A model generated the notes under the pieces. It saw only the letters and a list, made by a program, of their open reading frames with translations, was not told the origin of the DNA and ran no database searches. This document shows, one piece after another, positions 1-64,000 of a stretch of DNA of 64,000 nucleotides; positions within the stretch are counted from its first letter, which is position 1, and each line of letters starts with the position of its first letter. Position numbers and translations under genes: made by a program. This stretch comes from Macrostomum hystrix (taxonomy: Eukaryota; Animalia; Platyhelminthes): contig CATNEN010000039.1 of NCBI GenBank assembly GCA_950097015.1, forward strand, positions 4,712,001-4,776,000. The letters are read 5' to 3'.

Positions 1-223
1 GCTTGACGTTGGGTTGTCGTGAATGTACATCGGCACAATCAGAGATTGTACACACGGCCCCGGCAGTTTAGAAGAGGCCCACACGGAGCCCTCACAATGG
101 ATCGTATGAAAGCGGAGGTTTCTAATCTTGCGTTGGTCGGCACGCAGGGCTCTTATATAGTGTTAGTTAGTCGAGCTAGGCCCCGGGAAACAATCGCGAA
201 ATCGCATTCGACCGTACACAGTC

Positions 224-2359
224 ATGCAGCGCTGCTGTCTGTCACCACATCGCCATCGTCACCATCAGCAGCAGCAGCAGCCGCTACAACTCGCCTCAAA
301 CTCAAAGCGAGTTGTCGCAGCCTCTCGCGCAGCCAATGCCACAAGTAGTGCCAATGGAACTGCCGGCCTGAAGCCAGTTGTGAAGTTTAGCTTGACCGTT
401 GGCGACTCCCCAGACACCTCGTCTTCATCGCTGTCATCTCTGTCGGCTTCTGTCGAAGACTCGGCACAATTAGCGAGTGCGCTGCCGAAAACATTTCTGG
501 AGCCACCGCGTCCCGTCACCATGACAACTTGCTGCCACGCCGAGCAAAAGACGATCGACGATTCTCAGCCACGACAGCCATCAAACACTCGCGAGCAGCA
601 GCAGCAGCAGCATGCTGCGAGAGTCTACTGTGAAAACAGCCTGGCAAGATTTAGACCACCGCCTCGCAGGACCCTGTCGTTTCCACCGCCACCGGTTTGT
701 GCGAGCCGCGCCTTGCCGATTCTCGTTGAACCGCCTGCGACACTGGAGCCAGCCCGCCATCAGCCAGCAGCCGATGTGGTTGACGCCGAAATTTCGCAAA
801 AACCTGTCGTCATCATTACCGAGCTAGCCGGACTGCCGCCAGCTGTTGCAGATATCTTGCCGTCGTCGTCGTCATCTTCGTCATCGGCAATATCGGCTTT
901 GCAAAACGGTGCAGTGGATCGTCGTCGGCGTCGAGTTCGCTTCGCCGATGCGTTGGGCTTCGAGTTGACTAGCGTGCGCGTCGTGGCCTGCGATCCAGAG
1001 GAGCCGCCGGTCATTCCGCGCCATGTTCTGGCGGCTCTGCGACGCCAACTGTCGCTACGAGCTGCCGATGGAGACACAGACGAGTACACGTCGTGGTGTC
1101 TGGATGAGGACTCCGGTGCCAGTGGCCAGTTGGGCAGAATGCCATCTCCGCAGCAGTCGTCAAGCAGCTACTCGACCTGCTGGAAGCCGCTGTTCATCAC
1201 TCAGCCATCGGAGGCGACTGTTGTTCGACGCCTCGGCGATCTACAGATCGCCCTGGAATCGATTCGTCTGGAGACCATGGCGCTGGAGGCGACAGTTCGT
1301 GTCAGAAACCTCGGACCCGTCAAGCAGGTGGGCATCACTCCTGTGCTCTTTTGCTTGGCTTGTGCTCAGGTTGCACGATTTCACAGTCTCAAATTTTTGT
1401 GTCTTCAAAGTTAAGACTTTTTGGTGTCATCGAGTGGCACAGGTTTCTAACGCATTTGCTTCTTCCACCAAGGTCCCAAAGCTCGATTCCGCGGCGAAGC
1501 CACATTTATTCGGAGCGCAGGTGCAGATAGAAGGGCCAAGGGCTTGTCGTGCGATTTGCTATTTACGCCCTCGAGGGCCAACTTCCAAGGCTCAGTGAGA
1601 GTGTACACAGTCTGACGATGAGAAAGTTAGGGCAGATGTAAACATCTGATTGAGCGAGTACCTGGATACAGTATCTGTGTGCGTGTGTGCGTAGAGTCAC
1701 CTAATGATGTGCCAGAGCCCACTGTGGCCTGTGTTGCCCCATGCTAGTATTATTATTGTCACTATTATCACTAGGGTGCGTAAGTTGAGGTTGTAGCTCA
1801 GCAGGTACAGCTCCGGACTCAACCTGACCGACAGGTCTGCAGTTCGAACTTCAGCCCAGAGGACACTATCTGTCTCATTTAGCAAGACTCTTATGTGCTC
1901 CAGCATTGCTGTAAAGAAAATGAACTGCCGTCGCCTGCAGCCCTCCTGAAATTATTATTATTATTACTATTATGGTTCATGACATGAAGTGCTACTGACA
2001 GGTGCAATTAAATTTGGAGCAACGAAAGTGCAACATTCGAGTATGCCCGATCTATTGTGGTGACTTTATCACAAAAAACTTCTGTTCGACAGGTTTGGCT
2101 GCGTCTCACCGACAGCTCGTGGGGAAATTTCACCGACCTGCAGCTGCACTTCGTCGACCAACTGTCCGACGGCGCCGTGGATCGATTCCTTCTGAGCACC
2201 TGCCTGCCGGTCACCGCGTTCTCTGCTCAACGCCTCGAGTTCGCGCTGGGCTTTCGTGTCGACGGCCGCCCTGGCGAGCTCTGGGACAACAATGGCGGCG
2301 GCAACTATTGCTTTGACAGGCTGTCCCAGCTGCACAGAGCTTCATGTGCCTGCTACTAG
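224..2359 (+). CDS. Protein phosphatase 1 glycogen-targeting regulatory subunit (PPP1R3-like, CBM21 domain); exons 224-1327, 2093-2359 (~456 aa)
   Basis: PP1-docking motif RRVRFADALG. CBM21 motifs VRVRNLGPVKQV, RLEFALGF and WDNNGGGNY. GT at 1328 and AG at 2091-2092 give an in-frame phase-0 join. Confidence 0.85.
1425..1975 (+). mobile_element. tRNA-derived SINE copy (intronic), interrupted at ~1745-1925 by unrelated sequence
   Basis: Shares the head (gctcgattccgcggcga), the body (gagggccaac..aaggctcagtga, ctgacgatgagaaagt) and the tail (gcagccctcctg + (ATT)n) with other copies in the window. Confidence 0.7.
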
Positions 2360-2631
2360 CCTGCCGCCGACTCTGTGGTCTATGACTTTACCTGTACCAC
2401 CGATGACACTGTGGCTCGTATGACTACTGAGATTAGCGTCTGTTTTTTTGCTTTGGAATCTTACCTTTCATTTCCCCTTCCACCCTTGGGAAGCAGCAGC
2501 TCAGCATTACCCAATCAAATCAATGCCTCTTGCGACCTGGCCCCTTTACCTCTCCAAAGTAGTCTTTTTCTTTAAAGAAAGTCTTGTCTCAATCTTCGTC
2601 TTAAATTCTTCGTACGACGAAGGTTGGGGTG

Positions 2632-3920
2632 CAATCCTCAGGTGTAACCAATTGATCCTCAGGTGTAACCAATTGATCCTCAGGTGTAACCAATTGATCT
2701 TCAGGTGTAACCAATTGATCCTCAGATGTAATCAATTGATCCTCAGGTGTAACCAATTGATCCTCATGTGTAACCAATTGATTCTCAGATGTAACCAATC
2801 GATCCTCAGATGTAATCAATTGATCCTCAGGTGTAACCAATCGATCCTCAGATGTAATCAATTGATCCTCAGGTGTAACCAATTGATCCTCATGTGTAAC
2901 CAATTGATCCTCATGTGTAACCAATTGATCCTCAGGTGTAACCAATCGATCCTCATGTGTAATCAATTGATACTCAGATGCAATCAATTGATCCTCAGGT
3001 GTAACCAATTGATCCTCAGATGTAACCAATTGATCCTCAGGTGTAACCAATCGATCCTCATGTGTAATCAATTGATCCTCAGATGCAATCAAATTTGATT
3101 CTCAGGTGTAACCAATTGATTCTCAGATGTAACCAATCGATCCTCAGATGTAATCAATTGATCCTCAGGTGTAACCAATCGATCCTCAGATGTAATCAAT
3201 TGATCCTCAGGTGTAACCAATTGATCCTCATGTGTAACCAATTGATCCTCAGGTGTAACCAATCGATCCTCATGTGTAATCAATTGATACTCAGGTGTAA
3301 CCAATCGATCCTCATGTGTAACCAATTGATCCTCAGGTGTAACCAATCGATCCTCATGTGTAATCAATTGATACTCAGATGCAATCAATTGATCCTCAGG
3401 TGTAACCAATTGATCCTCAGATGTAACCAATTGATCCTCATGTGTAACCAATTGATCCTCATGTGTAACCAATTGATCCTCAGGTGTAACCAATCGATCC
3501 TCATGTGTAATCAATTGATACTCAGATGCAATCAATTGATCCTCAGGTGTAACCAATTGATCCTCAGATGTAACCAATTGATCCTCAGGTGTAACCAATC
3601 GATCCTCATGTGTAATCAATTGATCCTCAGATGCAATCAAATTTGATTCTCAGGTGTAACCAATTGATTCTCAGATGTAACCAATCGATCCTCAGATGTA
3701 ATCAATTGATCCTCAGGTGTAACCAATCGATCCTCAGATGTAATCAATTGATCCTCAGGTGTAACCAATTGATCCTCATGTGTAACCAATTGATCCTCAG
3801 GTGTAACCAATCGATCCTCATGTGTAATCAATTGATACTCAGATGCAATCAATTGATCCTCAGGTGTAACCAATTGATCCTCAGATGTAACCAATTGATC
3901 CTCAGGTGTAACCAATCGAT
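2632..3920. repeat. 21-bp minisatellite (ATTGATCCTCAGGTGTAACCA)n, ~61 units, with a ~548-bp higher-order duplication
   Basis: Direct inspection. The variant unit caaatttgattctc recurs at ~3090 and ~3638. Confidence 0.95.
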
Positions 3921-4854
3921 ATAATTGATACCCAAGTGTAAACTATTTATCCTCAGCTTTCGTCCAACGGTTTTAAATCTATACTCAAATTCTCGAGTTT
4001 GATTTCTACGAGTTAAGACCTTCAGTTGAACCCGGTTCGTTTTATAACCTTTTTGCTGTTATCCAGCTAAATTCCGTGCATGATCTTATTCTTCCACTTT
4101 TGCAGCTGTTTCAATTGCCTCAAATTGAATTTTTTGTGCTTTAACAAAAGCTGATATTACTAAAGTAGCAATTATGTATTTTGCTCAATTATTTTTTGGT
4201 TGTTAGCTTACTATAACAACAAAATTTACCTGAAGCTTCGTGTGCGTGCCTTCAGCTGAATCCGTGCTTTGGCTTGAAAAACTTCCATTTTAAAGAAGCT
4301 ACTAACAGTAGCATGAATCAATTTAATTTTCGTAAATTTTTTTATTTTAAATAATCGATTATAATTTTTCTTTGTTAGCTCGTACAATAGCTTTGTGTTT
4401 CTACTTTGACGTTAAAAGATTTACAATAATTATAAAAATGCATGCTTTATTAACTCACGAAAGTTATATTTCTGCTACGTAATCGATGCACTAAAAACTT
4501 TATGGTTTGACACCATCTACGGAAATTCTAAATCTTGGAATGCCAAATCATAAATTGCAATGAAATCGCGTGTGTTTCCTCTATGCATATTTACATTTAG
4601 CGAGCATTATAAAATTCAATTCTTTGTTATGACCGGCAAACCTTAATTATATTTTTACTACAATTATTTGTCTGAATGTCAAATAAATATTATTTTATTT
4701 TATTACTTCCGTTCAGAATGGTCTGTAAACCTTGGACAGTTCCATCCCTTTGTTAACCAGGTTTAGGTATTTACGACGAATTTATCATTTGATTTAACGA
4801 CAAAAAATTTTTTACTTTTTTCTCCGCTTCAAGGTAGATTGCAACCCTATAGTT

Positions 4855-5975
4855 TAAATTCCAGGTAAGATTACCCACCCACCACCCACCACACTCCCTA
4901 GTCCTATTCACCCACCTCACTTCCAAGTCCCAATCAACCACCTCACTCCCCAGTCCCAATCAACCACCTCACTCCCCAGTCCCAAACACCCACCTCAATC
5001 CCCAATCCTAATCACCCAAATCACTCCCCAGTTCCAAATACCCACCTCACTCCCCAGTCCCAAACACCCACCTCACTCCCCAGTCCCGAATACCCACCTC
5101 ACTCCCGAGTCCCAAACACCCACCTCAATCCCCAGTCACAAGCACCCACCTCACTCCCCAGTCCCAATCAACCACCTCACTCCCCAGTCCCAAACACCCA
5201 CCTCACTCCCCAGTCACAAGCACCCACCTCACTCCCCAGTCCCGAATACCCACCTCACTCCCCAGTCCCAAACACCCACCCCACTCCCCAGTCCCGAATA
5301 CCCACCTCACTCCCCAGTCCCAAACACCCACCTCACTCCCCAGTCCCAAACACCCACCTCACTCCCCAGTCACAAATACCCACCTCAATCCCCAATCCCA
5401 AATACCCACGTCACTCCCCAGTCACAAACACCCACCTCACTCCCCAGTCACAAGCACCCACCTCACTCCCCAGTCCCGAATACCCACCTCACTCCCCAGT
5501 CCCAAACACCCACCCCACTCCCCAGTCCCGAATACCCACCTCACTCCCCAGTCCCAAACACCCACCTCACTCCCCAGTCCCAAACACCCACCTCACTCCC
5601 CAGTCACAAATACCCACCTCAATCCCCAATCCCAAATACCCACGTCACTCCCCAGTCACAAACAGCTACCACACTCCCCAGTCCTAAACACCCACCTCAC
5701 TCCCCGGTCCCAAACAGCTATCACTCTCCCCAGTCCCAAACACCCACCTCACTCCCCAGTCCTAAACACCCACCTCACTCCCCAGTCCCAAACACCCACC
5801 TCACTCCCCAGTCACAAATACCCACCTCAATCCCCAATCCCAAATACCCACGTCACTCCCCAGTCACAAACAGCTACCACACTCCCCAGTCACAAACAGC
5901 TACCACACTCCCCAGTCCTAAACACCCACCTCACTCCCCCGGTCCCAAGCAGCTATCACTCTCCCCAGTCCCAAT
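4855..5975 (+). repeat. ~26-bp C-rich minisatellite (CACCCACCTCACTCCCCAGTCCCAAA)n
   Basis: Direct inspection. A related array lies in reverse orientation at ~7470-8030. Confidence 0.9.
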
Positions 5976-6831
5976 TGCTCATAACACGCAACCTCTTTGG
6001 TCTAAGCGAGTCCATGCAAACTTTAATTGTCTGTCCCTGCTCTTCAGTTATTCCTGTACTTTTAACATTCTTCTTTTGCGGTTCGAATATTTTTGCGGCA
6101 TTGATCAGTAAAAGATTCAGAAATTCCTGCCTGAAATTTAGTCCCAGCAAAGTGCGTGACTCTAAGCTGCCACTGTCTAGTGAACTTTAGAAGAAATTTA
6201 GCACCTCGACTCCAAAGTCGGGGTCAGTCTGATTCTTCTCTCCAAGCATATTCAGCGAGAATGTATTTTGAAGTGTTTCACACAATCACTGGTCAACTGG
6301 TTCGCACAATGCCCCCCAAAGATAGCATTTTTAACTCCCGTAATTTTTCATTCCGCTTGACGCAAAAGGCAGCGGCCTGAGCATTTGTTGAAAATCGTTA
6401 ATCGAAATCGTTCTTAGTCCAAGAGAAGATGTTCTTATCAGCGTCAGAGACAGCCCGGGTGATAACACCACTCTTGGAGGGTCCCGAGAGTGGCCCCAGC
6501 CGTCCGAATGCCGTCAGAGTCACGCGCCGGGCCTGTGAACTGATCGAAGCCGATAAAGTGGAAAGGGATTGACCAGGCCACAGGACTGGACACGACTGTA
6601 AAAGGCCGACAAACGAGGTGTGAACTGTTGCTGAAAGGAGCGCCTGCTTTGATAAGCCACTTTAAAGGACCGCTAATTGTGTCCAGTGACCAGGTAATTA
6701 CCTTGTCGGCTAGAATTGACTCAAAAGTGGACAAGGTCAATCGGTCAGTTATTTAGGTTTCGGTTTCTCTTATTTAACTACAGTCGTTGGTAGGTCAGCA
6801 AAAGAACATTTGCAAACTCAACTCCGCAGAA

Positions 6832-9800
6832 ATGACTTCCGGCAAGGACTTGCAGCTGAACCTCTCTCTGGAGGTGGTCCCGGAGGTCAGCGAAACACGC
6901 CTGAGCTCGAAGACGTCACCGCCGAGGGACAGTCTGCGCCTGGTGTACATCGCCTTTTTACTCCACGGCGTTGGCATCCTGCTGCCATGGAACTTGTTCA
7001 TCAACGCCAAGGAGTACTTCGAGAACTACAAGCTCAATACGAACATCTCGCGAGAGGCGGACTACAGGCACAACTTCATGAACTACATCGGCCTGGGCTC
7101 GCAACTGCCGAACATGCTCATGCTGGCCTGTAATGTGTTCTTTCAGCCCCTGACAACCGGCTCCAAGCAGCAGCAGACCACCAGCAAGAATGCGGCCCGC
7201 CGCATCATGCTGGTCATTCTCATCGAGATCTGTGTCTGCGTCACCACCGTCATTATGGCCCTGGTGGACACCACGGAGAGTCCGAGGCTGTTCTTTGACA
7301 TCACGCTGATCAGTGTCATCGTGCTGAACTGCTGCACCGGAGTTTATCAGTCCTCGGCCTTTGGCATGGCTGGCGTTCTGCCCATGAACTATTCGAGCGC
7401 TATCGTGCTTGGTATGCTTGGCAGATACGCTTTGCTGTTTAATTATACGACAGGTGTTGTAGCCAGAAGTGTGATAGCTGTTTGGGACTGGGGTGTGAGG
7501 TGGGTGTTTGGGACTGAGGTGTTGAGGTGGGTGTTTGGGACTGAGGTGTGAGGTTGGTGTTTGGGACTGGGGTGTGAGGTGGGTGTTTGGGACTGAGGTG
7601 TGAGGTGGTTGTTTGGGACTGAGGTGTGAGGTGGGTGTTTGGGACTGGGGTGTGAGGTGGGTGTTTGGGACTGAGGTGTGAGGTGGGTGTTTGGGACTGA
7701 GGTGTGAGGTGGTTGTTTGGGACTGAGGTGTGAGGTTGGTGTTTGGGACTGGGGTGTGAGGTGGGTGTTTGGGACTGAGGTGTGAGGTGGTTGTTTGGGA
7801 CTGAGGTGTGAGGTGGGTGTTTGGGACTGGGGTGTGAGGTGGGTGTTTGGGACTGAGGTGTGAGGTGGGTGTTTGGGACTGAGGTGTGAGGTGGGTGTTT
7901 GGGACTGAGGTGTGAGGTGGGTGTTTGGGACTGAGGTATGAGGTGGTTGTTTGGGACTGAGGTGTGAGGTAGCTGTTTGGGACTGGGGTGTGAGGTGGAT
8001 GATGTGTGGATAATCTTACCTGGAAATTTAGCTACATCAGCTGCACATCTGGCCAAAATTCGGGTAGGGAAAATAACTTTTATTATCATTTTTACCTCAG
8101 GATTCGTTTAAGACTAGGAAGAGTACGTTTGACATTCAAAGCACTCGTGAGGAAATTAAATGGAACATTTAATTTACAATATATCTTATCGAATAAAAGA
8201 GAATGAGTACTTTTATATTACAAAAACACTCACAAAGTTCCTTGTAATTACAATAAGTTTTAATGTTCGCTCCTTATTTTGCAGTTGCACAGTAGGTGTA
8301 ATTAAAATATTTTAACAAGTAAAGAACAAATTCACTTTTGCGCTAATGGTACCAATCTAAAATAATTCTACGTAAATTCCTGGATCATAAATGCTCTTTT
8401 GGAGAATCGTTCATGACAACCAACAACTGTAGGCTCTGATTCCAAAATCACCCCGCCAACCAGGCAACAACTTCTGCGGCACGGTCGTGGCCATTGTGAA
8501 CCTGCTGAGTCGCCTGGCCTCATCGCAGGATCTGCAGATGACGGCCGTGGCATACTTCTCCTTCTCGGTGCTGCTGCTGCTGCTCTGCTTCTCCTCGCTG
8601 GTTTTGCTGCCCAGGCTGCGCTTCTACAAGTACTTCCAGCAGCCGCCGTCGCGTTCGACTGGTAAGGCTTTCGAAAACGGCGCCACCAACAACTGTCTTC
8701 TAGAGGAGCAGTCCTTGACCAAGATCGAGAACGACCAGCTAGCCGATGGAAGCGGCAACGACAGCGGCTGCTGCGGAGAGAATCTGAACACCCTCAAGGT
8801 CTGCTGCGCCCTGTGCTGCGTTCGCAAACAACCAATGTCTGCGTGCTCAAGGTGCGTTCCAGATAACGCTTAAACATTCTGTGAGGACGTACAGGATATT
8901 TAATCCCTTGCATTCCGGGGCGAGTAGCTGAGCGGTCTAACGCGTTTGTCTCTCACACCAATGTTCCTGAGCTCGATCCCGCGTCGAGGCCAATTTTGCG
9001 CGCAGCCTCGGAGAGAAGGCTTGGGGGCTTGACGTGCAATTCACGTCATCGAGGGCCAACCAGCAAGGCTCAGTGAAGGTGTACACTGCTTGACGATGAG
9101 AAAGTCAGGGCAGATGTACACACCTGTTTGATAGTGTGCATGCGTACAGAATCAGTGTGAGTGTGGGGGATCAACGGCAAGGGCAGAGCTTCATTCTCGC
9201 TGCGGGTCTAGAGTCACCAAATGATGTGCCATTGCCCGCAGCCCTCATGCAGATAATATTGCTGTGATATTATTTGGCTCCTATTATAAATTTCTCGCCC
9301 CCGGTTCCTGGCAGATACTGGAAGCGCTACCTGTCAGCCTTCAGAGAGTGCTGGGTGCACTGCCTGAGCGTTTGGTCGACCTTCTTCTGCACTCTGGCCT
9401 GCTTCCCAGCCGTGCAGTCGGCCATCCGGCCGGCGCAGCTGCTCGGCATCGATGCCTGGTTCACCGACATCTTCGTGTTCCTCGGCTTCAACCTGTTCGC
9501 CATGCTGGGCAGCCTGGCCTCCAACTTCGTGCAGTTCCCGACGCCGCGGTGGCTGGCCCTGGCCGTGTGGATTCGCACGTTTATCTTCATTCCTTTCTTC
9601 GTCATGTGCAACTGCTTCCCGAACAACCGCGCCCCGATGTTCCCCGTGGTCATCGCCAACGACTACATCTTCATCGCCGGCATGGTAGTCTTCGGCTTCA
9701 CCGGCGGCTACTTCAGCGCCCTGTGCATGATGTACGCGCCAAGGGACGTCAAGAAGATCAAGTACGCCGGTCTAGCCGGCATGGTGTCCTCCTTCTTCCT

Positions 9801-9867
9801 GGTTTCTGGAATCTTCTGTGGAGTAGCCTTCGGCGGTGTTCTGTTCAATGTCGTGCAGGCGCACTGA
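6832..9867 (+). CDS. Equilibrative nucleoside transporter (SLC29/ENT family); exons 6832-7411, 8464-8851, 9315-9867 (~506 aa)
   Basis: ENT motifs GVGILLPWNLFINA, YQSSAFG, spliced G-NNFCG, TLACFPAV, FNLFAMLG and GFTGGY; many hydrophobic helices. GT/AG junctions keep frame (phases 1 and 2). Confidence 0.92.
7470..8030 (-). repeat. ~26-bp G-rich minisatellite (GTGTTTGGGACTGAGGTGTGAGGTGG)n in ENT intron 1; inverted relative of the 4855-5975 array
   Basis: Reverse-complement unit CCACCTCACACCTCAGTCCCAAACAC versus CCACCTCACTCCCCAGTCCCAAACAC. Confidence 0.9.
8917..9255 (+). mobile_element. tRNA-derived SINE, near full-length copy
   Basis: A-box-like TAGCTGAGCGG, B-box-like GAGCTCGATCC, internal hairpin GTGTACA..TGAC-GATGAGAAA-GTCA..TGTACAC, 3' end cccgcagccctc. 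Confidence 0.8.
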
Positions 9868-10299
9868 AACATGCTGGAAACATGCTGGAAACATGCTTGA
9901 AACATGCTTGAAACATGCTGGAAACTTGGCCTAGCGTTAGAAAATGCCTAGCGCTGCTTTGCCCAGCTTGAGCGTTATGTCAACATGCGTCTCTCGCTTA
10001 CTAACCGTGTTCAGCTTCGTCATTTGTTAATCCTTTTAGCATATCCGAGCGCTTTGAATGCTGTATTTTAGACTCTCGTAGACTTGCCCCTACAAACTAC
10101 TATTGGTACACTTTTATGCACTGTTTTCAAATTTCCAATCACTTCACTGGAAATGAAAACGTTGTCATCGCATTAGTCAAGTGATATATTACAAGCTATA
10201 TGACATATGCATCTGTTGGACCAAATAAAGAAAAAAACAAAACATTAATTTTAAGATATACATTGCCACGCAATGCTTGTTAAGCGCTTTACGCGGGCA

Positions 10300-10960
10300 G
10301 TCCCAACAAAAATCCCAATCAAGATCCCTACTAAGATCCCAAGCAAGATCCCTACGAAGATCCAAATGAAGATCCCTACTAAGATCCCAATCAAGATCCC
10401 TACGAAGATCCCAAGCAAGATCCCTACGAAGATCCAAATGAAGATCCCTACTAAGATCCCAATCAAGATCCCTACGAAGATCCCAATCAAGATCCCTACG
10501 AAGATCCAAATGAAGATCCCTACTAAGATCCCAATCAAGATCCCTACGAAGATCCCAATCAAGATCCCTACGAAGATCCCAAGCAAGATCCCTACGAAGA
10601 TCCAAATGAAGATCCCTACTAAGATCCCAATCAAGATCCCTACGAAGATCCCAATCAAGATCCCTACGAAGATCCAAATGAAGATCCCTACGAAGATCCC
10701 AATCAAGATCCCTACGAAGATCCAAATGAAGATCCCTACGAAGATCCCAATCAAGATCCCTACGAAGATCCCAATCAAGATCCCTACGAAGATCCAAATG
10801 AAGATCCCTACGAAGATCCCAATCAAGATCCCTACGAAGATCCCAATCAAGATCCCTACGAAGATCCAAATGAAGATCCCTACGAAGATCCCAATCAAGA
10901 TCCCTACGAAGATCCGAATGAAGATCCCTACTAAGATCCTAGACGAAATCCCAAGCAACA
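10300..10960. repeat. 12-bp-unit minisatellite (AAGATCCCTACG / AAGATCCCAATC / AAGATCCAAATG) with higher-order patterning
   Basis: Direct inspection; explains the spurious KIPT/DLRR ORFs. Confidence 0.95.
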
Positions 10961-11612
10961 CCCAATCAAAATCCCACTTTTGACAGCGTTACCTGTTGCT
11001 GTTGTGAGGGCATAGGCACAGTATAGAGATAAATATCAGAGTGGTAATTAGTTTGAATTCACCCTTCAATGAAACCCATGTCCACATATTTGCAGACATC
11101 AGTTAGTGGCACGACAGCGAAAGTTATAAAAAATGACCGACCCGTTCAGGTGCGGTCGCGCAATGATTGCACAGCAACTACATGCAGTTTAAAGCTTGAC
11201 ATAAAGTTATTTGGAATCGAGATTGTCGAGTTACGCAACAATATTTTGATAATCAACCTGACCCACACCAATTATGTCTTGCTTATTTAAGCAAGGTCGA
11301 AGCCCAGCTGATTGAAGCTCATTTCCTTTCGAGGCTAAAATTAAAAAATACACAAGAGAGCCAAAATACATTCCAATGTTCAAAGCAGATTGTGCCATCT
11401 CATTGTTAATCTGCTCTGCGCTGGTCTCTGCGGTCCAAGGCATTCCCATTGAGATGAGGAATCAGGGGTGAGTTTTAGATCACAAGGAATATTTTGTCAA
11501 ACATGCAAAACGATTTCTGACCGGTAGACAATTTAACAGGTAAATCTAGTCCAACAAGTGCATTCTTGCCAATTGAATTCAATTCTATCTAACAGGTGTA
11601 TTCATGCTCGAC

Positions 11613-11912
11613 AGGGGATAAGTGGGTGAGCAGCAGAGCGGTCTAACGCGATTGCCTCTCAAACCAACGTCCCTGAGCTCGATTCCGCGGCGAGGCCACA
11701 TTTATTTGGGGCGCCGGCTTGGGGGCTTGTCGTGCAATTTACGCCCTTGAGGGCCAACCACCAAGGCACAGTGAAAGTGTACACTGCCTGACGATGAGAA
11801 AGTCAGGACAGATGTACACACCTGTGTGAGTGTGTGCTCTGGCATCAGCGGAATGAATTCTCACTGCGGGTCTAGTGTCACCGAATGGTGTTCCGTTGCC
11901 CGCAGCCCTAAA
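11613..11912 (+). mobile_element. tRNA-derived SINE copy
   Basis: Same head, body and tail as 8917-9255. Confidence 0.8.
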
Positions 11913-11994
11913 AAAACTCTATTTTTATTAACAGTTTTGATTCTGTCTAACAGACAGCTCAGGAAATTCAGGCCATTGAATAATAGTAAATAAT

Positions 11995-12350
11995 AATTGA
12001 AGGAGGGCTGAGGGCAATGGCGCATCATTCGGTGACACCAGAGCCGCAGCCAGCGAGGAGGCAATTCTGCCCGTTTCACTGACTCCTGAGCACACACACA
12101 CACACAAATACTGTACGCAGGTACACGCTCACACAGGTGTGTACATCTCCCTTGACTCCTTCATTGTCAAGCAGTGTACACTCTCCCAGTGCCTTGGAGG
12201 TTGGCCCTCAGGGGCGAAAAATTGCACGACAAGCCCCCAAGGCTTCACTGCGCGGCCGCGCCCCAAAGTAATGTGGCCACGCCGCGGAATCGAACTCAGG
12301 GACCTGGTGCGAGAGGCAGACGCGTTAACCACTCTGCCACCGACCCCCTC
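11995..12350 (-). mobile_element. tRNA-derived SINE copy (reverse), tail-to-tail with the 11613 copy
   Basis: Reverse complement of the family: ggagggctgagggcaatgg...ccgcggaatcgaactcaggg. Confidence 0.8.
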
Positions 12351-12887
12351 AGGCCATCGAATTCGCCTGTTAATTTTAAAGCCAGCATTAATGTCTAAAA
12401 TATTTGCTAAAGTCCTCATCATCTCAAGCTGCCCAATCGCCAATCTTCAGGGACCGCCTGATCGTGTTCATCCCGAGCAATCAGGAGCAGCTGGACTGGC
12501 TGGTGGCGCTGAACTCGCAAGCCGGGCAGGCGGGACAGATTGGCCAGAATGTGAGCTCACGAGGCGGCTTTTCTCTCATAAAAAATGTAAAAAAAATGTG
12601 CCAATTCCAACCTCAACAAGAGAATCGCGGATCCCAAGGCGCCCGCCAATCAGCTTTTCGTTTTTCCCGATCCTTATCTAGTTATCCCAATCAGGTACTA
12701 CTAAAGTAGTAGTAGTCGCTAACTCCCAGTGGTCAATGATTCCGATCTCCATTTCGTTTTCCCTGGTGCTCATCCATTTCAATTCCAAAATAATTCCAAT
12801 TAATCCCAGTCATTAATAGCTGTTGCAGACCTTCCTAAGACATCCCTATCGTCACACAAGAAGGTCTTTATTATAGTACGAGTATAT

Positions 12888-13092
12888 TAATTGCAGGAGG
12901 GCTGCGGGCAATGGCACATCATTTGGTGGCACTAGACCCTCTGCAAGCGAGGTGGCAATTCTGCCCATTTCGCTGACCCCCGAGCACACCGCACACAGAT
13001 ACTGCATGCAGGCACCCGCTCACACAGGTGTGTACATCTGCCCTGACTTTCTCAGCGTCAGGCAGTGCACTCGCTGCGCCTTGGAGGTTGAC
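12888..13092 (-). mobile_element. SINE 3' half (reverse); a matching 5' half lies at ~13495-13590
   Basis: gcaggagggctgcgggcaatggcacatcatttggtg...gtgtacatctgccctgactttctc, with the head gccgcggaatcgagctc at ~13561. Confidence 0.7.
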
Positions 13093-13212
13093 ACCTAATA
13101 GTAGAAATACCACTCTATTTTTCGCCCGGGGAAAGACCACAGGGAAGGGGTATTTCAAAAACCCACTGCCTACTTCGTGATAGCTCCCAAACCGAATGAC
13201 CGATTTGCAAAC

Positions 13213-13373
13213 CACTAAACAACACTGTTTAGGACCACTAAACAACACTGTTTAGGACTAATAAACAACACTGTTTAGGACCACTAAACAACACTGTTTA
13301 GGACCACTAAACAACACTGTTTAGGACCACTAAACAACACTGTTTAGGACCACTAAACAACACTGTTTAGGAC
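13213..13373. repeat. 23-bp minisatellite (CCACTAAACAACACTGTTTAGGA)n with internal inverted repeat
   Basis: About 7 units; CTAAACA-ACAC-TGTTTAG hairpin in each. Confidence 0.9.
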
Positions 13374-14049
13374 TATTTTCCTGTTTTCCTTATATTCATG
13401 CCGATTGGTTGAATATTTTAGGAGATGCAGGAAAAAGACAAATGCGTTATTTGAAATACCTGAACTGCCCAGATGGTCTTACTACTGTAAATGACGTAAA
13501 TTGCACGACAAGCCCCCAAGCCTTCTCTCCGCGACTGTGCCCCAAAATGAACGTGGCCTCGCCGCGGAATCGAGCTCATGGACCTTGACCGCTCACTGCC
13601 CTCAATTCAACTAGATTCCAAACATGTATGTCCTCATAAACTCAAACTGCCTAATCCCAATATCCCAAGGTTCGCTTCTGGTTCGGCCCGGGCCGGCTAA
13701 ACCAGGAGAGCATTGTCTACGTGCCCAGAGACGATTTTGCCAGCTTTGTCGCCGCCATTCCCAGCAATGGAGCCGCTTATCCCTGGTGGATCGTGCAGAA
13801 CGAGAACCTCGGCACCCTGGTTGCCAGGGTGGACAGGACCAACGCCGCGCTCAGAGCCAACAGGGATGTGAGCTCAGCCTATCGGACTTATCAGGAGGTA
13901 AGCAAATCAAACTGCTAGCTATGGCTGATATATATGAGACTAACAGGTGTCTGACGGTTTAACAGGTGACTTTTGTGTCTAACAGTCTAACAGGTGAATA
14001 TTGAGTCCAACAGTTGTATCTAATGTCGAACAAGTGACTATTGAGTCGA

Positions 14050-14440
14050 AAAGGTGACTCTTGTGTCTAAAAGGTGACTCTTGTGTCTAAAAGGTGACTC
14101 TTGTGTCTAAAAGGTGACTCTTGTGTCTAAAAGGTGACTCTTGTGTCTAAAAGGTGACTCTTATGTCGAACATTTGACTCTTGTGTCTAAAATCTGACTC
14201 TTGTGCCTAAAAGGTGACTCTTGTGCCTAAAAGGTGACTCTTGTGTCTAAAAGGTGACTCTTGTGCCTAAAAGGTGACTCTTGTGCCTAAAAGGTGACTT
14301 ATGTCGAACATTTGACTCTTGTGTCTAAGAGGGGAATCTCGTGTTTAACAGTCTATTAGCTGACACTTTAGTTTAACAGTCTATTAGCTGACACTTTAGT
14401 TTAACAGTCTATTAGCTGACACTTTAGTTTAACAGTCTAA
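14050..14440. repeat. 20-bp (AAGGTGACTCTTGTGTCTAA)n followed by 28-bp (GTTTAACAGTCTATTAGCTGACACTTTA)n minisatellites
   Basis: Direct inspection. Confidence 0.9.
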
Positions 14441-14834
14441 CACGTAAATTTCGCGTCTTCTGGCACCTGTGTGTGTAGCATGGCAAACAAACCATCTGTC
14501 TTCAGATAATGGACTTTCTGGATCAGACCGCGGCCTCCTGTGGTTCTTACTGTTCCGTGGAGAAATTTGGCACGAGCTACGAGGGTCGCGATTTGAAATT
14601 AATCAAGGTGAGACACAAGTAATTTGAGGACGAATCAATATTTTATTATTTATTGACCATCGAAATTGACGTCACAGATTGGCGACAATCAACCGGGAAA
14701 GCGAATCATCTGGATAGACGCTGGCATTCACGCCAGGGAGTGGATTGCGCCAGCCACCGCTTTGTACTTCATCGACAAGGTAGGCACTGATTTAAACAGG
14801 GCAGCACCATTTGCTGCTTGGTATTTGTGTGTTA

Positions 14835-14985
14835 CTGTCTAGATCTATCAGTGTCTCACTGTGTAGATCTATCAGTGTCTCACTGTGTAGATCTATCAGT
14901 GTCTCACTGCGTAGATCTATCAGTGTCTCACTGTGTAGATCTATCAGTGTCTCACTGCGTAGATCTATCAGTGTCTCACTGTCTA
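14835..14985. repeat. 24-bp minisatellite (GTAGATCTATCAGTGTCTCACTGT)n
   Basis: Direct inspection. Confidence 0.9.
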
Positions 14986-15171
14986 GTCGTAGAATAATCA
15001 GTATCTCACGTTTTTACAAAAGAACTTATTCCATGCCCGCAGATCGTCCAGGGCCACAAGGCCTCTGACAGCAGCATTACCTCCATGCTTAACAATTTCG
15101 CCTTCTACATTGCGCCATTGCTAAATCCGGATGGCTACGTGTACACTTTCACTAAGGTCTGCGGCTCTGCA

Positions 15172-15895
15172 TGAATTCAGGGAGTGGCAGATCCTAAAGC
15201 TTCTGAATTCAGGGAGTGGCAGATCCTGAAGCTTCTGAATTCAGGGAGTGGCAGATCCTGAAGCTTCTGAATTCAGGGAGTGGCAGATCCTGAAGCTTCT
15301 GAATTCAGGGAGTGGCAGATCCTGAAGCTTCTGAATTCAGGGAGTGGCAGATCCTGAAGCTTCTGAATTCAGGGAGTGGCAGATCCTGAAGCTTCTGAAT
15401 TCAGGGAGTGGCAGATCCTGAAGCTTCTGAATTCAGGGAGTGGCAGATCCTGAAGCTTCTGAATTCAGGGAGTGGCAAATCCTGAAGCTTCTGAATTCAG
15501 GGAGTCGCAGATCCTGAAGCTTCTGAATTCAGGAAGGGAAGATCCTGAAGCTTCTGAATTCAGGGAGTCGCAGATCCTGAAGCTTCTGAATTCAGGAAGG
15601 GAAGATCCTGAAGCTAGATTGGAATACAATGGCAGATCCTGAAGCTTCATAGGGAGACAATGGCAGATCCTGAAGCTACATAGGGAGATAATGGCAGATC
15701 CTGAAGCTACATAGGGAGACAATGGCAGATCCTGAAGCTTCATAGGGAGACAATGGCAGATCCTGAAGCTACATAGGGAGACAATGGCAGATCCTGAAGC
15801 TACATAGGGAGACAATGGCAGATCCTGAAGCTACATAGGGAGACAATGGCAGATCCTGAAGCTTCATAGGGAGACAATGGCAGATCCTGAAGCCA
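15172..15895. repeat. 31-32-bp minisatellite (GAATTCAGGGAGTGGCAGATCCTGAAGCTTCT)n grading into (ATAGGGAGACAATGGCAGATCCTGAAGCTAC)n
   Basis: Direct inspection; fills carboxypeptidase intron 6. Confidence 0.92.
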
Positions 15896-17775
15896 GTTGA
15901 TCAATCATGCAGGATCGGTTCTGGCGCAAGACCCGCTCGGTGCAGTCGGGCGGTTGCTACGGAGTGGACCCCAACAGGAACTTTGCCTACGAATGGGGCG
16001 GCCAGGGCACCAGCGACAACCCCTAAAGGTACGTTTCTGACGATTTTTCTTAAATATGACGACAGAATGTGTCATAAAGTAAGATTTTAGCAAAAACGTC
16101 ATTTTTTCTGAGTCATAAAAAATGACGAACAACATTTTTACTTAAAACCACGTGAACCACGAGCCTTTCCATGCCTTCTATCATGTGCTGCAGTAAGAAA
16201 GCCATAGGATGATAAAGAAGCGGTCTATTAGAGCAAAAAAATATGACGTGGACAGAAAATATTGACCCATGACACAAGCAGAACAAAATCTGACAAAATG
16301 ACACACGCTGACGGCTTTAACATTTTATTTACGGTTAAACAAAGAAGAGTGTTTCCTGATTTTAATTTTAATGGCTTTTGCTTAATTTAGTTTTAGTAAT
16401 TACATTTTTTGTTTTATATTACTTAACTAATTGTATAAGAACATATTGCAAATATTAAGTAGTTTTTTTCAAACTACAGCACGCTTCTAGGTCGATAGAG
16501 ATTGCTAGACGTTGCTAAAACCTAGTGCTACTAACTTGGTCCTTACACATGAGAGATGGTCCTCACACATTGGCTTCGACGACCAATTTTAATTACTTTT
16601 CCTTTCCTTTCTTCTCTGTGTGGAACTTTTTCCTTTGGCCTAATAATAGCTAAAGTTGTTTAAATAATAATGTGGGCTTGAACTGCAGGGTGCATGCATC
16701 TAAAATCTATATCCTAACTTTCTATAGTCAGCATTCTGTTGCTAGATAGGCTTTTGACGGTCCTAATAGCAATTTTGTAACTTTTTTTCTAGGATAAACT
16801 TTTCTATATATGATAAGACCTTCAATAAGTACATTATAGATAATATGGGTTATTGAGATTATATAGGCTCAATGCGAATAATTTTGGTTTAAAGTTCAAT
16901 AAGTCAATAGCAATCTAGTAAAGTTTAAGTATGTAAATTATAAAGGCATTTGAAACAGAGTATGTTAGGTAGATCATTTACTAAGGACATTTTGGTTAAT
17001 AAAGTATGAAATTATATATATAAAAACTTGATAAGTTCTAATTCTAACACTTTATTAAGTTTTTTCTATTTATAGTATAGCTGGTGTTGGCTATGTTGGC
17101 AGCCAAATTTTTTTATGGTTTAATCATTGCATTGATTATATATCTTATGAGTGTTAAGCATGGTAATAGTTGGTACCCAGAAAAATAAGTTACCAAAAGC
17201 ATTCTGCTAGAACTTCACATTAAGAGGTATTTTTATAGGTATGACTTTCTTTCTAATATGCCATGTATTTGCCAAAACATTGCTTTGCAATAAGTCTATA
17301 TGTTTTTGGTATGGTTTATATGACATTGACCAACTCTAAAGCTAGTCATTCCTTTGTGGATAGTATAATCCAACTTAAGACCTCTATGCTAGTTATCTTG
17401 CTATCTAGATAGTGATAGTGTTTATATTATATAAATTGAAGACAGGTAAATAAGCAATATCTTGACTTGAATCCTAGTATTGATAGCTTGGTAGCAATTT
17501 TTTAAACATTGAATGCATATTATTTTAAAGCACTTCCTGTATTGTCAGACTTTTGACCATAAATATGCTTTGTATTGGCAATATGGATATTAGCTAACTT
17601 TAGAATTCTTAACATTAGTACAAATGAAAATATTATAAAGCTATGTCTTGGATAGTATTACCTAGTAACATAAACATTCCAGGATAATATTGCCTAATTG
17701 AATACTGAAATGGTCTATAAGAGAGCCATTGGTATCTTTCAAAAAGATTTTTGAGACAATTAGAGACCTAGAAAT

Positions 17776-18420
17776 TTGTTCTGTGAGACTGCAAAAGTGA
17801 CGGTTGCACATTTTAGAAAATATGACCTCTGTGTGTTCTATGAGACTGCAAAAGTGACGGTTGCACATTTTAGAAAATATGACCTCTGTGTGTTTTGTGA
17901 GACTGCAAAAGTGACGGTTGCACATTTTAGAAAATATGACCTCTGTGTGTTCTATGAGACTGCAAAAGTGACGGTTGCACATTTTAGAAAATATGACCTC
18001 TGTGTGTTCTATGAGACTGCAAAAGTGACAGTTGCACATTTTAGAAAATATGACCTCTGTGTGTTCTGTGAGACTGCAAAAGTGACGGTTGCACATTTTA
18101 GAAAATATGACCTCTGTGTGTTCTGTGAGACTGCAAAAGTGACGGTTGCACATTTTAGAAAATATGACCTCTGTGTGTTCTGTGAGACTGCAAAAGTGAC
18201 GGTAGTACATTTTAGAAAATATGACCTCTGTGTGTTCTATGAGACTGCAAAAGTGACGGTTGCACATTTTAGAAAATATGACCTCTGTGTGTTCTGTGAG
18301 ACTGCAAAAGTGACGGTTGCACATTTTAGAAAATATGACCTCTGTGTGTTCTGTGAGACTGCAAAAGTGACGGTTGCACATTTTAGAAAATATGACCTCT
18401 GTGTGTTCTGTGAGACTGCA
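17776..18420. repeat. 57-bp tandem array (~11 units) upstream of the YR ORF, inside the element
   Basis: Unit TGTGAGACTGCAAAAGTGACGGTTGCACATTTTAGAAAATATGACCTCTGTGTGTTC. Confidence 0.95.
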
Positions 18421-18561
18421 ACTCAACTTAAATTAGCAACTCAATGTCTCAACCCGAAAATCTGAGATTTTCACATCGTACAATTACCACATGTGTGTGA
18501 ACAGCAGTCTGAAGAAGCAACTAAATTCAGTCTAATTCGGTTTTCATTTCGCTCTTCAGCG

Positions 18562-21500
18562 ATGGAATCCAATCATTGGTCACCTAATCGGCCAGCACGC
18601 AAGCCTCCAGATGCATCCACAAGCCTGCTTCAACATCTCCTAAACGATGCACCAATTTCAATGCTAGAGATGCAAAATCTTCTATTTGATGATCCACAGT
18701 CTAAACAAATGCAAGATGGAGTCCAAGTCATCGACCCGAAGGCGCCACTGATTGCCGCGTCTGATCAGGTGCAAGATGGAGTCCAAGTCATCGACCCGAA
18801 GGCGCCACTGATTGCCGCGTCTGATCAGGTGCAAGATGGAGTCCAAGTCATCGACCCGAAGGCGCCACTGATTGCCGCGTCTGATCAGGTGCAAGATGGA
18901 GTCCAAGTCATCGACCCGAAGGCGTCGCTTACTGCCGCGTCTGATCAGGTGCAAGATGGAGTCCAAGTCATCGACCCGAAGGCGCCACTGATTGTCGCGT
19001 CTGATCAGGTGCAAGATGGAGTCCAAGTCATCGACCCGAAGGCGCCACTGATTGCCGCGTCTGATCAGGTGCAAGATGGAGTCCAAGTCATCAACCCGAA
19101 GGCGTCGCTTACTGTCGCGTCTGATCAGGTGCAAGATGGAGTCCAAGTCATCGACCTGAAGGCGTCGCTTACTGCCGCGTCTGATCAGGTGCAAGATGGA
19201 GTCCAAGTCATCGACCTGAAGGCGTCGCTTACTGCCGCGTCTGATCAGGTACAAGTGACAAGCCAAGTCAGTAAGAGGAAAGTAGGTGCAAATAGTAATT
19301 CAAAAGTCCGGCTCTACAATGAAACCGACTGTGACCTCGACGCTGATGAGGCATCACAGTCTCTATCATCGAGTATTTTCCGTCTGCAGCCTGCTTTGTT
19401 GGAAGGTAAAGGTGACCTTATCTGCTTCACAATCGATGATAATCGCTGTGTGAAAATGGACAAGTCTCTTCGATCGATCGGAAACATTGCCAGTTCCAAA
19501 AGGACTATATTGAAGCCGCGTCAAGGCGTTGACTATGTATGTCATGTCGATCCAACGCACATTATTAAGGCATCAAGAATTAGGCAACATTTTTTTAGGA
19601 AGCATGAAGCTCAGATGTTGGAATATGCTTCCTTTGATGACCTTAGAGAGGAGTTAATTTCATTCAACGAAAAGCGATTTGGTAAGCTGCATAAAGTTAA
19701 GAGGAATACCGACAAATCAACAAAGCGACAAGGCAAGGATTACAGGTGCCACTTAGACAAGTGTCATTTAATAAAAAAATCCAGATTTCTAGAACACTAC
19801 AAGCTATTTCATGCCGACGAGCTCAGATCTGAGGGCCGCAAGAGTCTCATTGAAAAAAGTAAGAGATTTACTATCCAGTTTCTTGCTGCCGAAGATGCAC
19901 AGAGTTCTACTACACAGATGCCGAGGGACTGTGAACTGCAGAAGTCGCTTGATGTCGAAAACTCAACTGAATCGACAGATGAAGATAAAGAAGAACATCT
20001 GATAGCCACATCTTCAAATGCAGTTGGTGTTTGTCCACGCTGTGAAATCCCTGTGACTAACATTTCAAGCCACCTGAAAAACTGGCACAAAATGAGCTCC
20101 GAAGAAGCAAAAGAGTGCATTGCTGGAGTGAAGGAGAAAATCGTCTCGTCATATGTTTCAAGTAGCTGGATGGCGAAATCTGCGCACGCTAGTTCATCTG
20201 CTGCAGCTGAAGAAGAATGGAGTTCTGAGCCAACTTCGGAAAGTTTCTACAATCATCTAAGGTTGTTTAGTGGTGGGAAATTTGCCGAGTCAACTGCTAA
20301 GCAGTCACGAAGGTCTCTCGATAAAATTATGTCGGTTCTTGGAGTTGTTCGACCACTAGAGATTATTAGAGAGAAGCATCGCTCTCAAATAACCGTCTTC
20401 CTAACTGGCAAATCCAATTCATTCTCCGACGGCACGAAGTCCTACGTTGAAGGATTAAAGCGCTTTGGCCAATATCTAAAGAGCTCATTCTCAAGGCTTG
20501 TTTCCAGCAACGGATTGTCAAGTGACTTAGAATCATTTCTATGCACATGTCATAGTTACGGAAAGTCCAGAGTCCGCGACAAAAAAATCGCCGAAGCAAA
20601 GCGCAGGCGCAAATTAGACAAGAGCCTTCTTTCTGTGAACGAACTAAATGTTTGCTTAAACGTCCTTGAGTTCTTTCGAAAAGCCGCCGAATCGACGTCT
20701 GTTGGATCTCAACAGCATCTTTTGTTCCTTGGCCTTCACTTCATTTTCGGCAAAGCAAACTTTCATCGCGCGGACGCTGTGTCGAACGCAAAGATGGAGC
20801 AATTTTTCGAGTGGAAGAGGGATTTGGAGAACGATCCCGATGCCATGTTTGAGGTTGTGGACCATAAAACCTCGACACAAGGTGCTATTTTCGTATCTGT
20901 TTCTGAAGTTAAGGAAAGCTTGCTGGCCTATGGTGAGTTCAGGCTGAATTGTGGCGCTGTTCTCTCAGATTTTTTCTTCGATTACGGTCGTCAAGTCGCG
21001 GGCCACTCCTTTTCGACTTTCCTGCGTAGTCTACGCCGCACTTACCCGATCTTGAACGATCTGAAGCAGTTCGACGTCAAATTTTTTCGACACTTTTTCA
21101 CCACAAAAGGTCGAGAGCACCTAAACGAAGAAAAGCAAAGTGTACTGCACAAGCGAATGAATCATACAAAGCAAGTAGCAGTGCAAAGCTACATGGCTAC
21201 TACGTCTAGTCTAGCCAAAGAAGGTGAAAAAGTTGCAAAAGAGCTTTTCGATATCGCTCTTTCAGAGCCATGCAAAGAAGTGAGCCAGGTGGCTCTAGAG
21301 TCTGAAGTCGAAGTGAGGACTCCTGAGTTTGTCAGTGAGGCACAGAATGCTGATATGAAGAAAAGTAAAACTGCAGCTAGCAAAGGTGCATCTAAGCGAG
21401 TTCACCTAAGCCGCCAGATCAGTACTAAAGTCCGCAAGAATCGAGCCAAGTCGCAGGATCCGAAGACCTTCAAAACTATTAATCATGGAAGACGTTCAAA

Positions 21501-21897
21501 GGCGCAAGCCATTTCAAGAATAGTATCATCACTAATTCATCCAAATGATCAGTCAACGCTAGTGCAGGAGCAGGAACAACCGCGAACGTTTGCAGAGGGT
21601 GACGTCGTCTTGGCAAAACTAAAAAGTTTTCCTTGGTGGCCAGCACTAGTTTGCCGCGAGCAAAAAAGTAACGCTTTTTCTCGCATTGCTTCCAGTGGCA
21701 ATCATTTTCTGCATGTTCAGTTTTTCGAGGAACCACCTACTCGAGAGTGGATAACTTACAAAAACGTGAAACCGTTTAGTCCGACTGACGCCTCTGCTGA
21801 CTGCAGTAATGATCCTGTTCTGTTGGCGGGAATGAACTCAGCACGACAAAGCCTGATGTTAAGCAAAGTGAATCGACTAAATATAGCTAAGTCGTAG
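18562..21897 (+). CDS. Tyrosine recombinase fusion protein: 20-aa repeats, two CHHC-like fingers plus one C2H2 finger, YR catalytic domain, C-terminal PWWP domain (~1111 aa from ATG 18562; ORF open from 18493)
   Basis: YR motifs NFHRADAVSN (R), VDHKTSTQG (K), KFFRHFFTT (R) and MNHTKQVAVQSY (H, Y). PWWP: GDVVLAKLKSFPWWPALV..HVQFFEEPPTREWI. C2H2 finger CPRC..HLKNWH. Uninterrupted 3.3-kb ORF. Confidence 0.82.
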   Translation: MESNHWSPNRPARKPPDASTSLLQHLLNDAPISMLEMQNLLFDDPQSKQMQDGVQVIDPKAPLIAASDQVQDGVQVIDPKAPLIAASDQVQDGVQVIDPKAPLIAASDQVQDGVQVIDPKASLTAASDQVQDGVQVIDPKAPLIVASDQVQDGVQVIDPKAPLIAASDQVQDGVQVINPKASLTVASDQVQDGVQVIDLKASLTAASDQVQDGVQVIDLKASLTAASDQVQVTSQVSKRKVGANSNSKVRLYNETDCDLDADEASQSLSSSIFRLQPALLEGKGDLICFTIDDNRCVKMDKSLRSIGNIASSKRTILKPRQGVDYVCHVDPTHIIKASRIRQHFFRKHEAQMLEYASFDDLREELISFNEKRFGKLHKVKRNTDKSTKRQGKDYRCHLDKCHLIKKSRFLEHYKLFHADELRSEGRKSLIEKSKRFTIQFLAAEDAQSSTTQMPRDCELQKSLDVENSTESTDEDKEEHLIATSSNAVGVCPRCEIPVTNISSHLKNWHKMSSEEAKECIAGVKEKIVSSYVSSSWMAKSAHASSSAAAEEEWSSEPTSESFYNHLRLFSGGKFAESTAKQSRRSLDKIMSVLGVVRPLEIIREKHRSQITVFLTGKSNSFSDGTKSYVEGLKRFGQYLKSSFSRLVSSNGLSSDLESFLCTCHSYGKSRVRDKKIAEAKRRRKLDKSLLSVNELNVCLNVLEFFRKAAESTSVGSQQHLLFLGLHFIFGKANFHRADAVSNAKMEQFFEWKRDLENDPDAMFEVVDHKTSTQGAIFVSVSEVKESLLAYGEFRLNCGAVLSDFFFDYGRQVAGHSFSTFLRSLRRTYPILNDLKQFDVKFFRHFFTTKGREHLNEEKQSVLHKRMNHTKQVAVQSYMATTSSLAKEGEKVAKELFDIALSEPCKEVSQVALESEVEVRTPEFVSEAQNADMKKSKTAASKGASKRVHLSRQISTKVRKNRAKSQDPKTFKTINHGRRSKAQAISRIVSSLIHPNDQSTLVQEQEQPRTFAEGDVVLAKLKSFPWWPALVCREQKSNAFSRIASSGNHFLHVQFFEEPPTREWITYKNVKPFSPTDASADCSNDPVLLAGMNSARQSLMLSKVNRLNIAKS
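18709..19255 (+). repeat. 60-bp coding tandem repeat (QDGVQVIDPKAPLIAASDQV)x9 in the YR protein N-terminus
   Basis: Direct inspection; frame-preserving. Confidence 0.95.
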
Positions 21898-22737
21898 TCT
21901 GTTTTTAACAATAACTCAACCTGTAGTACATTTTTTCACTTCTGGAATCGTCAAAATGGTTCCTGTACTTATTTGCACAGTAAAGGGAATATTAGAAACT
22001 CCAAACTAAAGCAAGCATAATTTCACTCATGCTGTATCCATAAAATCATGCTAATCATTTAACTACCAAATTAGAAGCTCAAAATGGAGAAAAAAGTAGT
22101 GTCGTTTTTTGTCATGTGCCATTGATCGTGATTGCAATCACCAAGATACTCGTAATTTTCTATGTTCGAAAAGTTCTGTTTTTGCGAGTTTAACACATTT
22201 TTTTAAACGTCTAAACTTTTCTAGCAAAGTTGCATAAAATATTTGATATTATACGAGCTATTAGCTAAAATCCTAAGCGCTGACTGTGTAAAGCAATAAG
22301 TCAACGTTAATGAACCTAAAATTGTCTAAGGCTTCTAAGAAAAATTCACTAGCATTCATGAGGCTTTTCACGAAGCGATTCCAGAACCAGAATTATACAA
22401 GAAAAATAGCGTTATAACTAATGACTGTTAATAACACGATAAAGCAAGAAGATTCGATTTTATACGATTTTTAGCCACTTTTATTATTATAGTCAATCTT
22501 TCTCAAAAGTTTCTGAATATCTCTCGACTATTTCTCATCTAGGTGCTGAAAAGTTATAATTGACAAAATGGTTCTGGTTCTGGAATCGGCACCGACAGTA
22601 CGAAAAGCCTACTTGACATCGTTCAAGCAATCGCTAATAATTTACTAATTTACTGCTTTCGTTCCGTTTCGTTTTTCATAATGTATCTAATGGCGTTTCG
22701 TTTCGGGCTCAAATGCTTTTCGTAATCTCGTTCACTG

Positions 22738-23735
22738 GTTCTTTAATGTTTCATTATATTTCATCATGTATTGAGCTCTAATTTTTGCGTCATCTCAATC
22801 ACAGTTCTTTAATGTTTAATTATATTTCATCATGTATTGAGCTCTAATTTTTGCGTTATCTCAATCACAGTTCTTTAATGTTTCATTATATTTCATCATG
22901 TATTGAGCTCTAATTTTTGCGTCATCTCAATCACAGTTCTTTAATGTTTCATTATATTTCATCATGTATTGAGCTCTAATTTTTGCGTCATCTCAATCAC
23001 AGTTCTTTAATGTTTCATTATATTTCATCATGTATTGAGCTCTAATTTTTGCGTCATCTCAATCACAGTTCTTTAATGTTTCATTATATTTCATCATGTA
23101 TTGAGCTCTAATTTTTGCGTCATCTCAATCACAGTTCTTTAATGTTTCATTATATTTCATCATGTATTGAGCTCTAATTTTGCGTCATCTCAATCACAGT
23201 TCTTTAATGTTTCATTATATTTCATCATGTATTGAGCTCTAATTTTGCGTCATCTCAATCACAGTTCTTTAATGTTTCATTATATTTCATCATGTATTGA
23301 GCTCTAATTTTTGCGTCATCTCAATCACAGTTCTTTAATGTTTCATTATATTTCATCATGTATTGAGCTCTAATTTTTGCGTCATCTCAATCACAGTTCT
23401 TTAATGTTTCATTATATTTCATCATGTATTGAGCTCTAATTTTTGCGTCATCTCAATCACAGTTCTTTAATGTTTCATTATATTTCATCATGTATTGAGC
23501 TCTAATTTTTGCGTTATCTCAATCACAGTTCTTTAATGTTTCATTATATTTCATCATGTATTGAGCTCTAATTTTTGCGTCATCTCAATCACAGTTCTTT
23601 AATGTTTCATTATATTTCATCATGTATTGAGCTCTAATTTTTGCGTCATCTCAATCACAGTTCTTTAATGTTTCATTATATTTCATCATGTATTGAGCTC
23701 TAATTTTTGCGTCATCTCAATCACAGTTCTTTAAT
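22738..23735. repeat. 66-bp AT-rich tandem array (~15 units) inside the YR element
   Basis: Unit GTTCTTTAATGTTTCATTATATTTCATCATGTATTGAGCTCTAATTTTTGCGTCATCTCAATCACA. Confidence 0.95.
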
Positions 23736-25074
23736 TTTAATATATCTTTAATCTTTAATATATCATTTCTTCGAAAGCAACAATTCTTTTGTGTTGCAAA
23801 TTAATTTGAGCCTCTGTCTGAGTAACTATTTTCTACATGTTTTTTTATTTATTTTATTTCAAGCTTTCTAACGGCGTTAATACATGACTAAGTGTATTCT
23901 TGCACAGAAATGACGACTGCACAATGTGTCAAATCTGACGGCTGTGCTTTTCAATGGCGTTAAATTATGACGAAATGTATTCTTGCACAGAAATGACGAC
24001 TGCACAATGTGTCAAATCTGACGGCTGTGCTTTTTATAGGGGTTGAAGCCTGACAGGCCAAGTTTTGTAAATGTATGCACAGAATTATCTTTCATTCTAT
24101 ATAGCTTTAAATATTTTTTTCTGTGAGTTACCTCTAGAATATCATTTCGTTAAAATCCGACTGTATAGAAGGTTTTTTATTCACAAAAATTTCTTACGAA
24201 TAGTCTAATTAAGTTATTAACAATGAATGGCGATGTCACGGATAAATCATAATGAGTGCAGATATGACGTGAGAGTTGCAGCTGGAATTGGACGAAACTG
24301 ATCTTTTTGACAAAATGAAAGTGCAACAGTCATTTTTGCTGTGTCATGAGCTAATTCAAAATGAATCTCATAAGGATACACACTCGTCATTTTTTAATAT
24401 TTATGTCATGTCATTTTTCGGATATTCGTCATAAACGAACCCCTGCTCGGACACGTTCAGGGGAACGGCAGCCTTCACCGAGCCTGAGACCAGGGCGGTG
24501 CGAGACAAATTGCTCAGCGTCCGGCTAAGGACCATCTCCTTCATCACAATGCACTCCTACGGCCAGTACTGGATGGCCCCCTACGGGTGAGACAAGCTTG
24601 GCATGACTATTATAGCAGCCAACGAGCAGCCTCTCACTGTGCCTCTCACTGTGCCTTCCTGTCAGTAACTATTGCACTGAGGACAAACATGTGAAGCAAA
24701 AATGTGTCAGTTTTATAGGCCTAGACAGGAAAGTAGAGGTAAAAAAATAATTACATTTTCTAATAGAAAAAGTGGAAACTCAGAGAGCAGAATGAAATTC
24801 CACGTGTTAATTAGCGGGCAAGGAAATGAGTATGCATTACAGTGCATTAACTAATAATAGGCCAGCATCGAATATACAGACGGTGCTGTATTAAACAGTA
24901 AAGTGGTAACAACATGCTAATATACGGGTATATCGGCACACAGGCATACTTCCATATTTAGCATGGGATTTAAAGATGCAGGTTCACAATGAAGATCTGG
25001 GAAAAATTACTGTTTAGAATGAGTATCTAGGAGTGGCTCGGAATCTAGGAGAGTCTATTTTAGGCTTAGAATCG

Positions 25075-25640
25075 GGATCTGTATAGCCTTAGAATGGGGA
25101 TCTGGGATTGGCTCAGAATGGGGATCTGGAAGTGACACAGAATGGGGGCCTGTTTGAGGCTCAGAATGGGGGATCTGGGAGTAGCTGAGAATGGGGATCT
25201 GGTTAAGGCTCAAAATGGGGATCTGGTTAAGGCTCAGAATGGGGATCTGGTTAAGGCTTAGAATGGGGATCTGGTTAAGGCCAGAATGGGGATCTGGGAG
25301 TAGCTGAGAATGGGGATCTGGGAGTAGCTGAGAATGGGGATCTGGGGGATCTGGGAGTAGCTGAGAATGGGGATCTGGGAGTAGCTGAGAATGGGGATCA
25401 GGGAGTAGCTGAGAATGGGGATCAGGGAGTAGCTGAGAATGGGGATCTGGGAGTAGCTGAGAATGGGGATCAGGGAGTAGCTGAGAATGGGGATCAGGGA
25501 GTAGCTGAGAATGGGGATCTGGGAGTAGCTGAGAATGGGGATCAGGGAGTAGCTGAGAATGGGGATCAGGGAGTAGCTGAGAATGGGGATCTGGGAGTAG
25601 CTGATAATGGGGATCTGGGAGTGGCCCAGAATGGGGATCG
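25075..25640. repeat. ~24-bp minisatellite (GGGAGTAGCTGAGAATGGGGATCT)n
   Basis: Direct inspection; last carboxypeptidase intron. Confidence 0.9.
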
Positions 25641-26014
25641 AGGAGTGTTTTTAATAAGGATCTGGATACCCGCCGATTCCCTACGCAGGTACGCGTACAA
25701 CGTGAACGTGGACAACTATGTGCAGATGATGCGCCCGGTGCAGGCCGCGGCAGACAAACTCAAGTCGCTGGGGCGCACCTACAAGATTGGCAACTCGGCC
25801 ACCGTCACCTACCCGGCCGCCGGAGCCTCTGATGATTTCGCCGCCAGCGTCGGGGTCCCATACGCGCACACCATTGAGCTGCCCGACACTGGCCAGAGCG
25901 GCTTCGTGCTGCCCCAGAGTGAAATACCACGAGTCGGGCTGGAGACTCTGGAGGCTCTGAAGGCCTACGTGGGCTATGTGGCCAACGCCAACATGCCAAG
26001 GGAGGCCTGACTGA

Positions 26015-26308
26015 GAGATGGCAATTAGCTGGGAGATGGCAATTAGCTGGGAGATGGCAATTAGCTGGGAGATTAGCTGGGAGATGGCAATTAGCTGGGA
26101 GATGGCAATTAGCTGGGAGATGGCAATTAGCTGGGAGATGGCAATTAGCTGGGAGATGGCAATTAGCTGGGAGATGGCAATTAGCTGGGAGATGGCAATT
26201 AGCTGGGAGATGGCAATTAGCTGGGAGATGGCAATTAGCTGGGAGATGGCAATTAGCTGGGAGATTAGCTGGGAGATTAGCTGGGAGATGGCAATTAGCT
26301 GGGAGATG
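26015..26308. repeat. 18-bp minisatellite (GAGATGGCAATTAGCTGG)n immediately after the carboxypeptidase stop codon
   Basis: Direct inspection; AATAAA at ~26337. Confidence 0.92.
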
Positions 26309-26960
26309 TAACTTGGCCCATTAAGTGGACTTAGCCAATAAATGAGAATTAGCACAGATTTGTGAGATACCTTATAGAAGCGGTTTAAGAGACACTGTTT
26401 GTGAGTGCTCGAGAATTTCGCTTGGTTTTAACAATTTGTTCATTAATTACTATTTATATGATGGTGAAATGTTGTTCTAAATTATTTCTCCATTATGCTT
26501 TTGGTTGTGACCAAAATGTTGTGCAAATAGTTTTAATTTTTCCAGCCCGTAAAATAGACACAAATGCTTTGTGTGTGTACTTTTTCTCACTCACTAAAAA
26601 AATATTTTTAAAAAATTAGGAGCAGAAAATGCAAAAAACATTAACAAATTGAAAAAGAAAAACTTCGCACTTTCAAAATCTACACAGCCGTTAGTGATAT
26701 CTATTTAAAAATAGTTCGCAGAATAATAAAGATTAATAACCAAAAATGTTCACGCACTGAACTGTATTGATAAACTGTAAAACATAATATCGCAATTATT
26801 GATTTCCGATTAATAGTGAAAGAATAAGTAGGTTAATAATAGTGACTATGTTATTTATAAAGGTTGTAGATACGCATTGCAAAGGCGCAGACAATGCTTG
26901 TGGCTGGTGTGTAACTGATTGACAGGCTTATTGCACTAGAGGGTGCAAACTTAAGGCGAC

Positions 26961-27412
26961 GGTTGACAGGTAGACAGGAAGGTTGACAGGTAGACAGGAA
27001 GGTTGAAAAGTAGACAGGAAGGTTGACAGGTAGACAGGAAGGTTGACAGGTAGACAGGAAGGTTGACAGGTAGACAGGAAGGTTGACAGGTAGACAGGAA
27101 GGTTGACAGGTAGACAGGAAGGTTGACAGGTAGACAGGAAGGTTGACAGGTAGACAGGAAGGTTGACAGGTAGACAGGAAGGTTGACAGGTAGACAGGAA
27201 GGTTGACAGGTAGACAGGAAGGTTGACAGGTAGACAGGAAGGTTGACAGGTAGACAGGAAGGTTGACAGGTAGACAGGAAGGTTGACAGGTAGACAGGAA
27301 GGTTGACAGGTAGACAGGAAGGTTGACAGGTAGACAGGAAGGTTGACAGGTAGACAGGAAGGTTGACAAGTAGACAGGAAGGTTGACAGGTAGACAGGTA
27401 GGTTGACAGGTA
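26961..27412. repeat. 20-bp minisatellite (GGTTGACAGGTAGACAGGAA)n
   Basis: Direct inspection. Confidence 0.95.
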
Positions 27413-27794
27413 GATAAGACAGTTGGAGAGATGGAGACAGTTGAGAGATGGAGATGAGATCAAGCATGCTCATCAATCGCAACCTGATTTGCTACATGGA
27501 ACACTGCAGTCGGTGAAAGCACTTTAGAGGGTAATTTGTGATAAATACATGAAAAAGGTGAAATGTTTTATTATTTAACATGCAGTGTCCGCTGATCATT
27601 AAATTCCTTTGTGCGGTACAGTTTTGGTACCTGAACTGACTGAAGGAATGTAATCAAAGCACTATTGAAAGAGATCTAAAATTAGATCACCCAGAAAAGT
27701 TTGTAAGAACAATCTAAGAACAGTCAGACTTTAATACTATAATAGAATATAGTGCAATAAAATTGTCCTGACACAAACAAATATACTATAGCAA

Positions 27795-29030
27795 GGTAGA
27801 TACGTTGATAAATTGGTAGACTGGTAAGTGGATAGGAAGGTAGATAAGTAGATAGATTGGTAGGCTGGTAGGCGGATAGGAAGGTAGATAAGTAGATAGA
27901 TTGGTAGGCTGGTAGGCGGATAGGAAGGTAGATAAGTAGATAGATTGGTAGGCTGGTAGGCGGATAGTAAGGCAGATAAGTAGATAAATTGGTAGACTGG
28001 TGAGTGGATAGGAAGGTAGACGAGTAGATGGATTGGTAGACAGGGGTGGCTTGGTTGGGAGCAAATATTAACATGCATAACAATTTAACTTACGGAAGAC
28101 ACAAATAGGATCTATTAGCGAAATTCCAACCCTAGAATGCTATCTCCGAAATCTCCGCCTATCCCAGAATGCTAGCCAGTTCAAAAATCTTACCCCACGA
28201 ATGTTTGTCTCAAAATCTCACCCCTAGAATGTTTTTTATAAAAATCTCACCCCAATCATTTTATCATCGAAATCTCACCCCTGGAATGTTAGTCACGAAA
28301 TCTCACCCCTGAAGTAGCTCGTATTTGCCTCTTAATCTCACCACCAGAATGCTGGCCAGTTCAGAAATCTCACCCCTAGAATGTTTTTATCAAAATCTCA
28401 CCCCAATCATTTTATCATCGAAATCTCACCCCTGGAATGTTAGTCACGAAATCTCACCCCTGAAGTAGCTCGTATTTGCCTCTTAATCTCACCACCAGAA
28501 TGCTGGCCAGTTCAGAAATCTCACCCCTAGAATGTTTTTATCAAAATCTCACCCCAATCATTTTATCATCGAAATCTCACCCCTGGAATGTTAGTCACGA
28601 AATCTCACCCCTGAAGTAGCTCGTATTTGCCTCTTAATCTCACCACCAGAATGCTGGCCAGTTCAGAAATCTCACCCCTAGAATGTTTTTATCAAAATCT
28701 CACCCCAAGATTTTTTCATCGAAATCTCACCCCTGGAATGTTAGTCACGAAATCTCACCACTATAATGTTAGTCATGAAATCTCACTCCTGGAATGTTTT
28801 TATCAAAATCTCACCCCAAGATTTTTTCATCGAAATCTCACCCCTGGAATGTTAGTCACGAAATCTCACCACTATAATGTTAGTCATGAAATCTCACCCC
28901 CGGAATGTTTTTATCAAAATCTCACCCCAAGAATTTTTCATCGAAATCCCCCCTGGAATGTTAGTCATGAAATCTCCCTGGAATGTCATGAAATCTCACC
29001 CTTAGAATGTTTTGTTCTGAATTCTCACTC
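27795..29030. repeat. 44-bp array (27795-28040) and a complex AAATCTCACCCC-based array with ~128-bp higher-order units (28120-29030)
   Basis: Direct inspection. Confidence 0.85.
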
Positions 29031-29098
29031 CTAGCACCCCTGCTATAAAAAAGGCTCGCTTAGAGAAACTGAGAGATGCGCTTCCGTAAAAGCGAGTC

Positions 29099-32000
29099 TC
29101 ACAGCCGCTCAGCAGCGGGCAGTGACGCAGAGGACTTGGGCCTGGGCAGTCTACTAGCAGAGGCGGAGCGCAGCTTAGAATTGCGAGATTTCTTCCTAGG
29201 CGCACAGATGGCAGCTGCAGGCCAGGTGCGCTGAGCAGTGCCAGTCAGCTGATCCAAACAGCGGTTCACTGTTGCTAGGCAACCAGCAGCGGCTTTGGCA
29301 ACACTTCTCAGCGCAGCGCTGGGTCGGTAGTGCCGTTTTAAAAGTGCATCGCTTGAGCAGAGCCGCTTCAGCCAAGCTGACAGAATGCCGGCGCTGCATG
29401 GGAATTCAGTGGGATATCATTACATTCAGCTCTTGCGACAATGGACGCTGCAACAAAACCTAGAAAACTGGCAAACTCACTTCAGGCAGGCCACCGCGAA
29501 GGCGTCGAACTTCGGCTGATCCGCGGCAGCCAGCTTGCCATTGCTGGCGGTTAGCTGGCGCACAATGCTTAACAGCTTCTGATTGATAGGGCCTGGACAA
29601 TGTTAGAAGAATAATTACTTTCATGAAAATTTACTTTAAGACTTTTTGAGCTCTATTGGGATCTATTTCATTCCCGTAGCGAATACGAATGTAGAGAGTT
29701 GTAAAATACGTTTTTACTTAACGCGCTACTTAAAGTAATGTCACAAGGAAACCTTAGCTATAATGTTTAATCTATTTTTAGGAATGAGTCATGCGCTATT
29801 TTTAGAAACAAGTCATGTGACATGAAACCGGAGAACCGGTTCTTGACAGCTGTGTTTGCTTGAATTCCAAATATGGTAAAGCAAACAATTATGACTCATC
29901 GGGTTCTGCGTCTGTGTTTGCACTGTATTCCAAATATGGTAAAAACTCACAATCATGACTCACTAAACAAATATGTGTGACCTAAGTAAACACCCGGTAG
30001 TAGAACCGGTTTTTCCCCAAGGTTTTGCTATAAATACAAGCGAAAATCCGAGCTAAAAATTCAGACTCGGAGCGGTCCACCGGACTTCAAAACACCTTAC
30101 GAAGAAGAGGACTCATCTCTGAGGGAAAGACAAGTGGTAAGCGCTTTATTAGACAGAGTTATTTATTGCTAGCAATAGTTGTTGAATTGAACTAAGTTTA
30201 CGAGAGCCACATATCGTCGATACATTTGAGAAAGGCCTCCTTGTTTCCTAGGATACATTCCTAGAGGATTATTGATTGATTTGAATTGAGTTATCCGTTA
30301 TCTTTCGGAGGTAACGAAGAAGACGCCCTTCAGGAGGACCTACTAGAGATATACAAGAGAGATTTCAATTGTTCACTAGGGCGCACGTTTCTATTGTGAA
30401 TTCCGAGCTCGAGGAAACCGAAAAGTAATCTGATTCGCTCTCGTCATTTATTGGCCAACAGACAAACTCAAGCAGCTACCAGGAAGACAAAGAAGACAAG
30501 ACTACAAAGACTCAAGAAGCAACAGAACCAATACTTCACGGTCGACCAGCACAAGAAGAAGAACCGCCGGCTATCGAAAACCAAAGACTACAAACAACTC
30601 ACTATCAAGGAAGAAGAAGAAACTGCAGTAAGTGTCACGTGACTGTTATAAATTCCTAGGCAATTGTTCCCCATTGTCTAGAAGTGGGAGTTTCGTGTGT
30701 CTGATCAACACGCAAAACTCTTCAACTGGTGATCTCGCCCAGGCCCTGCAATCAAGCCCAGGCCGAGATACAAAACATTTTTTGCGGTACCCCTTTCGAA
30801 TTGTTTTAACAAAAAAAAAAAGGAAAAAAAAAATTTTTGCAACTTATTAATTTTGCTTTTGATTTAAAATAATCCACCGTTTCATAAAAATTTTGTTGCG
30901 TCATCCCTCTGAAAAATTTTGCTGTCCCTACCGGATATTGTTTGCACATAAGCCACACGCGTCACTTCGCTCTATTGTTTGCACATCTGGGAATCGCGCG
31001 ACTGAACTCACCGGCTCACATTTCAATAACCCCTTTTCAGCGTTAAAAGCGGCATACGTTCCCTGCCTTGTATAAATTTTTCTCCCTTGTCCTGAGTAAA
31101 TAATTCCTCTGTGTAAACCATTTTCAATTTGCTGATACACACGCACACGCACACACACACACACTTTTTATTCACACTAAATCTTGTCAGAGAAGTCAAT
31201 CTGGACGAACCCTTGAACATCGATCCAGAACTTGAATTATTTCCGTTCCCAGTTGCGAATATGGCACGAAGAAACTATCAGGTCCATCGTGACATTAAGG
31301 AAACGGTCGGAATGTATACAATGGATAAAGATTTCAACACATTCATTGATCACTTTGATTTGGTCTCACGCGAATATGGATTACAGAATGCAGAGAAAGC
31401 ACTCCTCCTACCTCCACTGTTACAAGGAACAGCTCGAGAAATCTATGGAAAATTGACAGCTGCAGTACAACAAGATTATCAAGCTCTAGTTACCCAACTG
31501 AGAGCACAATTCGCACGATGTGGAACAAACAGATCGGTACTCCTTCATAAACTTCATAATCGAAAAATGAGTCCCACTGAGAGTTTTCTCACCTTTGTTG
31601 ATGACATCCGTAAGATCATCAAAGCATTACATCAGCCTCCACCATTGGATCAAGGAGCTCAACCTATAGGACCTGCCGAATCAGCTGCACGAGAAAGACA
31701 ACGTCTTGAAGACCGGGAACAAAGTTTAATACTTCATGTGATTAACAACGCACAGCCTACTTTGCGAGATAGACTGCTGAGAGAAACTATTAACACAGAG
31801 GAACAATTGCTCCGTTGTGGAATGCAATGGGAAGCTAGCGCACCTCTTATGACTACTCATAATAGTGACACGACACAACTAGCAGAACAATTAAGCAAAC
31901 TCATGCAGCAACACCAAACTTCTGCTATTGTACCACAGCAGCAGAGATATTCCTATCCACAACCACAACAGAGATACTTGCACACATCAACTTGTTACAC

Positions 32001-35000
32001 CTGTGGAAGGATCGGTCATTATGCTAGAGACTGCAGATCACGTGGCAACCCACGTTCATACAATGACAATAGACAGACCAATTGGACTCGTCCTCCAAGA
32101 CAGCTTTCAAACCGTAATTGGACAAATAGTCGACAACAAGATAGTAGACCATCTAATGCCATCGTACCTTATCGTCAACAAAGAAATCCTCCACCTCCAA
32201 GACAACCAACGCAAGTCCGTCGACAATACACTCAAGCTATTGAGCCTGAATACACTCAAACTATTGAACCAAAGTTCAAGATTGAAGATCTTATGCCAGA
32301 CTTTTCCGTCAATGTTCTTGATGAACTTGAGAAACAAAAGAAGGAGCAAGAAATCAATGACCTTCATCTGGACAACGATGGTGCAGCCTATATTACTATA
32401 ATCGAAAGCGACCATTCGAAAGAGCCGCCCATGCCACAAAAGGAAACAGAGGATACAGAAGAAAACAATTTTTACTACAACAATGAGTCAACACAGGAAA
32501 TACAGAACGACAACACAAGCAACGACAGCAGCTGCATAATGGGTTCATTGTTTGAAGAATTATCGATTCCCTCGCCAAAAGAAAGTGTTGCCTTCAACAC
32601 CTGTCAACACATTGAACGAAAACAATTACAACAACAAATCAAAGGATTATTCAAAATTCCAACGATGAGTGATCTTTCAAAAATTCTGCAAAACAAAGAA
32701 GGCATAGATGAATTGTCCACATCCACAGAAAGGAATAATGAGGACCACAGTGCGAAAAATTCACACAACACGTCTGAAGAAAACATCAGCATGCTACAAA
32801 TTTTAGTCGATGACATCGACTTGACAGAGACACCGCCTTCGACACCCAAGTACAAACCTGATCCCGAATACGAAAACATAACCCATGTCAATTCATCTGA
32901 AGGACAGAATGGACACGATAAAGCAGTGAATACCGAATCATACTACTCGAAGCACGATAGATCTTCTCAGACTAAAAGTGACTACAATACGTCGATGGAA
33001 AATGATGATGATCATATCTATGATGAACCAACAACGTGGATCGACATGAGAACGGATACTACAAGTACCGTACTGCAAACTCTCAATACACCATTAACAT
33101 TCAATATGAAACAACCAACCTGGTATAACCAACAAACCAGACCATCAGGATGCAACAACCCATGGCACTTTTCTATGCGCCTTACTCCACCAATTGGAGA
33201 GACAGAAGACCAACGATATTCAATAAACACCAATAAACCGACACCACCAACCAAAGTGAAGAAAAAGAAACGACACATACTGATAAGATGGTTGTTTTCA
33301 GCCATCGTGATGTTGCTTCTCCCGACAGTTGTACCATCTTCAGTGCCCATGATTTGCCCTACTGATGCCAACATCCAACCAGTCATCTACAAAATACCAA
33401 CGGAAATCAAGTGCAGTTACTTTAAAACTAATCAAACAAAACCTATTCCATTAACGATCGATGTCTACAAAGCAAACACAAAGAAACATAGACAATATGG
33501 TATTATCTGTTTCCGAGATAAACATGAACTAGAAAAGGTTTGGTACATCCAATGGAATCGCATCCGATTCTGGCAAACAGCACTGCCTGTCACACAAGAA
33601 GAATGCCTCCAGTGGAACCAAACATTATTTTCTAAAGATGGAGAACTTCATGCCGATGAGAAACTTGGAAACTCTCAACTCTTCAGGACCAAGAACAGTG
33701 CGAACGGTAGATATGTCCATTGGAACGAATACATATGGCCACGTTACACCACGACAAACAGTTACTTGATCCGGAAAGTCTTGTTTTACCACAATCCATT
33801 TGAAAACATGGAATCTCTACAATTATCAATGGAAGATTGCAAGTACAACACAGGGTTCTGCGAAACAGCAAAACTCTGGAACGAAGCAGTATGGCAAGTA
33901 CCGCTGGCTCCAACATATCATCAAAATTACAAATGGCAAATTGAACATCGACACAGCCCATACTATGAGATTACAGAATACCAACGACAGTACTTCGTTG
34001 CATGGAAAGTTGAACCGAATATTGATTGTAAATTCCAGAAGTACCATACAATAAAAGGAAATCTACTGTCAAATACCTTCCTTGCGAGTACGTCGGATTT
34101 TGCCCTAACTTTTCCGAAAAAACCCAAGTATCTCCAAATTAACTGCAAGGAGAACTCTAAAAAACTTCTAGTGTCTGAACAAGAGATACCGCTCGAATTA
34201 CGTGATATGGATGAGGATACCTTTATGAGACTGGTCAATGGTACTTATTCAACAAGAACCAACACAGCTCGGAAAAGGAGAGAACTACAAAGACCATCAA
34301 TGGTTTCTGCACGACTACTAGCGGCAAAACTCGCAGCAATGGAACATAACCTACATAAAGAACTAAACTACTTGCACAAATCACTGATCCAACTGACTTG
34401 TAGAATGCACGAAACTGCACTTAACTATGCACGACAAAACTATTATGTCAATCCAACGTCTACATTCAGAAAAATCACAGGGATTCAAGATGCTTTAGCT
34501 ATCCCCATCTCTGGCCATCTGTTGATTTACAAATGTGTGCCACTGCATCATTTTAATATCTTGCCATCAAACACATCAACTACGTGCTACGATAAACCCA
34601 GAATCGAAGCTTACTACAATGGGAAACGAATTCAAGGATTTCTAGATACTGTGCACAATATAATTGTTGGAACTGCAATCCCGAGACCCTGCACTGACGC
34701 AGCCAACTATTTCAACATTAATAATAAACTACACAAGGTCTCAACAACTGGGCACATTACAAACATCACTGGTATGCAAGCTATTATCGACGAAACATAC
34801 GAATTATCGGACCTACAGCTCAAGATAAATAAGACCACCTATAAACCATTTGGTGACATCAAACTTGACGAAATCACACCAGGATGGACAATTAATGATT
34901 TTCTTCAAGTTTTTATTGCCCAACGACAGATGATGAAAAAGCTCTTTACCCAACACAACCAACAGGACAAAGAACAATCCTTTTCGACAGGATTCATCAT

Positions 35001-38000
35001 ACATAACGCAATAGGATCCTTTTGGTCGAATAGCCTTCTCGATTTACTCCAAGGAAAAGGAAGTTACTATCAGGGATTCATCTTCTCCAGTGCATGCATT
35101 GTATGGATTCACCTTGCACTAATGATCTTTATCACAGTAGTACGATGTGTAGCACGAGCCTATCCAGCAAAACAACGGATTTTCCAAATTGACAAACAAC
35201 AAGAAACTACTACACTCAACGAAAAAATTGAAGAAACTCTACTACAAGATCAAAGAAAACAATTATTGCCAACAGCACCAGAACCAGAAGCATCAAATAT
35301 TTACCCAAAAATTGAAATCAGAACAGCGAGACCACCGCCGAAATCTCCTCCTCTACCAACGGATCCAAAATGGCCAGCAAATTACATTTGCACCTTGCAA
35401 GCCAATATGGGTAGAGCGATGGCTCAAGTATTTATAAACAACATGCCCAGTAAAGCACTTCTCGACTCAGGAAGTTCAATCACAGTCATCACAAAAAGAC
35501 TCTACGACAAATTGCAACTTCATATGCGACCTTCTTCAATCGCTGTCGCTGGAGCCGGAGGACATGCACTTAATATCCTAGGACAAGTGAATATATCACT
35601 TAAACTTGCAAACAAGCAACTTCTGGTACAAGCATTTGTTATTGACCATCTTCCAAGCCAAGATGTTATTATTGGAATCGACACATTTCGGCAGATGAAT
35701 CTACCATTAACATTTGATTTTAACAAACAAACATTCAAACTGGACAATGTGGAACATCCTTTAGTCAGCCAAGTTCACCTTCAACCAAAAGTACATATTA
35801 AACAAGATGTCTTCATACAGCCGGAAAGTACATGTTGGGTTAAAGCATATCTCGCCAATCATGACGATGTCGAAGAAGCTATGATATTTGAACCAAGAAA
35901 GAAGATCCTCACAACAAAAGAAGTTTTAATACCAACGGCTCTAGTCCTTATCACAAAGGAAAGAAACATCCCAGTACAAATTATAAATCCAAATCAACAT
36001 CCAGTAAAAATTTATGCAGGAACATGCATGGGACATCTCAACACACAAGCTTCGGTAATGCTCATCCAACCAGACACAACAACAAAAATGTCTAAACAAA
36101 AATTCCTACAACAAATTGATCTTTCTCAAAGTCCAATCACTGAAGGACAAAAAACACAAGTTAAAGATCTATTGTGGAAGTATAACGACGTCTTCTGTCA
36201 TCACGATTACGACATCGGATGTGCTCGAGATATCAAGCAAAAAATTGAACTGCTACCTCATCAAGAACCAATCCAATGTAAACCATATCCAGTCGCTAAA
36301 CACCTACAGCAACACTTCGATGAAATCATAGAAAAAATGCTTAAAGCAGGAATCATAAAACGTACCGTCTCAGCTTATTCTTCACCTTGCCTTCTTGTCG
36401 AAAAGAAAGAAACAAACGAAAGACGACTCGTCTGTGATTTCCGAGTCCTAAATAAGTACATTCCCACCGATCAACAAAGTCTACCAAAAATCTCAGAACT
36501 GTTAGCACGACTCAATACGGCGACACTCTTCACCGTATTTGACCTACGACATGGATTCTGGCAAATCGAACTTGAAGAAGAATCAAAACAATACACTGCC
36601 TTCAAAACTTACAAAGGAGAAGTTTTCGCGTATCAAAGAAGTCCAATGGGAATCTCCAACTCACCAGCAACAATGAGCCGTCTTACAGCCTATATGCTAG
36701 CCGGATGTACAAATCTGCTTCACTATGTTGATGATATTCTTGCCTTTGGAAATAACTTTGAACAACTAGTAAAAGTCATGGAACAAGCTCTCTTCTTACT
36801 CCGACAACAAGGTCTAAAACTGCAACCAACAAAATGTAAATTCTGCAGAGATTCGGTCCGATATCTTGGACATCACGTCTCATCACGAGGCATATCACCT
36901 GACCCAAATAACGTCGACAAGGTCAAGAAGTTCCCGAAACCTACGTCAATTACCAAACTGCAGTCATTCCTTGGACTAGCACAATATTTCCGAAAATTCC
37001 TACCTAACTTTGCACAAACGGCTAAACCATTGTACGAACTACTAAAAATTCCAAAGTGGAAAGAAGACAACTGGAAAGCGGAACAACAGGAAAGTTTCGA
37101 TAGAATCAAACAACAACTAACTAGTGATGCTCTTCTCAAACACCCGAACTTCCACAAACCTTTTATCATAGAAACAGACGCATCAGGAAGCGGATTAGGA
37201 GCCGTACTACTTCAGGAAATGGAACCAAAGAAAGAAAAACCGATTGCTTACATCAGCAGAGCGCTAAGACCAAACGAAACAAAATGGTCAGCCACTGAAC
37301 GAGAACTACTAGCTGTTCTATTTGCTCTTCGACAATTCCATTACTACATCTATGGATCACCACTGCCAACTATCATTCGCACAGATCATGCACCGCTGAC
37401 TCACGTTGTTAAAACAAAAGGACAGACGAACAATAGACTCATCCGAATGGTCCTCAAAATACAGGACTACAACTTTCACCTGGTTTACAAACCAGGGCCA
37501 ATGAATAAAGCCGCTGATGCACTGTCCAGAACATACGAGATCAATGCAGTTCATCCAATTCCAACCATAAAAGACTTGTTGAAAGCACAACAAGACGATT
37601 CCTTTTACAAAGCCATACAAGAAGATACAGAAGAAACGGAAAATGAACTTACAAAAATCGAAAAACAATTCTTACGAAAACACAAAAATAGTCTAGTTTT
37701 CAGAGAACTCGCACTCTACTGGGTGTACAACAATATTCCGCGACTGTACCTACCCTACACATTCCGTTCAGCGATCCTACACGAACTCCATGATAGTCCA
37801 TTAGCAGGACACTTATCCGCCAAGAAAACAATCCAGAGAGTCGCCCAGTTCTATTTTTGGCCAACAATGAATTTAGACATTCGCAAGTACTGCACACAAT
37901 GTCACTCATGTGCTTCAACAAAAATCGGAAGACGACAAAAACCTGAATTCCAATCAGTGCCGAAGACAACTACATGGGACACAGTGTCAATTGACATTAC

Positions 38001-41000
38001 CGGACCACTACCACCGGCTCGACAACACTCTATCGACTACAACTACATTCTTACAGCCTTGGATGTTTTTTCGAAATTCGCCGTTGCCATTCCGATACCT
38101 GACATCACAGCGACAACAGTTGCAATGGCCTTCTATAATGAAATTATCTGCAAATTCGGAACTCCTAAGACGCTAACATCTGACAATGGTACACAGTTCA
38201 CATCGCAATTATTTCAACAGGCCGCCAAACTACTGAATATTCAACAAATATTCACTTCGACATATAATCCAAAAGCAAACCTCGTCGAAAGATTTCACAG
38301 AAATCTACATGAAATGCTGACACACTTTGTTTACAAACAACCTGAAGATTGGATTATTTACATACAATCCGTGACAATGGCCTACAATAGCGCAGTTCAT
38401 CGTTCAACAGAGAACACACCATTCTTTCTGATGTTCTCTCGAGACTTTCAACCACCGAATCTATTAGTTCAGAAATTACTGCCATCTCAATATGTTGACA
38501 CGCCGACGACGCTACAAAAGTTCACTTCTCAATTACACCTAGCATGGCAAATTGCAAAACATAATCTCGACAACCAATCTACCGTACCTACAACAAGTAA
38601 TCATGCTTCTACCTTACAAGTAGGAGATATCGTCTACCTACACTACCCGGCACAGCATACGCACAAGCATGCTTTCAAATACAAAGGACCTTTCCGTGTA
38701 ACAGGACTGATATCCGCGACAACAGCACGCCTTGCAAATATCCAGGATCCACATCAACCTCAGTTCTACGTTCACATTCAACGTTTAAAACGCATCACTA
38801 ACGACACTACATTCCTTCCAACGTTACAGAATCCAGACCACACAAAAACAACAAACAAGCACATTGCAACAGCACATGCCGAGACACAAACCACAAACAC
38901 ACCACCAAATACTCATACGTATAACCTACGCCCGCGTTAAATTACTCGTTTATTGTTACCCGTGTAGTGACCGGGATTAAGAATAGCACTACAGCTTCTC
39001 AAGCTTGTCGTAAAAGGCGACTAAAACCTCTGTTCTCTGCAAACGCCCACACAATTTTCGCGAACACTACCATGGACTGTCCTGTCTGTCTTGAAGAATT
39101 CTCATGTAAACTACCATGTATATGTGTCAATAAACACCATGTTTGCGGTTCTTGCTTAAGCCTCGCACACTACAAAAAACCATTAAAAAACTGTCCTTTG
39201 TGCCGTGGAAATCTCCGCCAATGTATGATATGTAACTCATGGCGAACTGTACAATACTGTCAATACGTGATGTTATCTTATTATTGTTAAGCTAAGTCAT
39301 TTTCTTTTCCTCTCAATAATAAATTCGGGACGAATTTTTCGTAAAAAAGGGAGATATTGTAGAGAGTTGTAAAATACGTTTTTACTTAACGCGCTACTTA
39401 AAGTAATGTCACAAGGAAACCTTAGCTATAATGTTTAATCTATTTTTAGGAATGAGTCATGCGCTATTTTTAGAAACAAGTCATGTGACATGAAACCGGA
39501 GAACCGGTTCTTGACAGCTGTGTTTGCTTGAATTCCAAATATGGTAAAGCAAACAATTATGACTCATCGGGTTCTGCGTCTGTGTTTGCACTGTATTCCA
39601 AATATGGTAAAAACTCACAATCATGACTCACTAAACAAATATGTGTGACCTAAGTAAACACCCGGTAGTAGAACCGGTTTTTCCCCAAGGTTTTGCTATA
39701 AATACAAGCGAAAATCCGAGCTAAAAATTCAGACTCGGAGCGGTCCACCGGACTTCAAAACACCTTACGAAGAAGAGGACTCATCTCTGAGGGAAAGACA
39801 AGTGGTAAGCGCTTTATTAGACAGAGTTATTTATTGCTAGCAATAGTTGTTGAATTGAACTAAGTTTACGAGAGCCACATATCGTCGATACATTTGAGAA
39901 AGGCCTCCTTGTTTCCTAGGATACATTCCTAGAGGATTATTGATTGATTTGAATTGAGTTATCCGTTATCTTTCGGAGGTAACGAAGAAGACGCCCTTCA
40001 GGAGGACCTACTAGAGATATACAAGAGAGATTTCAATTGTTCACTAGGGCGCACGTTTCTATTGTGAATTCCGAGCTCGAGGAAACCGAAAAGTAATCTG
40101 ATTCGCTCTCGTCATTTATTGGCCAACAGACAAACTCAAGCAGCTACCAGGAAGACAAAGAAGACAAGACTACAAAGACTCAAGAAGCAACAGAACCAAT
40201 ACTTCACGGTCGACCAGCACAAGAAGAAGAACCGCCGGCTATCGAAAACCAAAGACTACAAACAACTCACTATCAAGGAAGAAGAAGAAACTGCAGTAAG
40301 TGTCACGTGACTGTTATAAATTCCTAGGCAATTGTTCCCCATTGTCTAGAAGTGGGAGTTTCGTGTGTCTGATCAACACGCAAAACTCTTCACGAATAGA
40401 GGAAGTGAGGTGGAATAGAGTGAGGGAAGAAAGAGACGCAATAGAAGAAGATATAAGAAATATGGTAGGAAAGAGAGAATAAAGAAGGAGGAAAGAGTGA
40501 GGGAGTGGGAGAAGAGAGGGAGTAGGGGAAGAGTGATGACAGAAAAAGAGAGAGGAGATATAGGAAAGGGGAATAGGGGAAAAGAAGAGGGACTAGGGGA
40601 AGAGAGAGGGGATAGGGGAAGGGAGGGGATAGGGGAAGAGAGAGGGGATATGGGAAGAGAAGGGATAGGGGAAGAGAGGGGATAGGGGAAGAGAGGGAAT
40701 TGGGGAAGAGAGGGAATTGGGGAAGAGAGGGAATTGGGGAAGAGAGGGGGAATAGGGGAAGAGAGAGGGAATAGGGGAAGAGAGGGGATTGGGGAAGAGA
40801 GGGAATAGGGGAAGAGAGGGAATAGGGGAAGAGAGAGGGAATAGAGGAAGAGAGAGGGGATAAGGGAAGAGAGGGAATAGGGGAAGAGAGGGAATTGGGG
40901 AAGAGAAGAGGGAATGGGGAGGAGAGACGAAATAAAGTTGGAGGGAAGAGGGAGGAGAGAGGGAATAGGGGAGAGCGCACAGCCCAACCCCACCCTCACC

Positions 41001-43039
41001 GCAGCAGCTGGCCGTCTCCTCTATCAGCAGCCAGAGCGGGGAGGCCATCATCCGACTTCGCCTGCGGTGAATGGCGGCGGCCAGCGGCCGGTCGCGACGA
41101 CCCAGGCCGACCACCGGCTCAGCCAGCCAGGCTCCTGACATGGATAAGCCGTCGCTAAGCAAAGAATGAAGCGATTGGCACAGGGCGCCGATGGCCTCCG
41201 CGGAGGCGGCTTGTGCCGGCTGCCTCCCATTGGCCGCGAGCAAAACCAGCCGCTCGGCTGAGGCGGCAGCAGCCGACCAAAGTCGAGCTACTCGGCGAGA
41301 CGGCGACTCCGGGACTGGCAGGCGAGACGGCGACTCCGGGACTGGCAGGCGAGACGGCGACTCCGGGACTGGCAGGCAAGACGGCAGCGCCGACGATAGC
41401 GGGGCTGCGGCCACCGGGGAGCCGCTAAACTCCAGTGGCGGACTGTCGCGATCGTCTCCGTAGAGGCCCACAGTCTGGGGAATCACCTGTGACAGGTGAA
41501 TGGTTCGCGATAGAGTGGGACTTCTATAACTAGCCCTCGATCCCCAATCTAAAATTATCCGTCGCTCTCTCGCGGACAGACCTGGATGTCCGCAGTTGCT
41601 AGCCTGTGTCCAATGCCTGGCTGCTGCTGCTGCTTATCCCGATTCTGATCCTCGCAGCTGGCACATCGGCTCCGCAGCTCCTGGCCCTGACGTCGTCGAC
41701 GAGGAGTACCGACTGCGCCAGTGGCCGTCGAGACTTCCTCCGCGTTGTCGGCGAGTCCGACGCCGTTACTTCGCCGGCGTCGAAGACAAGTGGCTCTGCG
41801 CCGACCAGTGCTGAACAATCGACTATCGCCAGACACAGAGCTTGCTGCGGCATAGGCGGCGCTGCTCTCTGTCGGCAAATCGACTCGCAGGAATGCCAAA
41901 TCTGGCAAATTTGAACAACTAACAGCCTCTCTAATGGATAGGATGGGCTGTCCTCTCCCCTGCTGCCGCGATCGTTGCTGCTGCTGCTGCTGAGAAGATG
42001 ACGAAGAAAGAGAATTGGAAAAGTTAAGCAGCTGCTCAGACTGCCGAATTCTCAGCGTCGACGGGCGCTCAGTTGAGCTGGCGGACTTCAATCCGCGCCA
42101 AGTGGTTCGCCTGGTGCAGGGCGGTGAAGCCTTGGCAGTGCAGGCCAACTGGAACTGCCGCTGACGACTGGCCTGAGATCCTGGGCGCTGCTGAGCCAGT
42201 GCGGCCCAGGTTGTCCCCTGCTGCTGCTGCTGCTCAGGGTAAGTGAAGTCGGCAGTGGGCCGCTGAAGCTGTGGGCTAACTAGGCAGCGCTCACTTTTCC
42301 AAAATGTGCCGCGGCCAATGCCATTGGGCTGTCCTGGACTGTCTTTGAAGCCGCGGAAGCCGCCGTCACCGCCGCGGCTCGGGTTGCTGCTGAGATATCG
42401 ACGGTCCTCTTGAAGCGATTGCGCTACGCTTGGACGGTCTGATTGATATTATAAGGTCGAAATTAAATAAGTTGAGTCAAGGATGAGGGGTGAGTGGCAG
42501 AGCGGTCAAACGCGGTCTCTCGCACCAATGTCCCTGGGCTCGATTCCGCGGCGAGATCACATTCATTTGGGGCGCAGCCACAGAGAAAAGGGCCAACTTC
42601 CAAGGCACAGTGAAAGTGTACAATGCCTGACGATGAGATAGTCAGCGCAGATGTACACACCTGCGTGAGCGAGTCCCTGTGTACGGTATCTGTGTGTTTG
42701 CTTGCTCAGGTTCTGCCCGCAGCCCTCCTGCAAAAAATTATTTTTCAAGCCGGAATGGGTCAGGGAGACATCGGAAGACTCAGGAAGAGTGGGTCGATAG
42801 TAAGATAAGGGATAGTTTACTAAAATTCCTGTGATTAAGAAAGCCTGGAGTGGGAAAATGATAATGAAAAGGATTTGTTCTAGGTTCATAGAAATAATAA
42901 TAAAAGTGCACCCAGTTGACTCACAAGCAATGATCGGCTCAAATGGCTGCATGAACTCGTCATCAAATGCCAAATCCATATCTGCCCCTTGAAGCAGAGA
43001 GTCTGCCAGGCCATGAGAGAAGCTCACAGATCGGTTCAT
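29099..43039 (-). CDS. RUN-domain protein, RUSC1/RUSC2-like; exons 43039-42925, 42438-41582, 41486-41000, 29592-29481, 29393-29099 (~621 aa)
   Basis: The spliced RUN domain reads ALCQSLHSLLSDGL..SPLWLLIEE..G-PINQKL..KFDAFAVACLN-AGILSAWLKRLCSSDALLKRHYRPSAAL. All four GT/AG junctions give a consistent frame (phases 1, 0, 1, 2). The N-terminal start is uncertain. Confidence 0.72.
29690..30724 (+). repeat. 5' LTR (1035 bp)
   Basis: TGTAGAGAG...AACTCTTCA; appears identical to 39358-40392; TATA-like TATAAATA at ~30028. Confidence 0.96.
29780..30040 (+). promoter_or_regulatory. LTR U3 enhancer/promoter: 3 AP-1 sites, 2 Grainyhead-type AACCGGTT, 2 CArG boxes, TATA
   Basis: TGAGTCA at 29785, TGACTCA at 29892 and 29956; AACCGGTT at 29834 and 30004; CCAAATATGG at 29867 and 29930; TATAAATA at ~30028. 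Confidence 0.55.
30727..30744 (+). other. Primer-binding site TGGTGATCTCGCCCAGG (tRNA not assigned)
   Basis: Starts with TGG, 2 nt after the LTR end. Confidence 0.75.
31261..38940 (+). CDS. Single polyprotein: Gag (CCHC knuckle) - Env-like glycoprotein - aspartic protease - RT - RNase H - integrase (~2559 aa from ATG 31261)
   Basis: Gag knuckle CYTCGRIGHYARDC. Internal signal KKKKRHILIRWLFSAIVMLLLPTVVPS, Cys-rich ectodomain with many NxS/T sites, RKRR, TM GFIFSSACIVWIHLALMIFITVV. Protease ALLDSGS; RT FDLRHGFWQ and YVDD; RNase H ETDASGSGLGAVL; integrase HDSPLAGH..CTQCHSC, IDITGP, SDNGTQF, VERFHR. Confidence 0.93.
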   Translation: MARRNYQVHRDIKETVGMYTMDKDFNTFIDHFDLVSREYGLQNAEKALLLPPLLQGTAREIYGKLTAAVQQDYQALVTQLRAQFARCGTNRSVLLHKLHNRKMSPTESFLTFVDDIRKIIKALHQPPPLDQGAQPIGPAESAARERQRLEDREQSLILHVINNAQPTLRDRLLRETINTEEQLLRCGMQWEASAPLMTTHNSDTTQLAEQLSKLMQQHQTSAIVPQQQRYSYPQPQQRYLHTSTCYTCGRIGHYARDCRSRGNPRSYNDNRQTNWTRPPRQLSNRNWTNSRQQDSRPSNAIVPYRQQRNPPPPRQPTQVRRQYTQAIEPEYTQTIEPKFKIEDLMPDFSVNVLDELEKQKKEQEINDLHLDNDGAAYITIIESDHSKEPPMPQKETEDTEENNFYYNNESTQEIQNDNTSNDSSCIMGSLFEELSIPSPKESVAFNTCQHIERKQLQQQIKGLFKIPTMSDLSKILQNKEGIDELSTSTERNNEDHSAKNSHNTSEENISMLQILVDDIDLTETPPSTPKYKPDPEYENITHVNSSEGQNGHDKAVNTESYYSKHDRSSQTKSDYNTSMENDDDHIYDEPTTWIDMRTDTTSTVLQTLNTPLTFNMKQPTWYNQQTRPSGCNNPWHFSMRLTPPIGETEDQRYSINTNKPTPPTKVKKKKRHILIRWLFSAIVMLLLPTVVPSSVPMICPTDANIQPVIYKIPTEIKCSYFKTNQTKPIPLTIDVYKANTKKHRQYGIICFRDKHELEKVWYIQWNRIRFWQTALPVTQEECLQWNQTLFSKDGELHADEKLGNSQLFRTKNSANGRYVHWNEYIWPRYTTTNSYLIRKVLFYHNPFENMESLQLSMEDCKYNTGFCETAKLWNEAVWQVPLAPTYHQNYKWQIEHRHSPYYEITEYQRQYFVAWKVEPNIDCKFQKYHTIKGNLLSNTFLASTSDFALTFPKKPKYLQINCKENSKKLLVSEQEIPLELRDMDEDTFMRLVNGTYSTRTNTARKRRELQRPSMVSARLLAAKLAAMEHNLHKELNYLHKSLIQLTCRMHETALNYARQNYYVNPTSTFRKITGIQDALAIPISGHLLIYKCVPLHHFNILPSNTSTTCYDKPRIEAYYNGKRIQGFLDTVHNIIVGTAIPRPCTDAANYFNINNKLHKVSTTGHITNITGMQAIIDETYELSDLQLKINKTTYKPFGDIKLDEITPGWTINDFLQVFIAQRQMMKKLFTQHNQQDKEQSFSTGFIIHNAIGSFWSNSLLDLLQGKGSYYQGFIFSSACIVWIHLALMIFITVVRCVARAYPAKQRIFQIDKQQETTTLNEKIEETLLQDQRKQLLPTAPEPEASNIYPKIEIRTARPPPKSPPLPTDPKWPANYICTLQANMGRAMAQVFINNMPSKALLDSGSSITVITKRLYDKLQLHMRPSSIAVAGAGGHALNILGQVNISLKLANKQLLVQAFVIDHLPSQDVIIGIDTFRQMNLPLTFDFNKQTFKLDNVEHPLVSQVHLQPKVHIKQDVFIQPESTCWVKAYLANHDDVEEAMIFEPRKKILTTKEVLIPTALVLITKERNIPVQIINPNQHPVKIYAGTCMGHLNTQASVMLIQPDTTTKMSKQKFLQQIDLSQSPITEGQKTQVKDLLWKYNDVFCHHDYDIGCARDIKQKIELLPHQEPIQCKPYPVAKHLQQHFDEIIEKMLKAGIIKRTVSAYSSPCLLVEKKETNERRLVCDFRVLNKYIPTDQQSLPKISELLARLNTATLFTVFDLRHGFWQIELEEESKQYTAFKTYKGEVFAYQRSPMGISNSPATMSRLTAYMLAGCTNLLHYVDDILAFGNNFEQLVKVMEQALFLLRQQGLKLQPTKCKFCRDSVRYLGHHVSSRGISPDPNNVDKVKKFPKPTSITKLQSFLGLAQYFRKFLPNFAQTAKPLYELLKIPKWKEDNWKAEQQESFDRIKQQLTSDALLKHPNFHKPFIIETDASGSGLGAVLLQEMEPKKEKPIAYISRALRPNETKWSATERELLAVLFALRQFHYYIYGSPLPTIIRTDHAPLTHVVKTKGQTNNRLIRMVLKIQDYNFHLVYKPGPMNKAADALSRTYEINAVHPIPTIKDLLKAQQDDSFYKAIQEDTEETENELTKIEKQFLRKHKNSLVFRELALYWVYNNIPRLYLPYTFRSAILHELHDSPLAGHLSAKKTIQRVAQFYFWPTMNLDIRKYCTQCHSCASTKIGRRQKPEFQSVPKTTTWDTVSIDITGPLPPARQHSIDYNYILTALDVFSKFAVAIPIPDITATTVAMAFYNEIICKFGTPKTLTSDNGTQFTSQLFQQAAKLLNIQQIFTSTYNPKANLVERFHRNLHEMLTHFVYKQPEDWIIYIQSVTMAYNSAVHRSTENTPFFLMFSRDFQPPNLLVQKLLPSQYVDTPTTLQKFTSQLHLAWQIAKHNLDNQSTVPTTSNHASTLQVGDIVYLHYPAQHTHKHAFKYKGPFRVTGLISATTARLANIQDPHQPQFYVHIQRLKRITNDTTFLPTLQNPDHTKTTNKHIATAHAETQTTNTPPNTHTYNLRPR
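39072..39290 (+). CDS. Small RING-finger (C3HC4-like) accessory protein, 72 aa, between pol and the PPT
   Basis: MDCPVCLEEF..C.CVNKHHVCGSCL..CPLCR; Kozak-like ACCATGG; AATAAA at ~39318. Confidence 0.7.
   Translation: MDCPVCLEEFSCKLPCICVNKHHVCGSCLSLAHYKKPLKNCPLCRGNLRQCMICNSWRTVQYCQYVMLSYYC
39343..39354 (+). other. Polypurine tract AAAAAAGGGAGA
   Basis: Lies 3 nt before the 3' LTR. Confidence 0.8.
39358..40392 (+). repeat. 3' LTR (1035 bp)
   Basis: Matches the 5' LTR; followed by the TSD CGAA. Confidence 0.96.
40397..40975. repeat. Purine-rich low-complexity/minisatellite tract (GGGGAAGAGAGGGAATA-like)
   Basis: Direct inspection; intronic. Confidence 0.9.
42485..42735 (+). mobile_element. 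tRNA-derived SINE copy (internally deleted)
   Basis: gagtggcagagcggtcaaacgcg..gctcgattccgcggcg..cctgacgatgagatagtcag..cccgcagccctcctgc. Confidence 0.75.
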
Positions 43040-45330
43040 GCTGCCACTAATGAGTCCAGATGAGCACTGCTACAAGGAGAAAAATCAAGAATAAACTAGC
43101 TGCCACTGACATTCAAAATCTAAATATTTTAAGAAAACTACTTCTTGGTTTAACTTACCAAGTCATTCCATGCAGTGCATGCCATTTACTTTGAGCTGGT
43201 ATCAACTGGAGGTAAAAATATTTTCAGGAGTATCTATAGCTACTTGCTTTCAAATTCCTATAAATATAAACAAGTTTTTTACAAATATTGATTTTTATGC
43301 AATAATTTTCATTCTTAACCATAGCAAAATCTCAAAATTAAAGAACAAAACAGCTTTTGAGAGTTTGTTTTTCAAATTGCTTATGTAGGACCATTGCAAT
43401 GATATAAAGTAAGGCACTTGGTTATGCTTATATTTAGCAATAAATATTGGCAATAATATAATATAACACAATGTTAATAGACAAAATCATTTAGACAAAA
43501 ATATTCTCAATTTCATTTGATAACTAGCAACCAAAGATTTTTTATAGCAATTCATTCTTCTAAATATCTAGTCTAATGATATGTTTTACATTTTTATATA
43601 TTTAGAAAACTTTGTATATTTCTGTAGAAAATTTTAATTCTTGGACTAACATCTAAGGTGTTACACTCTACACATTACACAAGTATGGCCAGAACTAAAT
43701 GTCTCATTTTTTTATATTTTTATAGGCCTATCTCTTTAAAGCTAGAAAAAAAATTAGTAAATATAAAATAAATGGATTTTCAACTTCATTAAAAAAGTTT
43801 TTGCTTCTAATACAACCTATCTATTAAATTTGATAGACTAGAGCTAGGCCTAGCTATACTAGCAAGTGTATAGCTATAAAAATATTTTAGACTATCATCT
43901 AGATCTAGCCTCTAGCCTAGGTCAGGATTGTTGATATAAGTCAAGAACAGTTAAAGCATATATATGGCTAATCTTTGTGTTGCAGTTATAAAATAATAGA
44001 AAATCTAGATGTACCTCATTCATTTCGGCCTTACAGAGAGTCAAGTCATGTGTCAACTCATCAGTCATCATAATAGCTATTTAAATTAAGGCCTATACAA
44101 TCGAAGAAATGTGCGCCTTTAACCAATTCATTCACACAGTCGCATTGCATATCATACATGCTTAAAGACAAATATTTCCTGATATTGACCATTAAAAGTA
44201 AAACCCGGATATGTCATCTGTAAAGTGACACGAGTAGCTCAATTGATAAAAACTTTAAAATTATTCCACAAATTACAGATTTAGAATATACTCGTATAAA
44301 AATATATTTTTGATCGAATTTGAATGGGCATGTTTGTAGGTCCATTGAATCATTTATTGATATTTTATGAATCCTTTTAATAATGAACTGTGAACATTAT
44401 GACTTATTTAAATTTTCACGTAAATCAACACAACGCCAACAACTTAAATTCGCTCTAATAACTCACCTACAGTACACTTAAACAAATGCATTTGTCTTTG
44501 GTGATGCAACGATGTGAATTATCTGGCTGGATACTTTCCAGCAGCATAATTTGAAAACTTTTCTCGCGTTATCTCGCAAGATAATATTAGAAATGTAATT
44601 ATTAAAAAATTAAGAGCATTGGATTCGTACCCTGCAAGCTGCGCCTGTCTTTATCGTCCCAATTGGCTACCCAATACTGACGGCCATGTACAGTACACTT
44701 ATCACGAGAGTTAATGAACAGATATTTTACTGTTCAATACTCTTTAAAAAGCATATGACGGCAAAAAAGAGACTATACCTATGAAGAAGTGAAAACTTTT
44801 CGATTGATCGTATTGCCGTCAAGTGATCATTTTCCTCTATCAAAACGGAACGTCTGGTTATTTCGCCAAATTTCAACTCTGGGTTAGAACTTAGGCTTTC
44901 TGACTGAAAGGTCGGGAGTTCAAAACTCAGCCTATGGGGGACCCTCAATTTCCGAGTGCTTCAGTCCACGCAACTGAAAAATGGATTCTAGAATTAGCTA
45001 GGGAAGAAATTTGGGTGGGTGTGGCGTACGTATATAGTCCATGGACTGGACAGCTGTAAAAAGCCTTAGAAAGCCCCAGCAATAGGTGCGGCTGTGCCAA
45101 TGGCTACACATCTGACCCAGCTGGGCTAATGTGTAACTACTCTCTATATTTTCAAGTGATCTTGAGCCGTTAGGGATATCGCGAAATCATTTTTGATTGC
45201 TTTGATCATTCAGTGTGATTGCAGCGGCGGCACCGCCTTTTATGCCACACAGTCTAGGGTTGAATGTTCGCACGAGCAGCAGCAGCAGGCTCAGTTTGGG
45301 GATCAAACATCGGAGATATCTCTGTCCGGC

Positions 45331-46539
45331 ATGGTGAGAAGTACGATGAGCCGCTTTGCGTTGGATACAAGCTACCGCAACCTGATCGCCAGGGCCAGCC
45401 AGCCGGTTTGCCTGACCCTCTGGCTGCTGCTGATCGCTGGGGCGCTGGGAGGCTTGACCTTCCACTTGAACCTGATCGCCACTCAGTTCTTCGCCTACCA
45501 CAAGCGGGCCGGTGCTGACTTACAAAACTTACAAAACTTCTGGTCCGACTTCCTGCTGGAACAGCCGGCGAATGCGGAAATAACGACTGTGCGCAACAAT
45601 ATGCTCAACATCTCGGCTCGTCTGTTTCCAAGCGCTGGGACGCACTTTCAGAAGGAGCTTTTTGTGGACCAGATGCTGCTCGAGAACTATTTTGGCGCCC
45701 ACCGCAGATCCGAGAGCTTCATGAACCTGCTGCAGGTGAGTCTAATACCATTCACGCACCTGAGAGAGCTGGATCTGGGAGAGAGAACAGCTCGGAGAGA
45801 TCAGACAATTATTTATTTGACAATGAAATTATTGAGGCAGGGGAGATATGAGACAGTGGAGAGATGAGACAGTGGAGAGATGAGACAGTGGAGAGATGAG
45901 ACAGTCGAGAAATGAGACAGTGGAGAGATGAGACAGGGGAGAGATGAGACAGTGGAGAGATGAGACACGGGAAAGATGAGACAAGGGTGAGATGAGACAG
46001 GGGAGAGATGAGACAAAAATGTATCTCCAGAGACAGCAGAGAGACCGCGGAGAGAAGTAGGCGTCAATGGCCGCATCTGGCTGTTTGCTGGCTTCTGTGG
46101 TAAAAGAAGTTTTCTATTTTTTAATTTTAAAAGTTGTTCTATTGAAATCGTCCCTCGGGTGACAACTTCACTAGATTCGGTCCTATTAGCCTGCCAGTTC
46201 AATTTCCAGCCGTGCAGCGCGGCTAATTTTACACCTGTCGCCACCCAGGAGTACGGCTTCTGCTTCAGCTTCAGGCCAAGAATGCCGCTGGCTAGCCAGT
46301 TCGGGAGCTACAACAATGGCCTGCTGCTAACGCTGGCTTTGGAGGGCTCCAACAGCAGCCGCTTCGCCAACGAGCCCAGCCTGTCCTTCACTCACGGCTA
46401 CTTGGCTAAAATAGTTGCCCACGACATTTATCCCAACACCTATCGGCTGCCGCCGTACGGCGTGCCAGTGTCCTTCCACACCGGCATCGGCATGACGGCA
46501 GCTCGCACCCAGCGACTGCAGAGCTGGACCTCACCCTGA
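45331..46539 (+). pseudogene. Truncated/degenerate DEG/ENaC (ASIC/pickpocket-like) channel gene
   Basis: TM1-like LWLLLIAGALGGLTFHLNLIATQFFAY. Extracellular-domain motifs LLACQFNFQPCSAANF, YGFCFSF, GLLLTLALE. The ORF stops at 46539 where a minisatellite begins; no TM2 was seen and the exon junction phase is unresolved. Confidence 0.55.
45840..46015. repeat. 18-bp minisatellite (GAGATGAGACAGTGGAGA-like)
   Basis: Direct inspection. Confidence 0.85.
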
Positions 46540-47280
46540 TCTAACAGTTCAAAGTCTCACCCCATGAGATGTGACAGTTCAAAGTCTCACCAATGAGATG
46601 TTACGGTTCAAAGTCTCACCAATGAGATGTGACGGTTCAAAGTCTCACCAATGAGATGTGACAGTTCAAAGTCTCACCAATGAGATGTGACAGTTCAAAG
46701 TCTCACCCCATGAGATCTGACGTCCAGTTCAAAGTCTCACCCCATGAGATCTGACGTCCAGTTCAAAGTCTCACCCTATGAGATCTGACAGTTCAAAGTC
46801 TCACCAATGAGATGTTACGGTTCAAAGTCTCACCAATGAGATGTGACAGTTCAAAGTCTCACCAATGAGATGTGACAGTTCAAAGTCTCACCCCATGAGA
46901 TCTGACAGTTCAAAGTCTCACCAATGAGATGTGACAGTTCAAAGTCTCACCAATGAGATGTGACAGTTCAAAGTCTCACCCCATGAGATCTGACAGTTCA
47001 AAGTCTCACCAATGAGATCTGACAGTTCAAAGTCTCACCAATGAGATGTGACAGTTCAAAGTCTCACCCCATGAGATCTGACAGTTCAAAGTCTCACCCC
47101 ATGAGATCTGACAGTTCAAAGTCTCACCAATGAGATCTGACAGTTCAAAGTCTCACCCCATGAGATCTGACAGTTCAAAGTCTCACCTCATGAGATGTTA
47201 CGGTTCAAAGTCTCACCCCATGAGATCTGACAGTTCAAAGTCTCACCCCATGAGATTAAAGAGTTCAAAGTCTCAACCAA
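46540..47280. repeat. 29-30-bp minisatellite (GACAGTTCAAAGTCTCACCAATGAGATGT)n
   Basis: Direct inspection. Confidence 0.93.
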
Positions 47281-47837
47281 AGAGTTTGACGAGGTTTAAG
47301 TCTCATCCAGGTTGAAGAGATAGAAAAAATGAAGTTACTAAAGTATTAGCGTCTAAAATTAATTGTAAAAAACATAGTAAATTGAATAAACTGCGAAAAT
47401 TTCTATGAAACTAAATACACATGGCGTACTTTGCAGCAAAATATCCACTCAGACCAATAATTTATTCACTAAAATTAACTCCACACAACACCATTTGTGC
47501 GCTTGAAAATCTTGTTTACAACAGTTAACAACTGGTCAAATGTTATTTTTTAACAGTTCCATTTGAACATACACCGATAACATTAGAAATATTCACAAAT
47601 TTAAGAATCAAATAGATTTGTAGTCTAGTATACAACAAACAGTAATTAGAACCTAAAGCTGTGCCGTAAAACAGTTTGCCTACTCACTTTATTTGGTCAT
47701 GAAACAATTAGGGACTTGAGATTAACGTGAGTGAAAGCAAACAGACAGTTTAACTTCTGTCAGGAATAATGGAATTTTTTGTTTTAAAAAGCTGTAAGAG
47801 ATTCTTTGTGGTGGAGAAATTAATTAACAAAAACAGG

Positions 47838-48460
47838 CCGACAGACAGGCAGACAGACAGGCAGACAGAAAGGCAGACAGACAGGCAGACAGACAGGCAG
47901 ACAGACAGGCAGACAGACAGGCAGACAGACAGGCAGACATATTTCTATATAGTCAAGAATCATTTGCAAAGCAAATGGGCTAAAAGCATTTCATATAAAT
48001 ACAGCAAACTTAAGCAAACAGAAGTACAAACCTAGCGAGCTAAAGTCATTGTGGCCGGTTAATAAGTCAATAGATTGTTTAGCGGCAGAAACAATTTGAA
48101 ACAATGTGTAGAAGAAATAAAAAACTGAAATTGACTGGCCATCAATTATTTGAAGCGGTTTGTTTAAGAAAACAAAAAATAGACGAAAATAGCTTACTGG
48201 ACATGAAGGATAGCAGCAGCGATTGGCTAGAAAAATTGCCCACGAATTAATTGACTAGACTTTCTTCAAACAAAAACCTGCTTCTCAGTACAGAGGAAAT
48301 TGATTGATAAGGCAAAGTGCATACGGGGGCAGGAGGGGCTGGCTGGTCAGGGGTGTATGTATACTCGGGGGCAGGAGGGGCTGGCTGGTCAGGGGTGTAA
48401 GTACACTCGGGGGCAGGAGGGGCTGGCTGGTCAGGGGTGTAAGTACACTCGGGGGCAGGG
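47838..48460. repeat. (AGACAGACAGGC)n at 47838-47940 and a 42-bp repeat x3 at 48325-48460
   Basis: Direct inspection. Confidence 0.85.
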
Positions 48461-49092
48461 TGGGACTCGACGGTTGAGTTAACAAACAAGCAGGTAATAT
48501 TTAATAGCTGAAAAGCAGGACAGTGTACACACAGCGCCTTGCGGCTTTACTAGCCCTCGAATGGGCCGAGGAGAGTGACTGAATAGAATAAAGTCTGGCT
48601 GTATGAATACGATAAATAGTAAGAAAATTATTTGTTTGATTAATATCGTGCGCTACTGGTATTGGCAAGTAGTATGGATAGCATATTCACGCTCGACAAT
48701 GCGATAAAAGTGCATGGAATTTAAGAATACAGAAGTCTTTAAAATGATCCAGCAGCAAATACTAGGCTAATACAGTTAAGCTATAAAATTAAATGGCCAA
48801 TTTATGTAGGCATACGCGAATTCTAAGAAAAATAAAACTTGTAGAAACAAATATTCAACTACAAAAATTAAGATGATAAAGGATAAAGGATGCCTTTATG
48901 GAGACAGAAGAATAAAATAAATAATAATAGTCTATTCAGGGAAGCAAACGACAGAAAACACAGCTAAATTCTACAAGACAAGACAAGCAAACTCAAAACA
49001 AGGTATCTAAATCAACGAAGAATAAACATGAGCCAGGACAACTGGATCAAATAATTGCCTCGTCTGACACAGCTGTCTAAGTACTTGCTTCT

Positions 49093-49752
49093 GCCCCACT
49101 GCACTGACTGCATCATCAAACTGCAGGCACAGCAATGCCCCACTGCACTGATTGCATCATCAAACTGCAGGCACAGCAATGCCCCACTGCACTGATTGCA
49201 TCATCAAACTGCAGGCACAGCAATGCCCCACTGCACTGATTGCATCATCAAACTGCAGGCACAGCAATGCCCCACTGCACTGACTGCATCATCAAACTGC
49301 AGGCACAGCAATGCCCCACTGCACTGATTGCATCATCAAACTGCAGGCACAGCAATGCCCCACTGCACTGATTGCATCATCAAACTGCAGGCACAGCAAT
49401 GCCCCACTGCACTGATTGCATCATCAAACTGCAGGCACAGCAATGCCCCACTGCACTGATTGCATCATCAAACTGCAGGCACAGCAATGCCCCACTGCAC
49501 TGATTGCATCATCAAACTGCAGGCACAGCAATGCCCCACTGCACTGATTGCATCATCAAACTGCAGGCACAGCAATGCCCCACTGCACTGACTGCATCAT
49601 CAAACTGCAGGCACAGCAATGCCCCACTGCACTGATTGCATCATCAAACTGCAGGCACAGCAATGCCCCACTGCACTGATTGCATCATCAAACTGCAGGC
49701 ACAGCAATGCCCCACTGCACTGATTGCATCATCAAACTGCAGGCACAGCAAT
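49093..49752. repeat. 44-bp minisatellite x15 (GCCCCACTGCACTGATTGCATCATCAAACTGCAGGCACAGCAAT)
   Basis: Direct inspection. Confidence 0.95.
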
Positions 49753-49913
49753 GATTAATGTATTATGACGCAGCTAAAGTGATTTTCAATACCGCAACTC
49801 AATTCAAGCAACGAAAAAAGTTAAAATGAAATAGAATAGACTGACCAAGTGACAGTGTGAGGGTTCATTGTCTAAGGAGTCAGCTCAATGGCGCACTCAG
49901 AAGTTGCAGCGCA

Positions 49914-52900
49914 TCAACTGTCCCCGGAAGTGGAAGCTGAAAAGTTGAACGTGGACCCGGCGATGATGTTGATCACCTGTCCAGTTTCGTCTGTTAGGGC
50001 TATTGCCGGCGATAATGGTGTAGCGTGCTGCTGCTGCTGCTGAGCGACCCCGCTGCTGATGAGTGCACCGGCGCGCAGTTTAGCATTCAAAGACTCGATG
50101 GCGGCAAGATCCTCTTCTTCGGACTCGGAATGGGTTGGATGCTGCGGCCTGCAAGTGCGCAGCTGCTTGTTAGCGACAATCGTTGGCGCCGCGGCAATTG
50201 GCGGCGCGGATGCTGGCGACAGGGGCGTCGGCGGCGGCGTCGGCTGCTGCTGCTGCGAATCTGACCGAGCGAACTCGTGAAGGAAAGCGGAGCCGCCGCG
50301 GGACAAGTGGAACAGCAGGCCCGGAGAGCCCTCGCTGCGTCGCCGCGAGCCGACGGATGTTGAAGACGAAGCGGCGATCTGGACTCCCAGGCCGGCGTGG
50401 CCGTGATGATGCGGCTTATCGACGCCGCCGCGGGTGGCGCAGCTGCCGCGCTCCTTGTAGCTGCCGTGGCGTCTGAACGGCCCCGCTGGAAGTGAATTAG
50501 CGACCAGGCAGAAATTTAACAAATAGGCAGGTAAATTTTCTTAGAAAAGCACCGAGAATTCTAAGAAAACAGTAGACAACTCTTAGAAACCTGACTGACA
50601 ATTCTTAGAAAACTGACTGATAATTCATAGAAAAATATGAATTAGAAATATATATTCATAGAAATATAAATTAGAAACATAGAAATAAAAGACGGACAAT
50701 CTTAAGAAAAGTGACGGACGATTTTAAGAATGGTAACGGGCGATTCTTAGAAAACTGACAGACAATTATAAGAAAACTGACGAACAATTCAAAGAAAAGT
50801 GACGGACGTTTCATAGAAAACTGACAGACAATTATAAGAAAGCTAGCGGACAGTTTTTAAAAATCCAACGGACAATTCCAGCAAAATGACGGAAAATTTA
50901 GAGAAAAATGAGGGACATTTTTAAGAAAACCAACGGACAATTACAAAAAAACTGACGGAAAAAATTAGGGACGATTCTAAGAAAAATGGATAGATAATTC
51001 GAAGGGAACTGTGAGACGATTCTAAGAAATCATACGAATAATTCTAAGAAACTGACTGATAATTCCAAGAAAACCAGCGAAGAAACACGAAAAATATGAG
51101 ATTTCTAGGAAAAACAACAGAAAGAGCAGAAAAATTCCAACGGCTCACCGGAGCTGCCGCCTCCTTGCGTGCCGGCGCTCAACCGGCGCCGAGTTCCAGC
51201 CGCAGTTTTCGGACTGGACGAAGCGCTGCGCAGTTTGGCCGGCGGCGAATGCGGCGGCGCCACGATGGCCAGCGACGTTGCCGCCATCGAAGCACCAGCC
51301 GAACCGACCGGGCCAGACGGCGACACCAGGACTGAGCAGCAGCCGCCGAAACCCGGCGAGCCGCGCGGACTGCCAGCGCCGGCGGCGCCGCTGCCGCCCA
51401 GATAGGCCGAGTCCTCCGGGCAGCTGTTCCCACGGCCGGTGCCTTCGCCAATGCCGCCGCGTCGGGCGGAGCCATCGGACGCGCGCCTAGGAAACTGCGG
51501 CGCGGTCTGGACCATGTAGTCTGGCGGCGCAAGCAGGTTGGGATCCTTGACGGTGAAGCAGGCGATGGGCTGGTGCAGATTCGTGGTCAAGTTGGCCAGC
51601 AGGTTCAGCTGCGGCAGGTTGTTCAGCCAGGCCGGATCGGGACGATGACTGGCAGGGGCAGCCGCCGCGGCAGCTGCTTCGTCCTCAGCTTCGGCGTTCA
51701 ACAGGGCTGCGGACTCCGCAACATCGGCTTCGTAATCTCCTTCGTCCTCCATCATCATCGGACTGGCGCCGCCACCGATGCCCACCGCTGACAGGGTGTG
51801 CCGGCGCAGGTTTAGCTGGGTCCGGCGATACCACTCCAGCTGGCTCAGCTCGGCGTCCGCTGCCGCGGCGGCTGCTGCAGCGGCGGCCGCAGCCGAAGCC
51901 ACGGCGGCAGCAGCGGCCGCTTGAGCGTCTCGGCGTTCCAGCTTGTCCACTGCGATCCGATAGGCGGCGCCCAGCGCGTTGTAGTGCCCTCGATGAATAG
52001 CCTCGGCCACCTGAGCGGCGCCATAGCCGAAGCCTTCGCTTAGCAGGCTGAGAATGGCCGGGTCTGGCTCCTCAGTATCCGGCGACGCTGCGGCAGGCTT
52101 GGTGGCAGCGTAGTGCTGCATGAGCTCCGCGTAGCTCTGCCAGTTGGGGCTGGCCCGCATCCAGGGCGAGCAGCACACCTGCTCAATGCCGCAGCGCCGA
52201 CCCGGATCCGAGTTCAGCATCCAGCGGATTAGGGACTCGCAGCTGTGCGACAGGTAGAAAGGGAAGCGAACCAGGCCGCGCATAACGCTGGCTTTGATTG
52301 TGCCCAGGTGCTCGCCGCAGAATGGGAAAGAGCCGCAGACCAGCACGTAGAGAATTACGCCCAGACTCTGCGAATCGATAGCAAGAAGATGCGGAAATTT
52401 ATTATTTGCCAACGTCATATTTTATGTGTACTACTGTAAGTAGGGCAGTGTGGATGAAATTCCATTTGGCGTCAGTTAAAAAAATTGCAGGAGGGCTGTG
52501 GGGCACTGGCACATCCTTTGGTGACGATCGCAGCTAGCAGTTGCATGGAGGCGATTCTGCTCATTCGGCTGACTCCTGAGTACACAAACTCATACAGGTG
52601 TGTACATCTGCCCTGACTTTCTCATACCCAGGCAGTGTACGCTTTCACCGAGCTCAGGGGACCTTGGATCGAGAGGCAAACGCGTTAGACCACTTTGCCA
52701 CTCACCCCCTTCTAGTGGAATTGCTATAATTGTTTGAATTGCGGCTCACGCGAATTTTTATCTTCAAGCGAGTAGAAAAGCACAAATATAGTAAACTATT
52801 CTGTTTATTGGGCTGGGTAATTCAATAATTGGCTTCAATGGCAAAGGCCGCTATTGTTCTATGGATAAATATATAATTTATCAGGTAAATATCATCTACG

Positions 52901-55900
52901 TGTATTTTCTAGCATTGTTGAAGCAGGTGCAGCAGGACGAGTTGAACCAAAGCAGAGGACTCAATATTCAATGTCAGAACGGAGAGAACAGAGACTTGTG
53001 ACATGCTCCATGCACCAGCAACCTGGCGTTGTAGCCGTTTGACAAACATCAAATAATGAAACCTGGGGAATCGAGTCCCACGCCGGAAGAGCTCATGCTG
53101 ACTGATGCTCAGCTCTGAGCAAATTACAATGCAACTCAAAGCTTATCGCCCACGCATTGAACAAATACTTGACTTTTACTATGCGCGACTGCAAACAGCA
53201 GTCACCTCCCGCTGACACATGACACTCTTAAGGGTCCTGCTACACTGCTATTTTGATTTTAGAAAATGCTACTGCCAATATGACTTCGCATGAACTCAGC
53301 TTTCAGACTGAAGATTCGATGAAATCTAGCATGAGATTTGTCATACATCTGGCATGAGCTGTCATATATCTGGCATGAGCTGTCATGCATCTGGCATGAG
53401 CTATGTCATACATCTGGCATGAGCTATGTCATACATCTGGCATGAGATATGTCATACATCTGGCATGAGCTATGTCATACATCTGGCATGAGATATGTAA
53501 TACATCTGGCATGAGATATGTCATACATCTGGCATGAGCTATGTCATACATCTGGCATGAGCTATGTCATACATCTGGCATGAGCTGTCATACATCTGGC
53601 ATGAGCTATGTCATACATCTGGCATGAGCTATGTCATACATCTGGCATGAGCTATGTCATACATCTGGCATGAGATATGTCATACATCTGGCATGAGATA
53701 TGTCATACATCTGGCATAAGATATGTCATACATCTGGCATGAGCTATGTCATACATCTGGCATGAGAAATGTAATACATCTGGCATGAGCTATGTCATAC
53801 ATCTGGCATGAGATATGTCATACATCTGGCATGAGATATGTCATACATCTGGCATAAGATATGTCATACATCTGGCATAAGATATGTAATACATCTGGCA
53901 TGAGATATGTCATACATCTGGCATGAGCTATGTCATACATCTGGCATGAGCTGTCATACATCTGGCATGAGATATGTCATACATCTGGCATGAGATATGT
54001 CATACATCTGGCATGAGATATGTCATACATCTGGCATGAGCTATGTCATACATCTGGCATGAGCTATGTCATACATCTGGCATGAGATATGTCATACATC
54101 TGGCATGAGATATGTCATACATCTGGCATGAGCTATGTCATACATCTGGCATGAGATATGTCATACATCTGGCATGAGATATGTCATACATCTTGCATGA
54201 GCAAGCTTCACTCATTACTCACCCAGACGTCCACCTTGACACCATCGTAGGCCTCGCCCTTGAACAGCTCCGGGCTGGCGTACTGGGGCGAGCCGCAGTG
54301 TGTGTTGAGCAGCTGGTCAGGCTGCATGACGTTGCAGAAGCCGAAGTCTACAAGCTTAACGCAGCCCCGGTAGTCAAGCAGCAGGTTCTCTGCTTTCAAA
54401 TCTCGATGGGCGATTCGTCTGTGATGGCAGTAAGACACAGCGCATACAGTCTGCCAGAATATTTCCCTGGCTTCCGGCTCGGACAGGTGCTTGACTCGGG
54501 TGATGTAATCTGCTCAATGGAGAAATTTTTCCCGAATTATGAGTGACAAGGAATGGAATCATGTCATATGAAATTGAAGCATGTCACAAGAAATAATATT
54601 ATGTCACATAGAATATTATCATGTTACACGGAATGGGATCATGTCACATAGAATATGATCATGTCACATGAATGGGATCATGTCACATGAAATGGGATCA
54701 TGTCACATATAATATGGTCATGTTACACGGAATGGGATCATGTCACATGAATGGGATCATGTCACATGAAATGGGATCATGTCACATAGAATATGATCAT
54801 GTCACATGAATGGGATCATGTCACATGAATGGGATCATGTCACATGGAATGGGATCATGTCACATGAATGGGATAATTTAAAATGAAATGGGATCATTTC
54901 ACATGAAATGGGATCATGTCACATGAATAGGATCATGTCACATGGAATGGGATCATGTCACATGAATGGGATCATTTCAAATGAAATGGGATCATTTCAC
55001 ATGAAATGGGATCATGTCACATGAATAGGATCATGTCACATGGAATGGGATCATGTCACATGAATCGGATCATTTCACATGAATGGGATCATGTCACATG
55101 AATGGGTTCATTTCACATGAATGGGTTCATTTCACATGAATGGGATCATGTCACATGAATGGGATCCTGCATTAAGAAGGGTGCCGTAGAGCAAACAAAA
55201 GTTAAATTAGCTCACCAAAAACCTCCCCATTAGAAGCGAACTCCATGACGAGGCACACCTGGGTAGCAGTTTCGATCACCTCGTACAGTCGAATAATGTA
55301 CGGATGCCGCAGACACTTCATGGCTTCGATTTCTCGGTGAACTTTTATCAAATTTTTGTCACCAATCAGGTCTTTGTCCATTATCTTGATGGCCACCTAA
55401 TGGATAAAAAATGATTTCAAATCACTGATTATATTTCAGGATTGGTATTAGTCACGTGCTCAGGTGATCAAAGGCAATCGCAACAATGCGAATTCTTCCA
55501 AAAGAAGTAAGCGGCAAGCTCACCCGTGTCTTCAGCACCGTGTGATAAGCCAGCTTGACAAGGGCAAATGTTCCTTTGCCAATGGTCTCTAGCAGTATGT
55601 AGGAGCCGAGGCGCTTGCCGCTGCCTCCACTGCCTGCGCCGCCGCTGCCGCTGCCGCCGACGTCGCTGCCGAATGAGTTGGCGCTAGAGCCTGCTCCCGA
55701 GCCTGCGCCTGAAGTGCCGGCAGAGCTGCCTGATGCAGCCGAGGCGCCATCGTGAGTACCGCCAACAGACGACTGAGGCTGCTGATGATGCGACAGACTG
55801 TCCAAGTCAACAGTGCCAAAGCTATTCTCTAGTAACTCAACATCCGTGGCACTATCCGAGCTAGTGTCAGTTGTGCCCACAGACTGCATGGTGGCATTGG

Positions 55901-55928
55901 ACTCCGTGCTGGATTGCCGCGACTCCAT
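49914..55928 (-). CDS. SIK: Salt-inducible kinase (SIK, AMPK-related Ser/Thr kinase); exons 55928-55524, 55396-55216, 54509-54223, 52367-51149, 50485-49914 (~887 aa)
   Basis: IGKGTFALVK, VAIKIMDK, HRDLKAENLL, DFGF, T-loop LNTHCGSPQYASPE, a UBA-like segment, and SIK-typical PKA/14-3-3 motifs RRHTL and RRASDG. Phases 0, 1, 0, 1 are consistent. Confidence 0.88.
52485..52712 (-). mobile_element. tRNA-derived SINE copy (reverse, internally deleted)
   Basis: gcaggagggctgtgggg..gtgtacatctgccctgactttctcat..aacgcgttagaccactttgccactcacccc. Confidence 0.72.
53330..54195. repeat. 23-bp minisatellite (ATGTCATACATCTGGCATGAGCT)n in a SIK intron
   Basis: Direct inspection. Confidence 0.93.
54550..55165. 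repeat. 19-20-bp minisatellite (GAATGGGATCATGTCACAT)n in a SIK intron
   Basis: Direct inspection. Confidence 0.9.
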
Positions 55929-58279
55929 TGCAATGCGGCACAGGCCTGCTTTCGCCTGCTATTTAAGCTTTGATTTTATTGGCAAATTTCACCGCCAGTT
56001 GGCAGGGGAGAGAAGGCCCTACTGCGATGCTTTCTCTGTCTCTCTCCCCCAAGTGTTGAGAGGAGAGGGAATGGAGGCCACAGCCTCAGTCTTGGTGGGC
56101 CAAGTTCTCACTGGTAGGCAAAAGCTGCAATGTGCAGTCTGTAATGCAGAGCAAAATATTAAATGCAATTATCATAGCTTCAGATTTTCACTATCAGGCA
56201 TACACAACAATGTGTCCTTTGACCATAGTACATGTTATATTGAATCATAGATGTAGCTATGATTTTAATACACTAGCATGCATTGTATGAAGGAATAACA
56301 AATTGGTTGATATAAAACTGAAAATTATTTATATTTACCTGTTTAAAAATCTCATAGAATATATTTAATACCCTTACTTGACTTATCACTAGTAGCTTAA
56401 GCACTTATTTTTTCAGCATTTAAACTCTAAGGTTGATAATAATAAACTCTGCCAACAGTTCACAGATTGTCAAAAATGACTTTATTGCAATCCATTACAG
56501 ATTACAGTAAAACAGACATAAGCTACATTTGCTAAATATACTAATATGACTATGAGGAGTGTCCCAAAAAGTAGAGTGAATATGCATTAGTATTAGTAAC
56601 TTATCAACCAAACACTAAACAGTGGATATTCTACTTGTTAAGGTAATAATAATTTAAATTATCTATTGTTCTAAAAGTTGTGAAAAAAAGAGATATAGTT
56701 CAATGTTTTCTTTGGTATAAAATCTGCTAAGCGTACCTAATATTTATATTTATAATGTAAATGATAAACATAAATAATAATAAAATAAATCTGACTAGCT
56801 GATCACACACTGGTGCAGAAATGGTGGGGCATCGAAAACTTGCACTTCGGGGTAATTTCGCCAATATGCCTCGCCCTCGCTCCATCAGCTTGTCTCAGGA
56901 CCCACGCCACACCACATGGCAAAAAAAACAAGTTGACTCTCCAAGCAAATCCAAGCCTAATGAGAGTTCTAAGCCAGGCAATCTTTTGTAGCTTAAATTA
57001 TTCTAGACCCCACAAACTAGAAATTTAAAACATGTATTAATTTAGGCGTTATAAGGGAAATTTAGATCAGCAATATAAGTAGCTACATAAATATTTATTT
57101 GTCTTTCAAAGGTTGTGTCCTCTAACTCTAAACACCAGACTGCAACTACTATATCAACGTTCGTGTGTTAGGGATTTTCTTGTAAACGCTGCATCTAGAC
57201 ATGACAAACCGCGAAGACAACTTGTTTTTTTAATGCAAGAGTCTGATTTAATGAATACGCAAATTTTTTCTAAATCATATAAAAATACGACACACATAAT
57301 ATTAATTGTAAATATTATTCAAGACTCGTAAGTCAAATTATCTACAAAACTATCTTCATTTCTTCGAAAAGAAACAATAGCCCACTTTTAAATAGAAACA
57401 TTTTAGTATTTTTAGGCATATTTTTTTGTATACATTCGTATTAACCGTTACTTTTATATTTCACTATTAAATTACTATTAAGCAAGCAAACTTTTTGTTC
57501 ATATAAGCACATTTTTACTGTGCATACCGGATAATACGTTGGAAAGATGAAGTCTGAATTATGATTAGTTCTTTGAGTTTGTAACAAAAAGGGCGAAAAA
57601 CGGTTAATTTTCTTGTGGTGTTTTTATACCACGTTGACGGAATCTTCTTGCTTTTTATAACTTTTGCATAGATGAAATTAGTTACAACGATTAAATAACT
57701 TACGCCACATTATGCTGCGCATTAAAATTGAAATAACTATTTCCATAAAACATTCGAGAATTTAAATTTAAAACGTTAGAAATTTATTTAAATAAAATTT
57801 ATCATTACGCTGCATTACTTACGAATTTTTATTCCCATTACGATAGCATTTTTTGATACGTAACTTTCGTACTTAATTAATAGTAGTTACTTAACTTTAC
57901 ATTTAACGAAGCTGCCTTCCCAGTTTTCAATCTGAAGTCAACTTGGCAGGGTTGTCTGCGATGGAATGCAAATTCCATAAAATTCATTGTTAATGATTAC
58001 TATCGACCACTAAAATTTTTGTCTCTCGTTCATCCTTTTTTCAAGCTGCAGCTTTGCCATGCCTTAGTCAGGTGAATAAATTATGTAATTACATTCAATA
58101 ATACGTGATTGGTTCACAGACTGAAATTGAAAGCAATTTTCGTTATTTTCGTTTCATTCATCTCTTTTTATTGGAAAGTGAGTACCAATTTCAATGTAAA
58201 ATTTATATTGACAATCGAAAAGCTAAAAATTTTTGCGAAACGATTCGCGAAAATTTAGAAGACAAACATATTTAAAAAA

Positions 58280-58480
58280 CTACTCCACAGGTCAAAAAAC
58301 AACTCCAAACAGTCACAAAACCACTCCACCGGTCACAAAACCACTCCACCAGTCACAAAACCACTCCACCAGTCACAAAACCACTCCACCGGTCACAAAA
58401 CCACTCCACCGGAAACAAAACCACTCCACCAGTCACAAAACCACTCCATCAGTCACAAAACCACTCCACCGGTCACAACC
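58280..58480. repeat. 20-bp minisatellite (CCACTCCACCAGTCACAAAA)n in the fucokinase 3' UTR
   Basis: Direct inspection. Confidence 0.9.
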
Positions 58481-58485
58481 GGCGA

Positions 58486-61400
58486 TTAGTCCTCGACAAA
58501 CTCCAGACCGTCCCGTGCCACCCGCACCGAGTGCAACCTGGCGCCGCCGCTGTCGGGCAGGATGCTGTCCGACGCAGCCAGCGTCAGCAGGCGGTTCCGC
58601 GCCGCGGGCGGCAGCAGAGCCGCTAGAAAGCCGCCACCGCCGGCCCCGCACAAAAGCGCCGCAGATGACTCCTCCGCCAAGCCGGCGGCTTCAGCCTCAA
58701 GTCGGTCCAGCAGGGCGCCAAGCTGAACAGTTTCGCTGCCAGGCGCCATCGCCGATTTTCTTCTACGATATCGCCGAACGCAGTCGCACATTGTTGACAG
58801 ATCGCCGATTTCAGCGGCAGCGGCGCAGGCTTCAGCGTCGTCAACTAATCCGGAGATAATGCTCACAACTGAGGCGTCGCGGCAGTGCCAGGCGCGCACA
58901 GCCTCTTGGAGCAGATTGCGCGCCAGCCGAGTCGTGCCCGTGTACAGCAGGACTAGGCTGGAGTCCAGACGGTCAAGAAAGCCGGGTGGAGTTTCCACTT
59001 GCGTAACCTGTAGAAGCCATGGAGTCGGGGGTATTGGAGCACGTGTGCGTGCGTTTGATAGTGTACGCTAATGTATGAGACATTGTGCCTTGCTCGCTGC
59101 TCACAGCTCGCTGTCCGCCCCTCCCCACTCCATTCTGGTGGCTGGTGGCCTTTGCGGCTTTGCGGCTCACCTGCGCTAAAAAATTTGTCTACAAAGACAA
59201 GAGTACAAAAAACACGCGGCAGTCTCACCTGCACCCGCAAAGGCAATCCTTGGGGCGATCGCGCCAGCTTCAGGCCGGGAAACAGTCCGCCAACCTGATC
59301 CTGCCAGCCGCCGCCTGTACTCAGCAGCTGCTCAACCGCCAGGACGCCGCGCACAAGAGCGTCCAGATCCACGGCCAGGCCGGCCCACCTGAGCAGCGCG
59401 GCCAGAATAGCACCGGCCAGAATGCTGCTGGTGCCCAGGCCGGAGCCCGCAGGCAGCCCGCTCCAGGCCGTCACGCGGATGCCGCAGTTGTCAGCGCCGC
59501 ACAGTCGAGCAACCTGCTCCCTCAGGCCGCCGGTAGCGTCGGGTTGTTCAACGCTGAACAGACCGGAAACAATCAGGCAGCATTTGGCAAGGGCGCCAGG
59601 CACCAGAGGACGGGAACAGTCGGCCAAGTCGGCCAGGCTCCTCAGACCGACCACGGCGCCGTTGCAGTCGGCATTGACCAGCTCGACAACTGCCACAGAA
59701 GAGTTGGCTTCGTCTCCGGCCTCCGCCATCAGCTGCAGGTCGAAGGCTTCAACTCGGCAGCCGATCGGCTTGCGGCCATTGACCAGGACTGCCAAGTTGG
59801 CCACGGCCCCGCCGAACTCCCAGCAGATCGGCGGGGTGTCCGACCAGCCGCCGGATAGGTCGACGCGAGCCGGGCAAATCGCGGTGACGCCCCGTCCGGG
59901 AATGACTGGAGGCCGGAGAGACGCAGGAACCTCGGTGCTGGCAGCAGCCACTGCGGAATTCGGAGCGCTGGTTGCTAGGAAAAGGAATTTCGAATCGATT
60001 TCATGAGTCCAGGAAGCGAAGCAGCTGAACTCACCGAAGGCATCACCATCTAGGCAGGAGGCCCGCACGGCTCCTGATACGAGCAGCTGCCCCGCGCGCT
60101 CGTAGTGCCTGGCGGCCCGCATCAGCAGGTCCGGCCGGCCCGCCCAGGCGGCGCGGAGGTCGGCCATGCCGGCAAGACCCTCGGCAAGGCGGCCGGAGGC
60201 GATGTGCGACAGAGCGCCGGACCAGAGACGATTGTCGGCCGGACCGCTGTGAAGGCCGCCGCGACCGCCAGCCTTGGTGCCTGCAGAGGATGAAAACTTT
60301 GAGTTCTCTTACTCACTCACTCACTCACTCACTCACTCACTCACTCACTCACACACTCACTCACTCACTCACTCACTCACTCACTCACTCACTCACTCAC
60401 TCACTCACTCACTCACTCACTCACTCACACACTCACTCACTCACTCACTCACTCACTCACTCACACACTCACTCACTCACTCACTCACTCACTCACACAC
60501 TCACTCACACACTCACTCACTCACTCACTCACTCACTCACACACTCACTCACTCACTCACTCACTCACTCACACACTCACTCACTCACTCACTCACTCAC
60601 TCACTCACTCACTCACTCACTCACTCACTCACTCACTCACTCACTCACTCACCCAGCAGCAGCCCGATGGCTGCCAGCACGCAGGCGGCCCCAGCCCTGG
60701 CAAGACCGCTGTCTCTGCTGCAGTTTCCACCCGGCTCTGCTGCAGTGGACGCTACTCGCAGCGCCAGTGAATCCAGCGCCGGCAGCAGCGGACCGTCGAG
60801 TCCGTGGGCCACAGCGAGTTCGAACAAAGACCTGAGCCCGGATCGACTGCTGGTACAAGCAGAGCTGCCAGTCAAAGTGTTAGATAGGCTTTTTACCAGA
60901 GACGATTTGGCAACTCTTCGCCGGTGCGCCAGTTCAGCTTCGGCGTCCGAGTTGGCCACAATTTCGGCCATAGACAGTCGCTGGCAACGACGCCAAATCG
61001 CTGCCGCCGCAGAATCTTCAGCATGGCTCGAATCGGCGCAGTTTAGCAGCCAGGCCAAGACTTGAAGCTGCAAGGTAAATTTTTGCTCGATTTTTACAAT
61101 AAAGCAAATAACTTTGAAACCGGAAAAGGCAGCAGACCTTCTCCTGATCAGAGGCCCCACGAGCCGGAAACAGCCGGCAGTGCCACAGACACCTGCGTAA
61201 CTCGTTAGACTGGCAGCCATCGAATAAATCGGCCTCGATAGCCAGCCCGGTGCGCCGAGAGAAGGCTTCCACGGGCTGCCCCAAAACTTGCCAGTCCTGA
61301 GTCCCTGGCGCCACAGGCTGCAGAAGGTTGTCTGTCCTTGCGGTGCCAATGTAGACAACCGAGTTGGTCTCTGAAATTGTCCAGTTTTGTCATGAAGATT

Positions 61401-63464
61401 TGCAACGATTTACAGTTTACTGTTTCTAAAGTAACACCACCATTGATTTACCTGCTGCGTCACTTGAACGAATTCGCACGCAGGCCAGGTAACAATCAAC
61501 TGGCGGCTTTAACAACCGTTTGAGTAGCGCCTCATGCTGCTGCTCAAATTCAAACCCAGCAGCTGCAACCAGCAGGCCTTCTGGCGCTCTTTCTGGATGG
61601 TATGCATCAACAGCATCGGCGCAGTGAAATTTCCAGCACGGCTGCTCGCTTGGTGAATAGTTCAACTCAAGCAGTCGAAAATACTCCGACGGTTCGTTGC
61701 CAAGGTAACAGAACTCCGCTGCCTGCAGCAGCACTAACCGATTCCGGAATCCGCCGAGGCGCTCTCTCAGCTGTCGGCTGGCTGCGTCAGTTCTGTCAGC
61801 GGCCTCCGCTGCTGTCAAAGCCGCCAGAGTCTTTGTGTCACCCAGACAGCGACTCTGGCACAATGCCGCCTCAACGGTGTTGGCAACGTTGACTGGAGGC
61901 GCTGGCGATGGACAGAATGCGGCGATGAGATCGAAGACCAGCGACAGATAGATTGGCGGCGCGCCGCTGTCGATGCCATCGTAGATGCAGCCGTGCAATG
62001 GCGCTGCGGTGTGCAGCCCCACCATGGCGCTGGCCACAGCAGGCGGAAAATAGTAGGGCCCGGACACGCGGGCGAATTTGCTTGGCGCGGTGTCGCCTGA
62101 TTTCGAGCCGCCGCAAATTTCCAGACCATCCAGTGCTTCAACAGACGGTCGATAGACAACCCGGCTGACGTGCCCGGAGCTCGGATCCAGGGCTAACACT
62201 CCATGCTGCTTAGCTTCGTCTGAGCTGCAGAGGCCGGCAACAGTGAGCACCTGGAAGTTTTCGAGTCGAAATCCAGATTGATGCAGATGCGCGACTGCAG
62301 TCAGCTAGCTGGGTGGATAATAGCTGGGTGCAGAAGGGCTGTGGGCAGTTGCAAAATCATTTTGCGATGGTCAACCCGCTGCCAGCGAGGAGGCAATTCT
62401 GCCCTTTACGCTGACTCCTGAGCACACATGCACGCAGCAATGCACGAATCGAGCTCATGGACTTAAGCGCGTGAGGCAAACGCGTTAACCGCTCAGCCAG
62501 CCACCCCTTACTGGTTGCATGGTTTACTAGTTGCTAGTTAAAGCAGTCAAGAAAATGAGCTCGAACCTCCGGGGGCTCGCAGGCCACCAGCTCACGCCAG
62601 GACATTGGTCGCGATAGGCGCAGGTAGAACTCGGTGCCGCAGACCCAGACTCCGGGCGGGCAGGCGTCGCTCTCCTCTTCATCACCGGCTCGGCTAGCGC
62701 TGGCGCAACAGAACTGCGTCAATTGGCGAACGCAATGAACCGCCAGGGGTGCCCAGGAATCTGAGACCAGCGATACGGACTCGCCAGATGTGTTTTCTGA
62801 GCTTACAGTGTTCTTGCGAGCGTCTGGCACTTCATGACCTAAATAGAATGGATGCAATAGAATATGAACTCGGCGTTTAAAATTGACTTAGATCCCGACA
62901 CTTAGAATCTCTGCATTTGATTGGATGGCCCAAAATGCGTTTTTTAGTAACTTGGGATTCGTGAGGACTGAGTATCTGGGATCTTCCTACCAAAATGGGA
63001 AGATTATCATGAAAATGACCCAGGTGATCATGTGATAGCCATAAGTATGTTTCTTCTAAAAAATATATAAACCAAAACGAAATCCCTGTCTCACCCCCAG
63101 ACGGCACCATCACCGCATGTCTCCCACAGGCATCAAACAGATACGGCCTACTCCCTGAACCAACGTGCAGGAGCAAAATGTTTCTGTTGACCAGTGCAAC
63201 ATCAGCGCTTAGAGTGGACAGGCCATTGACTGCTGACAGATGCTCCGTGACACAGTAGAGAGCATTCAATGTGGCGCCGCCGCTGCCAATGCAGGGAGCC
63301 GGATCAATCACTGTGAGCAGTTCGCCAATACTCAGGCGACCAGCCTTCTGTTCAATCCTCAGCGCTTGACTAACTTGATCTGCTGCCAGTTCAGACTGGC
63401 TGGTGACAGCAACCACATGCCAAAAAGGCTCTGAAGTGGCTTTGGCAGCCTGTGAGGCATCCAT
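58486..63464 (-). CDS. FCSK: L-fucose kinase; exons 63464-63095, 62796-62567, 62250-61452, 61370-61138, 61067-60653, 60280-60035, 59974-59229, 59007-58486 (~1186 aa)
   Basis: IGSGGATLNAL, GLHSGPADN, PARVDLSGGWSDTPP, GHMP motif LPAGSGLGTSSILAG, LSTGGGWQDQVGG, LYTGTTRLARNLLQ, GAGGGGFL. All junction phases are consistent. Confidence 0.92.
60310..60652. repeat. (CACT)n / (GAGT)n microsatellite filling a fucokinase intron
   Basis: Direct inspection. Confidence 0.97.
62328..62510 (-). mobile_element. Degenerate SINE copy (reverse)
   Basis: gcagaagggctgtgggcag..gaggcaattctgcc..gaatcgagctc..aacgcgttaaccgctc. Confidence 0.6.
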
Positions 63465-64000
63465 AAAATCAGGAGAAGTACGCAATAATTATAAATCTCG
63501 ACTATGAATATCAATCTATTTTTAAACAAGTAATTTTTGTTCATCACAAATGACTGCTGAAAGATGGTTGCATTGCAATGATTTCATCGATAGGTAGCAA
63601 TGCCAGGATTTCATCTAAATGTTATTCTCATGATTAAATTACAGCTGACCTTAGTGACAGATAATAATACAAATAAAATAGAACATATTTATAGCTGTAT
63701 TCTAATCTAGTAAGTTTTCTGCATAAAACATACTTTTAAATTAAAAATATTGTAAATACCTATTCTAAGACTCTGGACAAAAAGTTGCTTTAATTACAAA
63801 TAAATCTTAATGAGTTTTTATTTACTAAATAAATATTCTGAAATTTTATAAAATAATAATACAATCCAGACTCTTCATACGTCCCTAAATGAAATACAAG
63901 AAAGGTGCAACAAGAAACTAACTGGCTAAGAAAAGCTACAAAAAATATGTGAATTGTAATAGTTAAAGTAAAATTATTTTTATGAACTATCTATTCTTCC

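Follow-up and report, generated by a model that had tools for sequence, protein, structure and literature searches.

The stretch analysed here (the window) comprises 64,000 nucleotides of a contig of the flatworm Macrostomum hystrix (CATNEN010000039.1, positions 4,712,001 to 4,776,000), and the features given below with window coordinates lie on its plus strand. An exon of an M14 carboxypeptidase is interrupted by an insert of 8,420 bp, which occupies positions 16024-24443 when one of the two flanking CCCC tetranucleotides is counted. The two halves of the exon were run against Pfam separately, flank by flank. The left half (15901-16023, ending in DPNRNFAYEWGGQGTSDNP) matched Peptidase_M14 with an E-value of 4.6e-11 over profile positions 109-146, and the right half (24444-24584, CSDTFRGTAAF…MHSYGQYWMAPYG, followed by a GT donor) matched it with an E-value of 4.4e-9 over positions 147-192. 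Since the flanks correspond to adjoining profile positions (146 and 147), no host coding sequence was lost, and the upstream exon retains the zinc-binding HAREW motif. At the left junction AAC CCC is directly followed by an in-frame TAA derived from the element; the carboxypeptidase exon is knocked out by this element copy. The split exon had been pointed out in the preliminary description of this DNA, and the insert proved to be real, with exact ends and an M14 profile contiguous across the flanks. The length given there (8,420 bp) stands, but the boundaries 16025-24444 are refined to 16024-24443, and the residues read as NP|NP on the two sides are the CCCC repeat (16020-16023 and 24440-24443) plus one A by chance. 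Introner-like splicing of the insert, which the left end (AG|GTACGT) might suggest, was rejected because the right end lacks an AG and an in-frame TAA lies past the junction.

The genome contains five copies of this element that are 0-1 substitutions apart over 3.4 kb, plus one older copy. The five young copies share base-exact ends at different loci, amid unrelated flanking DNA; two of them lie in host exons, one in the gag ORF of a retroelement and two in DNA without a recognisable gene, the flanks of the last two (copies C10 and C33) giving no Pfam match. The long ORF is open in three copies (the window copy, C10 and C39b). We also considered that the protein might belong to a domesticated host gene family, the 8.4-kb unit being a segmental duplicate and not a transposon. 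This reading is contradicted by the junction data, namely the common ends in unrelated surroundings, the constant CCCC repeat with att-like termini and the landing of one copy in a conserved exon and another in a gag gene, as well as by the near identity of the copies, and we regard it as barely credible. The element is probably a young DNA transposon of the Crypton type, recently active and probably still so, and the earlier proposal of an integrative tyrosine-recombinase element is borne out by near-identical copies with identical ends in different flanks.

The ends of the element have the same structure in all copies, flank-CCCC-TAWW-GGTACGTTTCTGACGA ... TCGTCATAAACGAA-CCCC-flank. The left CCCC (16020-16023), which we interpret as a target-derived direct repeat and the core of the crossover, is present at the left junction of 6/6 copies of the family and 2/2 copies of a sister family, and a second core copy lies at the right end (24440-24443). 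It is followed on the left by the remainder of the spacer, T-A-W-W (16024-16027), whose last two positions (16026-16027) vary among otherwise identical copies in the junction alignment (AA, AT, TT, TA, AT, TA). The left terminal arm, GGTACGTTTCTGACGA (16028-16043), corresponds in inverted orientation to the right arm, TCGTCATAAACGAACC (24426-24441), and when the ends are joined they form a lox/att-like 16-6-16 site, in which the arms match at 14/16 positions around a 6-bp spacer. The sister family has other arm sequences and keeps the symmetry (14/15) with a spacer CCTATA. The CCCC core occurs at both ends of all 8 copies in the two families; apart from it, only the 16-bp inverted arms were found at the termini, and long terminal repeats are absent. 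Further inside, the left subterminal region (16024-16423) is rich in ATGAC[GA] hexamers (7 versus 0.46 expected in a shuffle test), and TRF detected two tandem arrays around the ORF: 11 copies of a 57-bp unit on its 5' side (17777-18421), each with a TGACG core and variable in copy number between element copies, and 15 copies of a 66-bp unit on its 3' side (22738-23735), each with a CGTCA, opposite in orientation to the 5' array.

Imperfect inverted-repeat ends and enriched inverted subterminal hexamers are also seen in many DDE transposons, and a DDE transposase encoded elsewhere could in principle move the element through its 16-bp arms and always duplicate CCCC at the target, with the recombinase as cargo or resolvase. 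We hold this to be very improbable. The ORF list and Pfam revealed no DDE gene within the element, the design is kept in the sister family despite different arm sequences, and the ends are asymmetric: TAWW separates the arm from CCCC on the left side only, as expected of a recombinase spacer but not of a duplication.

The coding capacity of this Crypton-type element is concentrated in a single long ORF, which is open from 18493 and runs from the first ATG at 18562 to the stop codon at 21897 (1,111 aa); no clear poly(A) signal was found after the stop codon. The preliminary description had already recognised it as the only long ORF, joining a tyrosine-recombinase domain to a C-terminal PWWP domain. 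The protein has tandem repeats at its N-terminus, then CHHC/C2H2 zinc fingers and a tyrosine recombinase of two domains, and ends in the PWWP domain. The repeats derive from nine copies of a coding 60-bp unit detected by TRF (18710-19255; 20 aa per repeat), and they are likewise present in P0001, a C-terminally truncated homologue from M. lignano. The fingers (19534-20090), two of CHHC type and one of C2H2 type with Cys and His invariant in A2, are presumed to bind nucleic acids, and zf-U11-48K scores above its Pfam cut-off in relatives.

The central region of the ORF (20215-21282) is predicted to be a tyrosine recombinase with an N-terminal helical domain and a catalytic domain. Its AF2 model (pLDDT 87) gave XerA, IntI, Cre and XerD as the best Foldseek matches, and the best ~40 structural matches were without exception tyrosine recombinases or topoisomerase IB. 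VIA Z scores of 10-11 were obtained to Xer, Cre and topoisomerase IB, both domains being aligned with XerA, IntI, Cre and XerH. The R..K..R..H..Y motif proposed earlier can be placed at R736 (20767), K769 (20866), R843 (21088), H868 (21163) and Y877 (21190), in numbering from the ATG, and these residues are invariant over four lineages that are 30-40% identical; the Foldseek check suggested at the time for a phage integrase/Cre fold returned Xer, IntI and Cre at the top. The spacing R-25-H-9-Y resembles that of Cre (R292-23-W315-9-Y324), and the usual HxxR motif lacks its His. Pfam gave no match to Phage_integrase (PF00589) or DUF3504 up to an E-value of 1, and a family profile searched against PDB sequences found no solved recombinase, only zinc-finger noise. 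Because these sequence searches gave no recombinase, the enzyme call rests on fold and motifs, by which alone the domain is visible. In a set of 1.8 billion proteins the recombinase family has no more than 10 representatives; a word-index protein search, a weak test given the limits of the method, returned one homologue for the recombinase part and no match to the PWWP tail in either of two length ranges.

The C-terminal PWWP domain (21598-21894) was detected directly by Pfam (PF00855, E-value 2.3e-14), with 54.1 bits against a cut-off of 25.6; in the sister lineages the score is 44-64 bits. Among solved domains, those of MSH6, NSD2 and NSD3 are nearest to it. The PWWP domain of MSH6 is the best sequence match (E-value 6.5e-15 over 102 residues), the similarity extending over the C-terminal helices and the HVQFF..PTR.W block. 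The model of the domain (pLDDT 84) shows a beta-barrel with C-terminal helices, with TM scores of 0.75-0.81 to the PWWP domains of NSD3, NSD2 and MSH6 and an rmsd of 2.1 Å to that of MSH6. The PWWP domains of these three proteins are readers of H3K36 methylation. In the element the three-residue aromatic cage (F/Y, W, F) is formed by F1023, W1026 and F1054, and it is kept in 6 lineages that are 34-67% identical. Accordingly, the MSH6-type assignment made from the first inspection is upheld by Pfam, by the best match, by the intact cage and by the recovered fold. A recent capture of the PWWP domain of the host MSH6 was considered and discarded, because the probable MSH6 PWWP exon of this genome is only ~38% identical to it.

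Besides these copies, the genome contains four or more divergent lineages that share the architecture, and the recombinase-PWWP fusion is not a one-off, being kept in at least five lineages of this genome. Related lineages without a PWWP domain also occur in it. For the single-copy sister lineages L048, L050 and L051, the ends could not be located by the terminal signature.

We propose from the anatomy of the element and from the behaviour of tyrosine recombinases that it would be excised as a circle, whose joined ends would form the 16-6-16 site TCGTCATAAACGAACC / CCTAWW / GGTACGTTTCTGACGA. The fingers would probably bind the arrays of ATGAC[GA] close to the two ends and so aid the recombinase, which would then recombine the joined-end site with any chromosomal CCCC, giving a CCCC on either side. 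The spacers count against this scheme: the spacer is of the element type at 8/8 junctions observed, and a 6-bp overlap sharing only CC with the target predicts that about half should be of the target type. Among the contigs examined, all of uncertain type, none showed a circle junction, an excision footprint or an empty allele; contigs X4 and X6 resemble low-depth DNA, and the PWWP end is covered by one 374-nt contig whose source run is guessed, not established, to be RNA.

With regard to target choice, the PWWP domain may hold the recombinase on H3K36-methylated nucleosomes and bias the use of CCCC sites, about one million of them, towards transcribed regions, to which we give a little less than an even chance. 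That the element's own recombinase reads H3K36 methylation through the fused domain, and hence prefers transcribed gene bodies, is put forward more tentatively. The preliminary description had read the exon landing, with a sample of one, as fitting H3K36me3 steering, and this is not sustained by the sites, which are mixed among the five young copies, have the CCCC core everywhere and are tandem repeats for 2/2 copies of the sister family that also bears a PWWP domain. The flanks of the exon insertions are GC-rich (0.56-0.64 within 100 bp), and the CCCC core by itself may favour GC-rich coding DNA. Whether a frame stays open over the empty site says nothing about exon landing and was not used to gauge it: 73% of the CCCC sites in the window already lie within open frames of at least 89 aa. 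All these observations agree with a different role for the domain in the same element, that of a general anchor to DNA or nucleosomes without target choice, as does the tiny number of sites, and according to one report (PMC3119473) the PWWP domain of MSH6 binds double-stranded DNA in a non-specific manner. Such an anchor could retain the recombinase or the excised circle at chromatin, or aid the enzyme's work on nucleosomal DNA, the exon landings then reflecting CCCC in GC-rich coding DNA plus chance, a version that we rate as conceivable and somewhat doubtful. However, plain DNA binding should not need the three cage aromatics, which are kept in every lineage, and 2/5 young copies lie within conserved host coding exons, as a raw count that has no chance expectation beside it.

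Taken as a whole, we consider it likely that this is a young Crypton-type transposon with a fused finger-recombinase-PWWP protein that moves by the circle route, chromatin steering by the PWWP domain entering as a hypothesis. The system is tractable: the copies are essentially identical, three ORFs are open, the recombination site can be read from the ends, and the related lineages without a PWWP domain offer a natural comparison within the same genome. If the PWWP domain steers, the ability to read active-gene marks would have arisen a second time, in an integration machinery unrelated to the first, and the element would supply a eukaryotic integrase that is compact and brings its own chromatin address. 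Otherwise it would still represent a new and well-defined lineage of animal Cryptons.

Cryptons have been described as having a recombinase-only ORF and terminal direct repeats of 4-6 bp, with a circular intermediate proposed, and those of animals are said to be without a C-terminal domain and without terminal repeats (Goodwin 2003; Kojima and Jurka 2011, PMC3212892). The element resembles them in that the recombinase is its only enzyme, with no reverse transcriptase, no long terminal repeats and short direct repeats at its ends; no other transposition enzyme was found in it, and PWWP was the only Pfam domain. It differs from them in lacking sequence matches to DUF3504 (the domain derived from CryptonA, one of the described groups A, F, S and I) and Phage_integrase, in adding CHHC fingers and, at the C-terminus, a PWWP domain, and in ends that rebuild a clear 16-6-16 site. 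A Crypton paired with a PWWP domain did not appear in the literature searched, relative to which such a domain on a tyrosine-recombinase DNA transposon appears new. In the DIRS and Ngaro retroelements the recombinase is accompanied by reverse transcriptase and RNase H, whereas the element has neither a reverse transcriptase domain nor a second ORF. Starships (Captain/DUF3435) are giant, cargo-carrying and fungal, whereas the element gave no DUF3435 match, measures 8.4 kb, carries no cargo and resides in an animal genome. With Cre/loxP, the core sites of lambda Int and Tn916-type integrases it shares inverted arms around a 6-8 bp overlap, a two-domain recombinase fold and loose target requirements, and its spacer varies like the coupling sequences of Tn916; unlike these systems, it has a eukaryotic host, shares only the 4-bp CCCC with its targets and varies its spacer at two A/T positions only.

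The chromatin readers that mobile elements borrow are for the most part chromodomains and PHD fingers, carried by retrotransposon integrases, and the chromodomain of MAGGY is reported to direct it to H3K9me regions (preprint 10.1101/2021.11.30.470311). Chromoviruses (Ty3/gypsy elements such as MAGGY and Tf1) are similar to the element in that a methyl-lysine reader of the Royal family is part of the enzyme that integrates them and can tether it to marked chromatin; they are, however, retrotransposons with a DDE integrase and a chromodomain, whereas the element combines a tyrosine recombinase with a PWWP domain of the type that reads H3K36me. In MSH6 the PWWP domain is N-terminal, whereas here it stands at the C-terminus of the recombinase. 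In HIV-1, integration is steered into transcribed gene bodies by the PWWP domain of host LEDGF/p75 on H3K36me3 chromatin; there the reader is a host cofactor recruited by the integrase, whereas in the element the putative reader is fused into its own enzyme. A preference of the element for transcribed gene bodies, which we suggest with reserve, would amount to the LEDGF-HIV logic in one protein, combining a loose 4-bp sequence requirement with a chromatin-based choice of site.

The splitting of a carboxypeptidase exon by a mobile element, as proposed in the preliminary description, was confirmed. When the flanks were searched separately, the left one (15901-16023) matched positions 109-146 of the Pfam Peptidase_M14 profile and the right one (24444-24584) positions 147-192; since these positions adjoin, the exon was split without loss. 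The junction reads CCCC TAAA GG at 16020-16029 and a second CCCC lies at 24440-24443, giving an insert of 8,420 bp with one CCCC included. The zinc-binding HAREW motif is intact in the exon upstream of the insertion, and an element-derived TAA comes directly after AAC CCC, so that the interrupted allele should yield an enzyme that is truncated and inactive. On contig 34, the same exon of an M14 carboxypeptidase paralogue (G000:C34:1620095-1620223, 73% identical) is uninterrupted; it reads AACAACCCGAGC at the position of AACCCCTGC in the window gene and hence lacks the CCCC core. Intronic tandem repeats upstream of the split exon (14811-15815) contain long repetitive open frames on both strands (SISVSLCR… units). 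Elsewhere in the window, two strongly strand-skewed segments, at 5001-6000 (GC skew -0.80) and 40001-41000 (+0.54), are probably simple or satellite repeats.

The element is mobile and young. The assembly searched (220 Mb, 42 contigs) holds five full-length copies, in the window and at C39:0.28 Mb, C33:2.66 Mb, C10:2.40 Mb and C25:8.11 Mb. An older copy lies at C38:12.75 Mb (78-92% identical), and there are also two end fragments. Across 3.4 kb outside the repeats, the five young copies differ by 0-1 substitutions, and only three internal tandem arrays account for their differences in length (7,845-8,508 bp). The long frame is intact in three copies; that of the C25 copy is broken by four indels with zero substitutions, and we infer that these breaks could be assembly errors. 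The older copy (G000:C38:12753969-12764404) carries about 1.4 kb of additional sequence separating recombinase from PWWP, and it is far more diverged towards the 3' end (78% identity) than towards the 5' end (91%), a pattern that hints at a mosaic of subfamilies. The ORF is also present, as contigs, in ten public sequencing runs. In two of these runs, both belonging to another study, low-depth contigs span coding as well as non-coding sequence and show one or two differences, and thus probably represent DNA from other samples; neither joined ends nor an empty allele were found among the contigs from public runs. One run, catalogued under another organism and presumed to be RNA, contains a contig of 374 nt that matches 21571-21944 exactly, covering the end of PWWP and 47 nt beyond it; this contig could stem from expression biased to the 3' end, from sample mislabelling or from contamination.

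Every copy of the family has the layout flank-CCCC-T-A-W-W-GGTACGTTTCTGACGA … TCGTCATAAACGAA-CCCC-flank, and beyond CCCC the flanks have nothing in common. Joined in silico, the ends give TCGTCATAAACGAACC / CCTAWW / GGTACGTTTCTGACGA, that is, two inverted 16-bp arms (14/16 matching) with a 6-bp spacer between them, and this 16-6-16 arrangement shares the core-site layout of tyrosine recombinases, in which two 11-13 bp inverted repeats lie 6-8 bp apart (PMC3212892). Another recombinase-PWWP family of the same genome, here called the sister family, is represented at C38:33.66 Mb and C25:4.28 Mb by two copies of ~10 kb that are 98% identical, with the ends CCCC-TATA-GGTAGGCGAATGACG … CGTCATTCACCTACCC; its arms (CGTCATTCACCTACC and GGTAGGCGAATGACG) are unlike those of the element in sequence, yet symmetric at 14/15, and the CCTATA spacer and CCC(C) repeat are retained. 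The conservation of this design while the arm sequence changes between families argues for a functional att-like terminal site. Candidate accessory binding sites are the ATGAC[GA] hexamers, some 15 times more frequent than expected within 400 bp of either end and mostly in opposite orientations, and the TGACG core found once per unit in both the 57-bp and the 66-bp arrays. The two spacer W positions (16026-16027) read AA, AT, TT, TA, AT and TA among six family copies, and the copies differing there are otherwise 99.9-100% identical. Strand exchange or repair may have left this variation as a footprint; it is reminiscent of the coupling sequences that vary in Tn916-type elements, but is restricted to A/T.

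In the protein encoded by the ORF (18562-21897; 1,111 aa), nine N-terminal tandem repeats of 20 aa are followed by two CHHC-type fingers plus one C2H2-type finger with invariant Cys/His residues (zf-U11-48K exceeds its cut-off in relatives), by the recombinase region (20215-21282) and by a C-terminal PWWP domain. The recombinase region has no Pfam match, and HMMER, run exhaustively against 1.8 billion representative proteins, returned only 10 relatives, two families from Macrostomum lignano among them; the best protein match outside this genome is likewise a hypothetical protein from that species. The relatives' alignment conserves the motifs GNAxRPD, HKT, YRKYxET, RLxH and QSY, and yielded a confident AlphaFold model (pLDDT 87) whose best matches in Foldseek, the comparison suggested beforehand, were XerA, archaeal Xer, IntI, Cre, XerD and XerH. 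Of the first 41 structural matches after re-alignment, almost all belong to the superfamily of tyrosine recombinases and topoisomerase IB, with a few recombinase-like phage regulators counted in. In a language-model atlas, the clusters around the protein are unnamed ones from animals and ones of Phage_integrase. K769 lies between two strands of the model, like the hairpin lysine of recombinases. R736, K769, R843, H868 and Y877 (counted from the first ATG, at 18562) are invariant in four lineages 30-40% identical, so that both fold and residues bear out the R..K..R..H..Y domain initially read from the sequence. The usual HxxR motif is without its His, and the active-site residues therefore resemble the R-K-R-H-Y pentad of topoisomerase IB; the catalytic half, re-aligned, matches poxvirus topoisomerase IB, bacterial topoisomerase IB and XerH alike (Z 10-11, rmsd 3.3-3.8 Å, ~170-180 residues). 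A recombinase is favoured by the biology and by the two domains together, which align over 255-287 residues with XerA, IntI, XerH and Cre.

The PWWP domain scores 54 bits in Pfam (cut-off 25.6), and its first solved relative by sequence is MSH6 (E 6.5e-15, 102 residues), followed by NSD3, NSD2 and DNMT3B, in agreement with the MSH6-type domain previously assigned. Its model (pLDDT 84) superposes on NSD3 PWWP1, NSD2 PWWP1 and MSH6 PWWP with TM 0.75-0.81. Residues F1023, W1026 and F1054 match the cage described for HDGF2 and BRPF1 (Y-x-x-W … F; PMC3119473), and these positions are aromatic in 6/6 aligned lineages. A locus with MutS_V exons and a PWWP exon ~10-20 kb upstream (G000:C25:3438583-3460884, minus strand) is probably the genome's own MSH6; with only ~38% identity between this PWWP exon and that of the element, a recent capture from host MSH6 is ruled out.

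Searches with the PWWP and recombinase parts located some 30 loci of the recombinase. The arrangement of repeats, fingers, recombinase and C-terminal PWWP recurs in at least four other lineages: C3:6.25 Mb (1,110 aa), the sister family (~1,400 aa), C2:3.25 Mb (1,531 aa) and C38:33.81 Mb (broken). More distant recombinase lineages (24-30% identical) and outside relatives are without PWWP; hence the domain was gained once within the clade and then kept, and its retention argues that the element benefits from it. In M. lignano, the homologue P0001 is truncated just short of the expected PWWP start. The distant lineages at C24:5.80 Mb and C3:12.47 Mb (24-29% identical) have long ORFs without PWWP and provide a natural contrast for studies of target choice.

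Target sites were compared for five young copies, one older copy and two sister-family copies. Among the young copies, one lies in the M14 carboxypeptidase exon, one among the final codons of a Cys-loop receptor gene (Neur_chan_memb, directly after TM4) and one in the gag portion of an LTR retroelement ORF; the flanks of the other two gave no recognisable gene. Both sister-family copies lie in tandem-repeat DNA, and CCCC is the sole sequence common to the insertion sites. Landing in an exon had been noted, from a single site, as fitting chromatin targeting; over these 8 sites it is no evidence of such steering. The exon sites are rich in GC (0.56-0.64 within 100 bp), which means that CCCC alone may bias insertion towards coding DNA. 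Moreover, 73% of the CCCC sites in the window already lie within open frames of at least 89 aa, so that the open-frame measure is non-discriminating. For both reasons, an exon or gene-body preference of the element is hypothetical.

Cryptons are defined as DNA elements that encode a recombinase only and have direct repeats of 4-6 bp at their termini, with a circle as the proposed intermediate (PMC3212892); by structure the element fits this definition. No paper in our literature search had Crypton and PWWP together. The few papers naming tyrosine recombinase, PWWP and transposons jointly appear unrelated by title and abstract, and a Pfam search of the protein gave no DUF3504 match. According to a preprint (10.1101/2021.11.30.470311), mobile elements are known to capture chromatin readers, mainly Chromo and PHD domains. 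Whereas the described animal Cryptons are said to be without a C-terminal domain and without terminal repeats (PMC3212892), the element of M. hystrix has both a C-terminal PWWP domain and terminal inverted arms.
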